Below the pieces are notes generated by a model. The model did not search any database. It was not told the origin of the DNA and worked only from the letters and a program-made list of their open reading frames with translations. A stretch of DNA of 64,000 nucleotides from assembly GCF_964194155.1 (NCBI RefSeq), contig NC_135905.1:10850001-10914000 (forward strand). The letters run 5' to 3'. Below are positions 1 through 64,000 of this stretch, piece after piece. The stretch comes from Cetorhinus maximus. Its lineage: Eukaryota. How positions within the stretch are numbered: position 1 is the first letter of the stretch; each line of letters opens with the position of its first letter. The position numbers were made by a program, and so were the translations under genes.

Positions 1-849
1 TGTCATTTAGAACCATGTCGGTTTTCATACTGCTTTATAATTTCCTGGGACTTCTGCACTGCTGTGCTAAGACTTCTTTTAAGACCCTCTAAAACCCATT
101 AGCATAGCTCTGCTCCATTCAAAACAGTTGCGAGCATGAATTTCCTTGATTTATGCTAGTTTTCTTGTGGCATCCAGTTACACCAAGAAACTCGGTGCAG
201 ACAGTCTAAAGGTCACCAGCTGGCAAGGTAATTTATTTATGTCACATAATTCTCAGTCTGGGTGAACTATTCAAACTTTGCAACTTCATCCCTGCAGTTT
301 GGAATTGATTTGTCTGGGCAATTTCTTTTGCTTGGCTCTTGCTGACATCTTCCGTTCTTGACCAGGGTTCTGCGAGTGTCAGAAACCAATTTGCCTTTGG
401 ATCTATTAATGCATTTGGAATGGCAAAGTTGTTGCAATAGCTATCCCACAGGGCATTCCCATATTCATCATTATAATTATGAGATATGCACAGACAAAAA
501 CATGGATCTTGAAGCACCATGGCAGGAGACAGCAGCGAACTCACTGTTAACCTACAACCCCCCTAACCTCCAACCCACCCCACCACAGTGTTACTGGGGC
601 CTGCCATTGGTTATGTCGCTTCCAAGGTTTGAAAAAACATCATGGAAACTTTATATTAGTTAAATCAATTTGTAAAAATGCAAGGTGTACCTGAGTTTCA
701 TTGAAATCTTTTACACCAACACAATAAATTGTAGCTCCAAAATTTCTAGCCCTTTCAGCCTATACAAAAGAAAACATATTTGCCAAATTTAATTATTTTA
801 AAAATAAATTGGAGGCTCACTTTCTTCTCTGTTGCTTATGAATACTTAC

Positions 850-929
850 TTCCATTTGTGCAAGATCATACAAATTATCAATTAATTCCCCATCCGTCAA
901 TGCAATGATGACGCTGGCAGCTCGAATCC
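850..929 (-). CDS. ANTXR-like coding exon 6 (remaining exons presumably lie left of the window)
   Basis: (G)IRAASVIIALTDGELIDNLYDLAQME; 80 bp; acceptor ttacag, donor gtaagt; contains the MIDAS Asp (LTDG); within ORF 817..1059. Confidence 0.93.
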
Positions 930-1599
930 CTGTAATTGCAACATCAGCATTAATATTTTTCCTGTATATGACATCCTTAATAGCACGGTAGCATGCATGG
1001 GCTAACTTACCACCCTGTACTCCGACGGCATTTAACACCTCAAAATAACTCTGCGCCAAAATAAGTCAAGGAAAAGTGGCACTATTATTTCTCACAAATT
1101 TTCTGTATGCGTTTCCACTGACTAATAATGAGATCAAGGAGAGGGGGAGGGAAGCAAAATATATCTTGTCATTAGCAGGATAACTTTGATGCAGTAACAT
1201 ACTAAGTTCTCCTTAGTGAACTCATTACTGAACCAATATATTAGTTTCTTTGAAAAATTAGCTATAATAGATATAAAATAGCTAACTTGATAACTTCATA
1301 AATTACGAGGAATGAGCTTGAAAGAGGTTTAACTAAGTTGCGGCTTCATGGACATCTAAAATTATGGGAGAATGTCAGTGTCCAGTCTTTCTATCTTCAA
1401 TCTGTCCTGTACCAAAATTAGACTTTGCTCACTACCGTTCATTCCTGCATATAAGGTGACCCATGTATGAAATGATTTTCCACCCTCATTACCAGAGAAG
1501 AGCTACCCAAAAATCTATGACCCACATATGAGACATAGGTTAACATTACAATAGGTCCTATTTTTCTCCCTCTCTGGCTAATGTTCTCTCTCTGTATCC

Positions 1600-2175
1600 C
1601 AATTTTATTGTTGCCTTCTATCAGATTGTCATTCTTAACAGCGCCCCACCCCTAATGGATAAGGATGTTTAAAATGCTTTCTAGCTTTGCATTACTTCTC
1701 TTACTTATGAGTCACTTTGTTAGGAGAAAAGTTTCTAGTTTATATTCTATAAATTAACTAAAATAATTTCTGGTATTGGTTTTCTGCTTCCCGTTGCATT
1801 AATGTGCAGTGGCAGCACCGTGTATAAAAGTCAACGCACATTAAAATCAAATTTCCCGCTCTCTGGGGAGCTGCACTGACTTATGGGTGATTTTCCAAAA
1901 AGCAGAAAATTGATTTTAATATGTACTGACTGTTTCATGCGCTGCCACTGCTGCGCACTAACATAATCGTGTAGCGGGAGACTGGGAATTAAATTATTTT
2001 AATTAGTCTTTAAATGTAAATCAGAATATTTTCTTAAACAATGCAACTTATGAGTAAGGGTGATAAAATGAAGATAGATAATATTTTAAACAAGACCATG
2101 CATTAGAAAGAGGGGGAGCAGCAGACTGGGATTAAGACAGAAAACTAGCGAAAAATTACCAGAGAATTAAAATTT
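1600..2175. repeat. Long imperfect palindrome (old fold-back/MITE-like element)
   Basis: Matching inverted segments: cattaaaatcaaattt / aaaattgattttaat, gcagtggcagc / gctgccactgc, cttacttatgagt / acttatgagtaag, gtttaaaat / attttaaac; centre about 1880. Confidence 0.6.
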
Positions 2176-3493
2176 ATATCTTCATTTGCTGTATTGTGGC
2201 TGAAACTCAGTCTGTGTTTGACTATGGGTACAGGTTGGGTATATTACATTTGACAACTGTCATTTCCAATGCTGTGGTTGAAGATTGTGTTGCAAGTTAA
2301 CAAATACAGTACTGCTGCTGGAGATGAACACAGAGTCCCAAGCACAGTATCACAAATGGGGATGTAAATTATCGTTTATACAGTCAGCAAGTATAGGTTT
2401 GTACCAGAGCCAAATACTGGCATCTCCTAGTCACAGCATCAAACTGTAATGTGTTTAAAACAAGCCCCTGCTTGGAACATTAAATAAGGTCATAAATTCC
2501 CTATTGCATAAGTAATAACCTGTGAATACAGAACAATCACTTTTCACTACTTCAAAGTTCCCAATCTCAGCTGCATTGTGCAGAAAAGTGCCAAACAAAG
2601 GCCACTATTTCCTTGCAATGGGGGGTGGTGGGGGGTGGAAATAGGGAATAAGCTGTCACTGAGCTATTTCCATGCCTTCTGGCAACTGAAGAGTACTGGC
2701 AGAGGTCTGGGAACAGGCCATTTGTTTGCTTCACTGCCGCATCTGATGGTTTACTGACACCAGAGGAAGGGGAGGTGGAAGAAAACTTATTGTTTGGGTG
2801 TGTGTGCCCTAAAAATAAAACACATCACATTTTTGAGGAGGAAATATACAATGAAACCCTGATAGAGGGTCTGTACAAAATAAGTTTAAAAAAAGGTTTT
2901 ATTAACTTGAATTACTCTCGGAGTGACTGTAATTGTTGTGTGAAACATTTGGAATTATTTTATATAAAATGCAGGCGGTGTTAAAATTATACTAAAGGTT
3001 GATGGAGTATCTTATATCTGACATGTCATAACTACTTGGTAAAAGCAAAAAGTTGAAAACATTAACAACAGTATCAACTTGCACTAATAAAGAACCTTCA
3101 AAGTGGCATTACAGAGGAGTAGGAAATAAAATAGGCTCGGAGAATAGATGGAAATAATAGAGTGGGTGACCAAAGGCTTAGTTAAATAGACGCACTGTAA
3201 GAATGGTCTTAAAGGAGGAGGGTGAATGGAAAGGCACAGGGGTTTAGGAAGGAAATTGAGCTTTGGGCCTAGGCAACTGAAGGTCCAATAATGTTGCCCA
3301 TAATAGGCTGAAAAGGAGGGAGGATGCACCGGAGGCTCAAGTCAGAAAAGTGGAGAGTTTGGGAGGCGGGTGGGTTAGCGGGAGCGTAGCTGGAGTCGTA
3401 GGAAGCTATAGAGCTATTGGGAACGCTACAGTGGGATTTAAACACAAGGATTTGGATCAAATATGGCCACCAAGAAACAAGGATGATGCCTAC

Positions 3494-3527
3494 CTGAATA
3501 GTTTTCATGATAAATCTGTTCAGTTGC
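3494..3527 (-). CDS. ANTXR-like coding exon 5
   Basis: ATEQIYHENYS(G); 34 bp; acceptor ctacag, donor gtaggc; resembles ANTXR1 ASEQIYYEN. Confidence 0.9.
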
Positions 3528-3664
3528 CTGTAGCAAGATTAAATGAAATATAGTTACTAAATAAAGTAATGCAAATCTTAAGCAATATGGCTTACTGACT
3601 GAATCTATGTGTTTTTTTAAAAAAGCATAATTACAAACAACACAACTTGTGCTGGAAATTATAC

Positions 3665-3746
3665 CTTTCTGAAGCCCTCATGCATGAATGTATCCCCTCC
3701 AGGCACTTCATTCCGAAGGGTTTTAAGGCCTTTCCGTATGGTTTCC
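3665..3746 (-). CDS. ANTXR-like coding exon 4
   Basis: (R)ETIRKGLKTLRNEVPGGDTFMHEGFRK; 82 bp; contains the MIDAS Thr (PGGDT); AG/GT boundaries. Confidence 0.93.
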
Positions 3747-4011
3747 CTTTAATTGAAATACAATTACTTAAGTTCAAACAATAGTAAGAAATTAATGGCT
3801 ATAATTAGCATTTGCCACTCATTTTTGTTATTCAGATGCACTGTCAAAACAGTGACTAAATATTGGTGAGTTATTTTTCATTTCACAAAGCCAGCAATGA
3901 AGACCTCTCAGTCAAAGAAAATGGCCTGTTATAGCAAAAACATTCACAATCTGTACCGTTTGAAGACTAAAATGCACTTTTCATGTTTGAGTGCTCAATG
4001 ACAAGACTCAC

Positions 4012-4083
4012 CGATTTGCAGTCAAGCTCATTAAGGTTGTACTTCTTGTAGAGAACACGATAAAAGACATTCGTAACTGAGGA
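4012..4083 (-). CDS. ANTXR-like coding exon 3
   Basis: (S)PQLRMSFIVFSTRSTTLMSLTAN(R); 72 bp; acceptor ttttcag, donor gtgagt. Confidence 0.95.
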
Positions 4084-4170
4084 CTGAAAAAAGTATATTA
4101 TTATTGAAGTATTTTGAATGAATTAACTACTAGGCTTGACAGTAATTATATTAAATAAACATGATGATAC

Positions 4171-4242
4171 CTTAAAAATTTCTCAGCCAGTTGTTCCACA
4201 AAAGAATATATTTCAATCCAATGGTTTCTAACACTTCCAGAT
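4171..4242 (-). CDS. ANTXR-like coding exon 2 (completes the MIDAS DxSxS motif)
   Basis: (K)SGSVRNHWIEIYSFVEQLAEKFL(S); 72 bp; acceptor ttttcag, donor AG|gtatc; phase 2-2. Confidence 0.95.
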
Positions 4243-4304
4243 CTGAAAAAAAAAGTACAGTCAACATAGTTATATGTTAGTCTGCACTACACAATTACTG
4301 ACAA

Positions 4305-4990
4305 AGTACTGCGCTGCCAGGGGTGTTGTCTTTTGAATGAGACATTAAACCTTCTGCCCTCTCAGGTGGATGTAAAAAATCCCATGGCACTATTTGAAGA
4401 ATAGTAGAAGTTCTCCCCTGCTTCCTGGCCAGCACCACTAAAAACACATTCAGACATAAGATATGGGAGCAGCAGCGCCTCTAGCCTGCTCTGTCATTCA
4501 ACAAGATTGTGGCTGATCTTCGACCTCAACTCCACTTCCCCACCCAATCCCCAAATCCCTCGACTTCCCTTCGAGTCCACAAACCTAGCGACCTCAGCCT
4601 TGAATATACTCACTAACCGAGCATCCATCTATAGCCCTCTGGTGTACAGAATTCCCAAAGATTCACAACTCTCGGAGTGAACAATATCCTCCGCATTAAG
4701 TCTTAAATGATCAACCTCTTACCCTGAGACGATGCCTCCTGGTTCTAGACTCTCCATCCAGAGGAAAAAAAACCTCTCAGCATCTACCCTGTCAAGCCCC
4801 CTCAAATCATATATCTCATTATCTAGTCATTATCTTGGTGTTGTTTATGGGACCTTGCTTTGCACAAATTGGCTGCCATGTCTAATCTAATTACAAAGTG
4901 ACTATGCTTCACAAGTATTTATGGATTGTAAAGTATTCTGGGAAGTCCTGAGTTCATGAAAGATAATTTGTAAATACAAAATCTTTCTTT
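4305..4990 (+). mobile_element. DeuSINE copy interrupted by a minus-strand CR1 3' fragment (about 4452-4805)
   Basis: gagacattaaacc...ctctcaggtggatgtaaaaaatcccatggcactatttgaaga, resuming as aaattggctgcc...gtgactatgcttc after the CR1 piece. Confidence 0.65.
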
Positions 4991-5429
4991 ATGTATATAG
5001 TGGGAAAACACTACATAACAGTTTAAAAAAAAAATATATATATATAATTGAAGCCCAGAAAATAAATTGACTAGGGTGTTATGGAGTATACCATGCAACA
5101 GTATAACTAATCTGTTGAAATTACCTGTGCATCACCTTGCTAAAATATTATCATAATGTAGACACAACCTGTACGTGGTTATTTTGCAGTTCATCATTAA
5201 ATATATATGCTATGGAATGATATACTATCTGCTATTAATTCCTTGTAATAGACTGCAAACTGGCTTAGAATAAATTTGTAGTAATTACATTGCGGTCATG
5301 CATCATGTGGTGTGAACATCATCATAGATTGATATTGAGTGCACTTTAGGGCAAAGATTGAAAGTGCTGTTAACAGAAAGAAACTAAACATGAATAGAAT
5401 CAATCCACAAAATAAGAAAAATCTCTAAT

Positions 5430-5850
5430 ATATAGTTGGAACTGTTTTCCTTGGAGAAAGGAAGGCTGAGAGGAGATTTGATAGAGGTATGGTGTAGATA
5501 GGGAAAAACTGTTGCCACTTGTGAAAGAATCAAGAATGAGAAGGCATAGATTTAAAAATAATAAAATAAATAATTTAAAATAATTGGCAAAAGAAGCAAA
5601 AGCAATATGAAAAAAACTTTTTTACGCAGCGAGTGGTTAAAGCCTGGAATGCACTGCCTGAGAATGTGGTAAAGGCAGTTTCAATTGAAGCATTCAGAGG
5701 GAATTAGACTGCTCCCTGAAAAGATTGAATGTGCAGGGTTACGGGAGAAGGCGGGAGAATAGCACTAAGTGAATTGCTCATTCGGAGAGCCAGTGCTGAG
5801 AACATGGACCAAATGGCCTCTTTCTGTACTGTAACAACTATGTGATTCTG
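5430..5850 (+). mobile_element. CR1 LINE 3' fragment
   Basis: ggctgagaggagatttgatagagg...tttttacgcagcgagtggtt...ggaatgcactgcctgag...ggaccaaatggcctc; similar to 7600-7990. Confidence 0.75.
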
Positions 5851-6947
5851 TGAAATATAGTTTAAGGATACCCAGAATTCATTACAAGGCAGAAATCTCA
5901 TCAAAGATAATTAACCTATACTGAATGAAGGGATTATTGCTTTGAAATCACTCTTACATATACATATTTTAAATAATGTTAGTTAGTCGCCTGTGGCGCT
6001 GTTCAGAGACAGATAAAAAATGTTTTTCTGTTCCTGCAGATGTCCTTCATTCCTCTTACACTAATTCTCTCCACGTCACTCTCTGTTGCTATTCTGTGTT
6101 TTCCATTCGATTTTTCTCTCTTTTGTCGCTCTATTTGTCATTGACTTTTTCCCTCAATCTTATGTTCCTTTCCTGTGTTGTCAGTCTTTTCCATATTCCT
6201 TTCAATCTCTATTTTGGCTCTGATACATGTGGATTTTAAATTCAATTATTAAATCTGGAACGTAAAGCTAGACTCAGTAATGGTGACCATGACAGCTATC
6301 ATCGATTGTTGTAAAAACTCATCTGGTTCACTAATGTCCTTTAGGGAAGGAAATCTGCCGTCCTTATCTGGTCTGGCCGACATGTGACTCCAGACCCACA
6401 TCATTGCAGATGACTCTCAACTGCACTCTGCAATGGCTGAGCACCTAGTTCAGGACAATTAGGGATGAGCAACAAATGCTGGCCTTGCCTGTGACACCAT
6501 AGCCCATGAAAGAATTTTTAAAAACACAGAAGTTGTTTTCCCTGGCTGGGAAACCTAGAACATGAACATGGGGGGCGCAGTCTCAGGTTAAGGGGTCAAT
6601 CATTCAGAACTGAGATGAGGAGAAATTTATTCGCTCAGACAAATCATTGTAACGGTGGGGCACATGGGAGACAGAAGTTGGAGAATGTTGCAGTCTATAA
6701 GCATACTTTCAAACGACTTGAGTCTGAGGCCACTTTCAGGACCTGGGGCTTAAGAGTATTTAAGGGATCTGGGACCTCTCAGAGGCCAGCAGGTTTCAGA
6801 ACACAATGGAAAGAGATGAAACTGAGGTCCAGGCCTGCGAGTAGGATTTTGCAGCTGGGAAAGCACTTGAGAGAGCTGAGGTTTGGGAGTACTTGAGGTG
6901 TTGGTAGAATTTGAGGAAGCTGGCGCTAGGAACAATCAGAGGATCTA

Positions 6948-7995
6948 CAGTGGTGTACCACAGGGATCTGTGCTCAGTCCCCTATTATTTATCATTTATA
7001 TAAACAACATATATAAACAACATATATATAAACATATATAAACAACCCCCTATGTAGGGGGTAGGATTAATAAGTTTGCGGATGACACAAAGATTGGCCG
7101 GGTGATTAACAGTGAGGTTGAGTGTCTTGGGCTACAGGAAGATATAGACGGGATGGTCAAATGGGCAGATAAGTGGCAGATGGAATTTAACCCTGAAAAG
7201 TGTGAGGTGATACACTTTGGAAGGAGTAATTTGACAAGGAAGTATTCAATGAACGGCATGGCACTAGGAAGTTCTGAGGAACAAAGGGACCTTGGCATGT
7301 GTGTCCATAGATCTCTGAAGGCAGAGGGGCATGTTAGTGGGGTGGTGAAAAAGACATATGGGACACTTGCCTTTATCAATTAAGGCATAGATTACAAAAG
7401 TAGGGAGGTCATGTTGGAGTTGTATAGAACCTTGGTGAGGCCACAGCTGGAGTACTGTGTGTAGGTCTGGTCGCCACATTATAGGAAGGATGTGATTGCA
7501 CTGGAAGGGGTGCAGAGGAGATTCACCAGGATGTTGCCTGGGATGAAATGTTTAAGTTATGAAGAGAGGTTGGATAGACTTGGGTTGTTTTCGTTGGAGC
7601 AGAGAAGACTGAGGGGCGACCTGATTGAGGTGTACAAGATTATGAGGGGCATGGACAGGGTGCATAGGGAGCAGCTGTTCCCTTAGTTGAAGGGTCAGTC
7701 ACAAGGGGGCATAAGTTCAAGGTGAGGGGCAGGAGGTTTAGGGGGGTTGTGAGGAAAAGCTTTTTTACCCAGAGGGTGGTGACGGTCTGGAATGCACTGC
7801 CTGGGAGGGTGGTGGAGGCGGGTTGCCTCATATCCTTTAAAAAGTACCTGGATGAGCACTTGGCATGTCATAACATTCAAGGCTATGGGCCAAGTGCTGG
7901 TAAATGGGATTAGGTAGGTAGGTCAGGTGTTTCTCATGTGTCGGTGCAGACTCGATGGGCCGAAGGGCCTCTTCTGCACTGTAATTCTGTGATCT
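6948..7995 (+). mobile_element. 5'-truncated CR1 LINE (reverse transcriptase C-terminus and 3' UTR)
   Basis: SGVPQGSVLSPLLF and KFADDTK; ORFs 7102..7383, 7492..7686 and 7722..7913 (WQMEFNPEKC, RRLRGDLIEVYKIM, FFTQRVV) with stops and frameshifts; CR1-type tail gggccgaagggcct...ttctgtgat. Confidence 0.92.
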
Positions 7996-10900
7996 AAGAA
8001 TAGGAGTGCTCAGAGGAGCACTGTAGCATGGGATGGGAAGACCTCTGGGGACCTAAATCCTGAGGGTGGGGATGGAGGGGCTAGTCTGAAAACCTGGAGT
8101 TGGGAGTTCATAAAGGCACAGCCAAAACAAGCACAATGGGGGCCAAATTTGTTTTGTACAACTCTATAAAGGCATCATTCAAGCAGTTTGTGGAGAACTT
8201 TAAAAAGCATGAAAATAATAACGAGAGCTGAAATTTAAGAGAATCTGGGGTCCTTGTATCGATGGATTAAAATCAGAGAATGGGCTATTAGGAAGTGGAG
8301 GGGGGCGGGGGGGGGGGAAATCGAGATTTGAGAAGCTGTACACCATATCACACCAAAGCCACCAGAGGAGGCCATAACTGGGGTACTAATAGAAGTCCTC
8401 AAAGCACTTTAGGGGGTTGGGTGTGTGCGGCAGGGGTGGGGGGGCAGTGGTGTAGCAGGAGAGGACAATCAGTTGCTAGAAGAGGCATGGACACCACGTA
8501 CTGACACAGAGGGCACAATCATTAGGTGAGAGGAAGAGTGTCCATGGCTACCAGGAAAAGAGTGCATTGCCATTGATGCAAACAAGAGGAATTAAACTGC
8601 AAGTATGTTAGAATGGATAGATATGTAGCACTGATAAATGTAGAAAGAGGCATGAGATCCTACTCTTGTATAGGAGCCCCAAAAGTAGCACTGAAGGATG
8701 AGTCATGTATATGAAGAACATAGGAAGACCCAAGTGAAAAACTGTAATTCCATGAATGGAGCAGAGTGCAAACTGATACTCCTGATGAAGGGAAGACCTA
8801 AAGAAAGATGTCGGATAGATTTGCATCAGTAAAATAGTGCGTAATTTTCATGATTTTTTTTTTCTTGTACAGAACTTTTTATGTGCTTTTCAAACTAGCA
8901 TGATTCCTGGCATTGCAGATAGTACACATATGGCCATCAGGTTGCCACATGAACCACAATGTTTACATGAAACAAATCAGGGAATGTGATGGAATACCCA
9001 AAGGATTTCCATACTTTCATGTTAATTACACGTTGTACAAAAGCAGCAAAGGCCAAAGCTTTAAACAACAATGGCAAGGTAATGTTAAAATTAACAATGG
9101 GAGGCTGTCAGAAATATGCATGATGTACAATGCAGCCAAATAAATACTTAGTCAGCAAATCTAGTCAGGGAAATCTATTAACATGGCAACTCATTCTTGA
9201 CAGAGGGCAAGGAGCGTGCCATGGAGTAGGTTTTGTCCAACCATGGGAAGTCTGTATAGGATCAAATATAAATAACGTTAATATAAGAGGTTTTCACAGG
9301 CTTGAAGTGCAATCCCCATATGTGCAGCAAAACACCCACCAGAAAATGGGGAGCAGAGAGAGAGCATGCTGTTCAAATACACCTTTGATACTTAGCAATA
9401 AAAGTGCAAATTAAATTAGTTTTTCACCAAAACTCAATGGTCTTGAAGATATATTCTATATTAAATAAATCATCGCATTTTCTAATCATCATAACTCAGG
9501 CTATAGGGAATCTGCTGATACATATTAAAGTCCCGATTCTGTGAAGCCAGTACTCTCTCAGTATAGTTTACAAAAATTGAGCATGAGCCTCCAAGCGCCT
9601 GAAACACACTGCTCAAATTTTATATTCAGAAATCAATAACAAAGAATAACTAAAAAAAAGTATGCAATGTGCCAATGAACACATTACGACCAGAAATAAA
9701 ACTAACAAACAGCAATTTCAAATTCTTCTAATCAAATATCAAGAGCAACTACCAAAAGCAAGGAATGAAAATAAAACCAATCAAATTGCTGAAAATTATA
9801 TACAATTAAATTGAATTTTACAGGATAGAAACAGACCATACATCACAACAAGCCTGTGCTGTTGTTCATACTCTACCTCCTCCCGCCTTACTTCATCTCA
9901 CCCTGTTAACATATGTTTTTATTCCTTTCTCAGCAATCCCTTAGACTACTATTGGGCTGTCCACTATGTTAATGGTTCTCAAACTCCTTTGGTTGAAGAG
10001 CCTCTTTTCAAATGTCTTAATAATCACAGATCTGCCCCGATCCCACACATTATAATACTACACTATATAATACCCATAATATGAAACTGCTGCATGCAAG
10101 GAATGTTTTTAAAATGCTTTTAAGAAAACAAGTATTTAATTACAGATGTGAGATAGGTGCATCTGCCTCTCACTGCAGATTCTGTCTATCCTTGGTAAGA
10201 TAGCCTTACCTCCTAGGTAAGATAGCCAGCCCATGATACACTATGCGTGTGGTGGCCGCATTCCACCCTGTCTTCAGGCTAGCATTTCACATTATTTTGC
10301 AGCCCCCCTGCAAAGTATCTATGGACCCCAGCTTGAGAACCACTGCACTAAACTAAACACTTTTAAAAATAAGGCCTATAAAATAATAGATGCAATAAGT
10401 GATACAATTGACAAGAAAAGGATAAAACCTATCTATAGAAGCATGTGTGAAATGTGTTTAAGAACGTTTCCATCAAAGCCGACATCTCTCCAAGAAACTC
10501 ATCATTCTAGTTCATATTCTTCCCAGAGCCATCACTAGCAGCTGAAGTCAGACAGCTACAAAGCCTAACAACCAACTGTGTCCCCAATTTCCAGTATATC
10601 ACAGTCTGACCATAGTCATTGTGGAAAACCTTCCATTTATGCAGCAGCATGCTTGAAGATGATGTATGCTGTACAATTTGGAGTGCAAGAGCATAGAGGC
10701 TATACCAGTGATTGTTAGGTTGTCTTCCCTAAAGAATTGAAATATGATAAAACATGAACTTTGGAACCTTTTTGAAGAAAGTTTTGATGGGAATATTATC
10801 TGTGACACAAAGATAAAGTATAAAAGAGACACTGGCTGGGATGTCAGGCCAACAGGGGTGTAGCCCACCAGCAGAGAACGGTTGGGGAACTCCTCCTCTA

Positions 10901-11332
10901 AGGGGGAGGCCTTCAGACACTTAACTGGCCGCTCTAGGGCCTTCCCCAAAATTGATGACCCCTGTGGTAGAAGTATCGCCGGCTGAGAGCTGCTGGTCAA
11001 TCAGAGGCCAGCAGCTTGTCATTGCCACCAGCACTAGTGGCCGTTGGCAGCACTGCACCCACCTGAGGCCCAGGATTGCAGAGGGACCTCAGGCCACAGA
11101 TGAGTAATGGGTGTCTGTCAGTGGCCACCCCACTGCCTCATGTTGGGTACCTCTATCATCGGTCACATAGTGCCTGATAGCAAGGCCCTTCCCCCCACTT
11201 ACCTGGGAGGCCCCTGGTAAACCAGAGAGATTTTGCTGGGCAGCCTTCCAATGGCATGGGTTATCCGGGCGGCCTCCATTTAATCACTGAGCTACCACTA
11301 AATTGTGTGTTTGGTAGAAAGGGTCGAGTTGC

Positions 11333-11627
11333 TCAGCCACCGAATCCGGTGTTTCAGAGCGTACACCGCATCCATAGCAGTGACTATCTTGCGCTTGGCG
11401 TGTTCAGTGTAGGTGGCAGCATCCCTGATCACATTCTCCAGGAAATCCTTCAGCACCCCACGAGTCTCCTCATGGATCAAACCAGAGATCTGCTTGACAC
11501 CGCCATAGCGAGCCAGACTGCGGGTTGCCGGTTCGGTGATGCCCTGGGTATTATCACAAAGCATTTTGCGGTGTCACTTTGCTCTGCCTTTACCCAGTCT
11601 TTTGCCTCCTTTCCTTCTGCCAGACAT
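11333..11627 (-). pseudogene. Histone H4 pseudogene (orphon) in ANTXR-like intron 1
   Basis: [91 protein letters not shown]. Stop at codon 18, many substitutions, and a deletion in the C-terminal RQGRTLY segment before GGATTCGGTGGCTGA. Confidence 0.92.
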
Positions 11628-12501
11628 GATGATTCTTCACTCGGATCACCGCAGAATATGTGGGATCGGGGATAATGGGCGTCAGTTGGCTTATTAATAA
11701 TCCTAATTGACATTTCGCTGCCACTGGCTAGGAGTCCTGCGAAAGCCCCTTCCACCTTCCCATTTAATCAGTAAAGGTTCTCCCATTGCCAGGAGACTGA
11801 CGTGGGCCTTCTCCCATGATTAAGTGGGCCCCACTGCCATAGTTCCAACCTCAACGGGCTGCATGAAATCCAGCCTGTCAGAACCATGGAGGGACAGAAG
11901 GAGAAAGTAAGAGAAAAAGACAGGATGAGAAAAATTATGTCAGGTTTTTATATTTTGTAAGTTACAGAGTTACAACAGCAATCTTTTTCATTTGTTTATG
12001 CTGATAAGTCAAAAACAATTTATAATGTTAATACATTTACTTCAACAACTATGAAAAATATTTATGTTCCACCAGTTGTTAAGGAAAACACCATTTATTT
12101 TCCAGGAGCCAATCAAAATAAGCTTAAACCACTGCCTCTTGGGAGCTGTTTTGCAAAATCTTTAAAATTCTTTGCACTGGAGATGTGTACATCTTCCCCA
12201 CTTCCATAACCCAGTAAAACCCTCCCATTGCAACAGTGTTATTTGACTCAACATGAGTAACCAAGGGATGGATATCTGCTGGTGTATCTATATTAAAATG
12301 TTATGTGCGTGAGTGCATTTTGTGCTTCACATGGTAGTTGGCACACATTTTATTTGCAAATTTTGCTTCACATCATATCTAAATTGCTTAAAACTCATAT
12401 TGAGAAGCCAGCAAATCATTACTGAACAAGTAGAATTTTTTGAAAATGCTTTTGGGTACCATCTTGAATTGTCACTGGGAATCTTGAAACACTGAGGCTG
12501 A

Positions 12502-12630
12502 GGCTGGAATTTTTCAGCTCTCCCCTCAGGGTGGGTTCCCCATGGCGGGGCCAGCGAGCCATTGAAACCTCCATTCACATCAATGGGACCAGAAGATCCC
12601 GCTGGCAGGAGGGGCTGGAAAATTCTGGCC
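12502..12630. mobile_element. Small MITE-like element with imperfect terminal inverted repeats
   Basis: ggctggaatttttcagctctccc ... ggggctggaaaattctggcc. Confidence 0.5.
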
Positions 12631-12872
12631 TCAGACTTGTAGTACAATAAAAGGTATTTCAAAAATTATAATGGTCACAAAAAAGTACAGAAGCATTTGC
12701 TATTTCAGTACCAGAGAGGGTGTTTGACAGGAAATGAGACATATCACACTGTTACAGCTGAAATGTACAATCCCAACTTCTTGTGGCAAGTTTAGTTCAT
12801 AAGTACATGTAAGTACAGCTGTTTAATGCAATTGAATGACGAGTCAGGCAATGAGATGCCTTTTCTTGATAC

Positions 12873-13901
12873 TGTGACAACCTTTGATCTGAAAGCAGTA
12901 CAGTAAGGAACATTTGTAATTTCTTTGAAAAGTCTGTGGAATCTGTAATTGTTTTAATGAAGGTTTGAAAAGAGTTTGCATCAATTGTAAAGGGATCAAT
13001 TATAATTTTCTTGGACTATAAGAAATACTGGTCCATATGACATTGTGATCTTTGAACTGCAAGCAGTATCGGCAGGAACAAAGTTAATATATGAAATCCA
13101 TGTGACTGTCAGACATAGAGCAAGCAGGCAAAGAAGCTACTGCTATAAAGAAGATAGGAGAGCTAGAAGCAGGAGGTGATCAGCACACAAATGCATAAAC
13201 AAAGAGAGTAGAGAGAGAGAAAGAGGGACACAGCTAATTATTATGAAGAAAAGAAGCAAATCTCACTCAGGAAGAGATCAGTTTTTTTCTGTTTGGCAGA
13301 AATGGAGACAAGAGCTCTTGGGAGGCCCTGTATGAACTGACTAGGAAGGTCTAAAACCTGGAAAGTTGTGTGAATAGCTCAGAGACACTAAATAGCTGGG
13401 CGTTTTACCAGAAGTGGCCAAACCATGAACAGGTATTATTGGTTGGTTGGTTGAAAAGGGACTCTGGAAAGTTACACCAACAGGGCTGTCATGACCCAAG
13501 GGAGAGGAGGTTTGTAGAAGTGTGCCTTGTTGATGATAATCATATTCATGAAACACTGAGGTGAAAGCTGTTGTCAGATAGGACTCCTGACCTACCCTGT
13601 ATGAATAAAGAACAGCATATTGTGGAACTCTGTGGCCACATAGTGCCACAGGTCTGCGGGGAGTAATGCACATGTTTGTGTTGCGTAAGACATATTTCGC
13701 TGTACCAATTATTTAAAGTCAAATTTAACTTTTCATTTGAAGTATCATTTGCCTATTAATTATGTTTCATTGAAGTTGGTTCTGATTCGTATTAAAGTAA
13801 AAGTTAGGAAAGGTGAAATATTGTTGGTAATTTCTTCATTTGGCAGTCATTCAGTAAATTTGATTAATTGGGTATAGGGTTCCCCCACGGGGATCATAGC
13901 A
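12873..13901 (+). mobile_element. Possible old solo LTR
   Basis: Starts TGTGACA and ends ...GATCATAGCA, with LTR-like composition; no clear TSD. Confidence 0.3.
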
Positions 13902-16841
13902 GAAGCTAACAGTGGAGTGGGACATCTTGGACAGCAACTTCAAGATTTTCACATTCAAACATGCATCTGTTTTCCCCTGAGATTGCTGTACGATTTGTAC
14001 GGAAATTAAGGTCAGCATTGTTTGCCTCACTATTATTTTGAAAAGTAAAATTCTAGACCATTATGAACACAGTATTTCATTTTTAGCAATGAAAAATCTT
14101 CAACATCAAGAATTATTTTTGGATACAATCAATGAATTGAAACAAAAACTTTTGAAGGTTACACTCTACTCTTAGCATGTGTGGATTAACAAGCCATCAG
14201 TAGATGTTATTTTACAATCTCCATCAGTTTCTCCTGTTTATATATACTGTTATTTTGCATGTTCATGTAAGGACTCAAGTCAAATACTTGGTCAAATTTA
14301 TTCTCAAACCAGAAAAATAATAAATCCTACACTTAAAAACCTTTAGAATGGGCATAATGCATTGAGTAGCAAATGAAATGTGCAGGCTTAAAATGTTATG
14401 AACTAGCATTTCCTACATGGATTGCACTATACGAGGGAACAACCTGACTTTTTTTTCTGAAGGCTCAAGTGTAGTTTTTAGAGCCAGCAGCAGCATTTTG
14501 GTACTTCACCCAATTGGCCATTCAACATATGTAACCATAGACAATGAGTATGATAATTGACCACAAGGAACCATTGCAAACAAGTCTGATTTTGTCCTCG
14601 CCTCACATTCAGACAATATGTGGATGCATTTCCACAGCTACTGCTCTGCTGTTGTAACTTTACAGAAATTCATCCTCTCTCACAATCTAGCAGGGATTAG
14701 TAGTTTGCAATCAGAAACAATAATAATTTTGGCCAATTTATTTGCCCTCCTTATCCCAGGAATACTGAGGCTAATGACATCTCCTTGATTTTGACATGTT
14801 CAAGAACAGAAACTTGCATTTATATAGCGCCTTATAGAAAAACATCCCAAGGTACTTCACAAAGGTACAGGAAAAAGATGGACACTGAGGCAAAGAAGGC
14901 AATGTTATGATATTGATCAAAGAATTGAGTTTTGAAGAAAGTCTTAAAGGGAGATGGAAGATCACATTGGGCAGCATACAAACCAAAGATATGAGATGAT
15001 CTATTTCCATTTCCAAAAGATGCTTCTAAAGGGAAGTACAGTGCATTGAAGGCTGACTGGAGATATATATTTGAACCTCCACTCTGCTTAGTTTTCAACT
15101 TTCCCATGCTGTATGGAGCCACATTTCACTGGCTGGAAGCCACACATTTTGTTTAAAGAGTGAGTGAAAAATCATCTATAATATTTCCATCCAGATCCAC
15201 TTAACAGCTCATTAAAAGCACCACTCTTGCTAGGAGAGGGAGAGTCAAGGAAATTAGGTATTTGGAGTGCTCACTCACAAACAATAGGGAAGGCTATACA
15301 AACCATTCTCCCCCCACCGACCACCCAATTCCACCCTGCTAACCCAGGACATATTCTCCTCTGCCTCCCTGCAAGAGGGCTGGCCTTAAAAACTTTACAT
15401 ATTTTTGGGGTTCCCAGCAACTTCTCTGGCCTGGAATCCATGCTGCAGCTTAGAGCCAGCTATGTGGTATCTCGTGTGCCTCACCTCACTGAGCATACCA
15501 TCCTCGTCCAATACTCCTGGTCCCAGCTGGGCCACTGGAGCAGAGATTCCAGGGAAAGGGAATCCCATCCCTGGATCCATTCACTGAGGACATTTGTCTT
15601 CTAAATGGCAGGACAAGATTCCAGCCCTTTAAAGATAAATTGGGACGGGTGGGAACCGGATATAACTTGGTCTCCACTGTGTTTGAGTCATCTCCATCAG
15701 TCTCCTTCCAGAATTAAAGTAGGAGGCTGGATGATCATCTATAAACAAATATGGGCAACACAATGCTTCAAAAAAAGAGAAAATTTTGAACATTTTATGA
15801 TTAACTACTCAATTAATGGTTTCACTTTTAAAAAAAAATTGAATGTCAAGTTTTATATACATTTAAAAGTGAAATAACTAATTTCTTGGATTTTAAACAT
15901 AACTTTTAACATTCCCTATCTATCTGCCAGCTAAATAGGATATTGCTACTCGAAACGTCCAGGGAGAGGAGAAAGGATGTGAGCTCAGTGAATCCTTTCT
16001 TTGTGCTGCCTGGCTCATATGCAGTTTCCAAGAAACACAAGCTGAAAATGGCCAGTTTCTCATACCCTGTTGCTGAACTCAACTCACTTTCTCATAGGAA
16101 CCATAACCTCTGCCGTATATGCACACAAGAATTTTTAACAGCCTGAGGTTGATTCTGTCTTATGCTCCGAAACCATCTGACACGTATGGTAATAAAAGCA
16201 AAAATGCTGGAAATACACAGCAAGTCAGTCAAGCTCAGATAGAGAAAGACAGATTAATGCTTTAGCAAAGAGATATTAACCTGATCAACTGCTATGCATT
16301 TTCAGAAGTTTTACTTTATTTCGGATTTCCAGGATTGCCTTTTATTTTTTGCTTTTTATTAAATCACATACCTTAGCACCTTTCCTCTTCAAAATTGGAA
16401 AATGAGAAGTTTTACTATGATGTATTTCTGAATTTTTAACAATTCACATTGACATTGTGGTGACAAGGCAGGCTATTTCACAGTGTGTCAGTGTCTTGTT
16501 TGAGTCCCTTTGTCACTCACCAGTGCAGACGTCTCTCTTACTCAGCACCGGGATACATATCTGGCTCACCCAGTAGCAGTGTTATTCTCTTAGTGTCAAA
16601 TGTCTATCTCTCACTGCCAGTACCAGAGTATCTCTCTCTCTCATACACAATCATCACCTCCTTTTTAATCTAGGCTGATATTCCAGGGCAATACTGAAGG
16701 ATTGTTCATCATCAGAGGTGTAGAACAGACTTTAAGTCGAGGCCAGTCTGGTAGTTTAGGATGATGTTAAAGTCTCTTGGTATGGGCGTATCCATCATCA
16801 GCATTACTCCCTCCACAAACATCACTGGACAGATTAGCAGG

Positions 16842-17117
16842 TAACTAATTTTATTTAATAAAAACAGAAAGTGCTGGAAAAACTCAGCAGGTCTGGCAGC
16901 ATCTGTGGAGAGAGAAACAGAGATACCATTTCGAGTCCAATATGACTCTTCTGAGGAACTGGAAACAGTTCTGAAGAAGTCATATTGGAGTTGAAGCGTT
17001 AACTCTGTTCCTCTCTCCACAGTTGCTGCCAGACCCACTGAGTTTTTACAAGCACTTTGTTTTTATTTCAGATCTCCAGCATCTGCAGTATTTTGCTTTT
17101 ATTAACTCATTTTATTT
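16842..17117. mobile_element. Penelope-type short element, fold-back (inverted) insertion with TSD
   Basis: Inverted arms (aaaacagaaagtgctgg...ctcagcaggtctggcagc / gctgccagacccactgag...). Flanking repeat taactaattttattt (16842-16856) / taactcattttattt (17103-17117). Degenerate hammerhead cores in the centre. Confidence 0.75.
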
Positions 17118-17399
17118 CCCTTTCTCCATTTTCTATCTAAGAACAGCAACTGAAATCCAAACCAAATAATGGATGTGAAGCATTTTGAGGTGTTTGAGGG
17201 TTAGAAATGCGACGTCAATTCAAGTCCTTCTCTTTTCAGTGACTCTCATCATCAGTGTCAGTTATTTAGAATCTATCTCCCCCATCGCCAGTATCTCCCT
17301 CACTCAGTGACAACGCATCGCTCACTCACTACAGGGGTGTCTCACTCGGTGACGGTCTTACTCATTCAGCAGCAGGATCTTTCACTCATGTGAACACAC

Positions 17400-17858
17400 A
17401 AATTAGGAGTACTCAGTCCCAAGAACCTGCTCCGCCATCCAATAAGGTCATGGCTGATCCGATTGTAACCTGAACTTCACATATCCACCTACTCCCAATA
17501 ACCTTTCTCCCCCTTGCTCAGCCTTAAAAATATTCAAAGACTCTGCTTCCACCGCCTTTTGAGGAAGAGAGCTCCAAAGACTCACGACCCTCTGACAGAA
17601 AAATTTCTCCACATCTGTCCTAAAAGGGCGAGCCCTTATTTTAAATCGGTGACCCCCTAGTTCTGGATTCTCCCACAAGAGGAAACGACCTCTCAACATC
17701 CACCCTGTCAAAACCCCTCAGGATCTCATGTGTTTCAATCAAGTCACCTCTTACTCTTCTAAACTCCAGTGGATACAAGCCTAGCCTGTCCAACCTTTCC
17801 TCATCAGACAACCTGCCCATTCCAGGTATTAGTCTATTAAACCTTCTCTGAACTGTAC
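17400..17858 (-). mobile_element. CR1 LINE 3' fragment
   Basis: ORF 17641..17874: VQRRFNRLIPGMGRLSDEERLDRLGLYPLEFRRVRGDLIETHEIL. Confidence 0.85.
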
Positions 17859-18079
17859 TCAGTGCCCATTCCACTCTAATTCAATGCTTCTCACTCAGTA
17901 ATAGGGTTTTTACTCAATCAGTGCCAGTGTGAGGAGCCTATTCACTCAGTGCCAATGTGCCTCTCATTCACTGCCCCTGTCGATATTTATTGCACTCTGA
18001 CTCAGCACCAGGGACTCTTGCTCTGTTAAAGGAGTCCACATGCATTGTCGTGCCCAGGCCACTCTGTTACTGACAGTGT

Positions 18080-19112
18080 ATCTCACCCTGTGCCAGTACC
18101 TCACACCCACTAGCTGGGCACATCGAGCCAAGAGCCTCTCATCCACTGACTATATGCTTCCAACCGAATGTCAGTATCTCTCACCCACTGGGTATATCCA
18201 GCCCAGTGCCGGTATCTTTCACCCACAGGCTTGTTGTAACTCAAGAGTGCCAGTATCTCTCACCCACTGGCTGCACATATCCACCCCAGTGCCAATATCA
18301 CTCACCCACTGGCTGATGTATTCTCACCCAATACTGGTTTCTCTTACCCACTAGGTGTATCCAGTCCAGTGCATCCCACCCACTGGGTATCCAGTCGAGT
18401 GCCAGTGTCTCCCACCCACTGGCTGGGTGTATCCAGTCCAGTGCCAGTATCTCCTAACCACTGGGTGTTTCCAGCCCAGTGCCACTGTCTTTCCCCACTG
18501 ACTGGGTGTATCCAACCCAGTGCCAGTGTTTCCCACCCACTGGCTAAGTGTATCCAGCCAAGTGCCAATATCACTCACCCACTGGTATTCTCAACCAGTG
18601 CTAGTATCTCTTACCCACTAAGTGTATCCAGTTCAGTGCCAGTATCTGTCACCTACTAGGTAGGTGAATCCAGTCCAGTCCTCCCACCAACTGGACAGCT
18701 GTATCCAGTCCAGTGCCTCCCACCCACTGGGTATATCCAGTGTGCCAGCATCTCCCACCCACTGGGTGTACCCAGTCCTCTGCCTCCCATCCACTGGGTG
18801 TATCCAGTCCTGTGCCAGTATCTCCCACCCACTGGGTGTATCCCTTGAGCCAGTATCTCCCACCCACTGGGTATATCCAGTCCTGTGCCAGTATCTCTCA
18901 CCCACTGGGTGTATCCCTTGAGCCAGTATCTCCCACCCACTGGGTGTATCCAGTCCTGTGCCAGTATCTCTCACCCACTGGGTGTATCCAGTCCTGTGCC
19001 AGTATCTCTCACCCATTGGGTGTATCCAGTCGGGTGCTAGCGTCTCCCACCCACCGCCCTGGTGCAGCCAGCCCAGCGCCAGTGTCTCCCCACCCACTGG
19101 GCGTATCCAGCG
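18080..19112. repeat. Minisatellite with 35-38 bp unit (gccagtatctcccacccactgggtgtatccagtcctgt)
   Basis: Directly visible tandem units; they generate the repetitive ORFs at 18344-19120. Confidence 0.92.
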
Positions 19113-19265
19113 CTCAGTGACAAGTCGCCTGACCCTCTCAGGCGGCGCGGTGGGTGGGGAATACGCTGGCAGGAGGAGCGAGCCCCCCGGGGGCGCGGGC
19201 GCAGATAGTGCAAGGCGGCGCGAGCCCGTGTGCTCTGCCAGCCACCCCCCCGCGCCCCCAAAGGA

Positions 19266-19339
19266 CTCCTGCGCGAGCCACCTCCAACCCAACGGCTCCT
19301 GCGCGAGCCACCTCCAACCCAACGGCTCCTGCGCGAGCC
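19266..19339. repeat. 30-bp tandem repeat, about 2.5 copies
   Basis: ctcctgcgcgagccacctccaacccaacgg repeated exactly. Confidence 0.9.
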
Positions 19340-19804
19340 GGCTCTCAAACTGGGAATCCCTCTCGAGCCCGGGGACAGTTGCCGGCCGACGCGCGCGGGG
19401 TGGGGGGGGGGGGGGGGAGGGGGGTACAAAAGGCGCGGAGGAGGAGGAGGAGGCGGCCGTTGCCACCCCCCTCCAAAAATTCGCCGTGTCCCTGAGGGCC
19501 AGCAGCGAAACTCATTGCACAATGGGGTAAGAAAACTTGCAAGAAAAACCTTCACCGTCCCCCCCCATCTTTGTTTTCATTCGCAACCACCGAAGTAAAC
19601 ACGCACGCACCGTGAGGGAATTAAAAAAAAACCTTTTTGTGCTAATTTACTGTTTAATGTGGTCCCCCCCCCTCCCCCCCCCTCTGACTAGGTTCACTCA
19701 ATTTTCATCCCAAGAAACAGAAAAAGCCCCAACCCACACACACACACACACAAGTTCAGTCAGGAATAAATAAAGCACTTCCAGCATTGGGGATCGCCAC
19801 TTAC

Positions 19805-19944
19805 TTATCCAAAATAAAGTACAGGTCGAAAGCTCCGTGACAGGATATCTTGTCATGGTCTTTGTCCTCTCCCACTTGGCCAAAAGTGAACGAGCTGAAG
19901 AAGACGCCGAGGAGCAACAAAGCTCTGCAAACGCCGCTCGCCAT
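19805..19944 (-). CDS. Anthrax toxin receptor-like (ANTXR1-like/ANTXRL-position) gene, coding exon 1 (signal peptide and start of vWA domain)
   Basis: Manual translation MASGVCRALLLLGVFFSSFTFGQVGEDKDHDKISCHGAFDLYFILD(K): hydrophobic signal peptide, then the ANTXR motif CxGxFDLYFILDK. Donor AA|GTAAGT at 19804, phase 2. Lies in a GC/CpG-rich region. Confidence 0.93.
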
Positions 19945-20321
19945 TTTTCTCAGGGAAAAAATAGTCATTCGATCTCCGGCAAATCGCCGTCACTGGAGTT
20001 AAAATAGCTGATGGCTTTTTTTTCCTCTCTCTCTCTCTGCTCCCTCCCCTCCTCTATTGCCGCCTCGCACAATCCCCCAAGTTGGAGTTGCTGAGCAGCC
20101 TCGCCAGCATGTCCTCTCCAATAGAGACTGAGGCTTCCTGACATCGCCGCACCAACCAACACCCCCCCCACCTCCCTGACCCAAACCCAACCCCCCGCCC
20201 CCCTCCTCACCACCACCTCTACTCTCGCCACACAGTCGGTGCGGAGGCTGGGACTGCAACTTAACCAGCCCTCCTAATTCCCCTGGCATCCAATTTCTAG
20301 CACCAGTAAGCACATTTTCAA

Positions 20322-20972
20322 CGGGGAGAGAGGGAGATGAGAGAGGGAGGGAGGAGGTAAGAAGCATGGGGAGGGGAGAGGAGGGGAAGGGAGAGGAGGG
20401 GAGGGGATAGGAGGGGAGGGGAGGCGAGAGGAGGGGAGGGAGAGGGAGGGAGGAGGAGAGGAGGGAGAGGGAGGAGGAGGGGAGGGAGAGGGAGAGGGAG
20501 GGGTAGGAGAGGAGGAGGGGGGAGGGAGGAGGAGGGAGGAGAGAGGAGGAGAGGGGATGGAAGGGGAGGAGGGGAGAGGGGGAGGGAGGAGAGAGGAGGG
20601 ATGGGGAGGAGGGGAGGGGATGGAAGGGGAGGGGAGGAGATGGGAGGGATGGNNNNNNNNNNNNNNNNNNNNNNNNNNNNNNNNNNNNNNNNNNNNNNNN
20701 NNNNNNNNNNNNNNNNNNNNNNNNNNNNNNNNNNNNNNNNNNNNNNNNNNNNNNNNNNNNNNNNNNNNNNNNNNNNNNNNNNNNNNNNNNNNNNNNNNNN
20801 NNNNNNNNNNNNNNNNNNNNNNNNNNNNNNNNNNNNNNNNNNNNNNNNNNNNNNNNNNNNNNNNNNNNNNNNNNNGAGGAGAGAGGAGGGGAGGAGGGAG
20901 GAGAGAGGAGGGGAGGGGAGGAGGGAGGAGAGGAGGAGGGAGGAGAGAGGAGGGGAGGGGAGGAGGGAGGAG
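20322..20972. repeat. Polypurine (G/A) low-complexity tract containing an assembly gap (N 20653-20875)
   Basis: Nearly pure ggag/ggga runs on both sides of 223 Ns. Confidence 0.95.
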
Positions 20973-21034
20973 ATGACAAGCAGAATTGAGTGCAATACTT
21001 CCCCACAAGCTGCTACAGTGGATTAAACATATGT

Positions 21035-21385
21035 GCGGCCCCGCAAGGGTGCTGCAAGCAAATCCCTTCATAACTTTCAAAAATTGGAGAGTTTTTTTTA
21101 TAAAAAATGAAATAACTGGGCTATAAGGAAAGGGTAGGAACGTGGGACTATTTTTACAGCTCTCTTGATGGATGACAAATCGCAATAATTCTCCAGCAGC
21201 TGCTACAATAGGTGAAATATGTAATGGGATGCACTGCCCGAAAGGGTGCTTGAAGCAAATTCCTCAACCACTTCCAAAATTGGACAGCTTTTTTTAATTT
21301 AAACGGGGCTGTGAGAAAAGGGTAGGAATGTAGGACTATTTGTATAGCTCACTTGATGGATGACAAATAGCAATAACTCTTCAGT
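21035..21385. repeat. Diverged tandem duplication with a period of about 200 bp
   Basis: aagggtgct...gcaaat...aaaattgga...aaagggtaggaa...ggactattt...cttgatggatgacaaat...gcaataa occurs twice. Confidence 0.75.
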
Positions 21386-21819
21386 GTTACCGATTCTACT
21401 ACCTTTACCTACCTCCCACCCCCATGAACTTATTGTTAGTTTAGAATCACAACCGAAAGAAATTTCAGATCATGAAAGGAGCATACTCTGCTAGATCAGC
21501 TATAGACTGAATTAAAAAGTCCTTTCCCCCTGCAGTTTTTACTCTAGCAAAATTATTTTAAGATAAAACATATATATTAAAGCAGAATAAACTATTGTGG
21601 TGCTTCCAATATGAGCCCTTAGAATTCTAGGATATTGTTATTATATGTGGGCTCGTGAGGGTAAAGATGTGAGATTACAATTCTTTTACACTTGTTCAAT
21701 AAATGTTTATTATTAAAACCAATTATAAATTACAGTTTATGGATGAGGGTTAAATAATAGCATAGATGGTAACTAAAGCTAATCATAACATGCCAATCCT
21801 ACTTAAGATACATTACGTA

Positions 21820-22001
21820 GGTTCACCATTATCCTTTAGGGAAGGAAATCTGCTGTCCTTACCTGGTCTGGCCTACATATGGCTCCAGACCCACAGCAAT
21901 GTGGCTGACTCTTAAATGCCCCCTGAACAAGGGCAATTAGGGATGGGCAATAAATGCTGGCCTAGCCAGCGATGCCCACATCCCATGAATGAATAAAAAA
22001 A
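21820..22001 (+). mobile_element. SINE-like repeat sharing its 3' tail with the LINE at 44125-44940
   Basis: tttagggaaggaaatctgc...ccttacctggtctggcc...gggcaattagggatgggcaataaatgctggcc; related copies at about 6250-6525, 37612-37775 and 39198-39448 (minus). Confidence 0.65.
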
Positions 22002-25000
22002 CATACAATTTTTGAATTCTCTGTAATTACAGTTTTGCATATGCAAACAAATATCAATTAAAGATAATTATACTTACAATCCAGTATAATTTCTTAGGGT
22101 TTTGAAGTGTCTTTGTCTCAAAAAAGTTGGGGAATTCTCAAAAGGAGCTCGACACCATGTGTTCAAAGATGGCTGACTAAATTATCTGAGTTAATTTAAA
22201 GAAGTTCAGCAGAGCCCAAAAAAGACTTGATTGTGCTTTTTCTCTCAGAAAACCAAATTAGAAAAACAAGTTCTTATCAATTTAAGAGCCATGCAGACTA
22301 TCTGTTCAGGTGTCTAGAAAAAAAACCAGCTGCATGGAATGCTTCCAACAGCAAGGTAACTCAATGAGTTGTTGTTTATGGCTGCTCTTGATCTCCTGGC
22401 AAAGATTCAAATGCTGCAGCCATGTTGTTAACTTTTGTATGTTAAGATGTATTCCTAATTGTGTTTGCCTATTAATGCTAATTGACATCTCAAGTTGCCC
22501 ATCAAATGTGTTAATTCTGTCACATCAGAAGCTACTACAATTTACAGTATAACTATGGTCTCTAAAGCATTGCCTGAAATGGTGCTGGAAGCATACCTCA
22601 TAGTGATTTTCGAAAGGGAATTGGATGAATGCTTGAAATTCAATTTTATACGGCTTTGGGGAAAGAGTAAAGGTTTGGGACTAATTAGATAGCGTCTTCA
22701 AACGGCAGGTACCGCCACGATGGGCCGAATGGCCTCCCTCAGTGGTGCATGATTTCATAGACTCAGTCCAGAAAGCGCTTTCAATTGGCAGACTTAAGCA
22801 CACCTCTCACACCAGCTTGAGTCTCCTGTCACAGTAAGACTTGCAACCCTTCTGGCCAATTTTAGTTCTGCCTATTCTGCCCCCCACCCCTCCCCGCACC
22901 ACACCACAGCATATCCCTTCTTAATCCTGAATTAAGTGTCAGGCATGTCCTTTCAATGAATGGCGGCATTAGAATTGTTAGATGGGAAAAGTAGAGCGGT
23001 TGGAATAGTTAAATTGATCAAAAACTTCTTCCTTAATTTTCACAAAATCTTTAATCTGTACGTTCTCTTAAACGAGAGGCAGAATGCTTAGAGTTGGGGG
23101 GTGAATGATGAGGCAGTTTGCCTGATCTCAGAATACCCTGCAATATGCTTTCGTTAGTAAGAGGGCGCTTGAGAGATAAAATATAAATGGTATATAATGT
23201 TATCATGGAGCAACATTATTCTATTCACTTAAGCCCAATAAAAACAGTTATCTTCGCATCAATCTTGTCTGCTTGGGCACGGTTTGCCCACATTCAGATG
23301 TTAAAAGAAATGCTTTCCGCTGGCTGTGAATCCTAATGTTCAACCTCTATTTACATTTGACCTCAAGTGCTGAGCGGGTTTGACACTCGGAATATTAACA
23401 TCAGACCAACCACTTCCCAGGGCATCTTAAGATGCCCCCTTTAAACGGAATTATATCAACCGCTATAAATACTTAACAGCCACGGAAGCTCATAAATAAA
23501 ATGGGACTTTTGACCTGTTTGCTACTGTTGACGCCAACTTTGAAACACAGCAGCAAATTTGAATTGGATTGTATCAAAAGCACAATGTCACTTTTCAAAA
23601 AAAAACACTTCAACAAAGATTAACTCAGCAGTTTAATATAAACATTCTACCTGTTGCCCCAATTCGCACCAGGCATACTTTTTTCAAAATGTTGTTACGA
23701 TAGCGCGGTCGCTTGAATCAAATTTTAGAACCTCAAATGGCAACTAAATGTGAAAATTGTTTTACATAACAGGCACGCGAAAAGGCTGAGGACTGTTTAA
23801 ACGCGTACCTGCCTTATCTTAATTTTAATTTAGATCGGAACTTGTCCTGTGTCGTGTCTCATAAAACTACATCCCCTCCCTGGTTGTGGGGATCCGTTCT
23901 GACTATAGTGTTCGTATGGAATGCAGCATACACGACTTCTAGTTATATTTTAAAGTATTAGATAGTTACAAATAATCTGAAACCATTCGCGATGGTAAAT
24001 AGCTCAAAGAAAAATATATCCACAGTCGTGTACCTTTGTCAAAGGACAAGGCAATTATAAAATTCACACATAAATCTGCCCGGCCAAACATGGAATTGAA
24101 AATTGTATCCTGAATTGAAGGGCTGAATTTAAATTTGATGCGTTTTGTAAGCAAGCCTATTATTTTCGAATGATGTACTAGATCACAATCACATAATCAG
24201 TGAAATGAAAGCAGGGTCCGGCAAGGAATTGGATTCACTTTGCTTTCGCCATATAGTGTTAAGTTAAGTGCCCCTATTAAAATGTTCAGGAACGTTAGAA
24301 GACGGCAAAATTAGCAGGCGATCTTGTACTGATGAAATAGTTCCTCGTTCATGGCCGAGTTCCATTAAAACAATGTGAGCATTAGTTAAAAAAAAAAGTG
24401 GGTTGGCTATTTTAGATGTCAAGATGTTCATAGGAATTTTCTGTCAGGCGTTGACGCGCCTTTATTTGGAACGACACCTTTCAAAAATGATGTTGCTATT
24501 TGAATCTTAAGCATTATTTGATTGTGACAAGGTATTTGACCATTATGCAAGGGGTTTTTTTTTACGTAAGCGTGTCACTGACCACCCTCGTAAGGAACGA
24601 GTTAGACCGTCGACCAAGAAAGCCGTCTGTTCTTGGCTAGTTATTTCGAACATTCGCCAACTAAATTGAACAGGTTGGGGTTCGCTTGCTGCAATGAAGG
24701 ACTAGTTCCCGGAAAGAAATGATTTAGAATATATTTTAATTTAACTATCAGCTGCGTCAAAATAATCCGATTGGAGGTCTTTAAGATTTCAACGAATGTA
24801 AGAAGTTACCCAGAAATTCGTTTATTCTTTGATTTAAAAAAAATACCCAGTCACGTTTTGTTTCCACAGGTGAGTTGAAAAAAATTACTTTATAGGATTC
24901 TTACAAATCGCTTCCAGGAAGACAATTCGTGGTGTGTAATGGCATGTTTTGTGTTTGACAGAAAATATGGTTCCTTTAGTTAATTTGATAGACATTTGGC

Positions 25001-28000
25001 AGAGTTCGGAGCCGTTTCTGTCAAGAACTGTACAAAAATATTTCTTGCTCGATAGCATTTTCATAGCCCAACATCAAAATGGTTGCAGTCATGTCTCAAT
25101 TTTTAAGCTCACTTAAGCAAACTGAGAATTCCACTCGCTGGGGTCTGTTTGTACAATAATCGCAGCGGTTATATTGAAATTACTTAACTCTGATATTTCC
25201 CTTTCTTTTGTAAAGTAAGATCTAGAAATCAAGCAGTGTTCCTCAAATAAGAGACACTTTTCGAATGTGATTAACGCACTGGGTAGCGTTGCATCTTGTT
25301 CGACAAACCTTTTTTTTCCCACTAATCTCCAGAATCGAAAAGATATCTGTGTGACAAATGCCCGCGTTATTGTTGCACGATTCGCGTTAAGTGAATTCAA
25401 TTAGGCTTTTTTTTTAAACCTGGTAGTATTCTTTATAAATAATGCATTACCTCCGATGTTCTGTACATATTAATAAACAAGGCGGTAACACAATGATGTT
25501 GACATTTGAATCAACGCATCACCATCGTTCGTCACTGTTTTATTGCCTGAGCAGAAGATTCCAAAATTGCTCATTTCTTTATAATGTACAGCATGGAATT
25601 GAGTTCCACTTTGCCTAATCTAAGCACTTAATTATACCAACGACCGTAAATTCTAATGATTTAAACTGACAATTCATTTCAGCGTAACTTCAGTTTTTAG
25701 CCAGTATTAAAGATCCGTGGTGCCGATTCTTAAATGATTGATAGATTTAATGTTAAGAAATCCGTCGCGTAAGAAAGCATAAAACAGAATCTTTACGTTT
25801 AGAATGTATTCTGCTCAGCGGAGAAGTTTGTAGGATGTGGATATGTGGATTATCTCTATATAATTTAAATTGATTTCTAATTTGACCTTATAATAGGCTT
25901 TACACAACAAAACCTAACTCTACGGCTTCAGGTACCGCGCCCTCTATTTATTTATCCCATCATCTGTGTTAAAAAAAATTATTAAATCGTTAACCATGAA
26001 TGGTAAACGCCTCCACCAATTTAAGGGTTTTATAAACTTTCACTTCATTCAAACTAAGGCACGGATTTGTCATAAATGCATAATATCTTACTTCTGATTT
26101 TAGATCAGATACATTACACCTCCTAAAATAGATATTGCCATATCTATGTATTTAAAACGAGAACTTTTCTTGTTTAAGCCATTTAAGCTGTTATATATAT
26201 ATATATAGAAAGTATTGTGTAGAAAGCTATTAAATGTTGCTTTAAATGAACAGCAATTGTCCGTTCCCATGCGTTCATTATTAGAATTGCTCCATATAGC
26301 CCACCAATGAAAGTGCCAATTGAGGGTGCATGCAAGCGGAAGAGCCCTGGGATTGCTTGTCACGCTTCACTGAGCAGATGATGTTCCAAAGGAAAGTGTC
26401 TTTTACAGCGGGACAAACTGCCATTTCCACCCAGCGCTCGCCAGCGTCACTCTCAGTTTCACGATCAATAGAAATCGCTGCGCCCAGAGAATCTTGTACC
26501 TGAAGGGGAAAGTGAAGAGATCGATTCTCGGAAGCCCATCGGCTGACACTGGTAAGTGAAAGCTTCATTTGTGACTGTGTCGAGAATGCGTGATGTGTAT
26601 GGACGTTTTATACGCGGCGGGGTTGCCGATATCTTGACATAAACCTCTTTTTTGGGGGGGCTAAATATCAGTCACGTTTACAATATACGTGCTAGATTCT
26701 GATATGGTCCCAAATTATTTTTAATGATAATAGAAATGTATATATATAATATATATTTTATATATATATATTATATATATATAAATCAAGATGCTACTGT
26801 TAGTAACCCTTCAGACGCAAGCTTGTTTATTTAATCTAATGCATTTCAAAATCAAGAACTGATATGATAAAAACATTTTTTTTGGTATAAAGAGGTAATG
26901 TACGATGTAATTAAATATTCAGCCATGGTTAAGAACTGCATGTAGCTTGAATGTAATTTTGTAAGACAGCAACTGCTAAGCCTGGATTTTTATTTTCAAT
27001 TTGACATGACTTTAAGAAACCCGAACACTAACTGATGGCGATCCTCGATAACGCACATAAAATGGTGCGTTTAAACATGATATTAACACTGCTGGTCGAA
27101 AATAAAGGCCGGAACGAAACAGGCAGGCAGATGGACTGACAATGGGGGATCAGCCTCAGTGAGCTGATACGCATCAAGTGAACAGTCCCTTGACTTTCCT
27201 CTCATACACAATGGGAGAGAGAGAGCGAGAGAGAGAGAGAGAGGTATTCACCCACATCGCATCTACTTTTCTGAGCGTTTAGACCAGTCGGTTTGCCAAT
27301 TTCCATCAGATCACTGTGAATGGGCAGCTAACGGCGGAGCACGATGTAGCTTAAATGTTCAAACTGGGCAATACTGCAAATTAAGCCGCAAGTTCTACTT
27401 TGCCACAGTTGTCTTTTCAAGCAGCGGCTGTTCACTGGGAAGTATTTATATTTAGGTTGCTCCCGACCGTCTGAAGCATTCGCTGCCTTGCACTGAAGAT
27501 AATTATGTTGATCTTGGCGTCTTTATGTCAAATTGATTTTGCATGCGTGTCACTTCGGCATTGTGAAATAGAAGACAGATTTGAATTGGCTGGAAGGGAA
27601 GGAGGGCAATGAATGAACAGTAAAATACGGTACCATGCTTCCAAGTGTCACTGGACTCAAAGTGAGAGCCGGAGAAGTTATTTCACATTGAGGTGCGAAA
27701 CGGGTTGAATAGACCTGCTTTGAGCTCCAGGGAGTCAGAAATAGAAAAACGTTAATGGCACAATCAGTAGGCATCTAACCGAACCTAAGACCAAGAGGTC
27801 ACTATGTGAAGAAAGTGTCAACAGAATTATCGGCAAGGTTAAAATAGCCTTTGTGTTTTATTAATATAAATATAGATATCCTTACTAATCTATGTCACCA
27901 CCCGTGTCACTAGTGAATGCCCACGGACATATTCATTCAACACGAGCTCCCAGATCATTAGGTTTCCGCATCAATTAATTTGGGTACGAGCTCTCTCCAA

Positions 28001-29114
28001 TGCTGGTGATAAAATATTTGGAAAGTGCTTCAGATAACAAGAGGTCGGTCAGGATTGTCACACATTATCAACATCGCTTCGACTGATGAGCACAATATCA
28101 TCCATTTCAAGGAAGATTAGATAAAACCGTATCCGCTACAATTACAGTAACACGAATGCAAAATGGTTGGTAACTTTGCTACGCCGGCACTGTGCTGGCT
28201 GGCGGGCTGGCAATGTTATTCTTTGGGAGCTCAACGTGCCTCTCAATCAGCCCATGTTGCGAAAAAATCATTTTGCAGATTTGCAAGGTGCTTACCCTTC
28301 AAGCAGTTGTACAATCGACGTACTTAATTTGTAGTGCAATTAATATTCATCAGACCCAAATACTTCATTAAAATAGACAATTGCATCTCACATTGATAAG
28401 CCTCGTTTATGGTTCACCTGAATGCTTTTAAAACTGACGAATTGGCGAGATTGTTCAAGCATTCATGTCATTTACAATGTTTAGCTCCATTATGAATGTA
28501 TATGGGTTGATTTTATGTCCCCCCACCCCCACCCCGCGCCATAAATACATTAAAAAGTTGCATGAAAATGTTATAACATTTTATGCTTGCTGTTCTGTCT
28601 GTCCATAACGTGAACGCCACTTTATTTCCTAATATTGTTTTGCCCCAAAAATGCACGAATTTTTAACGTTCTGGGATAATGTTGACTGCAAGTTGTAAAG
28701 TGTGAGGACAAGACAGGAACAGTACCGATGCAACACACGTTATTTATACCAAACGCACTTCCAATAGTTCCAGATTTCATCCTTCACAGCTCCATTGCAT
28801 CTGGCTCAACTATAAACTAGACACGTGCTGCACGTTGGCATATGGCAAGAGTTCCGTCCTGAACTGTTTTGGAACATTCGGCATTAAAAAAAGGTTACAT
28901 TTGCAATGTTTCAGATATTCGTTGTGATAAAATTGTTTATACCAGAACAAGGTGGAGCTGTCTCTATTCATGTATTATGAATATGGCCCATCTTCCAGCC
29001 ACACAGGACATCTTAAGCGGCTTTAAGACCGTATAATGTGCTGCTTTGATGGACTTGCACCGAAAACAAAACCCCCGAGTAATTCAATTGTCCCATCTTG
29101 TCTGTCGCAGGTGC

Positions 29115-29333
29115 ATGATGGAACTTACCCCCTTCTCTAAGGGACTATGGGCAGGTGACAACAAATTTCTACATCATCACTTCACTGACATTTTAACCAG
29201 TGTGCACATTACCCGGGAGATCCCTGAGGACGCAATCTTCGGTCCCTGCATCCTCCAGAACACCTTTTATGACACAATAGCTTTCATTGCTTTGAAGTCT
29301 TCCGACCGGAGAAGTGTCCCCTACGTGTTCAGG
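29115..29333 (+). CDS. ZNF488: PR/SET-domain zinc-finger protein, PRDM8 paralog (ZNF488 by synteny), coding exon 1
   Basis: MMELTPFSKGLWAGDNKFLHHHFTDILTSVHITREIPEDAIFGPCILQNTFYDTIAFIALKSSDRRSVPYVFR closely resembles the PRDM8 PR-domain N-terminal half. Donor AGG|gtaagg. Acceptor tgtcgcag at 29110 just before the ATG implies an upstream UTR exon. Confidence 0.88.
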
Positions 29334-29868
29334 GTAAGGAACCTCAAATAATCCAGGAAGAGGCCCTGGCCTTCGAAGTTTCACATTGGGAATGACACGG
29401 TCAGTGACATGTGGGGAAATATCACATCAAACCCTCCCTGGATAAATTCACAGCTTCTCTAAAGTTAAGCTCAAGACGCAGGTTTTTATTTCAGGGGCGA
29501 AGATGTCGGGTAAGGACAAAATCGACAGAACTATTTTTTGTAAGAAACTTAGGAAATAGGAGAAGGAATAGGCCATTCGGCCCCTCGAGCCTGCTCCGCC
29601 ATTCAGATGATCATGGTCGATTATCTGCCTCTACGCCAGTTTTCCCCCACTCTCCCCATATGCCTTGATGGATAATCCCTATTAAATTGGGGGTGGGGGT
29701 TCCACCGCAGAATTGGTACGCCACAAGTGATTGAAATGCGTTTTGCACTAAATCTCCACTTTATTAAAGCTGGCTAATGGCGTTTGATTCTATAGTCAAA
29801 TCCATCCAGTGTTTACGGAATTCGAGTAAGTCATTCAAGTACTCACCTCGAAGTTTGCTTCCATTTAG

Positions 29869-30100
29869 GTCGACGCAACTGCCATGAATAGCTCTACGGA
29901 TGGAGTGTCCTGGTTGAGACTTGTGCAGGCGGCGAATAACCCGAAGGAACAAAATTTGGAGGCCTATTTGAAGAGTGGGCAGTTGTACTACCGCTCCACG
30001 CGGAGGATCAGCAAAGACGAGGAGCTGTTCGTGTGGTACGACAAGGAGTTGTCCACACTCCTGGGCTTCACTGATATCAAAACCCGAGCTGGCTCTAATG
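29869..30100 (+). CDS. ZNF488: PRDM8-like/ZNF488 coding exon 2 (PR domain C-terminal half)
   Basis: VDATAMNSSTDGVSWLRLVQAANNPKEQNLEAYLKSGQLYYRSTRRISKDEELFVWYDKELSTLLG...; PR motifs WLRLVQ, EQNL and EELxVWY; acceptor catttag, donor G|gtgagt (phase 1). Confidence 0.9.
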
Positions 30101-31479
30101 GTGAGTAATTGAGGCCACCCCAGGGCCACAGTTCGGGGAAAGCGAAACTGAAAGAAATATAATAATGAGCAACAGATTTACCCCTCAAATAAGATGTACT
30201 TAAAATTTGTTCAGAGATTTGTAAAAAAAAAGATTGTAAATTGTAAATAAGCCTGGTTGGTGGGTTTATGCCATAGGATAAGATGGACAAGGCGAGTAAA
30301 ACGACATACAGGTCAGTCATAGGCCAAAATAAATGGATATCTCCGTTCAGATGAAGATGTATCAAACATTTGCTTTTAAAAACTAAAATCAAACAACGTT
30401 TGCACAAGGTGCCCTTGAGGCGCCTCGCTTTTGAAAGGCTAATAGAGATAGATCGATGTGTTCGGAAGAACATACCGAGAAAGGGGATTAAGACTCCTAA
30501 ACTCACAAACGCACACCAAGCTGCTTCTGATCCACACATTCCGACAGTCTTGGATCAGGTCTCCATGTTGGTGCAAAATAAGAGCCTCGGAATTTGGCAT
30601 TAATTGTCATTGATTGGCCAGTGGAAGCCCAGGGGAGAATGAAAATGCCACACTTAACAACATTAGGTGGTCCTGGGGCTGATGGGCAGCATTCGGAAAT
30701 TTAAGGCTCGCTCCGCTCCACAAGCAGAGCCTACCTCCCTGATGTCACTTTGAATAGGTTCAACACATCGCAGTCCCGAGCACTGTCATCCTCAAGAGCA
30801 CGAGAAACAAGCGCTTTCGCCTATTTCAGTTTTATTCGACCAACCCTTAATAATCCAGTCTCCCAGGTTCCAATCACTGTCAACACATAAATGAAATAGC
30901 CAAAAATGTAATATGAACCATGTGAAGTATGTACGCTCAGCATTTCAAAATGTTTTCAAACCAGTTCGCTGTTAGCTTCAGGATAGTACCTTTTGTTGAC
31001 GCTATGCTTCATTTGTGAAGCGGGATAAAGATTAACATTATTGCATATTGAGACAGAAACATATGATCATCCCAGACCACATTTTTAAAAAGATTCTGTT
31101 GAATTCTATTACTCTTGTAATCCAAATCGTACAGGAAAAGGCGACGCTGAGCAACTCGATGTCTATGCAAAGTGGCACCATTATTCACGCCACCCATGGC
31201 ATTACGTGTACAATGTCTGCCTGTGTCCGCCTGAACTCCATAGGCCATTCAGTTTAGGGTTAGAAAGTGCTTATACTTTTTAATTAGTGGTGCCGAGCGA
31301 TGTTACTTTAACCGTCTTTAGAATTAGATAAGCCAAAAATAAAAGGGTAAACAGGCTTGTGCTCGTATCACATGAGCCTCTCGCTTAAATATATCAGCTT
31401 TGCACAAGCGGTAGGACAGAGAACCAAAGCACATTGATTCTAGGCGATTGGCAATAAAGAGCCAATGGCGACACGAGGG

Positions 31480-31710
31480 GAAAACTTTTTTTTTGTCATT
31501 CGCAGCGAGTGGCGAGGATGTGGAATGCACAGGCCCGAGAGTGTGGTGGAGGCAGGTTCAATATGGGCTCTCAAAAGCCCCTGGAAGAGATTAAAATATG
31601 CAGGGCTACGGAAAGGGAGGGGGAGGGGGGACTGGCTGAGTTGCTCTCGTAGAGAGCAGGACCTGACAGGCCGAATGGCCTCCTTCTGTGCTGCAACCAA
31701 TTCTATGATT
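31480..31710 (+). mobile_element. CR1 LINE 3' end fragment in PRDM8-like intron 2
   Basis: cgcagcgagtgg...ggaatgcac...ggccgaatggcctccttctgtgctg...ttctatgattct. Confidence 0.7.
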
Positions 31711-31879
31711 CTAAGTTCAGTGCATTGTGACCACCTCTGTTTTGATATTATTCCCTGCTGTGCTTTATATAATAATGGCACGCTCAAAACGCCCCCTAGT
31801 TCATTGTGGTGTGTTTGGCGACACCGAATTTGCCGATCTTCTCAGCCCCTGGACGGAAGCTTCAAGTCCATTCCGGAAC

Positions 31880-32480
31880 CATGAGCATATAATCGAGGCT
31901 GACACTCTGTGGAATACCGAGGAAGTGCTGCACAGTCGGAGGGTCTGTTTTACGGATGGGACATTAAACTTAGGTTCCCCTATTGACCCCATGAAAATAT
32001 TTGGAAGACGAGTAGAGGAATCCTCCCTCGTGCCTCGAACAATGTTAATGCATTAATTAATGTCACTAAAAACAAATTATCTGTTCATTTTCTTACTTCT
32101 CATGTTTGTCCTCTCACTTATCCCCTCATTTTATTTTAATCTCATTTTATTTCCTCGTTTATTTTCTCATTTTCTTCCGTCGCAAATTGGCAGTTGGGAC
32201 TCCTACAATGAGTGTGACTATGCTTTACAACAGTGACAACATTTCGAAAGTACTTAGCAGGTCTGGCAGCAACTGTGGAAAGAGAAACAGGGTTAACGTT
32301 TCGAGTCTGTATGACCCTCCTTCTTCCGAAACGTTAACTCTTGTTTCTCTCTCCACAGACGCTGCCAGACCTGCTGAGTTTTTCCAGCATTTTGTTTCAG
32401 ATTTCCAGCATCCGCAGTATTTTGCTTTTATTTCAAAAGTACTTCATGGGCTGTAAAGCGCTTTGAGGGCATGGCAGGCA
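31880..32480 (+). mobile_element. Degenerate DeuSINE copy in PRDM8-like intron 2
   Basis: gtgctgcacagtcggaggg...ggatgggacattaaac...caaattggc...aaagtacttcatgggctgtaaagcgcttt. Confidence 0.6.
32241..32444. mobile_element. Penelope-type fold-back element inserted in a DeuSINE copy
   Basis: Inverted arms around cgaaacgttaac; TSD atttcgaaagtactt / atttcaaaagtactt. Confidence 0.75.
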
Positions 32481-32603
32481 GGATACACATTATTCCTCTT
32501 ATCTACTTTGTGAAGGAAATATGGATGCGATGAGATGCATTGCAGCGGTACATGGTTAACTGCATTTTATTTATATCTCTCTCTCTCTCTCTCGCTGTGT
32601 TAG

Positions 32604-33787
32604 CCTTCAGGTGCGTGGACTGTGACCAGGAACTGAAATATGAGAATCCGTACCTGGCCCACGTTCGATTCCTGTGCGGTAAGAGGAAAGACTATCTCGC
32701 CTGGAGAGACTTTCAGGCCCCCGGGCTTGGTCACAACGCTCTGTTTAAAGAGCCGTACAAGATCACCGAGGTCAAGGACAAGGAGAGGGTGACCAACTTT
32801 CACAGGATCGCCCATGACCTGGAGCACTCCAAGAAGAAGCCTGGCGGGCAGGACGAGGGGCGATCCTTGACGGAGCGGAGCTCCAGCAAGAGGAAGCAGG
32901 ATGGAGGGGAGGAGGACAAAATCAGGAAAACAGTTTTGCTGGAAAAAACAAACAATTTGGTCTTCGAGCAGGGCGGCATTTCCAAAGAAGACACCAGCGT
33001 CTGCCCGGCCCTTGCAGTTTCCGTTTGGAAACTCAACTCGGACAAGTTCCTGCTGAAGAAGGACTCGGCGCCACACAACACGAGTGCGTTTACCGAGGTT
33101 CGGCGCCTGCGAGAAAAGGGTAAAGCTGAGAAAACGGAGGGCGGAGGCAAAGAGGGCGCCCCTGACCTGGCCAGGAAGGTGGGTCTGACAACAGGCGTGG
33201 TTCTCAGCTCCACCGGCAGCGCCTTCTCTTCCGTGCTGCCTTCGAGTGCCAGGGAAGAACAGAAAAGCGCGTTCTGCCAGCCGAACAGACGGACAGTCGA
33301 GGGGGGGTCTTCCATGCTCCTGGCCCACGCCCTCCACGCCCACGCCGACTGCGCTCGGGATTTACCTGAGTCCATCGCTTCCAGTCAGCTCCACGCCAAC
33401 CTGCTGGGGTCCAAATTCATCAGCGCCGACCTCAGCAATTCCCACATACTGCACACGAGCGTCACCGCCAACAGCCCGTTTTTGTACAGCACCGACATGT
33501 GGCCCAAGCCCGTGGGAGTCCAGCTGCAGTCCACCTCCTCACTGACTCTGCTGCCCCCGTCCTACACCTCGTTTGCTGTCTCGGCTCAGAATTGGTGCGC
33601 GAAATGCAACGCGTCCTTTCGAATGACTTCTGACCTGGTCTTTCACATGAGGTCGCATCACAAAAAGGAATACGCAGCCGACTACCTGAGCCAGCGAAGG
33701 AGGGAGGAAAAATTGACATGTCCAATCTGTAATGAATTCTTTAGGGAGCGCCATCATCTGTCGCGGCACATGACATCTCACAATTGA
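32604..33787 (+). CDS. ZNF488: PRDM8-like/ZNF488 coding exon 3 (atypical C2HC-type knuckle and two C-terminal C2H2 fingers)
   Basis: Acceptor (ct)n...gtgttag| is phase 1 and in frame with ORF 32540..33787. FRCVDC...YLAHVRFLC at the start; QNWCAKCNASFRMTSDLVFHMRSHHK and LTCPICNEFFRERHHLSRHMTSHN* are PRDM8/ZNF488 signature fingers. Joined CDS is 1635 nt (544 aa). Confidence 0.92.
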
Positions 33788-34170
33788 GATCTGGATTAAA
33801 ATTGAAAGAAGGGAACTTTGACCCGAGGTGCGCTGGAGGTCAGATTCCGAGCGGGAATAGCATCCTTGCAGAGACAGATGAGAGTGAACTAGTCTTACTG
33901 GCCCAGAACAGTTTTAAGGCTGGCAGTCGAGCCAATGGCAGCCTGAGCATCTTAAATGTCAAAAATTACCTTGCAAACCTCCCCCCCTCCACCCCCCCCC
34001 CCCCCCCACCCCGATTTATTCAGAATGGGAATAGAAACCGGGGATACAAAAAAACTGTTAGTGTAATCAAAGTTGCATTTTCAGAAGAATCAGTTTGAAT
34101 TGCCCATCGATAAACGCACTTAAGTACAAACGTCGCGTGGAACAACCACTTAAACACAGTTATGTACAGT

Positions 34171-34176
34171 AATAAA
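34171..34176 (+). terminator. Candidate polyadenylation signal of the PRDM8-like/ZNF488 gene
   Basis: AATAAA about 385 nt after the stop codon, followed by a U/GU-rich tract (cctgttttg). Confidence 0.45.
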
Positions 34177-35468
34177 TTCCTGTTTTGAAATCCTGTTAAC
34201 TTAGTTCCGAGCATAGAATCTGCAGCTGATAAAGCGATCTTCAATTTTAATTTGTTTTACGTTTGGGTAATTACTTTTTGAGAATACACTGTATATATCT
34301 GCAATTTACTTGTTACAACATGTCTTCATTCTTGTATTTTAGCTCCCCTTAATGAATTGCACAGTTTGACATTAGGCGAGCACGATATGGAGACTGTACA
34401 AAATCAATTTCCACGACAGCTTTCTAAATTATTAAGTGTGTTGCCGATCATCTGTCGAACAGAGCCACATGATTGCTTTCAAATTGTCATATAAACACAT
34501 GACTGATCACTCTGGAAAACTGGTCTAATTCATGCAGCGCTCTAATCCACTCTGATAGGGCTGTGCGAAGATTTGGGGTAGTTCAGCCCATGTTCTTTAA
34601 CGTACCTGCCAAGTGTAAGAAGCCGCTGGTGCTGTCGAATAGTGGTTGAATAGAGACCAAAGCACGAACAATAATGAACGGTAGACAAGTCCAGAAAAAA
34701 GAAACGTACCCCATACATTCCATTGAATGCAAAACGATTTCTGTCAATCAGCCAAAGTGAAGGAGGACTATTTTACTGAGTGGCTGATGGATGTGGAGGC
34801 TTTGCAGGCTTTGTTTCCCCAAGATCCTGGTCATTCAGGGTCAGTGTTACAGGTATTTGGATATCAGGCGATTTGAGTTATTGAGATAAGAAGCGAAAGC
34901 CTGACAATGCCCTCTTAACATTAGCTGTTGCTTTACATTCCGGGAGTTGATTTAACATTTTGCCGTAGCACGGTGTGAGTGTTAACACATTCGTCAATGG
35001 AGTTGAACCCAGTCACAGCACTAGCCCGGCAACGAATATTTGAAAGGATTATATTTTCCCAGGAGTGTTACAATTATTTCCAGGTTTTAGGGGCTCCGCT
35101 TTTGATCAGCCGTTTAAATTGGTCACAGCCAAACAAGGTATCCCGGGTCCGGTTAGCAATCTGAATCGAAATTCAAGCGATGATTATTGAGAGATTTATC
35201 AAGTCCCGATTGCAGAGTGATCCAATTTGTCTGCTCCCAGGCCATCATGCAGAGGAACCGTAGCCCCCCCTTTTCAGTCCGGTACTGAAATGCATGGCTA
35301 GGCGGATACCGTGTAAATATTCATCCATCAATCACTGCTGATCAAGAATCGTGACTGGCGCCGGAGAATAAGCAGCTTTAGCTTTGAGATGTACCAATCA
35401 ACCCGTTTGGAGAAAATTACTTTGATTGTGCCATCCAATCATAAAATATTCCCAATAGATAACCGCTG

Positions 35469-35641
35469 TAACTTGCAATTATGCAACATAAAGCTCTGAA
35501 GGAGGGTCATACAGACTCGAAACGTTAACTCTGTTTCTCTCTCCACAGGTGTTGCAGGTCTGTTGAGTATTTCCAGCATTTCCTGTTTTAATTTCATATC
35601 TCCAGCATCCTCAGTATTTCGCTTTTATATTAACTTACAAT
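35469..35641 (+). mobile_element. Penelope-type short element
   Basis: ctgaaggagggtcatacagactcgaaacgttaactctgtttctctctccacag...gcttttat; TSD-like taacttgcaat / taacttacaat. Confidence 0.7.
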
Positions 35642-36290
35642 GTTATGGTGCCCTGCACATCCTAAGGGGCTTTGCTGCCAATTAAGTGATTTTGAAGTGT
35701 TGTCCTGACTGTAGGAAAGTTACCGCGCGGCACATCAACTCGTGAGGACGGAGCAGGATCAAGGCAGTGTGGCGAATCGTGTGCGCGCTGGTTTCTGAAG
35801 AAGGATCTGTATTTCAGGTGCGAATATATAAGGCATCGCCGACAAACCATTTGAGAAACTTAGCTCTGCCTCCAATAAATCCTTGGAGTTTCTCTCTGGA
35901 ATTGTGAAAATCTCCCGAAGTCATCCAAAGGAGGCCATTCATTCTATTGTGGTTACGGTTTACACATATAAAAGGCAAAAAAAAAAGCAACAATAATAAT
36001 TTACATTCATGTAGCGCCTCTAAAGTAATAAAAGCACGCCCCAAAGAGCATCAGAAGACATGACACCGAGCCACATAGAGAGATATTGGGCTGTATTTTA
36101 CCAGTCCGCAGGCGGTGGTGCGGTTATGGTAAAAAAGCGGGTAACAGCACCAGGGCAGCTCTTGGCTGCTGTCCCGCTACCTGAGCAGTTTTCCAGAGAC
36201 GGTCTGCGAGGCGGATCACTTGCCCGCTCTATTAAGACCCCTGCGCTGCCCGGGGAGGCCGCCGTCGTCATGGGGATGGCCTGCTGAAGG

Positions 36291-36750
36291 CAGAAAGACT
36301 TGCACTTCTATAGCACCTTTCATGGCCTCACAGGACGTCCCAAAACGCTGTACAGCCAATGAAGTACTTGTGAAGCGTAGTCACTTCAAAATGTAGCTGT
36401 AATGTGAGGCAGCCGTCAGTCAATTTGGACACAGCGAACTCTGGCAAACAGCAATTTAATGAAGACTGTTTTTGTGATGTGATTTGGGTATAAATATTGG
36501 CCAGAACACCAGTTAACTCCCCAACTCTTCTCCCAAGCACTGCCATGGGATTTCTGTTTTTTTTTTTACCTCCATTTGTGTAGGCAGACGGGCCTTGGTT
36601 TAATGTCTCACCCAAAAATGGTACCTCCAACAGTGCAACACTCCCTCAGTACTGCACTGGATTGTGAGCCTAGCTTTTTTTGCAGTCAAATCTTTGGATT
36701 GGGAGTTGAGCCTGCAACATTCTGACTCAGAGGCCGGAGTGCTACCAACT
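36291..36750 (-). mobile_element. DeuSINE (SacSINE1/AmnSINE1-like) tRNA-derived SINE
   Basis: Reverse complement contains the Deu-domain-like gtgttgcactgttggaggtacc...gagacattaaaccaaggcccgtctgcc...cccatggca...ctggccaatattta and tail gtgctatagaagtgcaagtctttct; recognised from memory. Confidence 0.7.
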
Positions 36751-39700
36751 ATATAGAGCCATAGAGTTATACAGCACAGAAACAGGCCCTATGTGTCTGT
36801 GCTGGCCATCACGCACCTATCTATTCTAATAGATGTGGCTGGTAAAATGTGAAATTATACTGGCCACCATTATTGACTGAAAAGCAGGAGGGGAGATGAA
36901 GGTAACAATTGGCAACAGCATTTGGAATCATGAATTGTCTGTGATGATGTAATGTAACAATAAAGAGAATTAGAACTATTAGTGATAATATGTTTCAAGA
37001 TAGGCCTGCTCTCTAAAATGCATCTGGTTCACTGAGTGTGTCACTAAGAAGCTGGTGTATTTTGTTCTCATGTTTTTGCTTTCCGACAGCACTGACCCTT
37101 TCTCTGATATTAACACATTCTGCTACTTTGCTTTCAGACAGTGCTGACCTTTATTCTGCTATTAACACCTACTCTGGACCAAAGCTTTAGATTTTAATGC
37201 TATCTTTACCACTCTCTTTGTTTTGTGTTCCATGACCTCTTTGTCATTTAATTTTCCCCACCCCCTAACCTATCCCTGACTTTTAATCCACCTGACATCC
37301 CCCTCCCTCCCTTCTAAACAGTATAAAGCCTATCACATTTCTACCTCTTCAATTCTGAAGAAGCATTATATTGGACTGAACGTTAACTCTCTCCACAGGT
37401 GCTACCAGACCGCATATTTAAGACCGAGATAGATAGGTTCTTGATTAGTAAGGGGATCAATGGTTACGGGGAGAAGGCGGGAGAATGGGGTTGAGAAACT
37501 TATCAGCCATGATTGAATGGCGGAGCAGACTCGATGGGCCAAATGGCCTAATTTCTGCTCCTATGTCTTATGGTCTGATGAGTTTTTCCAGCATTTTCTG
37601 TTTTTACTTCCAGTTCACTGATGCCTTTTAAGGAAGGAAATCTACCATCCTTACCCGGTCTGGCCTACACATGACCCCAGATCCACAGTAACAGTGGTTG
37701 ATTCTTAACTGTCCTCTGAAATGGCCTAGCAAGCCACTCAGTTCAAGGCCAATTAGGGATGGACAACAAATGCAGCCATCCTTTAAGAGATTAAATTGTT
37801 TTAAAAATCATGAATTAAACTGTAAATCTATTAAGTGGAGGAGCTCCAGTGGTGTTACTGGCAGGTTAAGAAGGGGATAGGACACCGGGTTCTGTGTCTC
37901 TTTTTCCCTCCCAAACTGGTTGGATTGCCTAGCCTCAAGGGACTGAAGTGGGGGAGGGGGAAGCTAACCTCAATTGGGTTACTGGGAACTAACGGGCAGC
38001 GAGGAAAGCAGAACTGGGACACAGTCCATGGGCTTCCTGAGTCTAGACTTTGGAAAACCAGGCATCAATGTGCTGTAATATGGAGCTACAAGTAATTACT
38101 TCCAGGATCACAAAGCAATACACACGCTTTCAAGCAGCACTTATTAAAAGCTGAAACTCGAAATCAAGAAGAACACCAGATAAATCCTGGAACATTTAGT
38201 AGGTCAGGAAACATCTACCACGAAACGTCAGTTTCTCTCCTTCCGTTCTTAAAAGCTTCCGGACTCCCATCTTTGGCGAGGACTTCCGTGGAGGCTGCAA
38301 CCCGATTGGCCAACGTCTCCTGCAATGTGATTGGGCAGAAACTTCTAGAGCGGTTTTGCGCGTTTTGATTGGTGAATCACAAAAACAGAAACTCACGCAT
38401 TCGAAAGGGAAAAAACAATATTTAGCCAATCAAAAAGGAGAGATTAGCACCTCCAACTGAGAAGACGGACCACAAAGTTCACAACAAGCAAGTAATATTT
38501 TATTATCTGGATATTAAAGAGCAACACACCTTCGACCGACACTTTCGTTATGGTCTGAATGTTAAATGGCAAACTGTAGCGATAAGTGCCCGTTATACTC
38601 AATTCCAGGTTCCTGCGCTAATTTTTTTTCTCTTATAAATTACAGAATGCTATTTAGATTTAAATATCTGTTTGCTGAAGAAATTTGATAGACTTATGTT
38701 TACAGTTTGGCTCCTCACTTCTAGTTATTACTTATCGACTTCGCAAACGGGGAATTATTGTGGACTTTAATCCCGTGTTACTTTAGTCTATCGTATTAAA
38801 ATGAAGAATTAAACACCACACTGATATCCAAGTAAAGGCCCATGGTGACACAGGAGTGGCAGCAGCCAAGACCGGACATAGTGAAGTCGTGAGGTGTGAC
38901 CCGCCCCCCGCTCTCCCCTGGTAGGCTTGCCCCGACCCGTTGGCACCAAATCCTACCCAATTCCAGGCAATGCTAATCGTGGACAAGTTAAACCGTGGAC
39001 AAACCATTTGGAAAAGGCGCTCAGGGTCATCTGGCCCGGATGATTCAGCTTGTACCAAACCCGGAGGAGTTAGCCAGTTTATGGGTGACCAGGAAAGATG
39101 AATTTATACCAACCCTGTCCTAAACGTTCACTTTCAAGGGATTAAAACGATGATCTTGGTGCACTCGGCTCCAGCCATCTCTAGCCCTTTGCTTTTCTTA
39201 TTCGCTCATGGGATGTGGGCGTCACTGGCTAGGCCAGCATTTATTGCCCATCCCCAGTTGCCCTTGTTCAGAGGGCATTTTAAGAGTCAATCACATTGCT
39301 GTGGGGTTGGAGTCACATGTAGGCCAGACCAAGTAGGGATGGCAGATTTCCTTCCCTAAAGGGACATTCGTGAACTAAATGGTTTTTTTTTACGACAATC
39401 GGCAACGGTTTTGTGATCACCGTCAGACTTTTAATTCCAGATTTTGATTGAATTCGAATTTTAGTTAAGGTTGTTTTATTCACGTTTTGATTCAACGTGT
39501 TCAACTCTTTTCTCAGAGCCGAAAGTTAACAGTTCGTTGCCTGGATTCTATAAACGTGTTTCACATTAATATGTGTAACTATAGATACCATTTTAAGGAT
39601 ATTGAATTTGTTTTAATAGGAATGATAGAAATTAGAGTTGCTTTTAGGCCCAGACACTGATTAACACACCACAGCAGATCAAACCTTTTTCTCCAAATCT

Positions 39701-40176
39701 TAATTTTAAACATTTTATTGTATCAGCCGGCGATTTACACAGTGTCCTCAAAATTATAATGAGGGTTTCCCTGAAACATTGCACCATATTCATTGATGAG
39801 AAAATTAAGTTAACGGGATAATCACCCAGACTGTAAGAAAGCAAATGATAGGTAAACCAGAAACAATTGTAACAGATATAGCAAATGGATCGCAGCCTAG
39901 CACAAACAAAGGGAGCAAGATGGAGGGATCCAACTGTGCGATAGTGTCATGGAACTGGGTTCGAATTTGGGGAGCACTCTTTCTAATAGCACGCATTAGT
40001 CCAGACATTTATTATTACACACGTTTGAACTGCTGGAGAACAGTTATGAAATGCGATGGTTTATGTATTTTCACAGTGGGTGGTACAAACTGAGAAGTGT
40101 GGGCCTTGAACATGTACCACGTGTGCCCCACAGATGGACAATTGCGTTTTAGCTCCTTCGCCCTAGCACACCTGGC

Positions 40177-40755
40177 ATTCTATTTGAAGGTAAAAGCAAA
40201 ATACTGCCGGTGCTGGAAATCTGAATCAAAAACAGAAAATGCTGGAAAAACTCAGCAGGTCTGACAGCATCTGTGGAGAGAGAAACAGAGTTGACCTTGA
40301 GATCAAAAGGCAGCTGCAAGACTCCATCTGGCTCCACAGTGAAAAAAAAAAACCTTGTTTTGAATTCCTAAGGTGAAAATGCTTTGCCTGGTGTTTGGTT
40401 AACTCTATGGGTTGCTGTTGCCTTAGTGGAGATTAGTTTGGGAATTTGTTACAAGTTATTTGCAGCCATGTGTGTATATTTTAACCTGTGTAAATTAATA
40501 AAATGTTTCAATTAGTTTCATGTAAAGCCTCGCGAACTGGTGGTCTGATTCCCGAATTTAGAGTGGCATCTCAAACATAGCACTTAAAATTATAGGTTAT
40601 GACAGTTGTTTAAAGTTTCCCTCCGGGGAATTTTAAATGACTCCGCTTTTCCAACTGCATCGGTCATAACAATTCAACTCTGTTTCTCTCTCCACGGATA
40701 CTGTCAGACCTGCTGAGTTTTTCCAGCATTTTCTATTTTTAATTCTATTTGAAGG
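40177..40755. mobile_element. Penelope-type fold-back element enclosing an LTR 3' fragment
   Basis: Perfect 14-bp TSD attctatttgaagg (40177-40190 and 40742-40755). Inverted arms at about 40191-40297 and 40672-40741. Interior about 40300-40671 ends in CATAACA and resembles the LTR at 45543-46436. Confidence 0.75.
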
Positions 40756-40791
40756 GCATGGTGAGCTACTTGAACTTAATTATGTGATATT

Positions 40792-40799
<8 letters not shown>

Positions 40800-40823
<24 letters not shown>
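40800..40823. repeat. (TG)n microsatellite just downstream of the RBP3 stop codon
   Basis: tgtgtgtg... run; other short microsatellites at about 26740-26783 (AT), 27215-27243 (GA) and 32575-32592 (CT). Confidence 0.9.
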
Positions 40824-40848
40824 CTTGCTGAAGCTACGCGGGAGTAAA

Positions 40849-41174
40849 TTAGGAATGTCCACTTAAGTGACTTCTCAAAATTTCCTTCGCCTTCTCCAGC
40901 GCTGTTCCAGCGGGTACCTCGAAGTGGGGTGCGACTCCTGTCCCCTCCCAGGAGACTCCCTCCGGGCTGGAAGACCTGACGGTCGGGATGGTCAGGTACA
41001 GGCTGGTGTCGTCCACATGGTAGGTTTGCGGAGGGTGACAGCCTCCGCTCGTCAGCTCGCCAACGACCAGGGCCCTCCCCAGTCTCTTCATGACGAAGAC
41101 GAATTCTTCCGCTGCCCCCGAAGTGAAGTTGCTCGTGAGGAGAATTAATTCCCTTTTCGAGCCATATCGCTCCC
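40849..41174 (-). CDS. RBP3: RBP3 exon 4 (coding part, to the stop codon)
   Basis: (G)[55 protein letters not shown]...[15 protein letters not shown]; acceptor tttttgttaag; joined CDS is 3645 nt (1214 aa). Confidence 0.96.
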
Positions 41175-41297
41175 CTTAACAAAAAAAAACCAAAACCAAC
41201 AAATACACACAGGGCAGCAATGACAAAAATGGCACACACACACACAAAAGAAGCAACGAAGCGCGTTTAGAAAGGAATGCAGTCTTTGAGCAATTAC

Positions 41298-41440
41298 CTG
41301 CTACCCGGGGAATGGTCCATAGTTCCGAGGTCGTGTCAGTAGGTCTGCTGTAAATGGTATCTAGGAGCACCGGGTTCCCGTCGTCAAAGAAATAAGAACA
41401 GAGGGCTGGGATAGAAGAGGTAGGGCCCCCAATGTTGTAC
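41298..41440 (-). CDS. RBP3: RBP3 exon 3
   Basis: (R)[47 protein letters not shown](G); 143 bp; acceptor gtgcag, donor gtaatt. Confidence 0.96.
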
Positions 41441-42081
41441 CTGCACGACACAATACATGCTTGAATTAGTTAACCCCGGGAAGATTGCGTTAGCGTTTTC
41501 GGACACATTCAAACAACAGCCAGGATTGTTTAAACAGGGAGACGGAAGGACTAAGCAGATATCTAACTGAGCCACGCCGATGGATTGTTGTTCCTTCGAG
41601 TCTTTCACTCAAAAGTCAAGGCTGCTTTATTTTACACATCGCCCTTAATGACCCTTAACCAGGCCTGTGGGGAATTAAATCATTCATGTCAAACTGGACA
41701 GTTTATGTACCTGCACCGCCAACCCTTGACTTCAGCGGCGCAGTTATCTCGGCCTTTCAGCGATAGAGCAGTTACACCCCCTCGATGGTCTAGAAATTAC
41801 AGCCATGAAGTAGTTTTGCTCCCTTCCGTAAATTCATAAAGTATTTTGCAGGTTTGTTCCCATTACCATCAGAAGACACCAACGCCTCTTTTAAAGAAGG
41901 AAATTATAACCCTTGTGTTCATGCTTCGATTATTTGATGACTTAAATGTATCAGTAATCAACTTGCTCACATATCTACGTTAAAGATTTTGATGCGAAGT
42001 ATGTGTATGAGCAAAGGGAAACTTGAGATTGAATGTAATTCTAAATAAGGCAGGCACCTCAGCTGTTCCATTTCCACTTTG

Positions 42082-43350
42082 AACATAGGAGCAGAGTTAG
42101 GCTATCCGGCCCTTGGATCCGGCTCGGACATTCAACAAGATCATGGCTGATCTGGTTGGGGTCTCAACTCCACTTTCCCCTCTGTAACCACCCCCCACAA
42201 ATAACCCTTGACTATGAAAAATCTGTCTAACTCAGCCTTGAATAAATTCAGTGACCCAGCCTCCACTGCTTTCTGGGGAAGAGAATTCCACGGACTAACC
42301 ACCCTCTGCAGAGGGAAAAAAAAAATCTCCCCATCTCTGTCTTAAAAGGCAGTCCTCTTATTCTTAAACCGTGTCCCTTAGTTCTAGTCCCCCCACAAGA
42401 GGAAACATCCTCCTGATATCCACCCTCGGGATCTTGTATGTTTCTATAAGATCACCTCTCTTTCTTCTAAACTCCAATGGGTATAGGCCCAACCCACTCA
42501 ACCTTTCTTCATAAGATAAGCCCTTCATTTCAGGAATAAGGTGAGTGAATCTTCCCTGAACTGCGTCTAATGCAATTATTTCCTTTCTAAAATCAGGAGG
42601 CTGAAACTGCACACAGTATTCCATTGGTGGCCCTGTACAACTGCAGTAAAACATCCATACCTTTATATTCAATTCCCATTGCGATAAAGGCCAACATTCC
42701 ATTTGCCTTCCCAATCACTTGATGTGCTTGCATACTAATCTTTTGTGATTCATATGTACCAGGACCCCAGATACCTCTGAGTTCTGCAATCTCCCTCCAT
42801 TTAAATAGTAGATTTCTTTCCTATTCTTCCTGCCAAAGTGGACAAGTTCTCATTTTCCCAAATTACATCTGCCAATGTTTTGCCCACTCACTTAACCTGT
42901 CTATATCCCTTTGCAGACTCTCTACCTCCTCTTGACAACTTACTTTCCTACCTCTCTTGGTGTCATTGGCAAATTTAGCTACCATATTTTCAATCCCTAC
43001 ATCTAAGTAATTGATATAGATTGTAAATAGTTGAAGCACTCTACTACTTACAACTTGCCAACCTAAGAAGACCCATTTATCCATAGTCTCTTCTTCCTGT
43101 TAGTAAGCCAATCCTTTATCCATGCTAATATGTTACCCTCAAGATCATGTGCTCTAATCTTGTGTAGTAACCTTTTTATGTGGCACCTTACCAAATGCCT
43201 CCTGGAAATCCAAGTACACCACATCTACAGGTTGCCCTTTATCCACCTTGCTTGTTGCTTCCTGAAAAAAACTCTAATAAATTAATTGGACACAATTTCC
43301 CTTTCACAAAACCATGTTGACCCTGCCTGCCCATATTATGATTTTCTAAG
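42082..43350 (-). mobile_element. Degenerate CR1 LINE in RBP3 intron 2
   Basis: ORFs 42863..43084 (KFANDTK...LQRDIDRLSEWAKHWQM) and 42364..42714 (GLSYEERL...RGDLIETYKI). Confidence 0.88.
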
Positions 43351-44124
43351 AAGAAATGCATTCAATTGCACATGATGGATTTGCCTTTTTGTCATATTCC
43401 ACCACAATAGTGATTAATTTCCAAATTATATCAGCCAGAAAAAAAATCCTGTAGCACTGACCTCCTGGTCACGTGACATGAAAGAACAACTGTAATTACT
43501 AAACACGTATTTCCACTTGCTGTCAGAATGCAGCAAGCATTGGTTTCATCTTAAACATTGGCAATAATCAAAATGTTATTTGCTAGAATTGCATAAAAGA
43601 ACTGCATCTCATTTTTAAGCATCTTCCTGAGTGCAATAGCACTTGTAATGGTGTAACATTCTGTTACTATTTATACAACTATATTAGGATACAGTTATAA
43701 ATAGATCTTATCAAATACAACACATTATGACTTTGGGTTTAATACTGCAACGTGAGGACAGTGATTTATAGTTTTCAGGATTAAATGGATGGAACTATTG
43801 AACTTAATTCTGAAAACATCAATAAAACTCTTAGATTTCAATGTATTAAAACAAAACTTAAGTTTTTAAAATAATATCATCTTAATCAGAATTGAAAAGA
43901 ACAACCCCCAAGTTACTGGTTACAAATCCTCTGTAATCAAATGAAATTCAACATAGTCAGTCACCCTGAACGTCATTGCTAAAATTCAAAGACAACACAA
44001 CATTCGATAGTGTGAAACCACATTAGTTCCAGTGCAGCTGTTTTCACTAAGGTGAAACATACTAATATCCATGAACAGAGCACTTTCCAGTTTGGGGGTA
44101 TCAAGCTGAATCAGCCGTGTCCAC

Positions 44125-44940
44125 ATGCAGCATGACCTTAACAATGTTCAGACTAGGACTGATGAGTATAAAGTAACATTTGTGCCATACAAGTGCTGGG
44201 CAATGACCATCTCCAACAAGAGAGAATATAACCATTTCCCCTTGACATTCAATGGCAATACCTTAGCTGAATCCCCCATCGTCAATATCCTGAGTGTTAC
44301 CATTGATCAGAGACTTAACTGGACAAGCCATATAAATGCTGTGACTTACAAGAGCAGGCCAGAGGCTCAAAATTCTGTGAGTAATTCACCTCCTGACTCC
44401 CCAAAGCCTGTTAACCATCTACAAGGTGCAAGTCAGGAGTGTGATGGAATTCTCTTCATTTGCCTGGATGAGTGCAGCTCCAACAAAACTCAAGAAGCTT
44501 GACACAATTCAGGACAAAGTTTACCGCATGATTGGCACCCCATCCACTACCTTAAACATTCACTCCTTCCACACTGAAATATAGTGATGCCAGTGTGTAT
44601 GATATACAAGGTGCACTAATTGAGGTTCCTTTGGCAGCACCTTCCAAACCCATGAGCTCAACCACATAGAAGGACAAGGGCAGGAGATGCATGGGAACAC
44701 CACCACCTGCAAATTCCCCTCCAAGCCATTCAGCATCTGGAACCGTATCTCTGTTCCTTCACTGTCACTGGGTCAAAATCCTGGAACTCCATTCCTAACA
44801 GGACTGTAGGTGTACCCACACCAGAGGAACTGCAGGGGTTCAAGAAGGTGGCTCACCACCACCTTCTCAAGGGCAATTAGGGAAGGGAAACAAATGCTGG
44901 CCTTTCCAGTGATGCTCATGTCCTATGAAAGAATAAAAAA
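44125..44940 (+). mobile_element. LINE (CR1/L2 group) 3' fragment of a second family
   Basis: ORF 44125..44502 (QHDLNNVQ...VTFVPYKC...ILSVTIDQRLNWTSHIN) is an RT C-terminus; tail gggcaattagg...aaatgctggcc...gaataaaaaa. Shorter copies at about 60247-61010 (minus) and 62310-62490. Confidence 0.75.
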
Positions 44941-45542
44941 GCTCCCCAATATAGCTACACTTGGTGTAGTGAAGTTGGATGCACAGTAAATCCCCATCTA
45001 TTCTGCTCAAACAATCTGCTGCAGTTTTAACTTCAGAATAGCACCCTCTGTTGCACTTCTGCTACATTGCCATTTCCACTTCCCATGGCAGCCATCATTT
45101 AGGATCTCTAGATGGGATTCCCAATTTTATTCAAAACTATGGATAGTTTTGTGCACAATCTCTCTGAAAGTCAGTGGTGTCCAACCAAATCCATGTTATA
45201 TTGGACTGTTACAGCTAGCTTGCTGAGGTGACTTTCATCCAATCAGCCTGGGCTAGATTTGCACTTAGATCCGCGGAAATGAAAGACCAATATCTAGCTC
45301 ATTATATCACTAGTGTTCTGAAATGTTTTGATTCACCTTGCTCAGTCATTACATTGGGCTGGGTTTTGCAGTCAGTGGCAAAGCAAAGGTGCTCACTGCT
45401 GACTCTGAAGATTATTGTCCACAAAGATCTAGCACTCTCTAGTTTGGATTTCTACTTTCCTCTATGGCAGTTTAAGTCTGGCAACAAGTAAAGGGAATCT
45501 CCAGCTAACCAGCAGCAGTGATGGCAACAAGTAGAGTAAGCC

Positions 45543-46436
45543 TGTTATGGCACAGCAGATGGTAAATGCTAAGCTGCTCAAATCCCAGAGGGAAACTTGA
45601 AGCAGCTGTCACAACTATTTGCAACTTGTGCTTATTTTGAGATGTGGGCTTTGAATTCAGTATTAATAAGTTCACCAAGTCTTATAGGTTTCTTTAAAAA
45701 AAAACTAAATTAAACATTTATTAAATAAAAAAATGATTTTAAGCACATACATAGGTTTACAAATTACAACTATAGTAACTTCTAGCTCACCTGATTAATC
45801 TAACTCCCAATTACATCTCCATTAAGGCAACAGTAAAAACACAAAAGACCCAGGCAAAGTAACATGATACCCTGAATAGTCAAATTCAGAGTGAGTTTTC
45901 TTAACTTCAGTTCTTGCAGAGAGCAGCTTGGTAAATAGAGGCTGGAGGCTTTTCACACTTGTTAGATCTTAGAACTCCTTCTTTCCTATGCACAATCTCA
46001 TCTCCTTTATACAGATTTCCCCTTTGAATGCAAATCCCCATTATTTCACTATGTATTTGGACTTTACCTCTCTAATAATAAAAATCTATCTTGGTACCAA
46101 TTTTACCAATGATCTTTGGGAAAAATATTGTTTCTTCACTTCTCCTGGCTAGGTGAAACATATCGTGCCCTATTTTGAATTCAAGCTATTCTGGTTTATT
46201 TAAAAATTCAAATGTTCCCTTTACACCTCACATTCTAAAACTTCCCCTGTGTTTACCTGTTTAACATTTCAAAACTAGCTTATCTTCTGGTACATCAAAG
46301 CCTTCAGACCAACTGCCTTTAATTCATTTAAGTCCCCCCACCCCAAACCCACACACCCATAGACATGGACCCCACTATTACTCTACTTTACAATAAATTC
46401 CAATAACATTATGAAAATTATTATACCTTCCTGACA
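45543..46436 (-). mobile_element. Solo LTR in RBP3 intron 2
   Basis: TGTTA...TGACA termini with an exact 5-bp TSD AAGCC (45538-45542 and 46437-46441); minus-strand AATAAA near the left end. Confidence 0.7.
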
Positions 46437-47139
46437 AAGCCACCAATCACATTGAAGTATTCTTACCAACAGCAAACAAGGAAGTTAGAAATGCAAACTC
46501 CCTTCACTTTCAATTTAAATTCTCAGAGAGCAAAATACACGATTATGTTTGGATTAAGTTTGAAGCTAAAATATCATAAACAAACTTTATAAAATTAAAA
46601 ATATATGGAATGTTTTTATAATGCAGAAATTTAATATTCTGCAAGTATAAAATTAGTTTTTCAGGGCCGTTGAGGGTGTCTAACAATAATTATGAATCAA
46701 AGGATCATTACAGCACAGAAGAAGGCCATTTGGCCCATCATGTCCCTGCTGGCTCTTCTAAGGAGCACTGAACTTAGTATACCATTAAAAGCTCAATTAC
46801 ACTACATTTAACAAGGTGTAACTTTTTAAGGGTTTTTACAGCAGGACTAACAGCAAAAAGGTGGAAATTTTCATTAATTCTCTAACTGCTTAAGAAAGGC
46901 ATGTTGGGAAGACCTCAACAGCGCACACCCTGGAGGAGCAACTTTTGTGCACACGTGCACAGTTTTCTTAACATTACACAAAATCTGGGCTGATATCAAT
47001 TATTGTTTTATCGTTATCCTTTATTTCTTGATAACTATTGAAAGCTTGAAAATATCCCTGCAATTCAGTACCCGCATATCTGTCAGTCATTGTTAGTGTT
47101 TCCTTTTTGATGAAGGGAAGTCAGATTTGCTATTATAGT

Positions 47140-47645
47140 ATCATAGGGTTTACAGCACAGAAAGAGGCCCTTCAGCCCATCATGTCCACACCGGTCATCA
47201 AGCCCCTTTCTACCCTAATCCCATTTCACAGTGCTTGGCCCATAGCTTTGTATGCTATGGCATTTCAAATGTTCATCTAAATACTTCTTAAATGTTGTGA
47301 GGGTTCCCGCTTCTACCACCCATTCAGGCAGTGAGTTGCAGATACCCCCCCCAACCTTCTAGGTGAAAAAAACTTTCCTCAAATCCCCTCTAAATCGTCT
47401 GCCCCTTATCTTAAATCTATGCCCCCTGGTTCCGCTAAAGGGAAAAGTTTCTTCCTATCTACCTCTCATAATTTTGTATACCTCAGTCCGGTCCCCCTCA
47501 GCCTTCTTGGCTCCAAGGAAAACAATTCTAGCCTATCCAATCTCTCTTCATAGCTGAAATGCTCCAGCCCAGGCAACATCCTGATGAATCTCCCCTGCAC
47601 ACTCTTTAGTGCAATCACATCCTTCCTATAGTGTGGCAACCAGAA
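47140..47645 (-). mobile_element. CR1 LINE 3' fragment
   Basis: Reverse-complement similarity to 7490-7990; same family as 59820-60245. Confidence 0.75.
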
Positions 47646-49775
47646 TTATGAATAGTGCACTTGCCTGTGTGTCCAACTAACTGCAGCATTAAAACATATA
47701 CTTTGTCAACAGTGCAGGTAAGTGGAAAAAATTGATTTATATTATCTAATGAATGATCAAGGCAAGTTACAGATCAGCCACGCATCTGTGGCTTATGTCT
47801 TCACACTGTTTAATTATGAACTAGAGCCTTGTAATTGTGAATAGTGTATATATCTATAATTACTCTCCACTTATTAACTTGGAAAAAAGATGAATTATGG
47901 CGCATTTCTGCACTGAGGTCACTGTACAGCCTGTGGGTAACTCTTTTGGAAGTACTGTATTGCATTATTAAAGTACTTTAGTCATTATTTATATTGCTTC
48001 ATCTCTGTCACTGCACATGACATTAACAAAGATTGCACTCATCTGAGGACTGCTATTTTTGTATTAGCATGACAACCTTTTGTTTGCTATTCCATACATT
48101 CAGTTAAAATCTACAACTGTTTAGAGAGCGTTAGAGAAACATGTTTAGTTGGCATGTCACTCGTTGGCAAATTCAAGTGTCTACAAACCAAACCTCAACA
48201 TTTATGGGGACAGCTGACCACTCTGAGAATGTAGATGTTATTTGGAAATAAAGTGGTTTGGAAGATTTGATCACTTGGACAAGCTTTTTGCTGTCATTGG
48301 TTTTCATTTGCTGCCTCTGTGGACTGTGGTTCCACTGCCTTAAATGTTCTCCTTGTGTGTTTCTGCTTCTCATTTAGTCGAGCCATTTTGGCACCCTTAC
48401 GAGAAGCAGCCTCGGTCTCTTTGGCTGTAACCCTTCTCATGATGCAAATATATGGGAGTGCTATTGTGGGAGTGGCCTTCCCAAACTTCAGTTATAGTGG
48501 ATAAAAAGATTTTTTTAAGTTAGTGGACCTGCGAGGGGGAAACATTGGTAAAAAGTAAAGAGAGGTTAGGAAGTTGAGGAAACAGGAGGAAAATGTAAGG
48601 AGGAGAATTCAGATTTGGAGATGCAGGAGCATTGGAGCAGGTGGAATCAGATAAAAAGAATGAATGGGTGGTGGGTGGGGGAAGTGAGAATAAGTACCAA
48701 AATCAGCACCATTTTGTATATTTAGTATTATTTCTTTTCTAGGAGTTATTTTACATTATAACTATAAGGTCAATCCCATATCTATTTAATTTGTGCAGAG
48801 ATTGTAATTGTAATGTAATTAGGGCCTAAATTCGGAGTCAGGCTTAATCCTGACACTGAAAAAAAAACAAGAGGGAGTCCTTATCAGAGCCCATCTCACT
48901 TTGGTGAACTTCAATGTCTCTTTGGGCCTTCACACCCAATTGACACTACACATGTTTAGTCCGAATGTGATGCATAAAGCAGGTTCGCATCGATCCTAAA
49001 CTTGCAGTCTGGTTGCAATTGGTTGCAGAAAGTTGAAATGCTGCCTGATGCTTACAGTGTCAACTAACCGTTCATAAAGCAGAGTCCTCCAAGGATGGGT
49101 TGCATAGCTGTGGATCTTCCCTTTGTGATTCTTGGAGCAAAAGCAAAATGCAGGTATTCAATTTTAACCGAGATGGTTATGATCTGTAAGACTATAGTGT
49201 GTATGCCTTTAATTAATGCCGCACAGGGAGATCACACATTTACTTGAGAAGCAGCCATAGAAAATCATCGAATCATATAGTACAGAGAGGGGCCCTATTT
49301 AGCCCATTGTACCTGTGCCAGCTCTAGTTCCAATTGTAATCTGGCCTGGTTGGCTTGGGGTAAACCAGGGGAGGTTAGCAAGATGTCTTTGTGAGACTAT
49401 AATTTTGCAACAAGACTCTTGATTGATTTGGAATATCTTTGGCCCCTGGAATTTGATCAGCACGTGGACCAATTATTGCATTGCAATGGAGATTCAAACC
49501 GGGTGAGATTTTTCTCTTGCTCAAAACACATTCACTTCAAGCTAAGATCAGGCCCAAGCTTATTACCACACACCAAGACTTAGATATGTGACATACCTAA
49601 CACTTGAAGAGTATTCGAGTGCCTAGATGACTCCAATACAATTGACATGAGTTGTTGACAATGCATGGCACACAGCGGAAGGAACCATGCAGTTATGCAC
49701 AATTTTGACATCTTTCAGGCTATGAAGGGGAATTGGAACACTGCAACGGTTGGTCAATGTTACAGCGTACATTAC

Positions 49776-49966
49776 CTAAGATCCACAATCAGCGCAGTGG
49801 TGTTTGCAATTTTGTTCCAGACATGTTGCACCATTAGATCTGAAACTTGGGTAATGAGTTCAAGGTCACCAAACATGTCAAATCGGAGGTAGCCGACAGC
49901 ATTCTCAAACACTTTCGTTTGGAAAGAAAATTTGATTAGGTCCTCAAACATCTCAGGGGGTGGAAT
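49776..49966 (-). CDS. RBP3: RBP3 exon 2 (absent from the ORF track)
   Basis: [63 protein letters not shown](R); 191 bp; acceptor ttttttcctag, donor AG|gtaat. Confidence 0.96.
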
Positions 49967-50039
49967 CTAGGAAAAAAGGACATACAAACCAGGCTGTAAT
50001 TAATATGCACAAATACATAGGAAGACAGGAGCATAGGGC

Positions 50040-50660
50040 TTAGCAGCAGGAGTAGGCCATTCGGCCCTTCAAGCCTACTCTGCTATTCAATAAGGTCATG
50101 GCTGATCTGGTTGTGGTCTCAACTCCACTTTCCTATCTGCCCCTCATAACCCATGACTCCCTTGTCTATCAAAAATCTATATAACTCAGCCTCGAATAAG
50201 TTCAAAGACCCAGTCTCCACTGCTTTCTGGGGAAGAGAATTCCACACATTAACGATCCCCAGAGAGAAATAATTTCTCCTCATCTCCATCTTAAAAGGGA
50301 GGCCTCTTATTCTTAAACTGCGTCCCCAAGTTCTAGTCTCCCCTACAAGTGGAAATATCCTCCCAGTATCTACCCTCATGTCTCAATGAGATCACCCCCC
50401 CATCCTTCTAAACTCCAATGAGTACAGGCCCAACCTGATCAACCTTTCTTCATAGGATAAGCCCCTCAACCCAGGAATGAGTCAAGTGAACCTTCTCTGA
50501 ACTGCTTGGAACACAATTACATCCTTTTTTAAATAAGGAGACCAAAACTGCACTCACTATTCCAGATGTGGTCTCACCGAAGCCCTGGACAGCTGCAGAA
50601 AAACTCCCCCCCCCCACCCCCACTTTTATATTCCATTCCCCTGGCAATAAACGCCAAATA
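50040..50660 (-). mobile_element. CR1 LINE 3' fragment in RBP3 intron 1
   Basis: ORF 50119..50379 (FPLVGETRT...MRRNYFS...VWNSLPQKAVE); CR1 tail ggccattcggccc. Confidence 0.85.
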
Positions 50661-50744
50661 GCGAGTACATTGCTTCATTTTCTTAAGTGGGGGCACGTTT
50701 CGCTTCCGAAAAGGGCGTCGCCGAGGAGGGGGAGTTAAACCTAC

Positions 50745-53729
50745 CGGCATCGGAACCACACCGGGTATGTGATCCTTTGAGTTTTCGGGGATGTGCGCTA
50801 CTTTGAGATGTTTGTCGCCCGACAGTTTCTGCAGGTCCTCTGACAATTGCTGGGCCAGCTCAGCCTCAGAGTTAATGATGTTGTACCTCCCCTGGCTGAC
50901 CAGCTCGGCGATCTGTCCAGCCACCCCCGCGCCGGTTTCAGCGAAGGCGTAGTTGTCGGCGACCAGCTTCCCGGCCGTTCGGACAATCCAGGGCACTTTG
51001 GCCCGAAGCTCGATGATGCCCAGTGCAACATCCAGGGCTTCGTTGGCTTGAACCGTGACGTCCGGCTCGGCTCCGGAGACACTCCACACCTTCCCGGTGA
51101 CCGCGCTGAGGACAACCTGGTTGGGAATGGACAGGTAGAGGTAGCTATTTGCTATCCGGTAAGTGCCCACGGACAAAGCCCCTCCTATGGTGGGCTCCCC
51201 GATCACTGTGGCCCTGTTCAGCTCCCTCATGGCCCTGGTGAATGCCTCTGCCGCAGAACCTGTGATGTGACTGGTTAGGATGTAGATGTCCTTATGAGAG
51301 CCGTACCTCTGACCCATTACCTGGGGCATTGTCCATATCTCTGACCTTGACAGAGTGGAGCGGTCAAGCACTGTGTAGAGGTGTCGGACAGGCTCCGGAC
51401 CAAAGAAATAAGAGCACAAAATGGGGATGGCAGTCGAATAGCCACCAATGTTGTATCTCATGTCAATGATTAAGGTGTCGGTGTTGACCAGCTTGTTCCA
51501 CACTTGCTCCAGTAGCTGGGGCCCAATGACCTTGATGATCTCCGCGTCGGCCATCATGTCAAAGCGCAGGTAGCCCACATTGTGGGGCAGCACCTCCACT
51601 TTGAAGAGGGCGTGAATGATGTAGCTGAGCTCTTCGGGCGTGGGGATCTTCACCGCCTGCTCCTCCGGCACGTCGGGTTCGGCGTCGCTGTAGAAAACGT
51701 GAAGCCGGTGGTCGCCTGAAATCTCCTTCAGGTCCGAGGTCAACTGGGAGGCCAGGGACTCATAGTCCACGGCCGAGCGATAGGAGCCTTCCAGCCACTT
51801 GGTGCTGAGCACCGCGCTGACCCTGGTGGCCACCTCTTGGAGGGCGTAGTGGACATTTAAAAGACTCCCCGTGTCCTCCACCAGCTTGACCACTTCGGCA
51901 TGGAAGACTATAATGTCCTTCGCCTTCTCCAGCGCCTCCTCGGCCAAGACGATGGCATCAGGGACCACCCCACCGCCCAGCCAATACTCTCCATTGTTGT
52001 CCAAGAAGTTGATGAAGGGGATGGTGAGAAGCAGGTTGGTGCTGTCGATTGCAAAGGACCTGGAGTGGAGGAGGGTGCCCGAGGTGATCTCCCCGACCAC
52101 AGTGGCCCGTCTCAGCGACTGCATCAAGTAGGCGAACTCTTCGGCTGCAGTGGCGGTGCGGTGGCTGGTCAGCACGTAGATGCCCCTCTTCGACCCGTAG
52201 GAGGCGCCCCCCGGGTCGGGGAGGGTGGAGAACTCGGTGCTGGCGTTGGTCAGCCGGTTGTAGACGGTGAAGAAGAGGACGGCCGGCGCCTGCTCCTGGA
52301 AGTGCGACAGCAGCAGCGAGACGGCGGCCGAGCTCCCGCCCGTGTTGAAGCGCAAGTCGATGATCAGGTGGTCGGTGCCGGCTATGGGCCCCCAGACCTG
52401 GGCGGCCAGGGAAGGGCTGAGCCCCGGCAGGGCAGCGCCGTCGGGGAAGCGGTCGAATCGGAAGTAGCCGATGTTGCCCGGCAGAATCGCCACCCGGAGC
52501 GGGGTTCCCGCCGGGTGCTGGATTGGGACGGCCTCGCTCGGCGGGGCGGCTGGGGGGACCTGGGGCTCCGACCTGACCCTGATCGTGAGCCTGGGGTCCT
52601 CGCAGACGGCCTGGAGCTCATAGTTGAGCTTGGCCGCCAGGTCCTGCTCCGAGACCACGGGCGAGTAGGCGACCTTGGAGACCTGGCGGGCCAGGGCGGG
52701 GACGTGGTCCACGAAGGAGTAATAGTCGCCCAGCAGCTGGGTGACCCTCCGGACCACACCGGGCACCGCCTTCCTCACGGCCAGGATGGAGGTGGCTTTC
52801 TCCAGCCCCTGGTCTGCCTTGACCAGCACCGCCGGGAAGACGCCGTTCACCTCCCAGCTCTGCCCGGTGATGGGGCTGATCGACCTGGAGAGCGGCACCG
52901 TGATGAAGAAGCCGGTGGAGCCGATGCGGAACTTCTGGATGTTCAGCGAGCCTCCCGCCGTCCTCTCCCCCACCAACAGCCCCCTGTCCAAGTGCTTGAG
53001 GATGTAGGCTACGTCTTCCGCCACCCCCCGGGTGTGCCGGCTGATGAGGACCAGGACATCTTTGCCCTTCCCGTACCTCTCGCCCAGCAGGCTGGGCAGG
53101 GTCCACACCTCCTGGGTGGAATTGGACGGGCGGTCGTAGATGGAGTCGAGGTGAATTTTGAGGTCAGCGTCGCAGAAGTAGGAGATGACAAAGGGGATCC
53201 CAGAGACTTTGCCACTGTCACTGTACCGCAGGTCGAGGATCAAAGCGTCCGTGCTGACTATGTACTTCCAAATCTTGTCCACCAGAGCCGGGCCGACCAC
53301 TTTGGCCACCTCCTCTTCGAAGATGTGGTCAATTCTCAAGTAGCCCACGTTGTGCTGCAGGATTTCGAATTTGATGGAGTGCTGGACCAGGTCCATCAGC
53401 ATCTCCGGGTTTGGGAGAGGGACATCCACCGTCTCGATGGGAGAGCCCCCCGGCTCGTAGGAGACCAGCAGCCGAGGGTCATTCAGGGCCCCCTGGACCC
53501 CGGCGGTCAACACCGCGGCCAGCGTCTGGGGGTCGGCCACGTGCAGGATTTCCTCGCTCTGGTTGGCTTGCCTGATGGCTTCTTTCATCCCCACCAAGTT
53601 TTCCGGGAAGCAGTAATTGTCCAGCAGGACTTCGGCCATGTCCAGCATGAGCGTGAACTGGAACATCTGAGCCGCCGGGGCGGAGCTGAATAACAGAACC
53701 GTCAGCCAAAAGCATGATGCCCCAGCCAT
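50745..53729 (-). CDS. RBP3: Interphotoreceptor retinoid-binding protein (IRBP), exon 1 (signal peptide, modules 1-3 and start of module 4)
   Basis: ORF 50574..53729 begins MAGASCFWLTVLL...MAEVLLDNYCFPENL and has three repeats of NxGYxRxD / IDxR / GExT. Donor after VVPMP at CCG|gtaggt (50744); 2985 nt, phase 0. Confidence 0.97.
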
Positions 53730-53869
53730 GCTTCTCAGCGAGGTGATTCCCCTCTCCAGCCTGGGGCAGGGGGGAGCGAAATCTCAGTATCTCAGGGGGT
53801 ATCTCAGCAGTAGCGACCCGAAGCCACCCTCCTTTAGCCCCCAGTCTGAGGTGGAGGCAGACTGTCAGG

Positions 53870-53945
53870 CCGATTTAAATCCACAGAACCGCATCAACCA
53901 GATTACAGCCATTCATTGTCACTTAAACGTTTAATCTCATTAGGC
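53870..53945 (-). promoter_or_regulatory. RBP3 proximal promoter with CRX/OTX and PCE-1/Ret-1-like homeodomain sites
   Basis: The minus strand reads CTAATGAGATTAAA (53943-53930), a second TAATCT near 53905-53900 and a TATA-like GATTTAAAT, 150-215 bp upstream of the ATG. Photoreceptor promoters use such sites; function is inferred. Confidence 0.55.
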
Positions 53946-54151
53946 TGGAGCGCCTCAGCCAAGCGGCGTGGGCCATCCTGTAAAAAATAAAGCGACACAA
54001 AAATTAACCTTCGCCCCAACAGGGGTGTGGGTCCAAGATTTCTGAGCCCTTTGGCGATCTGGAACTCGAGCTATGAGCGCCAAACCAATGCAGGGTCAGG
54101 GAGGGAGAGAGAGAGAGAGAGAAATTCCAGGCAGAACCTGTCGAATTTGTG

Positions 54152-54430
54152 ATATAAAAGCAGAAAATGCTGAAAAAAAACCTCAGCAGGTCTAGCAGCA
54201 GCTGCGGAGGGAGAGCTCCGGTGACGGACACACCAATTTATGTCTTATGGAGTCGAAACACTTCAAAATATAAAACAGTCCAAACTCAATGTACTAAATA
54301 CGGATCGATAAACAGTTCATTAATGCCACAAAAACAGAAAATGCTGAGAAAACTCAGCAGGTCTGGCAGCATCTGTGGAGAGAGAGACACAACTAACGTT
54401 TCGAGCTCGTATGACTCTTCTTCAGAGTTT
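54152..54430 (-). mobile_element. Two partial Penelope-type element copies upstream of RBP3
   Basis: aaaagcagaaaatgctg...ctcagcaggtct(a/g)gcagc occurs twice (about 54155 and 54330); the second copy carries the hammerhead motif. Confidence 0.7.
54391..54429 (-). ncRNA. Minimal type-I hammerhead ribozyme motif in a Penelope-type element
   Basis: Minus strand AACT-CTGAAGA-A-GAGT-catacga-GCTC-GAAA-CG-TT-AGTT: stem I AACT/AGTT, core CUGANGA...GAAA, stem II GAGT/GCTC, loopless palindromic stem III (ACGT). Activity is not demonstrated. Confidence 0.6.
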
Positions 54431-57389
54431 ATTAATGACCTTGCCACTCCGATATTAATTCTCCTTGGTTGTATCCCGAAGCGATTACAATTGCCCCAGT
54501 ACATTGCATGTGGAGTCTTACTGAGCAGTAACCTTGTGGCCTTTTCCATTCTATTCTAAGCGGCCCAGGTTTCCCTCACTTGCAGAAGGTAAATGAAATC
54601 TGTTGTGACTTTAATCCCCAGCACAAGATGTGATTAACTTTTTTTAACACGGCCGTGCGACATATGGCCGTGTCTTACCATTGGGTTCAGCCAATAGGAG
54701 GCACTTGTTGGACAGGGACGCTAGCAGCCCAGGCTGCTTATCGCTTTAGCAGCCATTAGTCGGGGTCAGTGTAACCAAAGCGAAAGGAGCGATAACAACT
54801 AATACTTAAATACTTAACATCGGGTGCATCGAAGTAGCCAATTATGGAACCATATTAGTTTTAAATGTGATGAAGATTACACTTCCTGTAATGACCATTT
54901 TGAAGTCTTTGTTACGTTCTTTACATTGTGTTGATGCACCTCAGAGCTCGATTTGATCTACGCAGTAAATCTGAATGTCATTGCAATGGCCATTTGGAAA
55001 CATTTTGTAACCTTTTAGATATTTTACGAACAAAGCATGTTTCTGCAAAATCAAGGCTTTAAGTGCAATAAAGATTTAGACGCTTGGTCGAGCGTTTTGG
55101 TATCAGTCAATGACATGAGGTCAGCCCTGAGAGGGACCAGGTCAGTTACTGAGCTCTGTAACTTCCACCCTCACTGGCTGTAAGAAAAATGCGCCCCTCT
55201 TTTATTTAAATTGCTTTTTAAAATGTTTGCGTTACCTAATATTTTATTTCTTTATGCCGATGACCCCAATCAACATTAGCAGTATTTATCAGCAGGGCCC
55301 TGCAATCCTACACTGCTGAGGGGGAATGAAATACTGGGAGATTGAAATTCAAATGGAAAAGGTTGGAGTTTATTTGCTTCGTCAGGATCTTGGAAACAGA
55401 ATCCACGAGCCTTATTCCAAATGGGAGAGGCCTTGGTTGGGACACTCTTTGCAGTGTTAATCCCGAGGATTAACTAATTTAGAGCACGCTCTGCCATTAT
55501 TGGGGGTTTTAACACGTCTTTAACAGTTTTTTAAAAAATCATTACATCATTACATTCTGTGAACTTGTTAAATCTTAGAAAATATTATCCAGCACAGAGG
55601 GGTTGGGGTGCGGGGGAATCCCAACACTCGACCCATACAGTGGAGTATTTAACTTTGCTTTGGGTCTGATGTAGTTTCACGATAGAGAATTTTCCCCTAC
55701 GGTACCTTTTAAGGAGGGTGTTAATTAATGGTTGCTGGCGGAAAGTTGCTGGGTGGCAACAATTCATTGAAAACCTGATCAGAAATTCACGGGCTGCTTT
55801 CTATTCCTTCGAAGATGTGGAAACGTTAACTTTGCTTCCCTCTCCACAGCCGCTGCCGGACCTGCTGAGTTTTTCCAGCCTTTTCTCTTTTTATTTCAGA
55901 TTGACAGCGCCCCCCGCAGTCTTTTGCTTTTATCTTAAGTTGTGGAAAGGTTTGGAGAAAGTTATAACCGAAAGTCCAACTGGTTTCAAGCCCATGAGTT
56001 ATCTCCAGTGGCATTTAACCTAGTTTTAGGCTATACACCTCCCCACTTAAAAGATGAAATCCCGGATTTAAGAATATTCCTTAAAAGTCACTGGTTATTT
56101 GAAACTTTGCTCATCCAATTTTGACAGTAAGGCCTTCAACAAAAGCGCAGTGATATGATATGCTTTCAAACTTGTGTTCATTTAGAAAAAGTACATATTC
56201 TAAGGCTTTTTAATTGAAATAACATAATGCATGTGCTCCGTGTCGTTAACATTTGCTGTTTAATGAAAAGTAACATATCATTTGTCATTAAGAGTTACGT
56301 CAACGTATCCATTTATTACCTCGGTATCGGATTATTTTGAAGAAACCACCTTAAAAGTAGCAAAGCAATTTGCAGGAGCACAGTTTATGGCTTTCCCGCA
56401 TTATAAATATTTCATTAAACACAGATTTCTAGTTACACTGAATCGATGCTATTATATGTGCAATTGGGGTTTATCTGTTTTAACGTGGTCCACAAGGATA
56501 ATGTATTGCCGAGCTATATGTTTTTTTAAAATATGAAATATGATTGTACGAAGAATAATGAGGGAACATTTCTTCGCGTCTCATTCCCAACTCACCCAGA
56601 TTACCACAGGATGGCGCTGTCTTCGCAGTTCTCTCTAGTTGACTCCCTCAACTCAAATTGGAGAGCGTCAGAATAGGAGTTTACTTTGGGAATGTAGATT
56701 TACTGTACGGTATTCTGTAGTGTATATAGTCAATTAACAAATCCTAAAATTCATCATTATTGAAAACATGTAAATATTACAACGATTGTAAATGCGATGT
56801 GACAAACCTCTAATTTTGCCATTTTATTTAAATCCATAAATGTCAAGTCACTTTTGCACACTGGATACTGACCCACATTTAATTACAATAATTTTCCATG
56901 TAATTCCCGCATAACCTTGCTAGACATTTCCCTCCTCTGATGTTTCAAATTACTAATTTTATTTGGAACAAGGGTTGTCTCAGTTTTGCGTTTCTCTGTT
57001 ATAAAAAGGAACGGGTAATGAGCCGGTAAGTTAAAATCACACCTGCCCGCCCCAAAACTCCAGCCTCACTAAGTGCGATTAAAACACACTGCGACGTTTA
57101 TTGATGCAGACAAAAACTTAACTAAAGCAAACTACTCTTGTGCATCTCTGGCAGGGAGACTTCAGAACTTGTAATTGCAGGCACGAAATGAGGAAAGCCA
57201 ACACCATAATTCGACTTTAAAACCGGCCAAAAAGGCGAGCTCCTTATTTGTAAACTGTTTAGTATTTATGCCGACGATTTTTATTGAGCGCAGGTGTTAC
57301 ATGGTGGCGGAGCTGGCAAAATTAAGGAAAGCATTATTTGTTTTGTGAGTAATATAACGGCTACTTTACAATGTGTAAGACTGGGTGTG

Positions 57390-57643
57390 ACTACAGTCAA
57401 AAATACCTGGAAAAACTCAGCAAGTCTGGCAGCATCTGCGGAGAGAAACACAGTTAACGTTTCGAGTCCGAATGACCCTTCAACAGAACTGTTCTGTTGA
57501 AGGGTCATTCGGACTCGAAACGTTAACTGTGTTCCTCTCCGCAATTGCTGCCAGACTTGCTGAGTTTTTCCAGGTATTTTTGTTTTTGTTTTGGATTTCC
57601 AGCATCCGCAGTTTTTTTTTGCTTTTATGTCACTACAGTCAAA
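57390..57643. mobile_element. Penelope-type near-perfect fold-back element with 12-bp TSD
   Basis: Palindrome centred at 57490 with arms of about 90 bp; TSD actacagtcaaa (57390-57401 and 57632-57643). Confidence 0.8.
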
Positions 57644-57923
57644 GCTGGTTTCGAGTGCAAATTACACAAATTCCACGATTTAGAAATGAATACCAATCAA
57701 GAACCTATCTATCTCCGTCTTATAAGACCATAAGACATAGGAATACAAACACTAGTTTCTCCAGCTCTCTCGAACCTAACGGGATATATTCCCCTCTATT
57801 GCATTTCCTTACTTCCACTCAGGTTGAAACTCGTGTTGCTAGCCTTGGGAAGGGCTGCAATAGGGTGGAGAAGGTGTTTCTACTTGTGGGGAGCCCAGAA
57901 CTACTGGCCAAAGATGTATAGAG

Positions 57924-58535
57924 TAGAAAGACTTGCATTTATACAGTACTTTTCACAACCACCACATGTCTCAAAGCACTTTACAGCCAATGAGGCACGT
58001 TTGAAGTGTAGCCACAGTTGTAATCTAGGAAATGTGGCAGCCAATTTGCACACAGCAAGCTCCCACAGACAGCAGTGTTATAATGGCCAGATAATCTGCT
58101 TTTGCTCTCTTATCTTTAGCTCTGAAGAAATGTCATAGGGACTCGAAACGTTAACCCTGTCTTTCTCTCCGCAGATGCTGTTAGACCTGCTGAGTTTTTC
58201 CAGCATTTTCTGTTTTTGTTTCAGATTTCCAGCGTCTGCAGTATTTTGCTTTTATCTGCTTTTGTCATGTTGCTGGGAGGGGGATAAATATTAGTCAGGA
58301 CACTGGGATAATTCCCGTGCTCTTTGTGAAATAGTGCCTTTGGAATCTTTTACATCCACCTGAGCAGACAGATGAGCCCTCGTTTTAATGGTTTATCTGA
58401 AAGACAGCGCTTCGGACAGCGCAGCGCTCCCTCAGTACTGCACTGGAGTGTCAGCCTTGATTTTTGTGCTCTAGCCCTGGAGTCGGCCTTAAACCTGGAA
58501 GCTTGTGACACAGAGACAAGAGGCACAACTGACAC
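57924..58535 (-). mobile_element. DeuSINE copy interrupted by a Penelope-type element
   Basis: Collinear with 36291-36750. Confidence 0.7.
58094..58264 (+). mobile_element. Penelope-type short element inserted in a DeuSINE copy
   Basis: ctgaagaaatgtcatagggactcgaaacgttaac...gcttttat; TSD atctgcttttg on both sides. Confidence 0.75.
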
Positions 58536-59819
58536 TGGACACAAGATAGTCCCTAATAAATTCACCAGGAATCCAGGGGAAAGGTACCCACTCAGAGGCT
58601 GGGCCGAACGCGCGGAACTTGCTATGCAGTGATTGAGGTGATTATTAACATTGAAGCATTTAGCCAGAACACACCAGGGAGAGAGGAATAAAAGGCTACG
58701 CTGGTGGGGTTTGATGAAGTAATTAAATAGGAGGAGCCCCTGTGGAACCTAAAGTAGCAGCTTAGGATGGTGAGGGTGGAATGGCCTGTTTCTGTACTGC
58801 ACATAGCGTTCAACTCTTTCAGGAACAGTCACCAGTCGTGGGGAACGGGATTTCTCGCCGCTGCCGAACTGTCAGGAGAGGAGGGGCACGGCTTGCCTTG
58901 CAGGGACACTCATTCCTGCAGACAGAATCTCCTCTAGAGGGTGCTCTGAGAACACTGTACGTGACACGAATCCTCTGCTCAGTGCAAGGCAGCTCGTCCC
59001 CTCCCCAGCGGCCCTCGCCGCCTTATCCAAGGCCTCACACGAAGGGACATCTCCAAGTGCCCTTAGTGCAATCTTTCCCCGTAATTAAACTGGGAACGGG
59101 AAGTCTTAAAGTAAATGCATCAATAAGGCCCCCCCACCAGTGTTTCATATTTTTGCCTTAATTTCAAAGGTAAATCATATGTAAACTCTGGGACTATACA
59201 GTATCGTTATAAGCAAAACAAAATGCACTCGAAATTAGTTTAAAGATTTAAAAAATAAATAAATACAGGAAGACACAATCGCCAAAGCGGAGGTTGGCTT
59301 GTTTCCTAACTCGCTGAATAATGGAATAATTAGGAATGCTTGCTTGCTTAATTGTGATTGAATTGCTTCTAACTCACGTTCATCAGCCACCTTCAGTTTT
59401 AAATAGGAAGTTGGATCTCTGAAGGGCTGCAACTCACCTCACCTTTTGCATCCCCGCGTTTATGGCCAATTCTGACCTCATTTCACTGTGAGTTTCAGGC
59501 TGGGATTGATAGTCCTACTAGGGCAGTGAGCGATGCTGCGCCTGAGCGAGCTGGTCTGAGCCTACAATTCAACGGAGCCCGCGTCCTTAATTTCTCCTAA
59601 CATGGAAATCGGTCCAGTGATGCACCTGGGAAAATATAACCTTACATTTTAAAATGTAAGAGAGCCAAACTTTTTGCTGCACTAGTTGTGGTTTCTATTG
59701 TAGTCAAGCCAGGTCAGTTAGAGGTAACTTCACACCCTAACCCATGCATTTTGGCTGCAGGTTTTAAGCTCATTTTCAGGAAATGCCTTTTATTGTCTAC
59801 TTCCAATTCCCCTTCTTAG

Positions 59820-60245
59820 AGTTATAGAGTTGTACAGTACAGAAACAGGCCCTTCGGCCTATCGTGTCTGTGCTGGCCATCAAGCTCCAATCTATTCTAA
59901 TCCCATTGGCCTGTAGCCCTGTGTGCTATGGCGTTTCAAGTGCTCATCCAAATACTTCTTAAATGTTGTGAGGGTTCCTGCCTCTACCACCCCCTCAGAC
60001 AAGTGTGTTCCAGATTCCAACCACCCTCTGGGTGAAAACATTTTTCCTCAAATCCCCTCTAAACCTTCTGCCCCTTACCTTAAATCTATGCCCCCTGGTT
60101 ATTGACACCTCCGCTAAGGGGAAAGGTTTCTTCCTATCTACCCTATCTATACCCCTCATAATTTTGTATACCTCTATCAGGTCCTCCCTCAGCCTTCTCT
60201 GCTCTCAGGAAAACAACTCCAGGCTACTCAGTCTCTCTTGTTAGC
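59820..60245 (-). mobile_element. CR1 LINE 3' fragment
   Basis: Antisense ORF 60005..60244 is nearly identical to antisense ORF 7640..7831 of the CR1 at 6948-7995. Confidence 0.8.
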
Positions 60246-60445
60246 TGAGGGTGAGAAGGTGATGGCCTTCTTCCTGAACCACTACAGTCCACATGGTTAA
60301 AATGCGCCCACAGTACTGTCAGGGTGGGGTCTTCCAGGATTTAGACCCAGCGACTATGAAGGAAGTATGATGCATTTCTGAGCCAGAATGGCATGTGAAT
60401 GGGAGGGAAACTTGAATATCTTTCTGATCTCGCCCCCTACAGGCA

Positions 60446-60827
60446 TCATTTGCTGGGGTATCCTGTCTTCTTGGGCAGCGGCACGGCCTGGATGTTGGGC
60501 AGGACCCCACCCTGGGCTATGATGACCTCTCCCGGCAGCTTGTTGAGCTCCTCGTCATTGTGGATGGCGAGCTGCAGGTGGTGGGGGATGATGCAGGTCT
60601 TCTTGTTGTCCCAGGCTGCGTTGCCAGCCAGATCGAGGATCTCGGCCGTCAGGGACTGGAGGACGGTGGCCAAGTAGACGGGGGCTCTGGCCCCAACACG
60701 CTCGGGCATAGTGACCTTTGCACAGCAGCTGGTGGATACGGCCAACAGGGAACTGGAGACTGGCTCTGGAGGAGCGAGTCTTGGCCTTGGTGCACCCTTT
60801 GCCTCCACTTTTACCGTGACCGGGCAT
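60446..60827 (-). pseudogene. Histone H2A pseudogene (orphon)
   Basis: [41 protein letters not shown], a frameshift near 60705, then [15 protein letters not shown]...NDEELNKL...[22 protein letters not shown]-to-H/C/W changes are typical of CpG decay. Confidence 0.93.
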
Positions 60828-63800
60828 CTTGTTGCTGCCCCTGCTAAAAATCTTCACCAACGTTCAAAAGTGAAGCTGTTCCCATGCGCCTTTGTCCTTT
60901 TGGGTGCTAGAAGACAGTGGTTTGGCAGGTGCTGCTGATAAAGACTTAATGAGCTACTGTTTCGCATCCTGAGGCTAATATATGATGCAGTGATAGAAAG
61001 TGGAAAGGAAGGGGTGTTTTAGCATGAGGATGGGATCCAGTCAAGCGGACTGCTTTGCCATGTAAGTTGTCAGGCTTTTGTTACAGCAGCACCCATCCAG
61101 ACATCGGAAACGATTCCGCCACACACTTGGTAGTTCAAAGCTACGACTCTACCCCCCAGAAAGCCATTGTGACAAGGCCAACTGATAATTTCAAATGATT
61201 GATAAATGTTTGGCAGTCACAGAAATTAAGGGTCGAGTTAATACTAGCGAGACAGGTTTGATGGGCTGAATGGTCTACTCTTGTTCATATATTCCTATCA
61301 CACTTCTGACTTGTGCCTTGTAGTTCCATCGACAGCAGGGTTTTAGATGCCATGGACCATCCCATAATGGTGCATTTGCATTAAATGCAATAATGTGTTG
61401 ATATATATCTTGTTCCTAGACTGTTTTATATAGGTTCTCATAGGGAAGGAGCCAAAGACAGGTATTTTGACTTGGTAAAGGGCTGTTGCATTATCCTAAT
61501 AAGGTTTGTCTTTGTAAAGGGCTCAAATAAACCAAACAACACCTACAAAAAGAATGATTAGCAGATAGTGAAATAATGAATGAAACAGAAATGGCAGGAT
61601 TCAGCTTGAGGAATGAATGATACACCTGTGCTGACTGACAATGGAAATAGGGGAAAAAAGGGAAAGGAAGACCTCAGCAAAGAAAACAGTCAAGTTTGGT
61701 CAGAGTTTGCTGAGATCGGAAATGAGCCATGATTTCTATAGAAATAGGGATGAGCGAAAATGCCCATACATTTACTGTCAAATATTCTGATACACAATTT
61801 ATACCCAACAGAAGCACTTCAGTGTCCTCATTCATTTAGCAAGCCATTTGATTCTTCTAATCATTTTTAAAAGTAGTTTTTTTCCCTGCAGAAGGTGCAT
61901 CCACCTCTCCATTTGAATCTAATCAGTGTGACCTGGCATCAAGGAATATACACCACATTCCTTTTGTAAATATGAAGTGTGACCAACTCCATAGTGAAGC
62001 ACACTTTGTTATAATGAAATGTTACTCTGTACCTTGTATTATTGAATACATCGTAAATATAAATGTAATCACACTCTAAAATGCACAAGGCAGTAACACT
62101 ATGAAGATGGTACAACATGTTAATGGATAAGATATTATGTAATCATTCATCTTGCGTTACCAAAATAGAAGGGTCTACGGGCCATGACACCAAACTTGGT
62201 GATAAACAAGCAAAGTTCCTGAATTCAGGGTAGCAACGATTTATCGGCTCTCAGTTAGTCTATTGTGTATCCCATAGCAATCCTTGTTTGGACACACACA
62301 TGGCCGCTCATTCACTGTCGCTGGGTCAAAATCCTGGGACTCCCTTCCTAACAGCACTGTGGGTGTACCTACACCACATGGACTGCGGTGGTTCAAGAAG
62401 GCAGCTCACCACCACCTTCTCAAGGACAATTAAGGATGGGCAATAAATGCTGGCCCAGCCAGCGAAGCCCACATCCCACGAATTCATTTTTAAAAATCAT
62501 GGATACTGTACTTCCATTAATTCTTAAATACTGCTGTCTACCTTTGTTCTGTTCAGTGAGCATCTATATCAATACTGGACATCTTAAAGTTTTGGGATGA
62601 TGTATTTCCTTATTTGTCTGTAGTGAAGATATTATTAAGAAATTGTATGCGAGTTAAATGAGAGGACATAAAGCTTATGTGCTCAGAATCGATAAGCCTG
62701 TCTGCAGTGAATGCAACAGAAATCTCAATGAGATGCTGCACAGTTGGGTAAGCTGTGATCAAAGAGTTAGGGTCGAAACTAAATACAGGATGTGATCTAC
62801 ATCCTTCTCTGATGAATTTACAATTGTTTGACTCTTAGGTCTACTGGTTGAGCAGGAAAAGATCCAGGCATGTTTAACAAACTGCTAAATGTGGTATCAG
62901 GTAGAAGTCCGATGCCTGACGCAGGTGCTGATTGATACCGGGGGGAATTAAGACACAGGCACTAGAGTAAATGGAATGAAGAGGCACATCAGTTGGATGC
63001 TCTGTAACATGACACAGGAGCAGGTGGGGCTGAAAGTGATCCTGGGCTGAACATTACAGGTTCTAAATAGTGCACGATGCTTCTTTAATGAACAACAAAG
63101 GTTCACCAAGGGGGGAAAAAAAATTGTTAATAGTTTCAAAACGCAGCATGGTCAGAAAAATTAAAACTGAAATAGGAATGAAAATAAAAAAGAGAAATCT
63201 CTGGAAATATCTTGTAAATTATTCAACATTGAAAAGGGAAATCTATTTAATATTTCAGCAGAATCACCGCAGGTCTGCCATTGCTCTGCAGGAGTGTTTC
63301 CCTATTTAGAAATGATCACAACATATGATACATGGTAATTATCGTAGTCTTCTGCATTTAGGGTTATGGCATCAGGATGTGTTTGCACCATAACCGCAGC
63401 TTTGCACGGATGCTGATGTTATGGTGCTGCTCCAACCGGAATCCGGACCAAAGTAGAGTGACACTCCTCGGTGGAGCTCTTCCCAACCCACCTCCCTTCA
63501 GTGACAGCTTGGATCTTGAAATTCAATTTGCAACTGCACAAATTTTACCATTGGTGTGAAGCTGAAACCACTACATGGTGACACTAAAACTCGCCGTGTG
63601 AAAATACTGTTTATCTCTGCGGTCCCCTCCTAGAATTGGGTTAAAACCGTATAGGGGCAAAGGCTGCCTCAGAGCTACTGGTGAAAAGTAACAATGAAAT
63701 TCTGCCTTCTGGATCATGTGCCTGGCAACATATGGACAACAACAACACAGGCCCTTGGTGCTAGCAACAACTTTATTGTCCTTTACTTTATTATCTCCTA

Positions 63801-64000
63801 CCAAACCAGTGGCTCTACAGTCCAATTAAATGACAGGAAACAGGGTGGAGGCTGTATCTTCCGCATAATATATTACAGAATTTCGTTGTCCCATTCATTA
63901 TTAAGCTAACTCAGTCCAGTTGGTGAGTTCATTCATACGAGATCTCTTGTTTGATTTTTCCCATGAAGGAGCTTCTGCATTTTTTTTGCATGCCAAATTC

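Follow-up and report, generated by a model that had tools for sequence, protein, structure and literature searches.

A worn Penelope-type hammerhead in a probable pseudo-LTR stub upstream of RBP3 in Cetorhinus maximus

The 64,000-nucleotide stretch of the Cetorhinus maximus genome analysed here (the window) contains, at 54391..54429 on the minus strand, a genuine but worn copy of the hammerhead motif known from Penelope elements. The copy lies in a short stub that is, with high confidence, a truncated pseudo-LTR (pLTR) of a Neptune-type Penelope-like retroelement (PLE), an old insertion that is inert at its site; the counterpoint to inertness is that the motif retains every core base and a paired stem I, unlike most old copies. 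What appears to be new here concerns the family: its younger members seem to have altered a normally fixed core letter, with the predicted motif otherwise kept.

The hammerhead and the stub that carries it

The features at the site are as follows.
54391..54429, minus strand: minimal type-I hammerhead, from sequence reading and helix energies
54328..54425, minus strand: Penelope pLTR stub, a profile match running from C3 of the hammerhead to ~97 bases further on
54426..54437, minus strand: target-site duplication, 5' copy, 12 bases, 11/12 identical to the 3' copy
54314..54325, minus strand: target-site duplication, 3' copy, pairing with 54426..54437

Read from 54429 to 54391, the minus strand is AACT CTGAAGA A GAGT CATACGA GCTC GAAA CG TT AGTT, identical to the string given in the preliminary description, and the claim that this is a type-I minimal hammerhead of the Penelope kind, derived from a pLTR, stands: core, extra A, palindrome and family link are all present. 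The minimal hammerhead (min-HHR) core (C3 U4 G5 A6 N7 G8 A9 / G12 A13 A14, A15.1-U16.1, H17) is complete, reading CUGAAGA with an extra A after A9, then GAAA, with U17; stem I (AACU/AGUU, 4 bp) is fully paired; and the palindromic ACGU is loopless, without helix III, alongside a G10.1-C11.1 pair. Stem II (GAGU/GCUC) includes one G-U pair and has lost the fifth pair of the family, at -1.2 kcal/mol vs -4.8 in its kin; for the helices as a whole, the energy is -3.2 kcal/mol, whereas three intact copies range from -6.8 to -8.5. The predicted cut falls between 54395 and 54394; a GUU site is cut less well than GUC. Single-strand folding of the monomer gave no hammerhead fold, and z-scores for five copies ranged from 0.19 to -0.59, a method that is uninformative for a dimer-type motif; an Rfam scan of the window returned no hammerhead model match at E<=1, only hairpin look-alikes.

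How does this motif compare with its described relatives? Metazoan PLE min-HHRs lie in pLTRs and have been reported from the fish elements Xena, Poseidon and Neptune (PMC4209133). The shark family resembles them in being type-I with no helix III, a palindromic 15.2-16.2, an extra base between 9 and 10.1, a G10.1-C11.1 pair and a helix I of 4-5 bp, and in occurring mostly as single motifs from truncated elements; it differs in its stem II, which has 5 bp vs 7-8 bp in Schistosoma, in that U17 is common, and in that the core variant described in that source is U3-A8, not a pyrimidine at position 6. As monomers, motifs of this kind failed to cleave, and as dimers they did so weakly (PMC4209133). 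On sequence grounds, the shark family has the testable features of the Penelope min-HHR class. The searched supplement of PMC4209133 names no shark, and a literature search found no paper on Penelope hammerheads of cartilaginous fish; Lunse et al. 2017 or the unsearched supplement of PMC4209133 may list shark motifs.

The stub is 98 bases long, has the tail-less 3' end type and differs from the older-class majority at 10/102 aligned positions (~10% diverged). The 11/12 identity of its flanking duplication was equalled by 8/5,000 random pairs from the window. Its 5' junction is bridged by contigs of two other organisms at ~4-5% difference; therefore, the insertion is old. Contigs from sequencing runs presumed to be RNA span the stub region, though they may be DNA and carry no strand or end information.

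Stem I had been presented as covarying across the family, through a compensatory swap between AACT/AGTT at this site and AGTT/AACT in a copy near 16968. The latter does carry that stem I, but its GAAA box reads GAAG and its stem II is broken, and genome-wide counts contradict the claim: exact motifs read AGYT/AACT in 5,185 copies, AACT/AACT in 235, AGYT/AGTT in 2 and AACT/AGTT in 2, the 54391..54429 copy among them, so the swapped pairing occurs in only 2/5,424. This double change was seen twice vs 0.17 times expected under independence (11 times expectation); the Fisher p is 0.011 with the 54391..54429 copy, which had prompted the test, and 0.125 without it, and the second AACT/AGTT copy has no flanks in common with the first. 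In the older subfamily stem I has AGCT in 79/100 among the matches listed (counted by eye), with the usual C-A mismatch. The first base of the element is C3, and the 5' AACT lies inside the 12-base duplication, as the last four bases of 54426..54437; one strand of this stem I is thus probably host DNA. The swap as evidence of covariation is rejected on these counts together with the position of the AACT in duplicated host DNA: it is in all likelihood a private accident, in which one strand is a host AACT copied by the duplication and the other has changed at two bases. The site shows that a target-site duplication is able to mimic a convincing "compensatory swap".

The parent element and its family

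The 3.99-Gb genome was searched with one window copy and 30 loci were taken; homology upstream of the repeat ranged among them from 0 to >1,500 bases, and loci L031-L033, widened to 10 kb, have 2.4-2.8 kb of homology in common. A link to Penelope reverse transcriptase (RT) and GIY-YIG frames, previously only proposed, was found: in L031 and L032 both lie upstream of the repeat in the same sense, with translations matching RT (PF00078, E 3e-5) and GIY-YIG (PF01541, E 3e-4) just under the Pfam curated cut-offs. RT and the C-terminal GIY-YIG occupy adjacent frames of decayed copies, in one sense, ending ~450 bases before the hammerhead, and in the longer copies this interval is untranslated sequence. 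The translations contain a DKG motif and, between RT and the endonuclease (EN) in L031, L032, L033, L055, L061 and L078, a CX4CxxC linker. Linkers of the type CX2-5CxxC are described for Neptune and Nematis and as absent from Poseidon (PMC8557442), and the Poseidon clade was dropped as the source on this character; the parent element is thus putatively of the Neptune type, an assignment made by motif only, and Nematis has the same linker. L032 (C6:152528301-152538300) holds two long element copies, inverted, one with a 590-codon stop-free RT frame.

With Neptune-clade EN+ PLEs (PMC8557442) the element has in common the order of RT and C-terminal GIY-YIG, the DKG motif, the linker and a hammerhead placed close to the 3' end. 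Three further traits described there, truncation from the 5' side, inverted 5' copies and an optional 30-40 base tail, were all found in the shark element. It differs in that the search yielded no full-length tandem copy that was intact; among six 10-kb loci, none had a direct tandem pLTR-ORF-pLTR arrangement. The 3' ends of the copies fall into two classes ~35 bases apart, and close neighbours are head-to-head in 21/29 pairs and on the same strand in 4/29. The two end classes and the head-to-head pairs correspond to the tail and the inverted copy, which are hallmarks of Penelope elements (PMC8557442, PMC11167929), and therefore the short repeats are the pLTR ends of a coding element. PAc, a Poseidon element of Anolis (PMC11167929), is similar in that two RT start points explain its tail, its target is AT-rich and its hammerhead lies in the pLTR; it belongs to another clade. 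Cutting by the PAc hammerhead required the element's protein, and in vitro the element could insert without the hammerhead (PMC11167929).

While the anatomy, family link, duplication and decay of the 54328..54425 stub are observed, its mode of insertion we infer. The element's endonuclease would have nicked AT-rich DNA at the target; reverse transcription would have begun at the inner of the two start points on the 3' side and, on reaching the 5' edge of the hammerhead, would have either stopped or changed template, the AACT of the target being similar there to the AGCT of the element. Within the parent element, cutting would occur only in a dimer of tandem pLTRs or with the aid of the element's protein.

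The genome is rich in such fragments. A profile built from 26 natural copies found 60 pieces in 72 blindly chosen 10-kb stretches (720 kb), or ~83 fragments per Mb, which scales to roughly 300,000 in 3.99 Gb, a rough figure. In the window it found 15 pieces, more than the about 10 copies first listed; of those, the one at 16210 is a weak BLAST match and the one at 38200 was matched by neither search. The view that most copies carry the motif is correct for fragments of it only, as CTGNNGA-N12-22-GAAACGT occurs in just 4/15 pieces. GAAACGTT occurs 9 times in the window vs 1.2 expected (0/100 shuffles), and CTGAAGA alone 13 times vs 11.6 expected, which is chance level. The other family pieces and their states are:
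16857..17102, no strand assigned: older head-to-head pair, both hammerhead cores mutated; contains the copy near 16968
32246..32431, no strand assigned: head-to-head pair, 5' parts of the hammerheads absent
35491..35629, plus strand: stub with A9 changed to G
37301..37610, plus strand: decayed stub of greater length, with another repeat lying inside it
40191..40744: two stubs, 40191-40298 (minus) and 40674-40744 (plus), both starting downstream of the hammerhead core
54145..54213, minus strand: stub without a hammerhead, on the same strand as 54391..54429
55818..55933, plus strand: stub with only GAAACGTT plus the downstream part
57397..57622, no strand assigned: young head-to-head stub pair, arms 97% complementary, both with CUGUUGA core and intact stems
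58109..58255, plus strand: family stub with tail, canonical core, stems I and II broken

The insertions at 57397-57622, 16857-17102 and 32246-32431 are hairpins of two head-to-head stubs each, and the first has an apparent 12-base duplication on its flanks. The interval 38150-38260 has a loose family resemblance only (GAAACGTC), matched neither by BLAST nor by the profile, and a tandem repeat array at 18050-19110 yields repetitive open frames.

Are the short copies merely truncations, or a family in its own right? The preliminary description took them to be non-autonomous pLTR derivatives; the pLTR origin holds, but a separate family is doubtful, as lengths run from ~100 bases to 2.7 kb of one coding element. 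A tRNA-derived SINE was rejected: the window contains 0 tRNA genes, there is no tRNA-like head, and the 5' part of the repeat is the hammerhead plus the element's untranslated region. There is a counter-trend, in that 5' ends pile up at the hammerhead: in the blind stretches and the window, 26/69 copies start within -10..+4 of C3, although profile ends are imprecise and, in a few copies of the older lineage, the apparent start may reflect missing similarity further upstream. Such a pile-up would fit a non-autonomous family that propagates itself, in the manner of a retrozyme or SINE, starts at the hammerhead and does not arise by fresh truncation, and non-LTR retrozymes, which are non-autonomous pLTR derivatives, are reported from one chondrichthyan (bioRxiv 10.64898/2026.07.22.740005). 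Like the shark stubs, vertebrate retrozymes of this kind are short, hammerhead-bearing and pLTR-related; they form tandem arrays (bioRxiv 10.64898/2026.07.22.740005), however, whereas the stubs are solo or head-to-head, with same-strand neighbours as rare as given above and no same-strand motif pair around 54391..54429 of the kind that head-to-tail units with one hammerhead each would give. Moreover, copies start at the 5' edge of stem I and not at the cut site (3/69 within +26..+36), short and long copies have the same lineage marks over a continuous range of lengths, and junctions vary between copies. Self-propagation is thus improbable, and truncation of the coding element is the preferred reading.

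Core position 6, stem II and decay after insertion

In the youngest lineage, core position 6 is U or C (CUGUUGA, CUGCUGA, CUGCCGA), with stems and other core bases intact, in 47,103 exact motifs, compared with 5,185 and 10,521 for the A6 patterns; these search patterns are not equivalent, and exact matching is biased towards young copies. In the blind stretches and the window the older class outnumbers the younger (44 vs 20). When copies are classed by a base outside the ribozyme, a pyrimidine occupies position 6 in 30/31 younger vs 5/51 older copies, and the CpG of stem III is intact in 35/36 vs 33/65. A tree of 50 longer copies, built with the hammerhead left out, places all 30 position-6-variant copies and 2 CUGAUGA rows beyond a 100/99 branch; it is ladder-like, from CUGUUGA to CUGCUGA to CUGCCGA, with a compensatory stem II pair at the tip, an order that depends on a midpoint root and is backed by branch lengths. 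Core position 6 therefore appears to have gone from A to U to C along the youngest lineage, both stems, the remaining core and the palindrome being kept. Position-6 variants are present in the window at 57457-57523. An older family (L171-L199) has a CUGAUGA core, another stem II, A-U at 10.1-11.1 and a 3-base loop.

The closest described case is the A6C hammerhead of phage Bcep176 (PMC3088659, PMC7151607), in which the core position altered in the youngest shark lineage (CUGCUGA, CUGCCGA) is likewise changed and which is slow in Mg2+ and better in Mn2+. That is a single phage motif, whereas the shark form is fixed in thousands of copies, was reached via U6 and sits in a minimal dimer-type motif; the 54391..54429 copy itself keeps the normal A6. 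A literature search found no report of an A6U hammerhead core; Lunse et al. 2017 or the unsearched supplement of PMC4209133 may list position-6 variants. It is possible, if doubtful, that the active lineage is retuning its hammerhead away from catalysis, the fold serving mainly as a protein-binding or RT stop/template-switch signal, with cutting slowed or dependent on protein. Over a third of insertions end at the 5' edge of the motif, and few end at the cut site.

Covariation is found in stem II, at the level of lineages. In natural copies from several lineages, 10.1-11.1 is G-C in 24 and A-U in 12, and 10.4-11.4 is U-A in 32 and C-G in 4. An alignment of 43 natural copies (42 distinct rows), chosen by patterns that leave stem II free, has 90% of its stem cells paired and a covariation of 0.286 vs 0.207 in shuffles; 0/500 shuffles reach it, a test inflated by relatedness among copies, so that the signal amounts to a few lineage-level events and not dozens. 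Double changes in stem I are confined to single rows of this set. The compensatory stem II changes between lineages nevertheless fit selection on the fold in parent elements.

After insertion the picture is one of neutral decay. Among 142 copies not picked by motif, substitutions are as frequent in the core as downstream, both in the older class (51/567 vs 319/3,681, 9.0% vs 8.7%, p 0.81) and in the younger (9/305 vs 65/1,854, 3.0% vs 3.5%, p 0.74). A comparison in which the core seemed better kept than the flank (13/227 vs 162/1,410, p 0.008, uncorrected) was an artefact, the copies having been grouped by core base; the difference disappeared when the classes were defined without reference to the core.

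The RBP3 neighbourhood and what the family offers

Two features lie downstream of the stub on its strand.
50574..53729, minus strand: RBP3/IRBP first coding exon frame (PF11918, E 3e-111), a neighbour outside the element
53870..53940, minus strand: likely RBP3 proximal promoter, from motifs

The motif had been placed sense to RBP3 and ~660 bp upstream of it, and this is accurate: the IRBP/RBP3 frame shares its strand, and the distance to the ATG at 53729 is 662 bases. Motifs of the CRX/OTX type, TAATCT and AGATTA, occur at 53905 and 53937 and a TATA-like motif at 53879; the mammalian IRBP promoter spans -123..+18 and has ATTA-core homeodomain sites (PMC1182371). The motifs at 53879-53937 suggest that RBP3 transcription would start ~520 bases downstream of the hammerhead. 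A bacterial promoter scan gave no match, its model being irrelevant to this host. On one side of RBP3 is a C2H2 zinc-finger gene (32534-33787, plus strand) and on the other a TGF-beta family gene (L038:9029-10000 and L039:482-1066, minus strand), a gene order which we take to resemble ZNF488-RBP3-GDF2. A histone H2A-like frame at 60446-60853 (minus strand) is apparently a decayed copy, and a second possible H2A-like copy lies near 11181-11675 on the opposite strand.

If the core is intact and points towards RBP3, could it have been put to use? Exaptation, in which 54391..54429 would cleave read-through RNA, or RNA from upstream, close to the RBP3 promoter, perhaps by pairing in trans through ACGU with transcribed copies of the family, draws on the orientation, the intact core and the paired stem I, on the retention of the insertion in two other organisms, on the ability of the ACGU palindrome to form a short duplex (-5.5 kcal/mol) and on the domesticated intronic hammerheads of amniotes (PMC6155905). 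Against these, the motif is a lone monomer: the nearby 54145..54213 has no hammerhead and therefore is no possible dimer partner, and a search of the window and of four 10-kb stretches near it (40 kb) found no partner motif on the same strand. The cutting of RBP3 read-through RNA proposed earlier is unlikely because, in addition, stem II is weakened, the motif lies above the likely promoter and outside the probable transcript, and the family decays neutrally; the next same-strand gene upstream, of the TGF-beta family, ends ~28.6 kb away, and at the density of fragments given above one beside any gene is expected. Exaptation is thus very hard to credit, and an old, inert pLTR fragment remains the preferred reading of the stub.

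The 54391..54429 copy itself matters little, as one of the ~300,000 pLTR fragments of a known class. The family is more useful: it would supply age-ordered core variants that are directly assayable, from a lineage that appears to have gone on multiplying after the loss of A6. PMC8557442 and PMC11167929 leave the role of the Penelope hammerhead unsettled; if the retuning of the core is true, these dated natural variants would let that role be tested.
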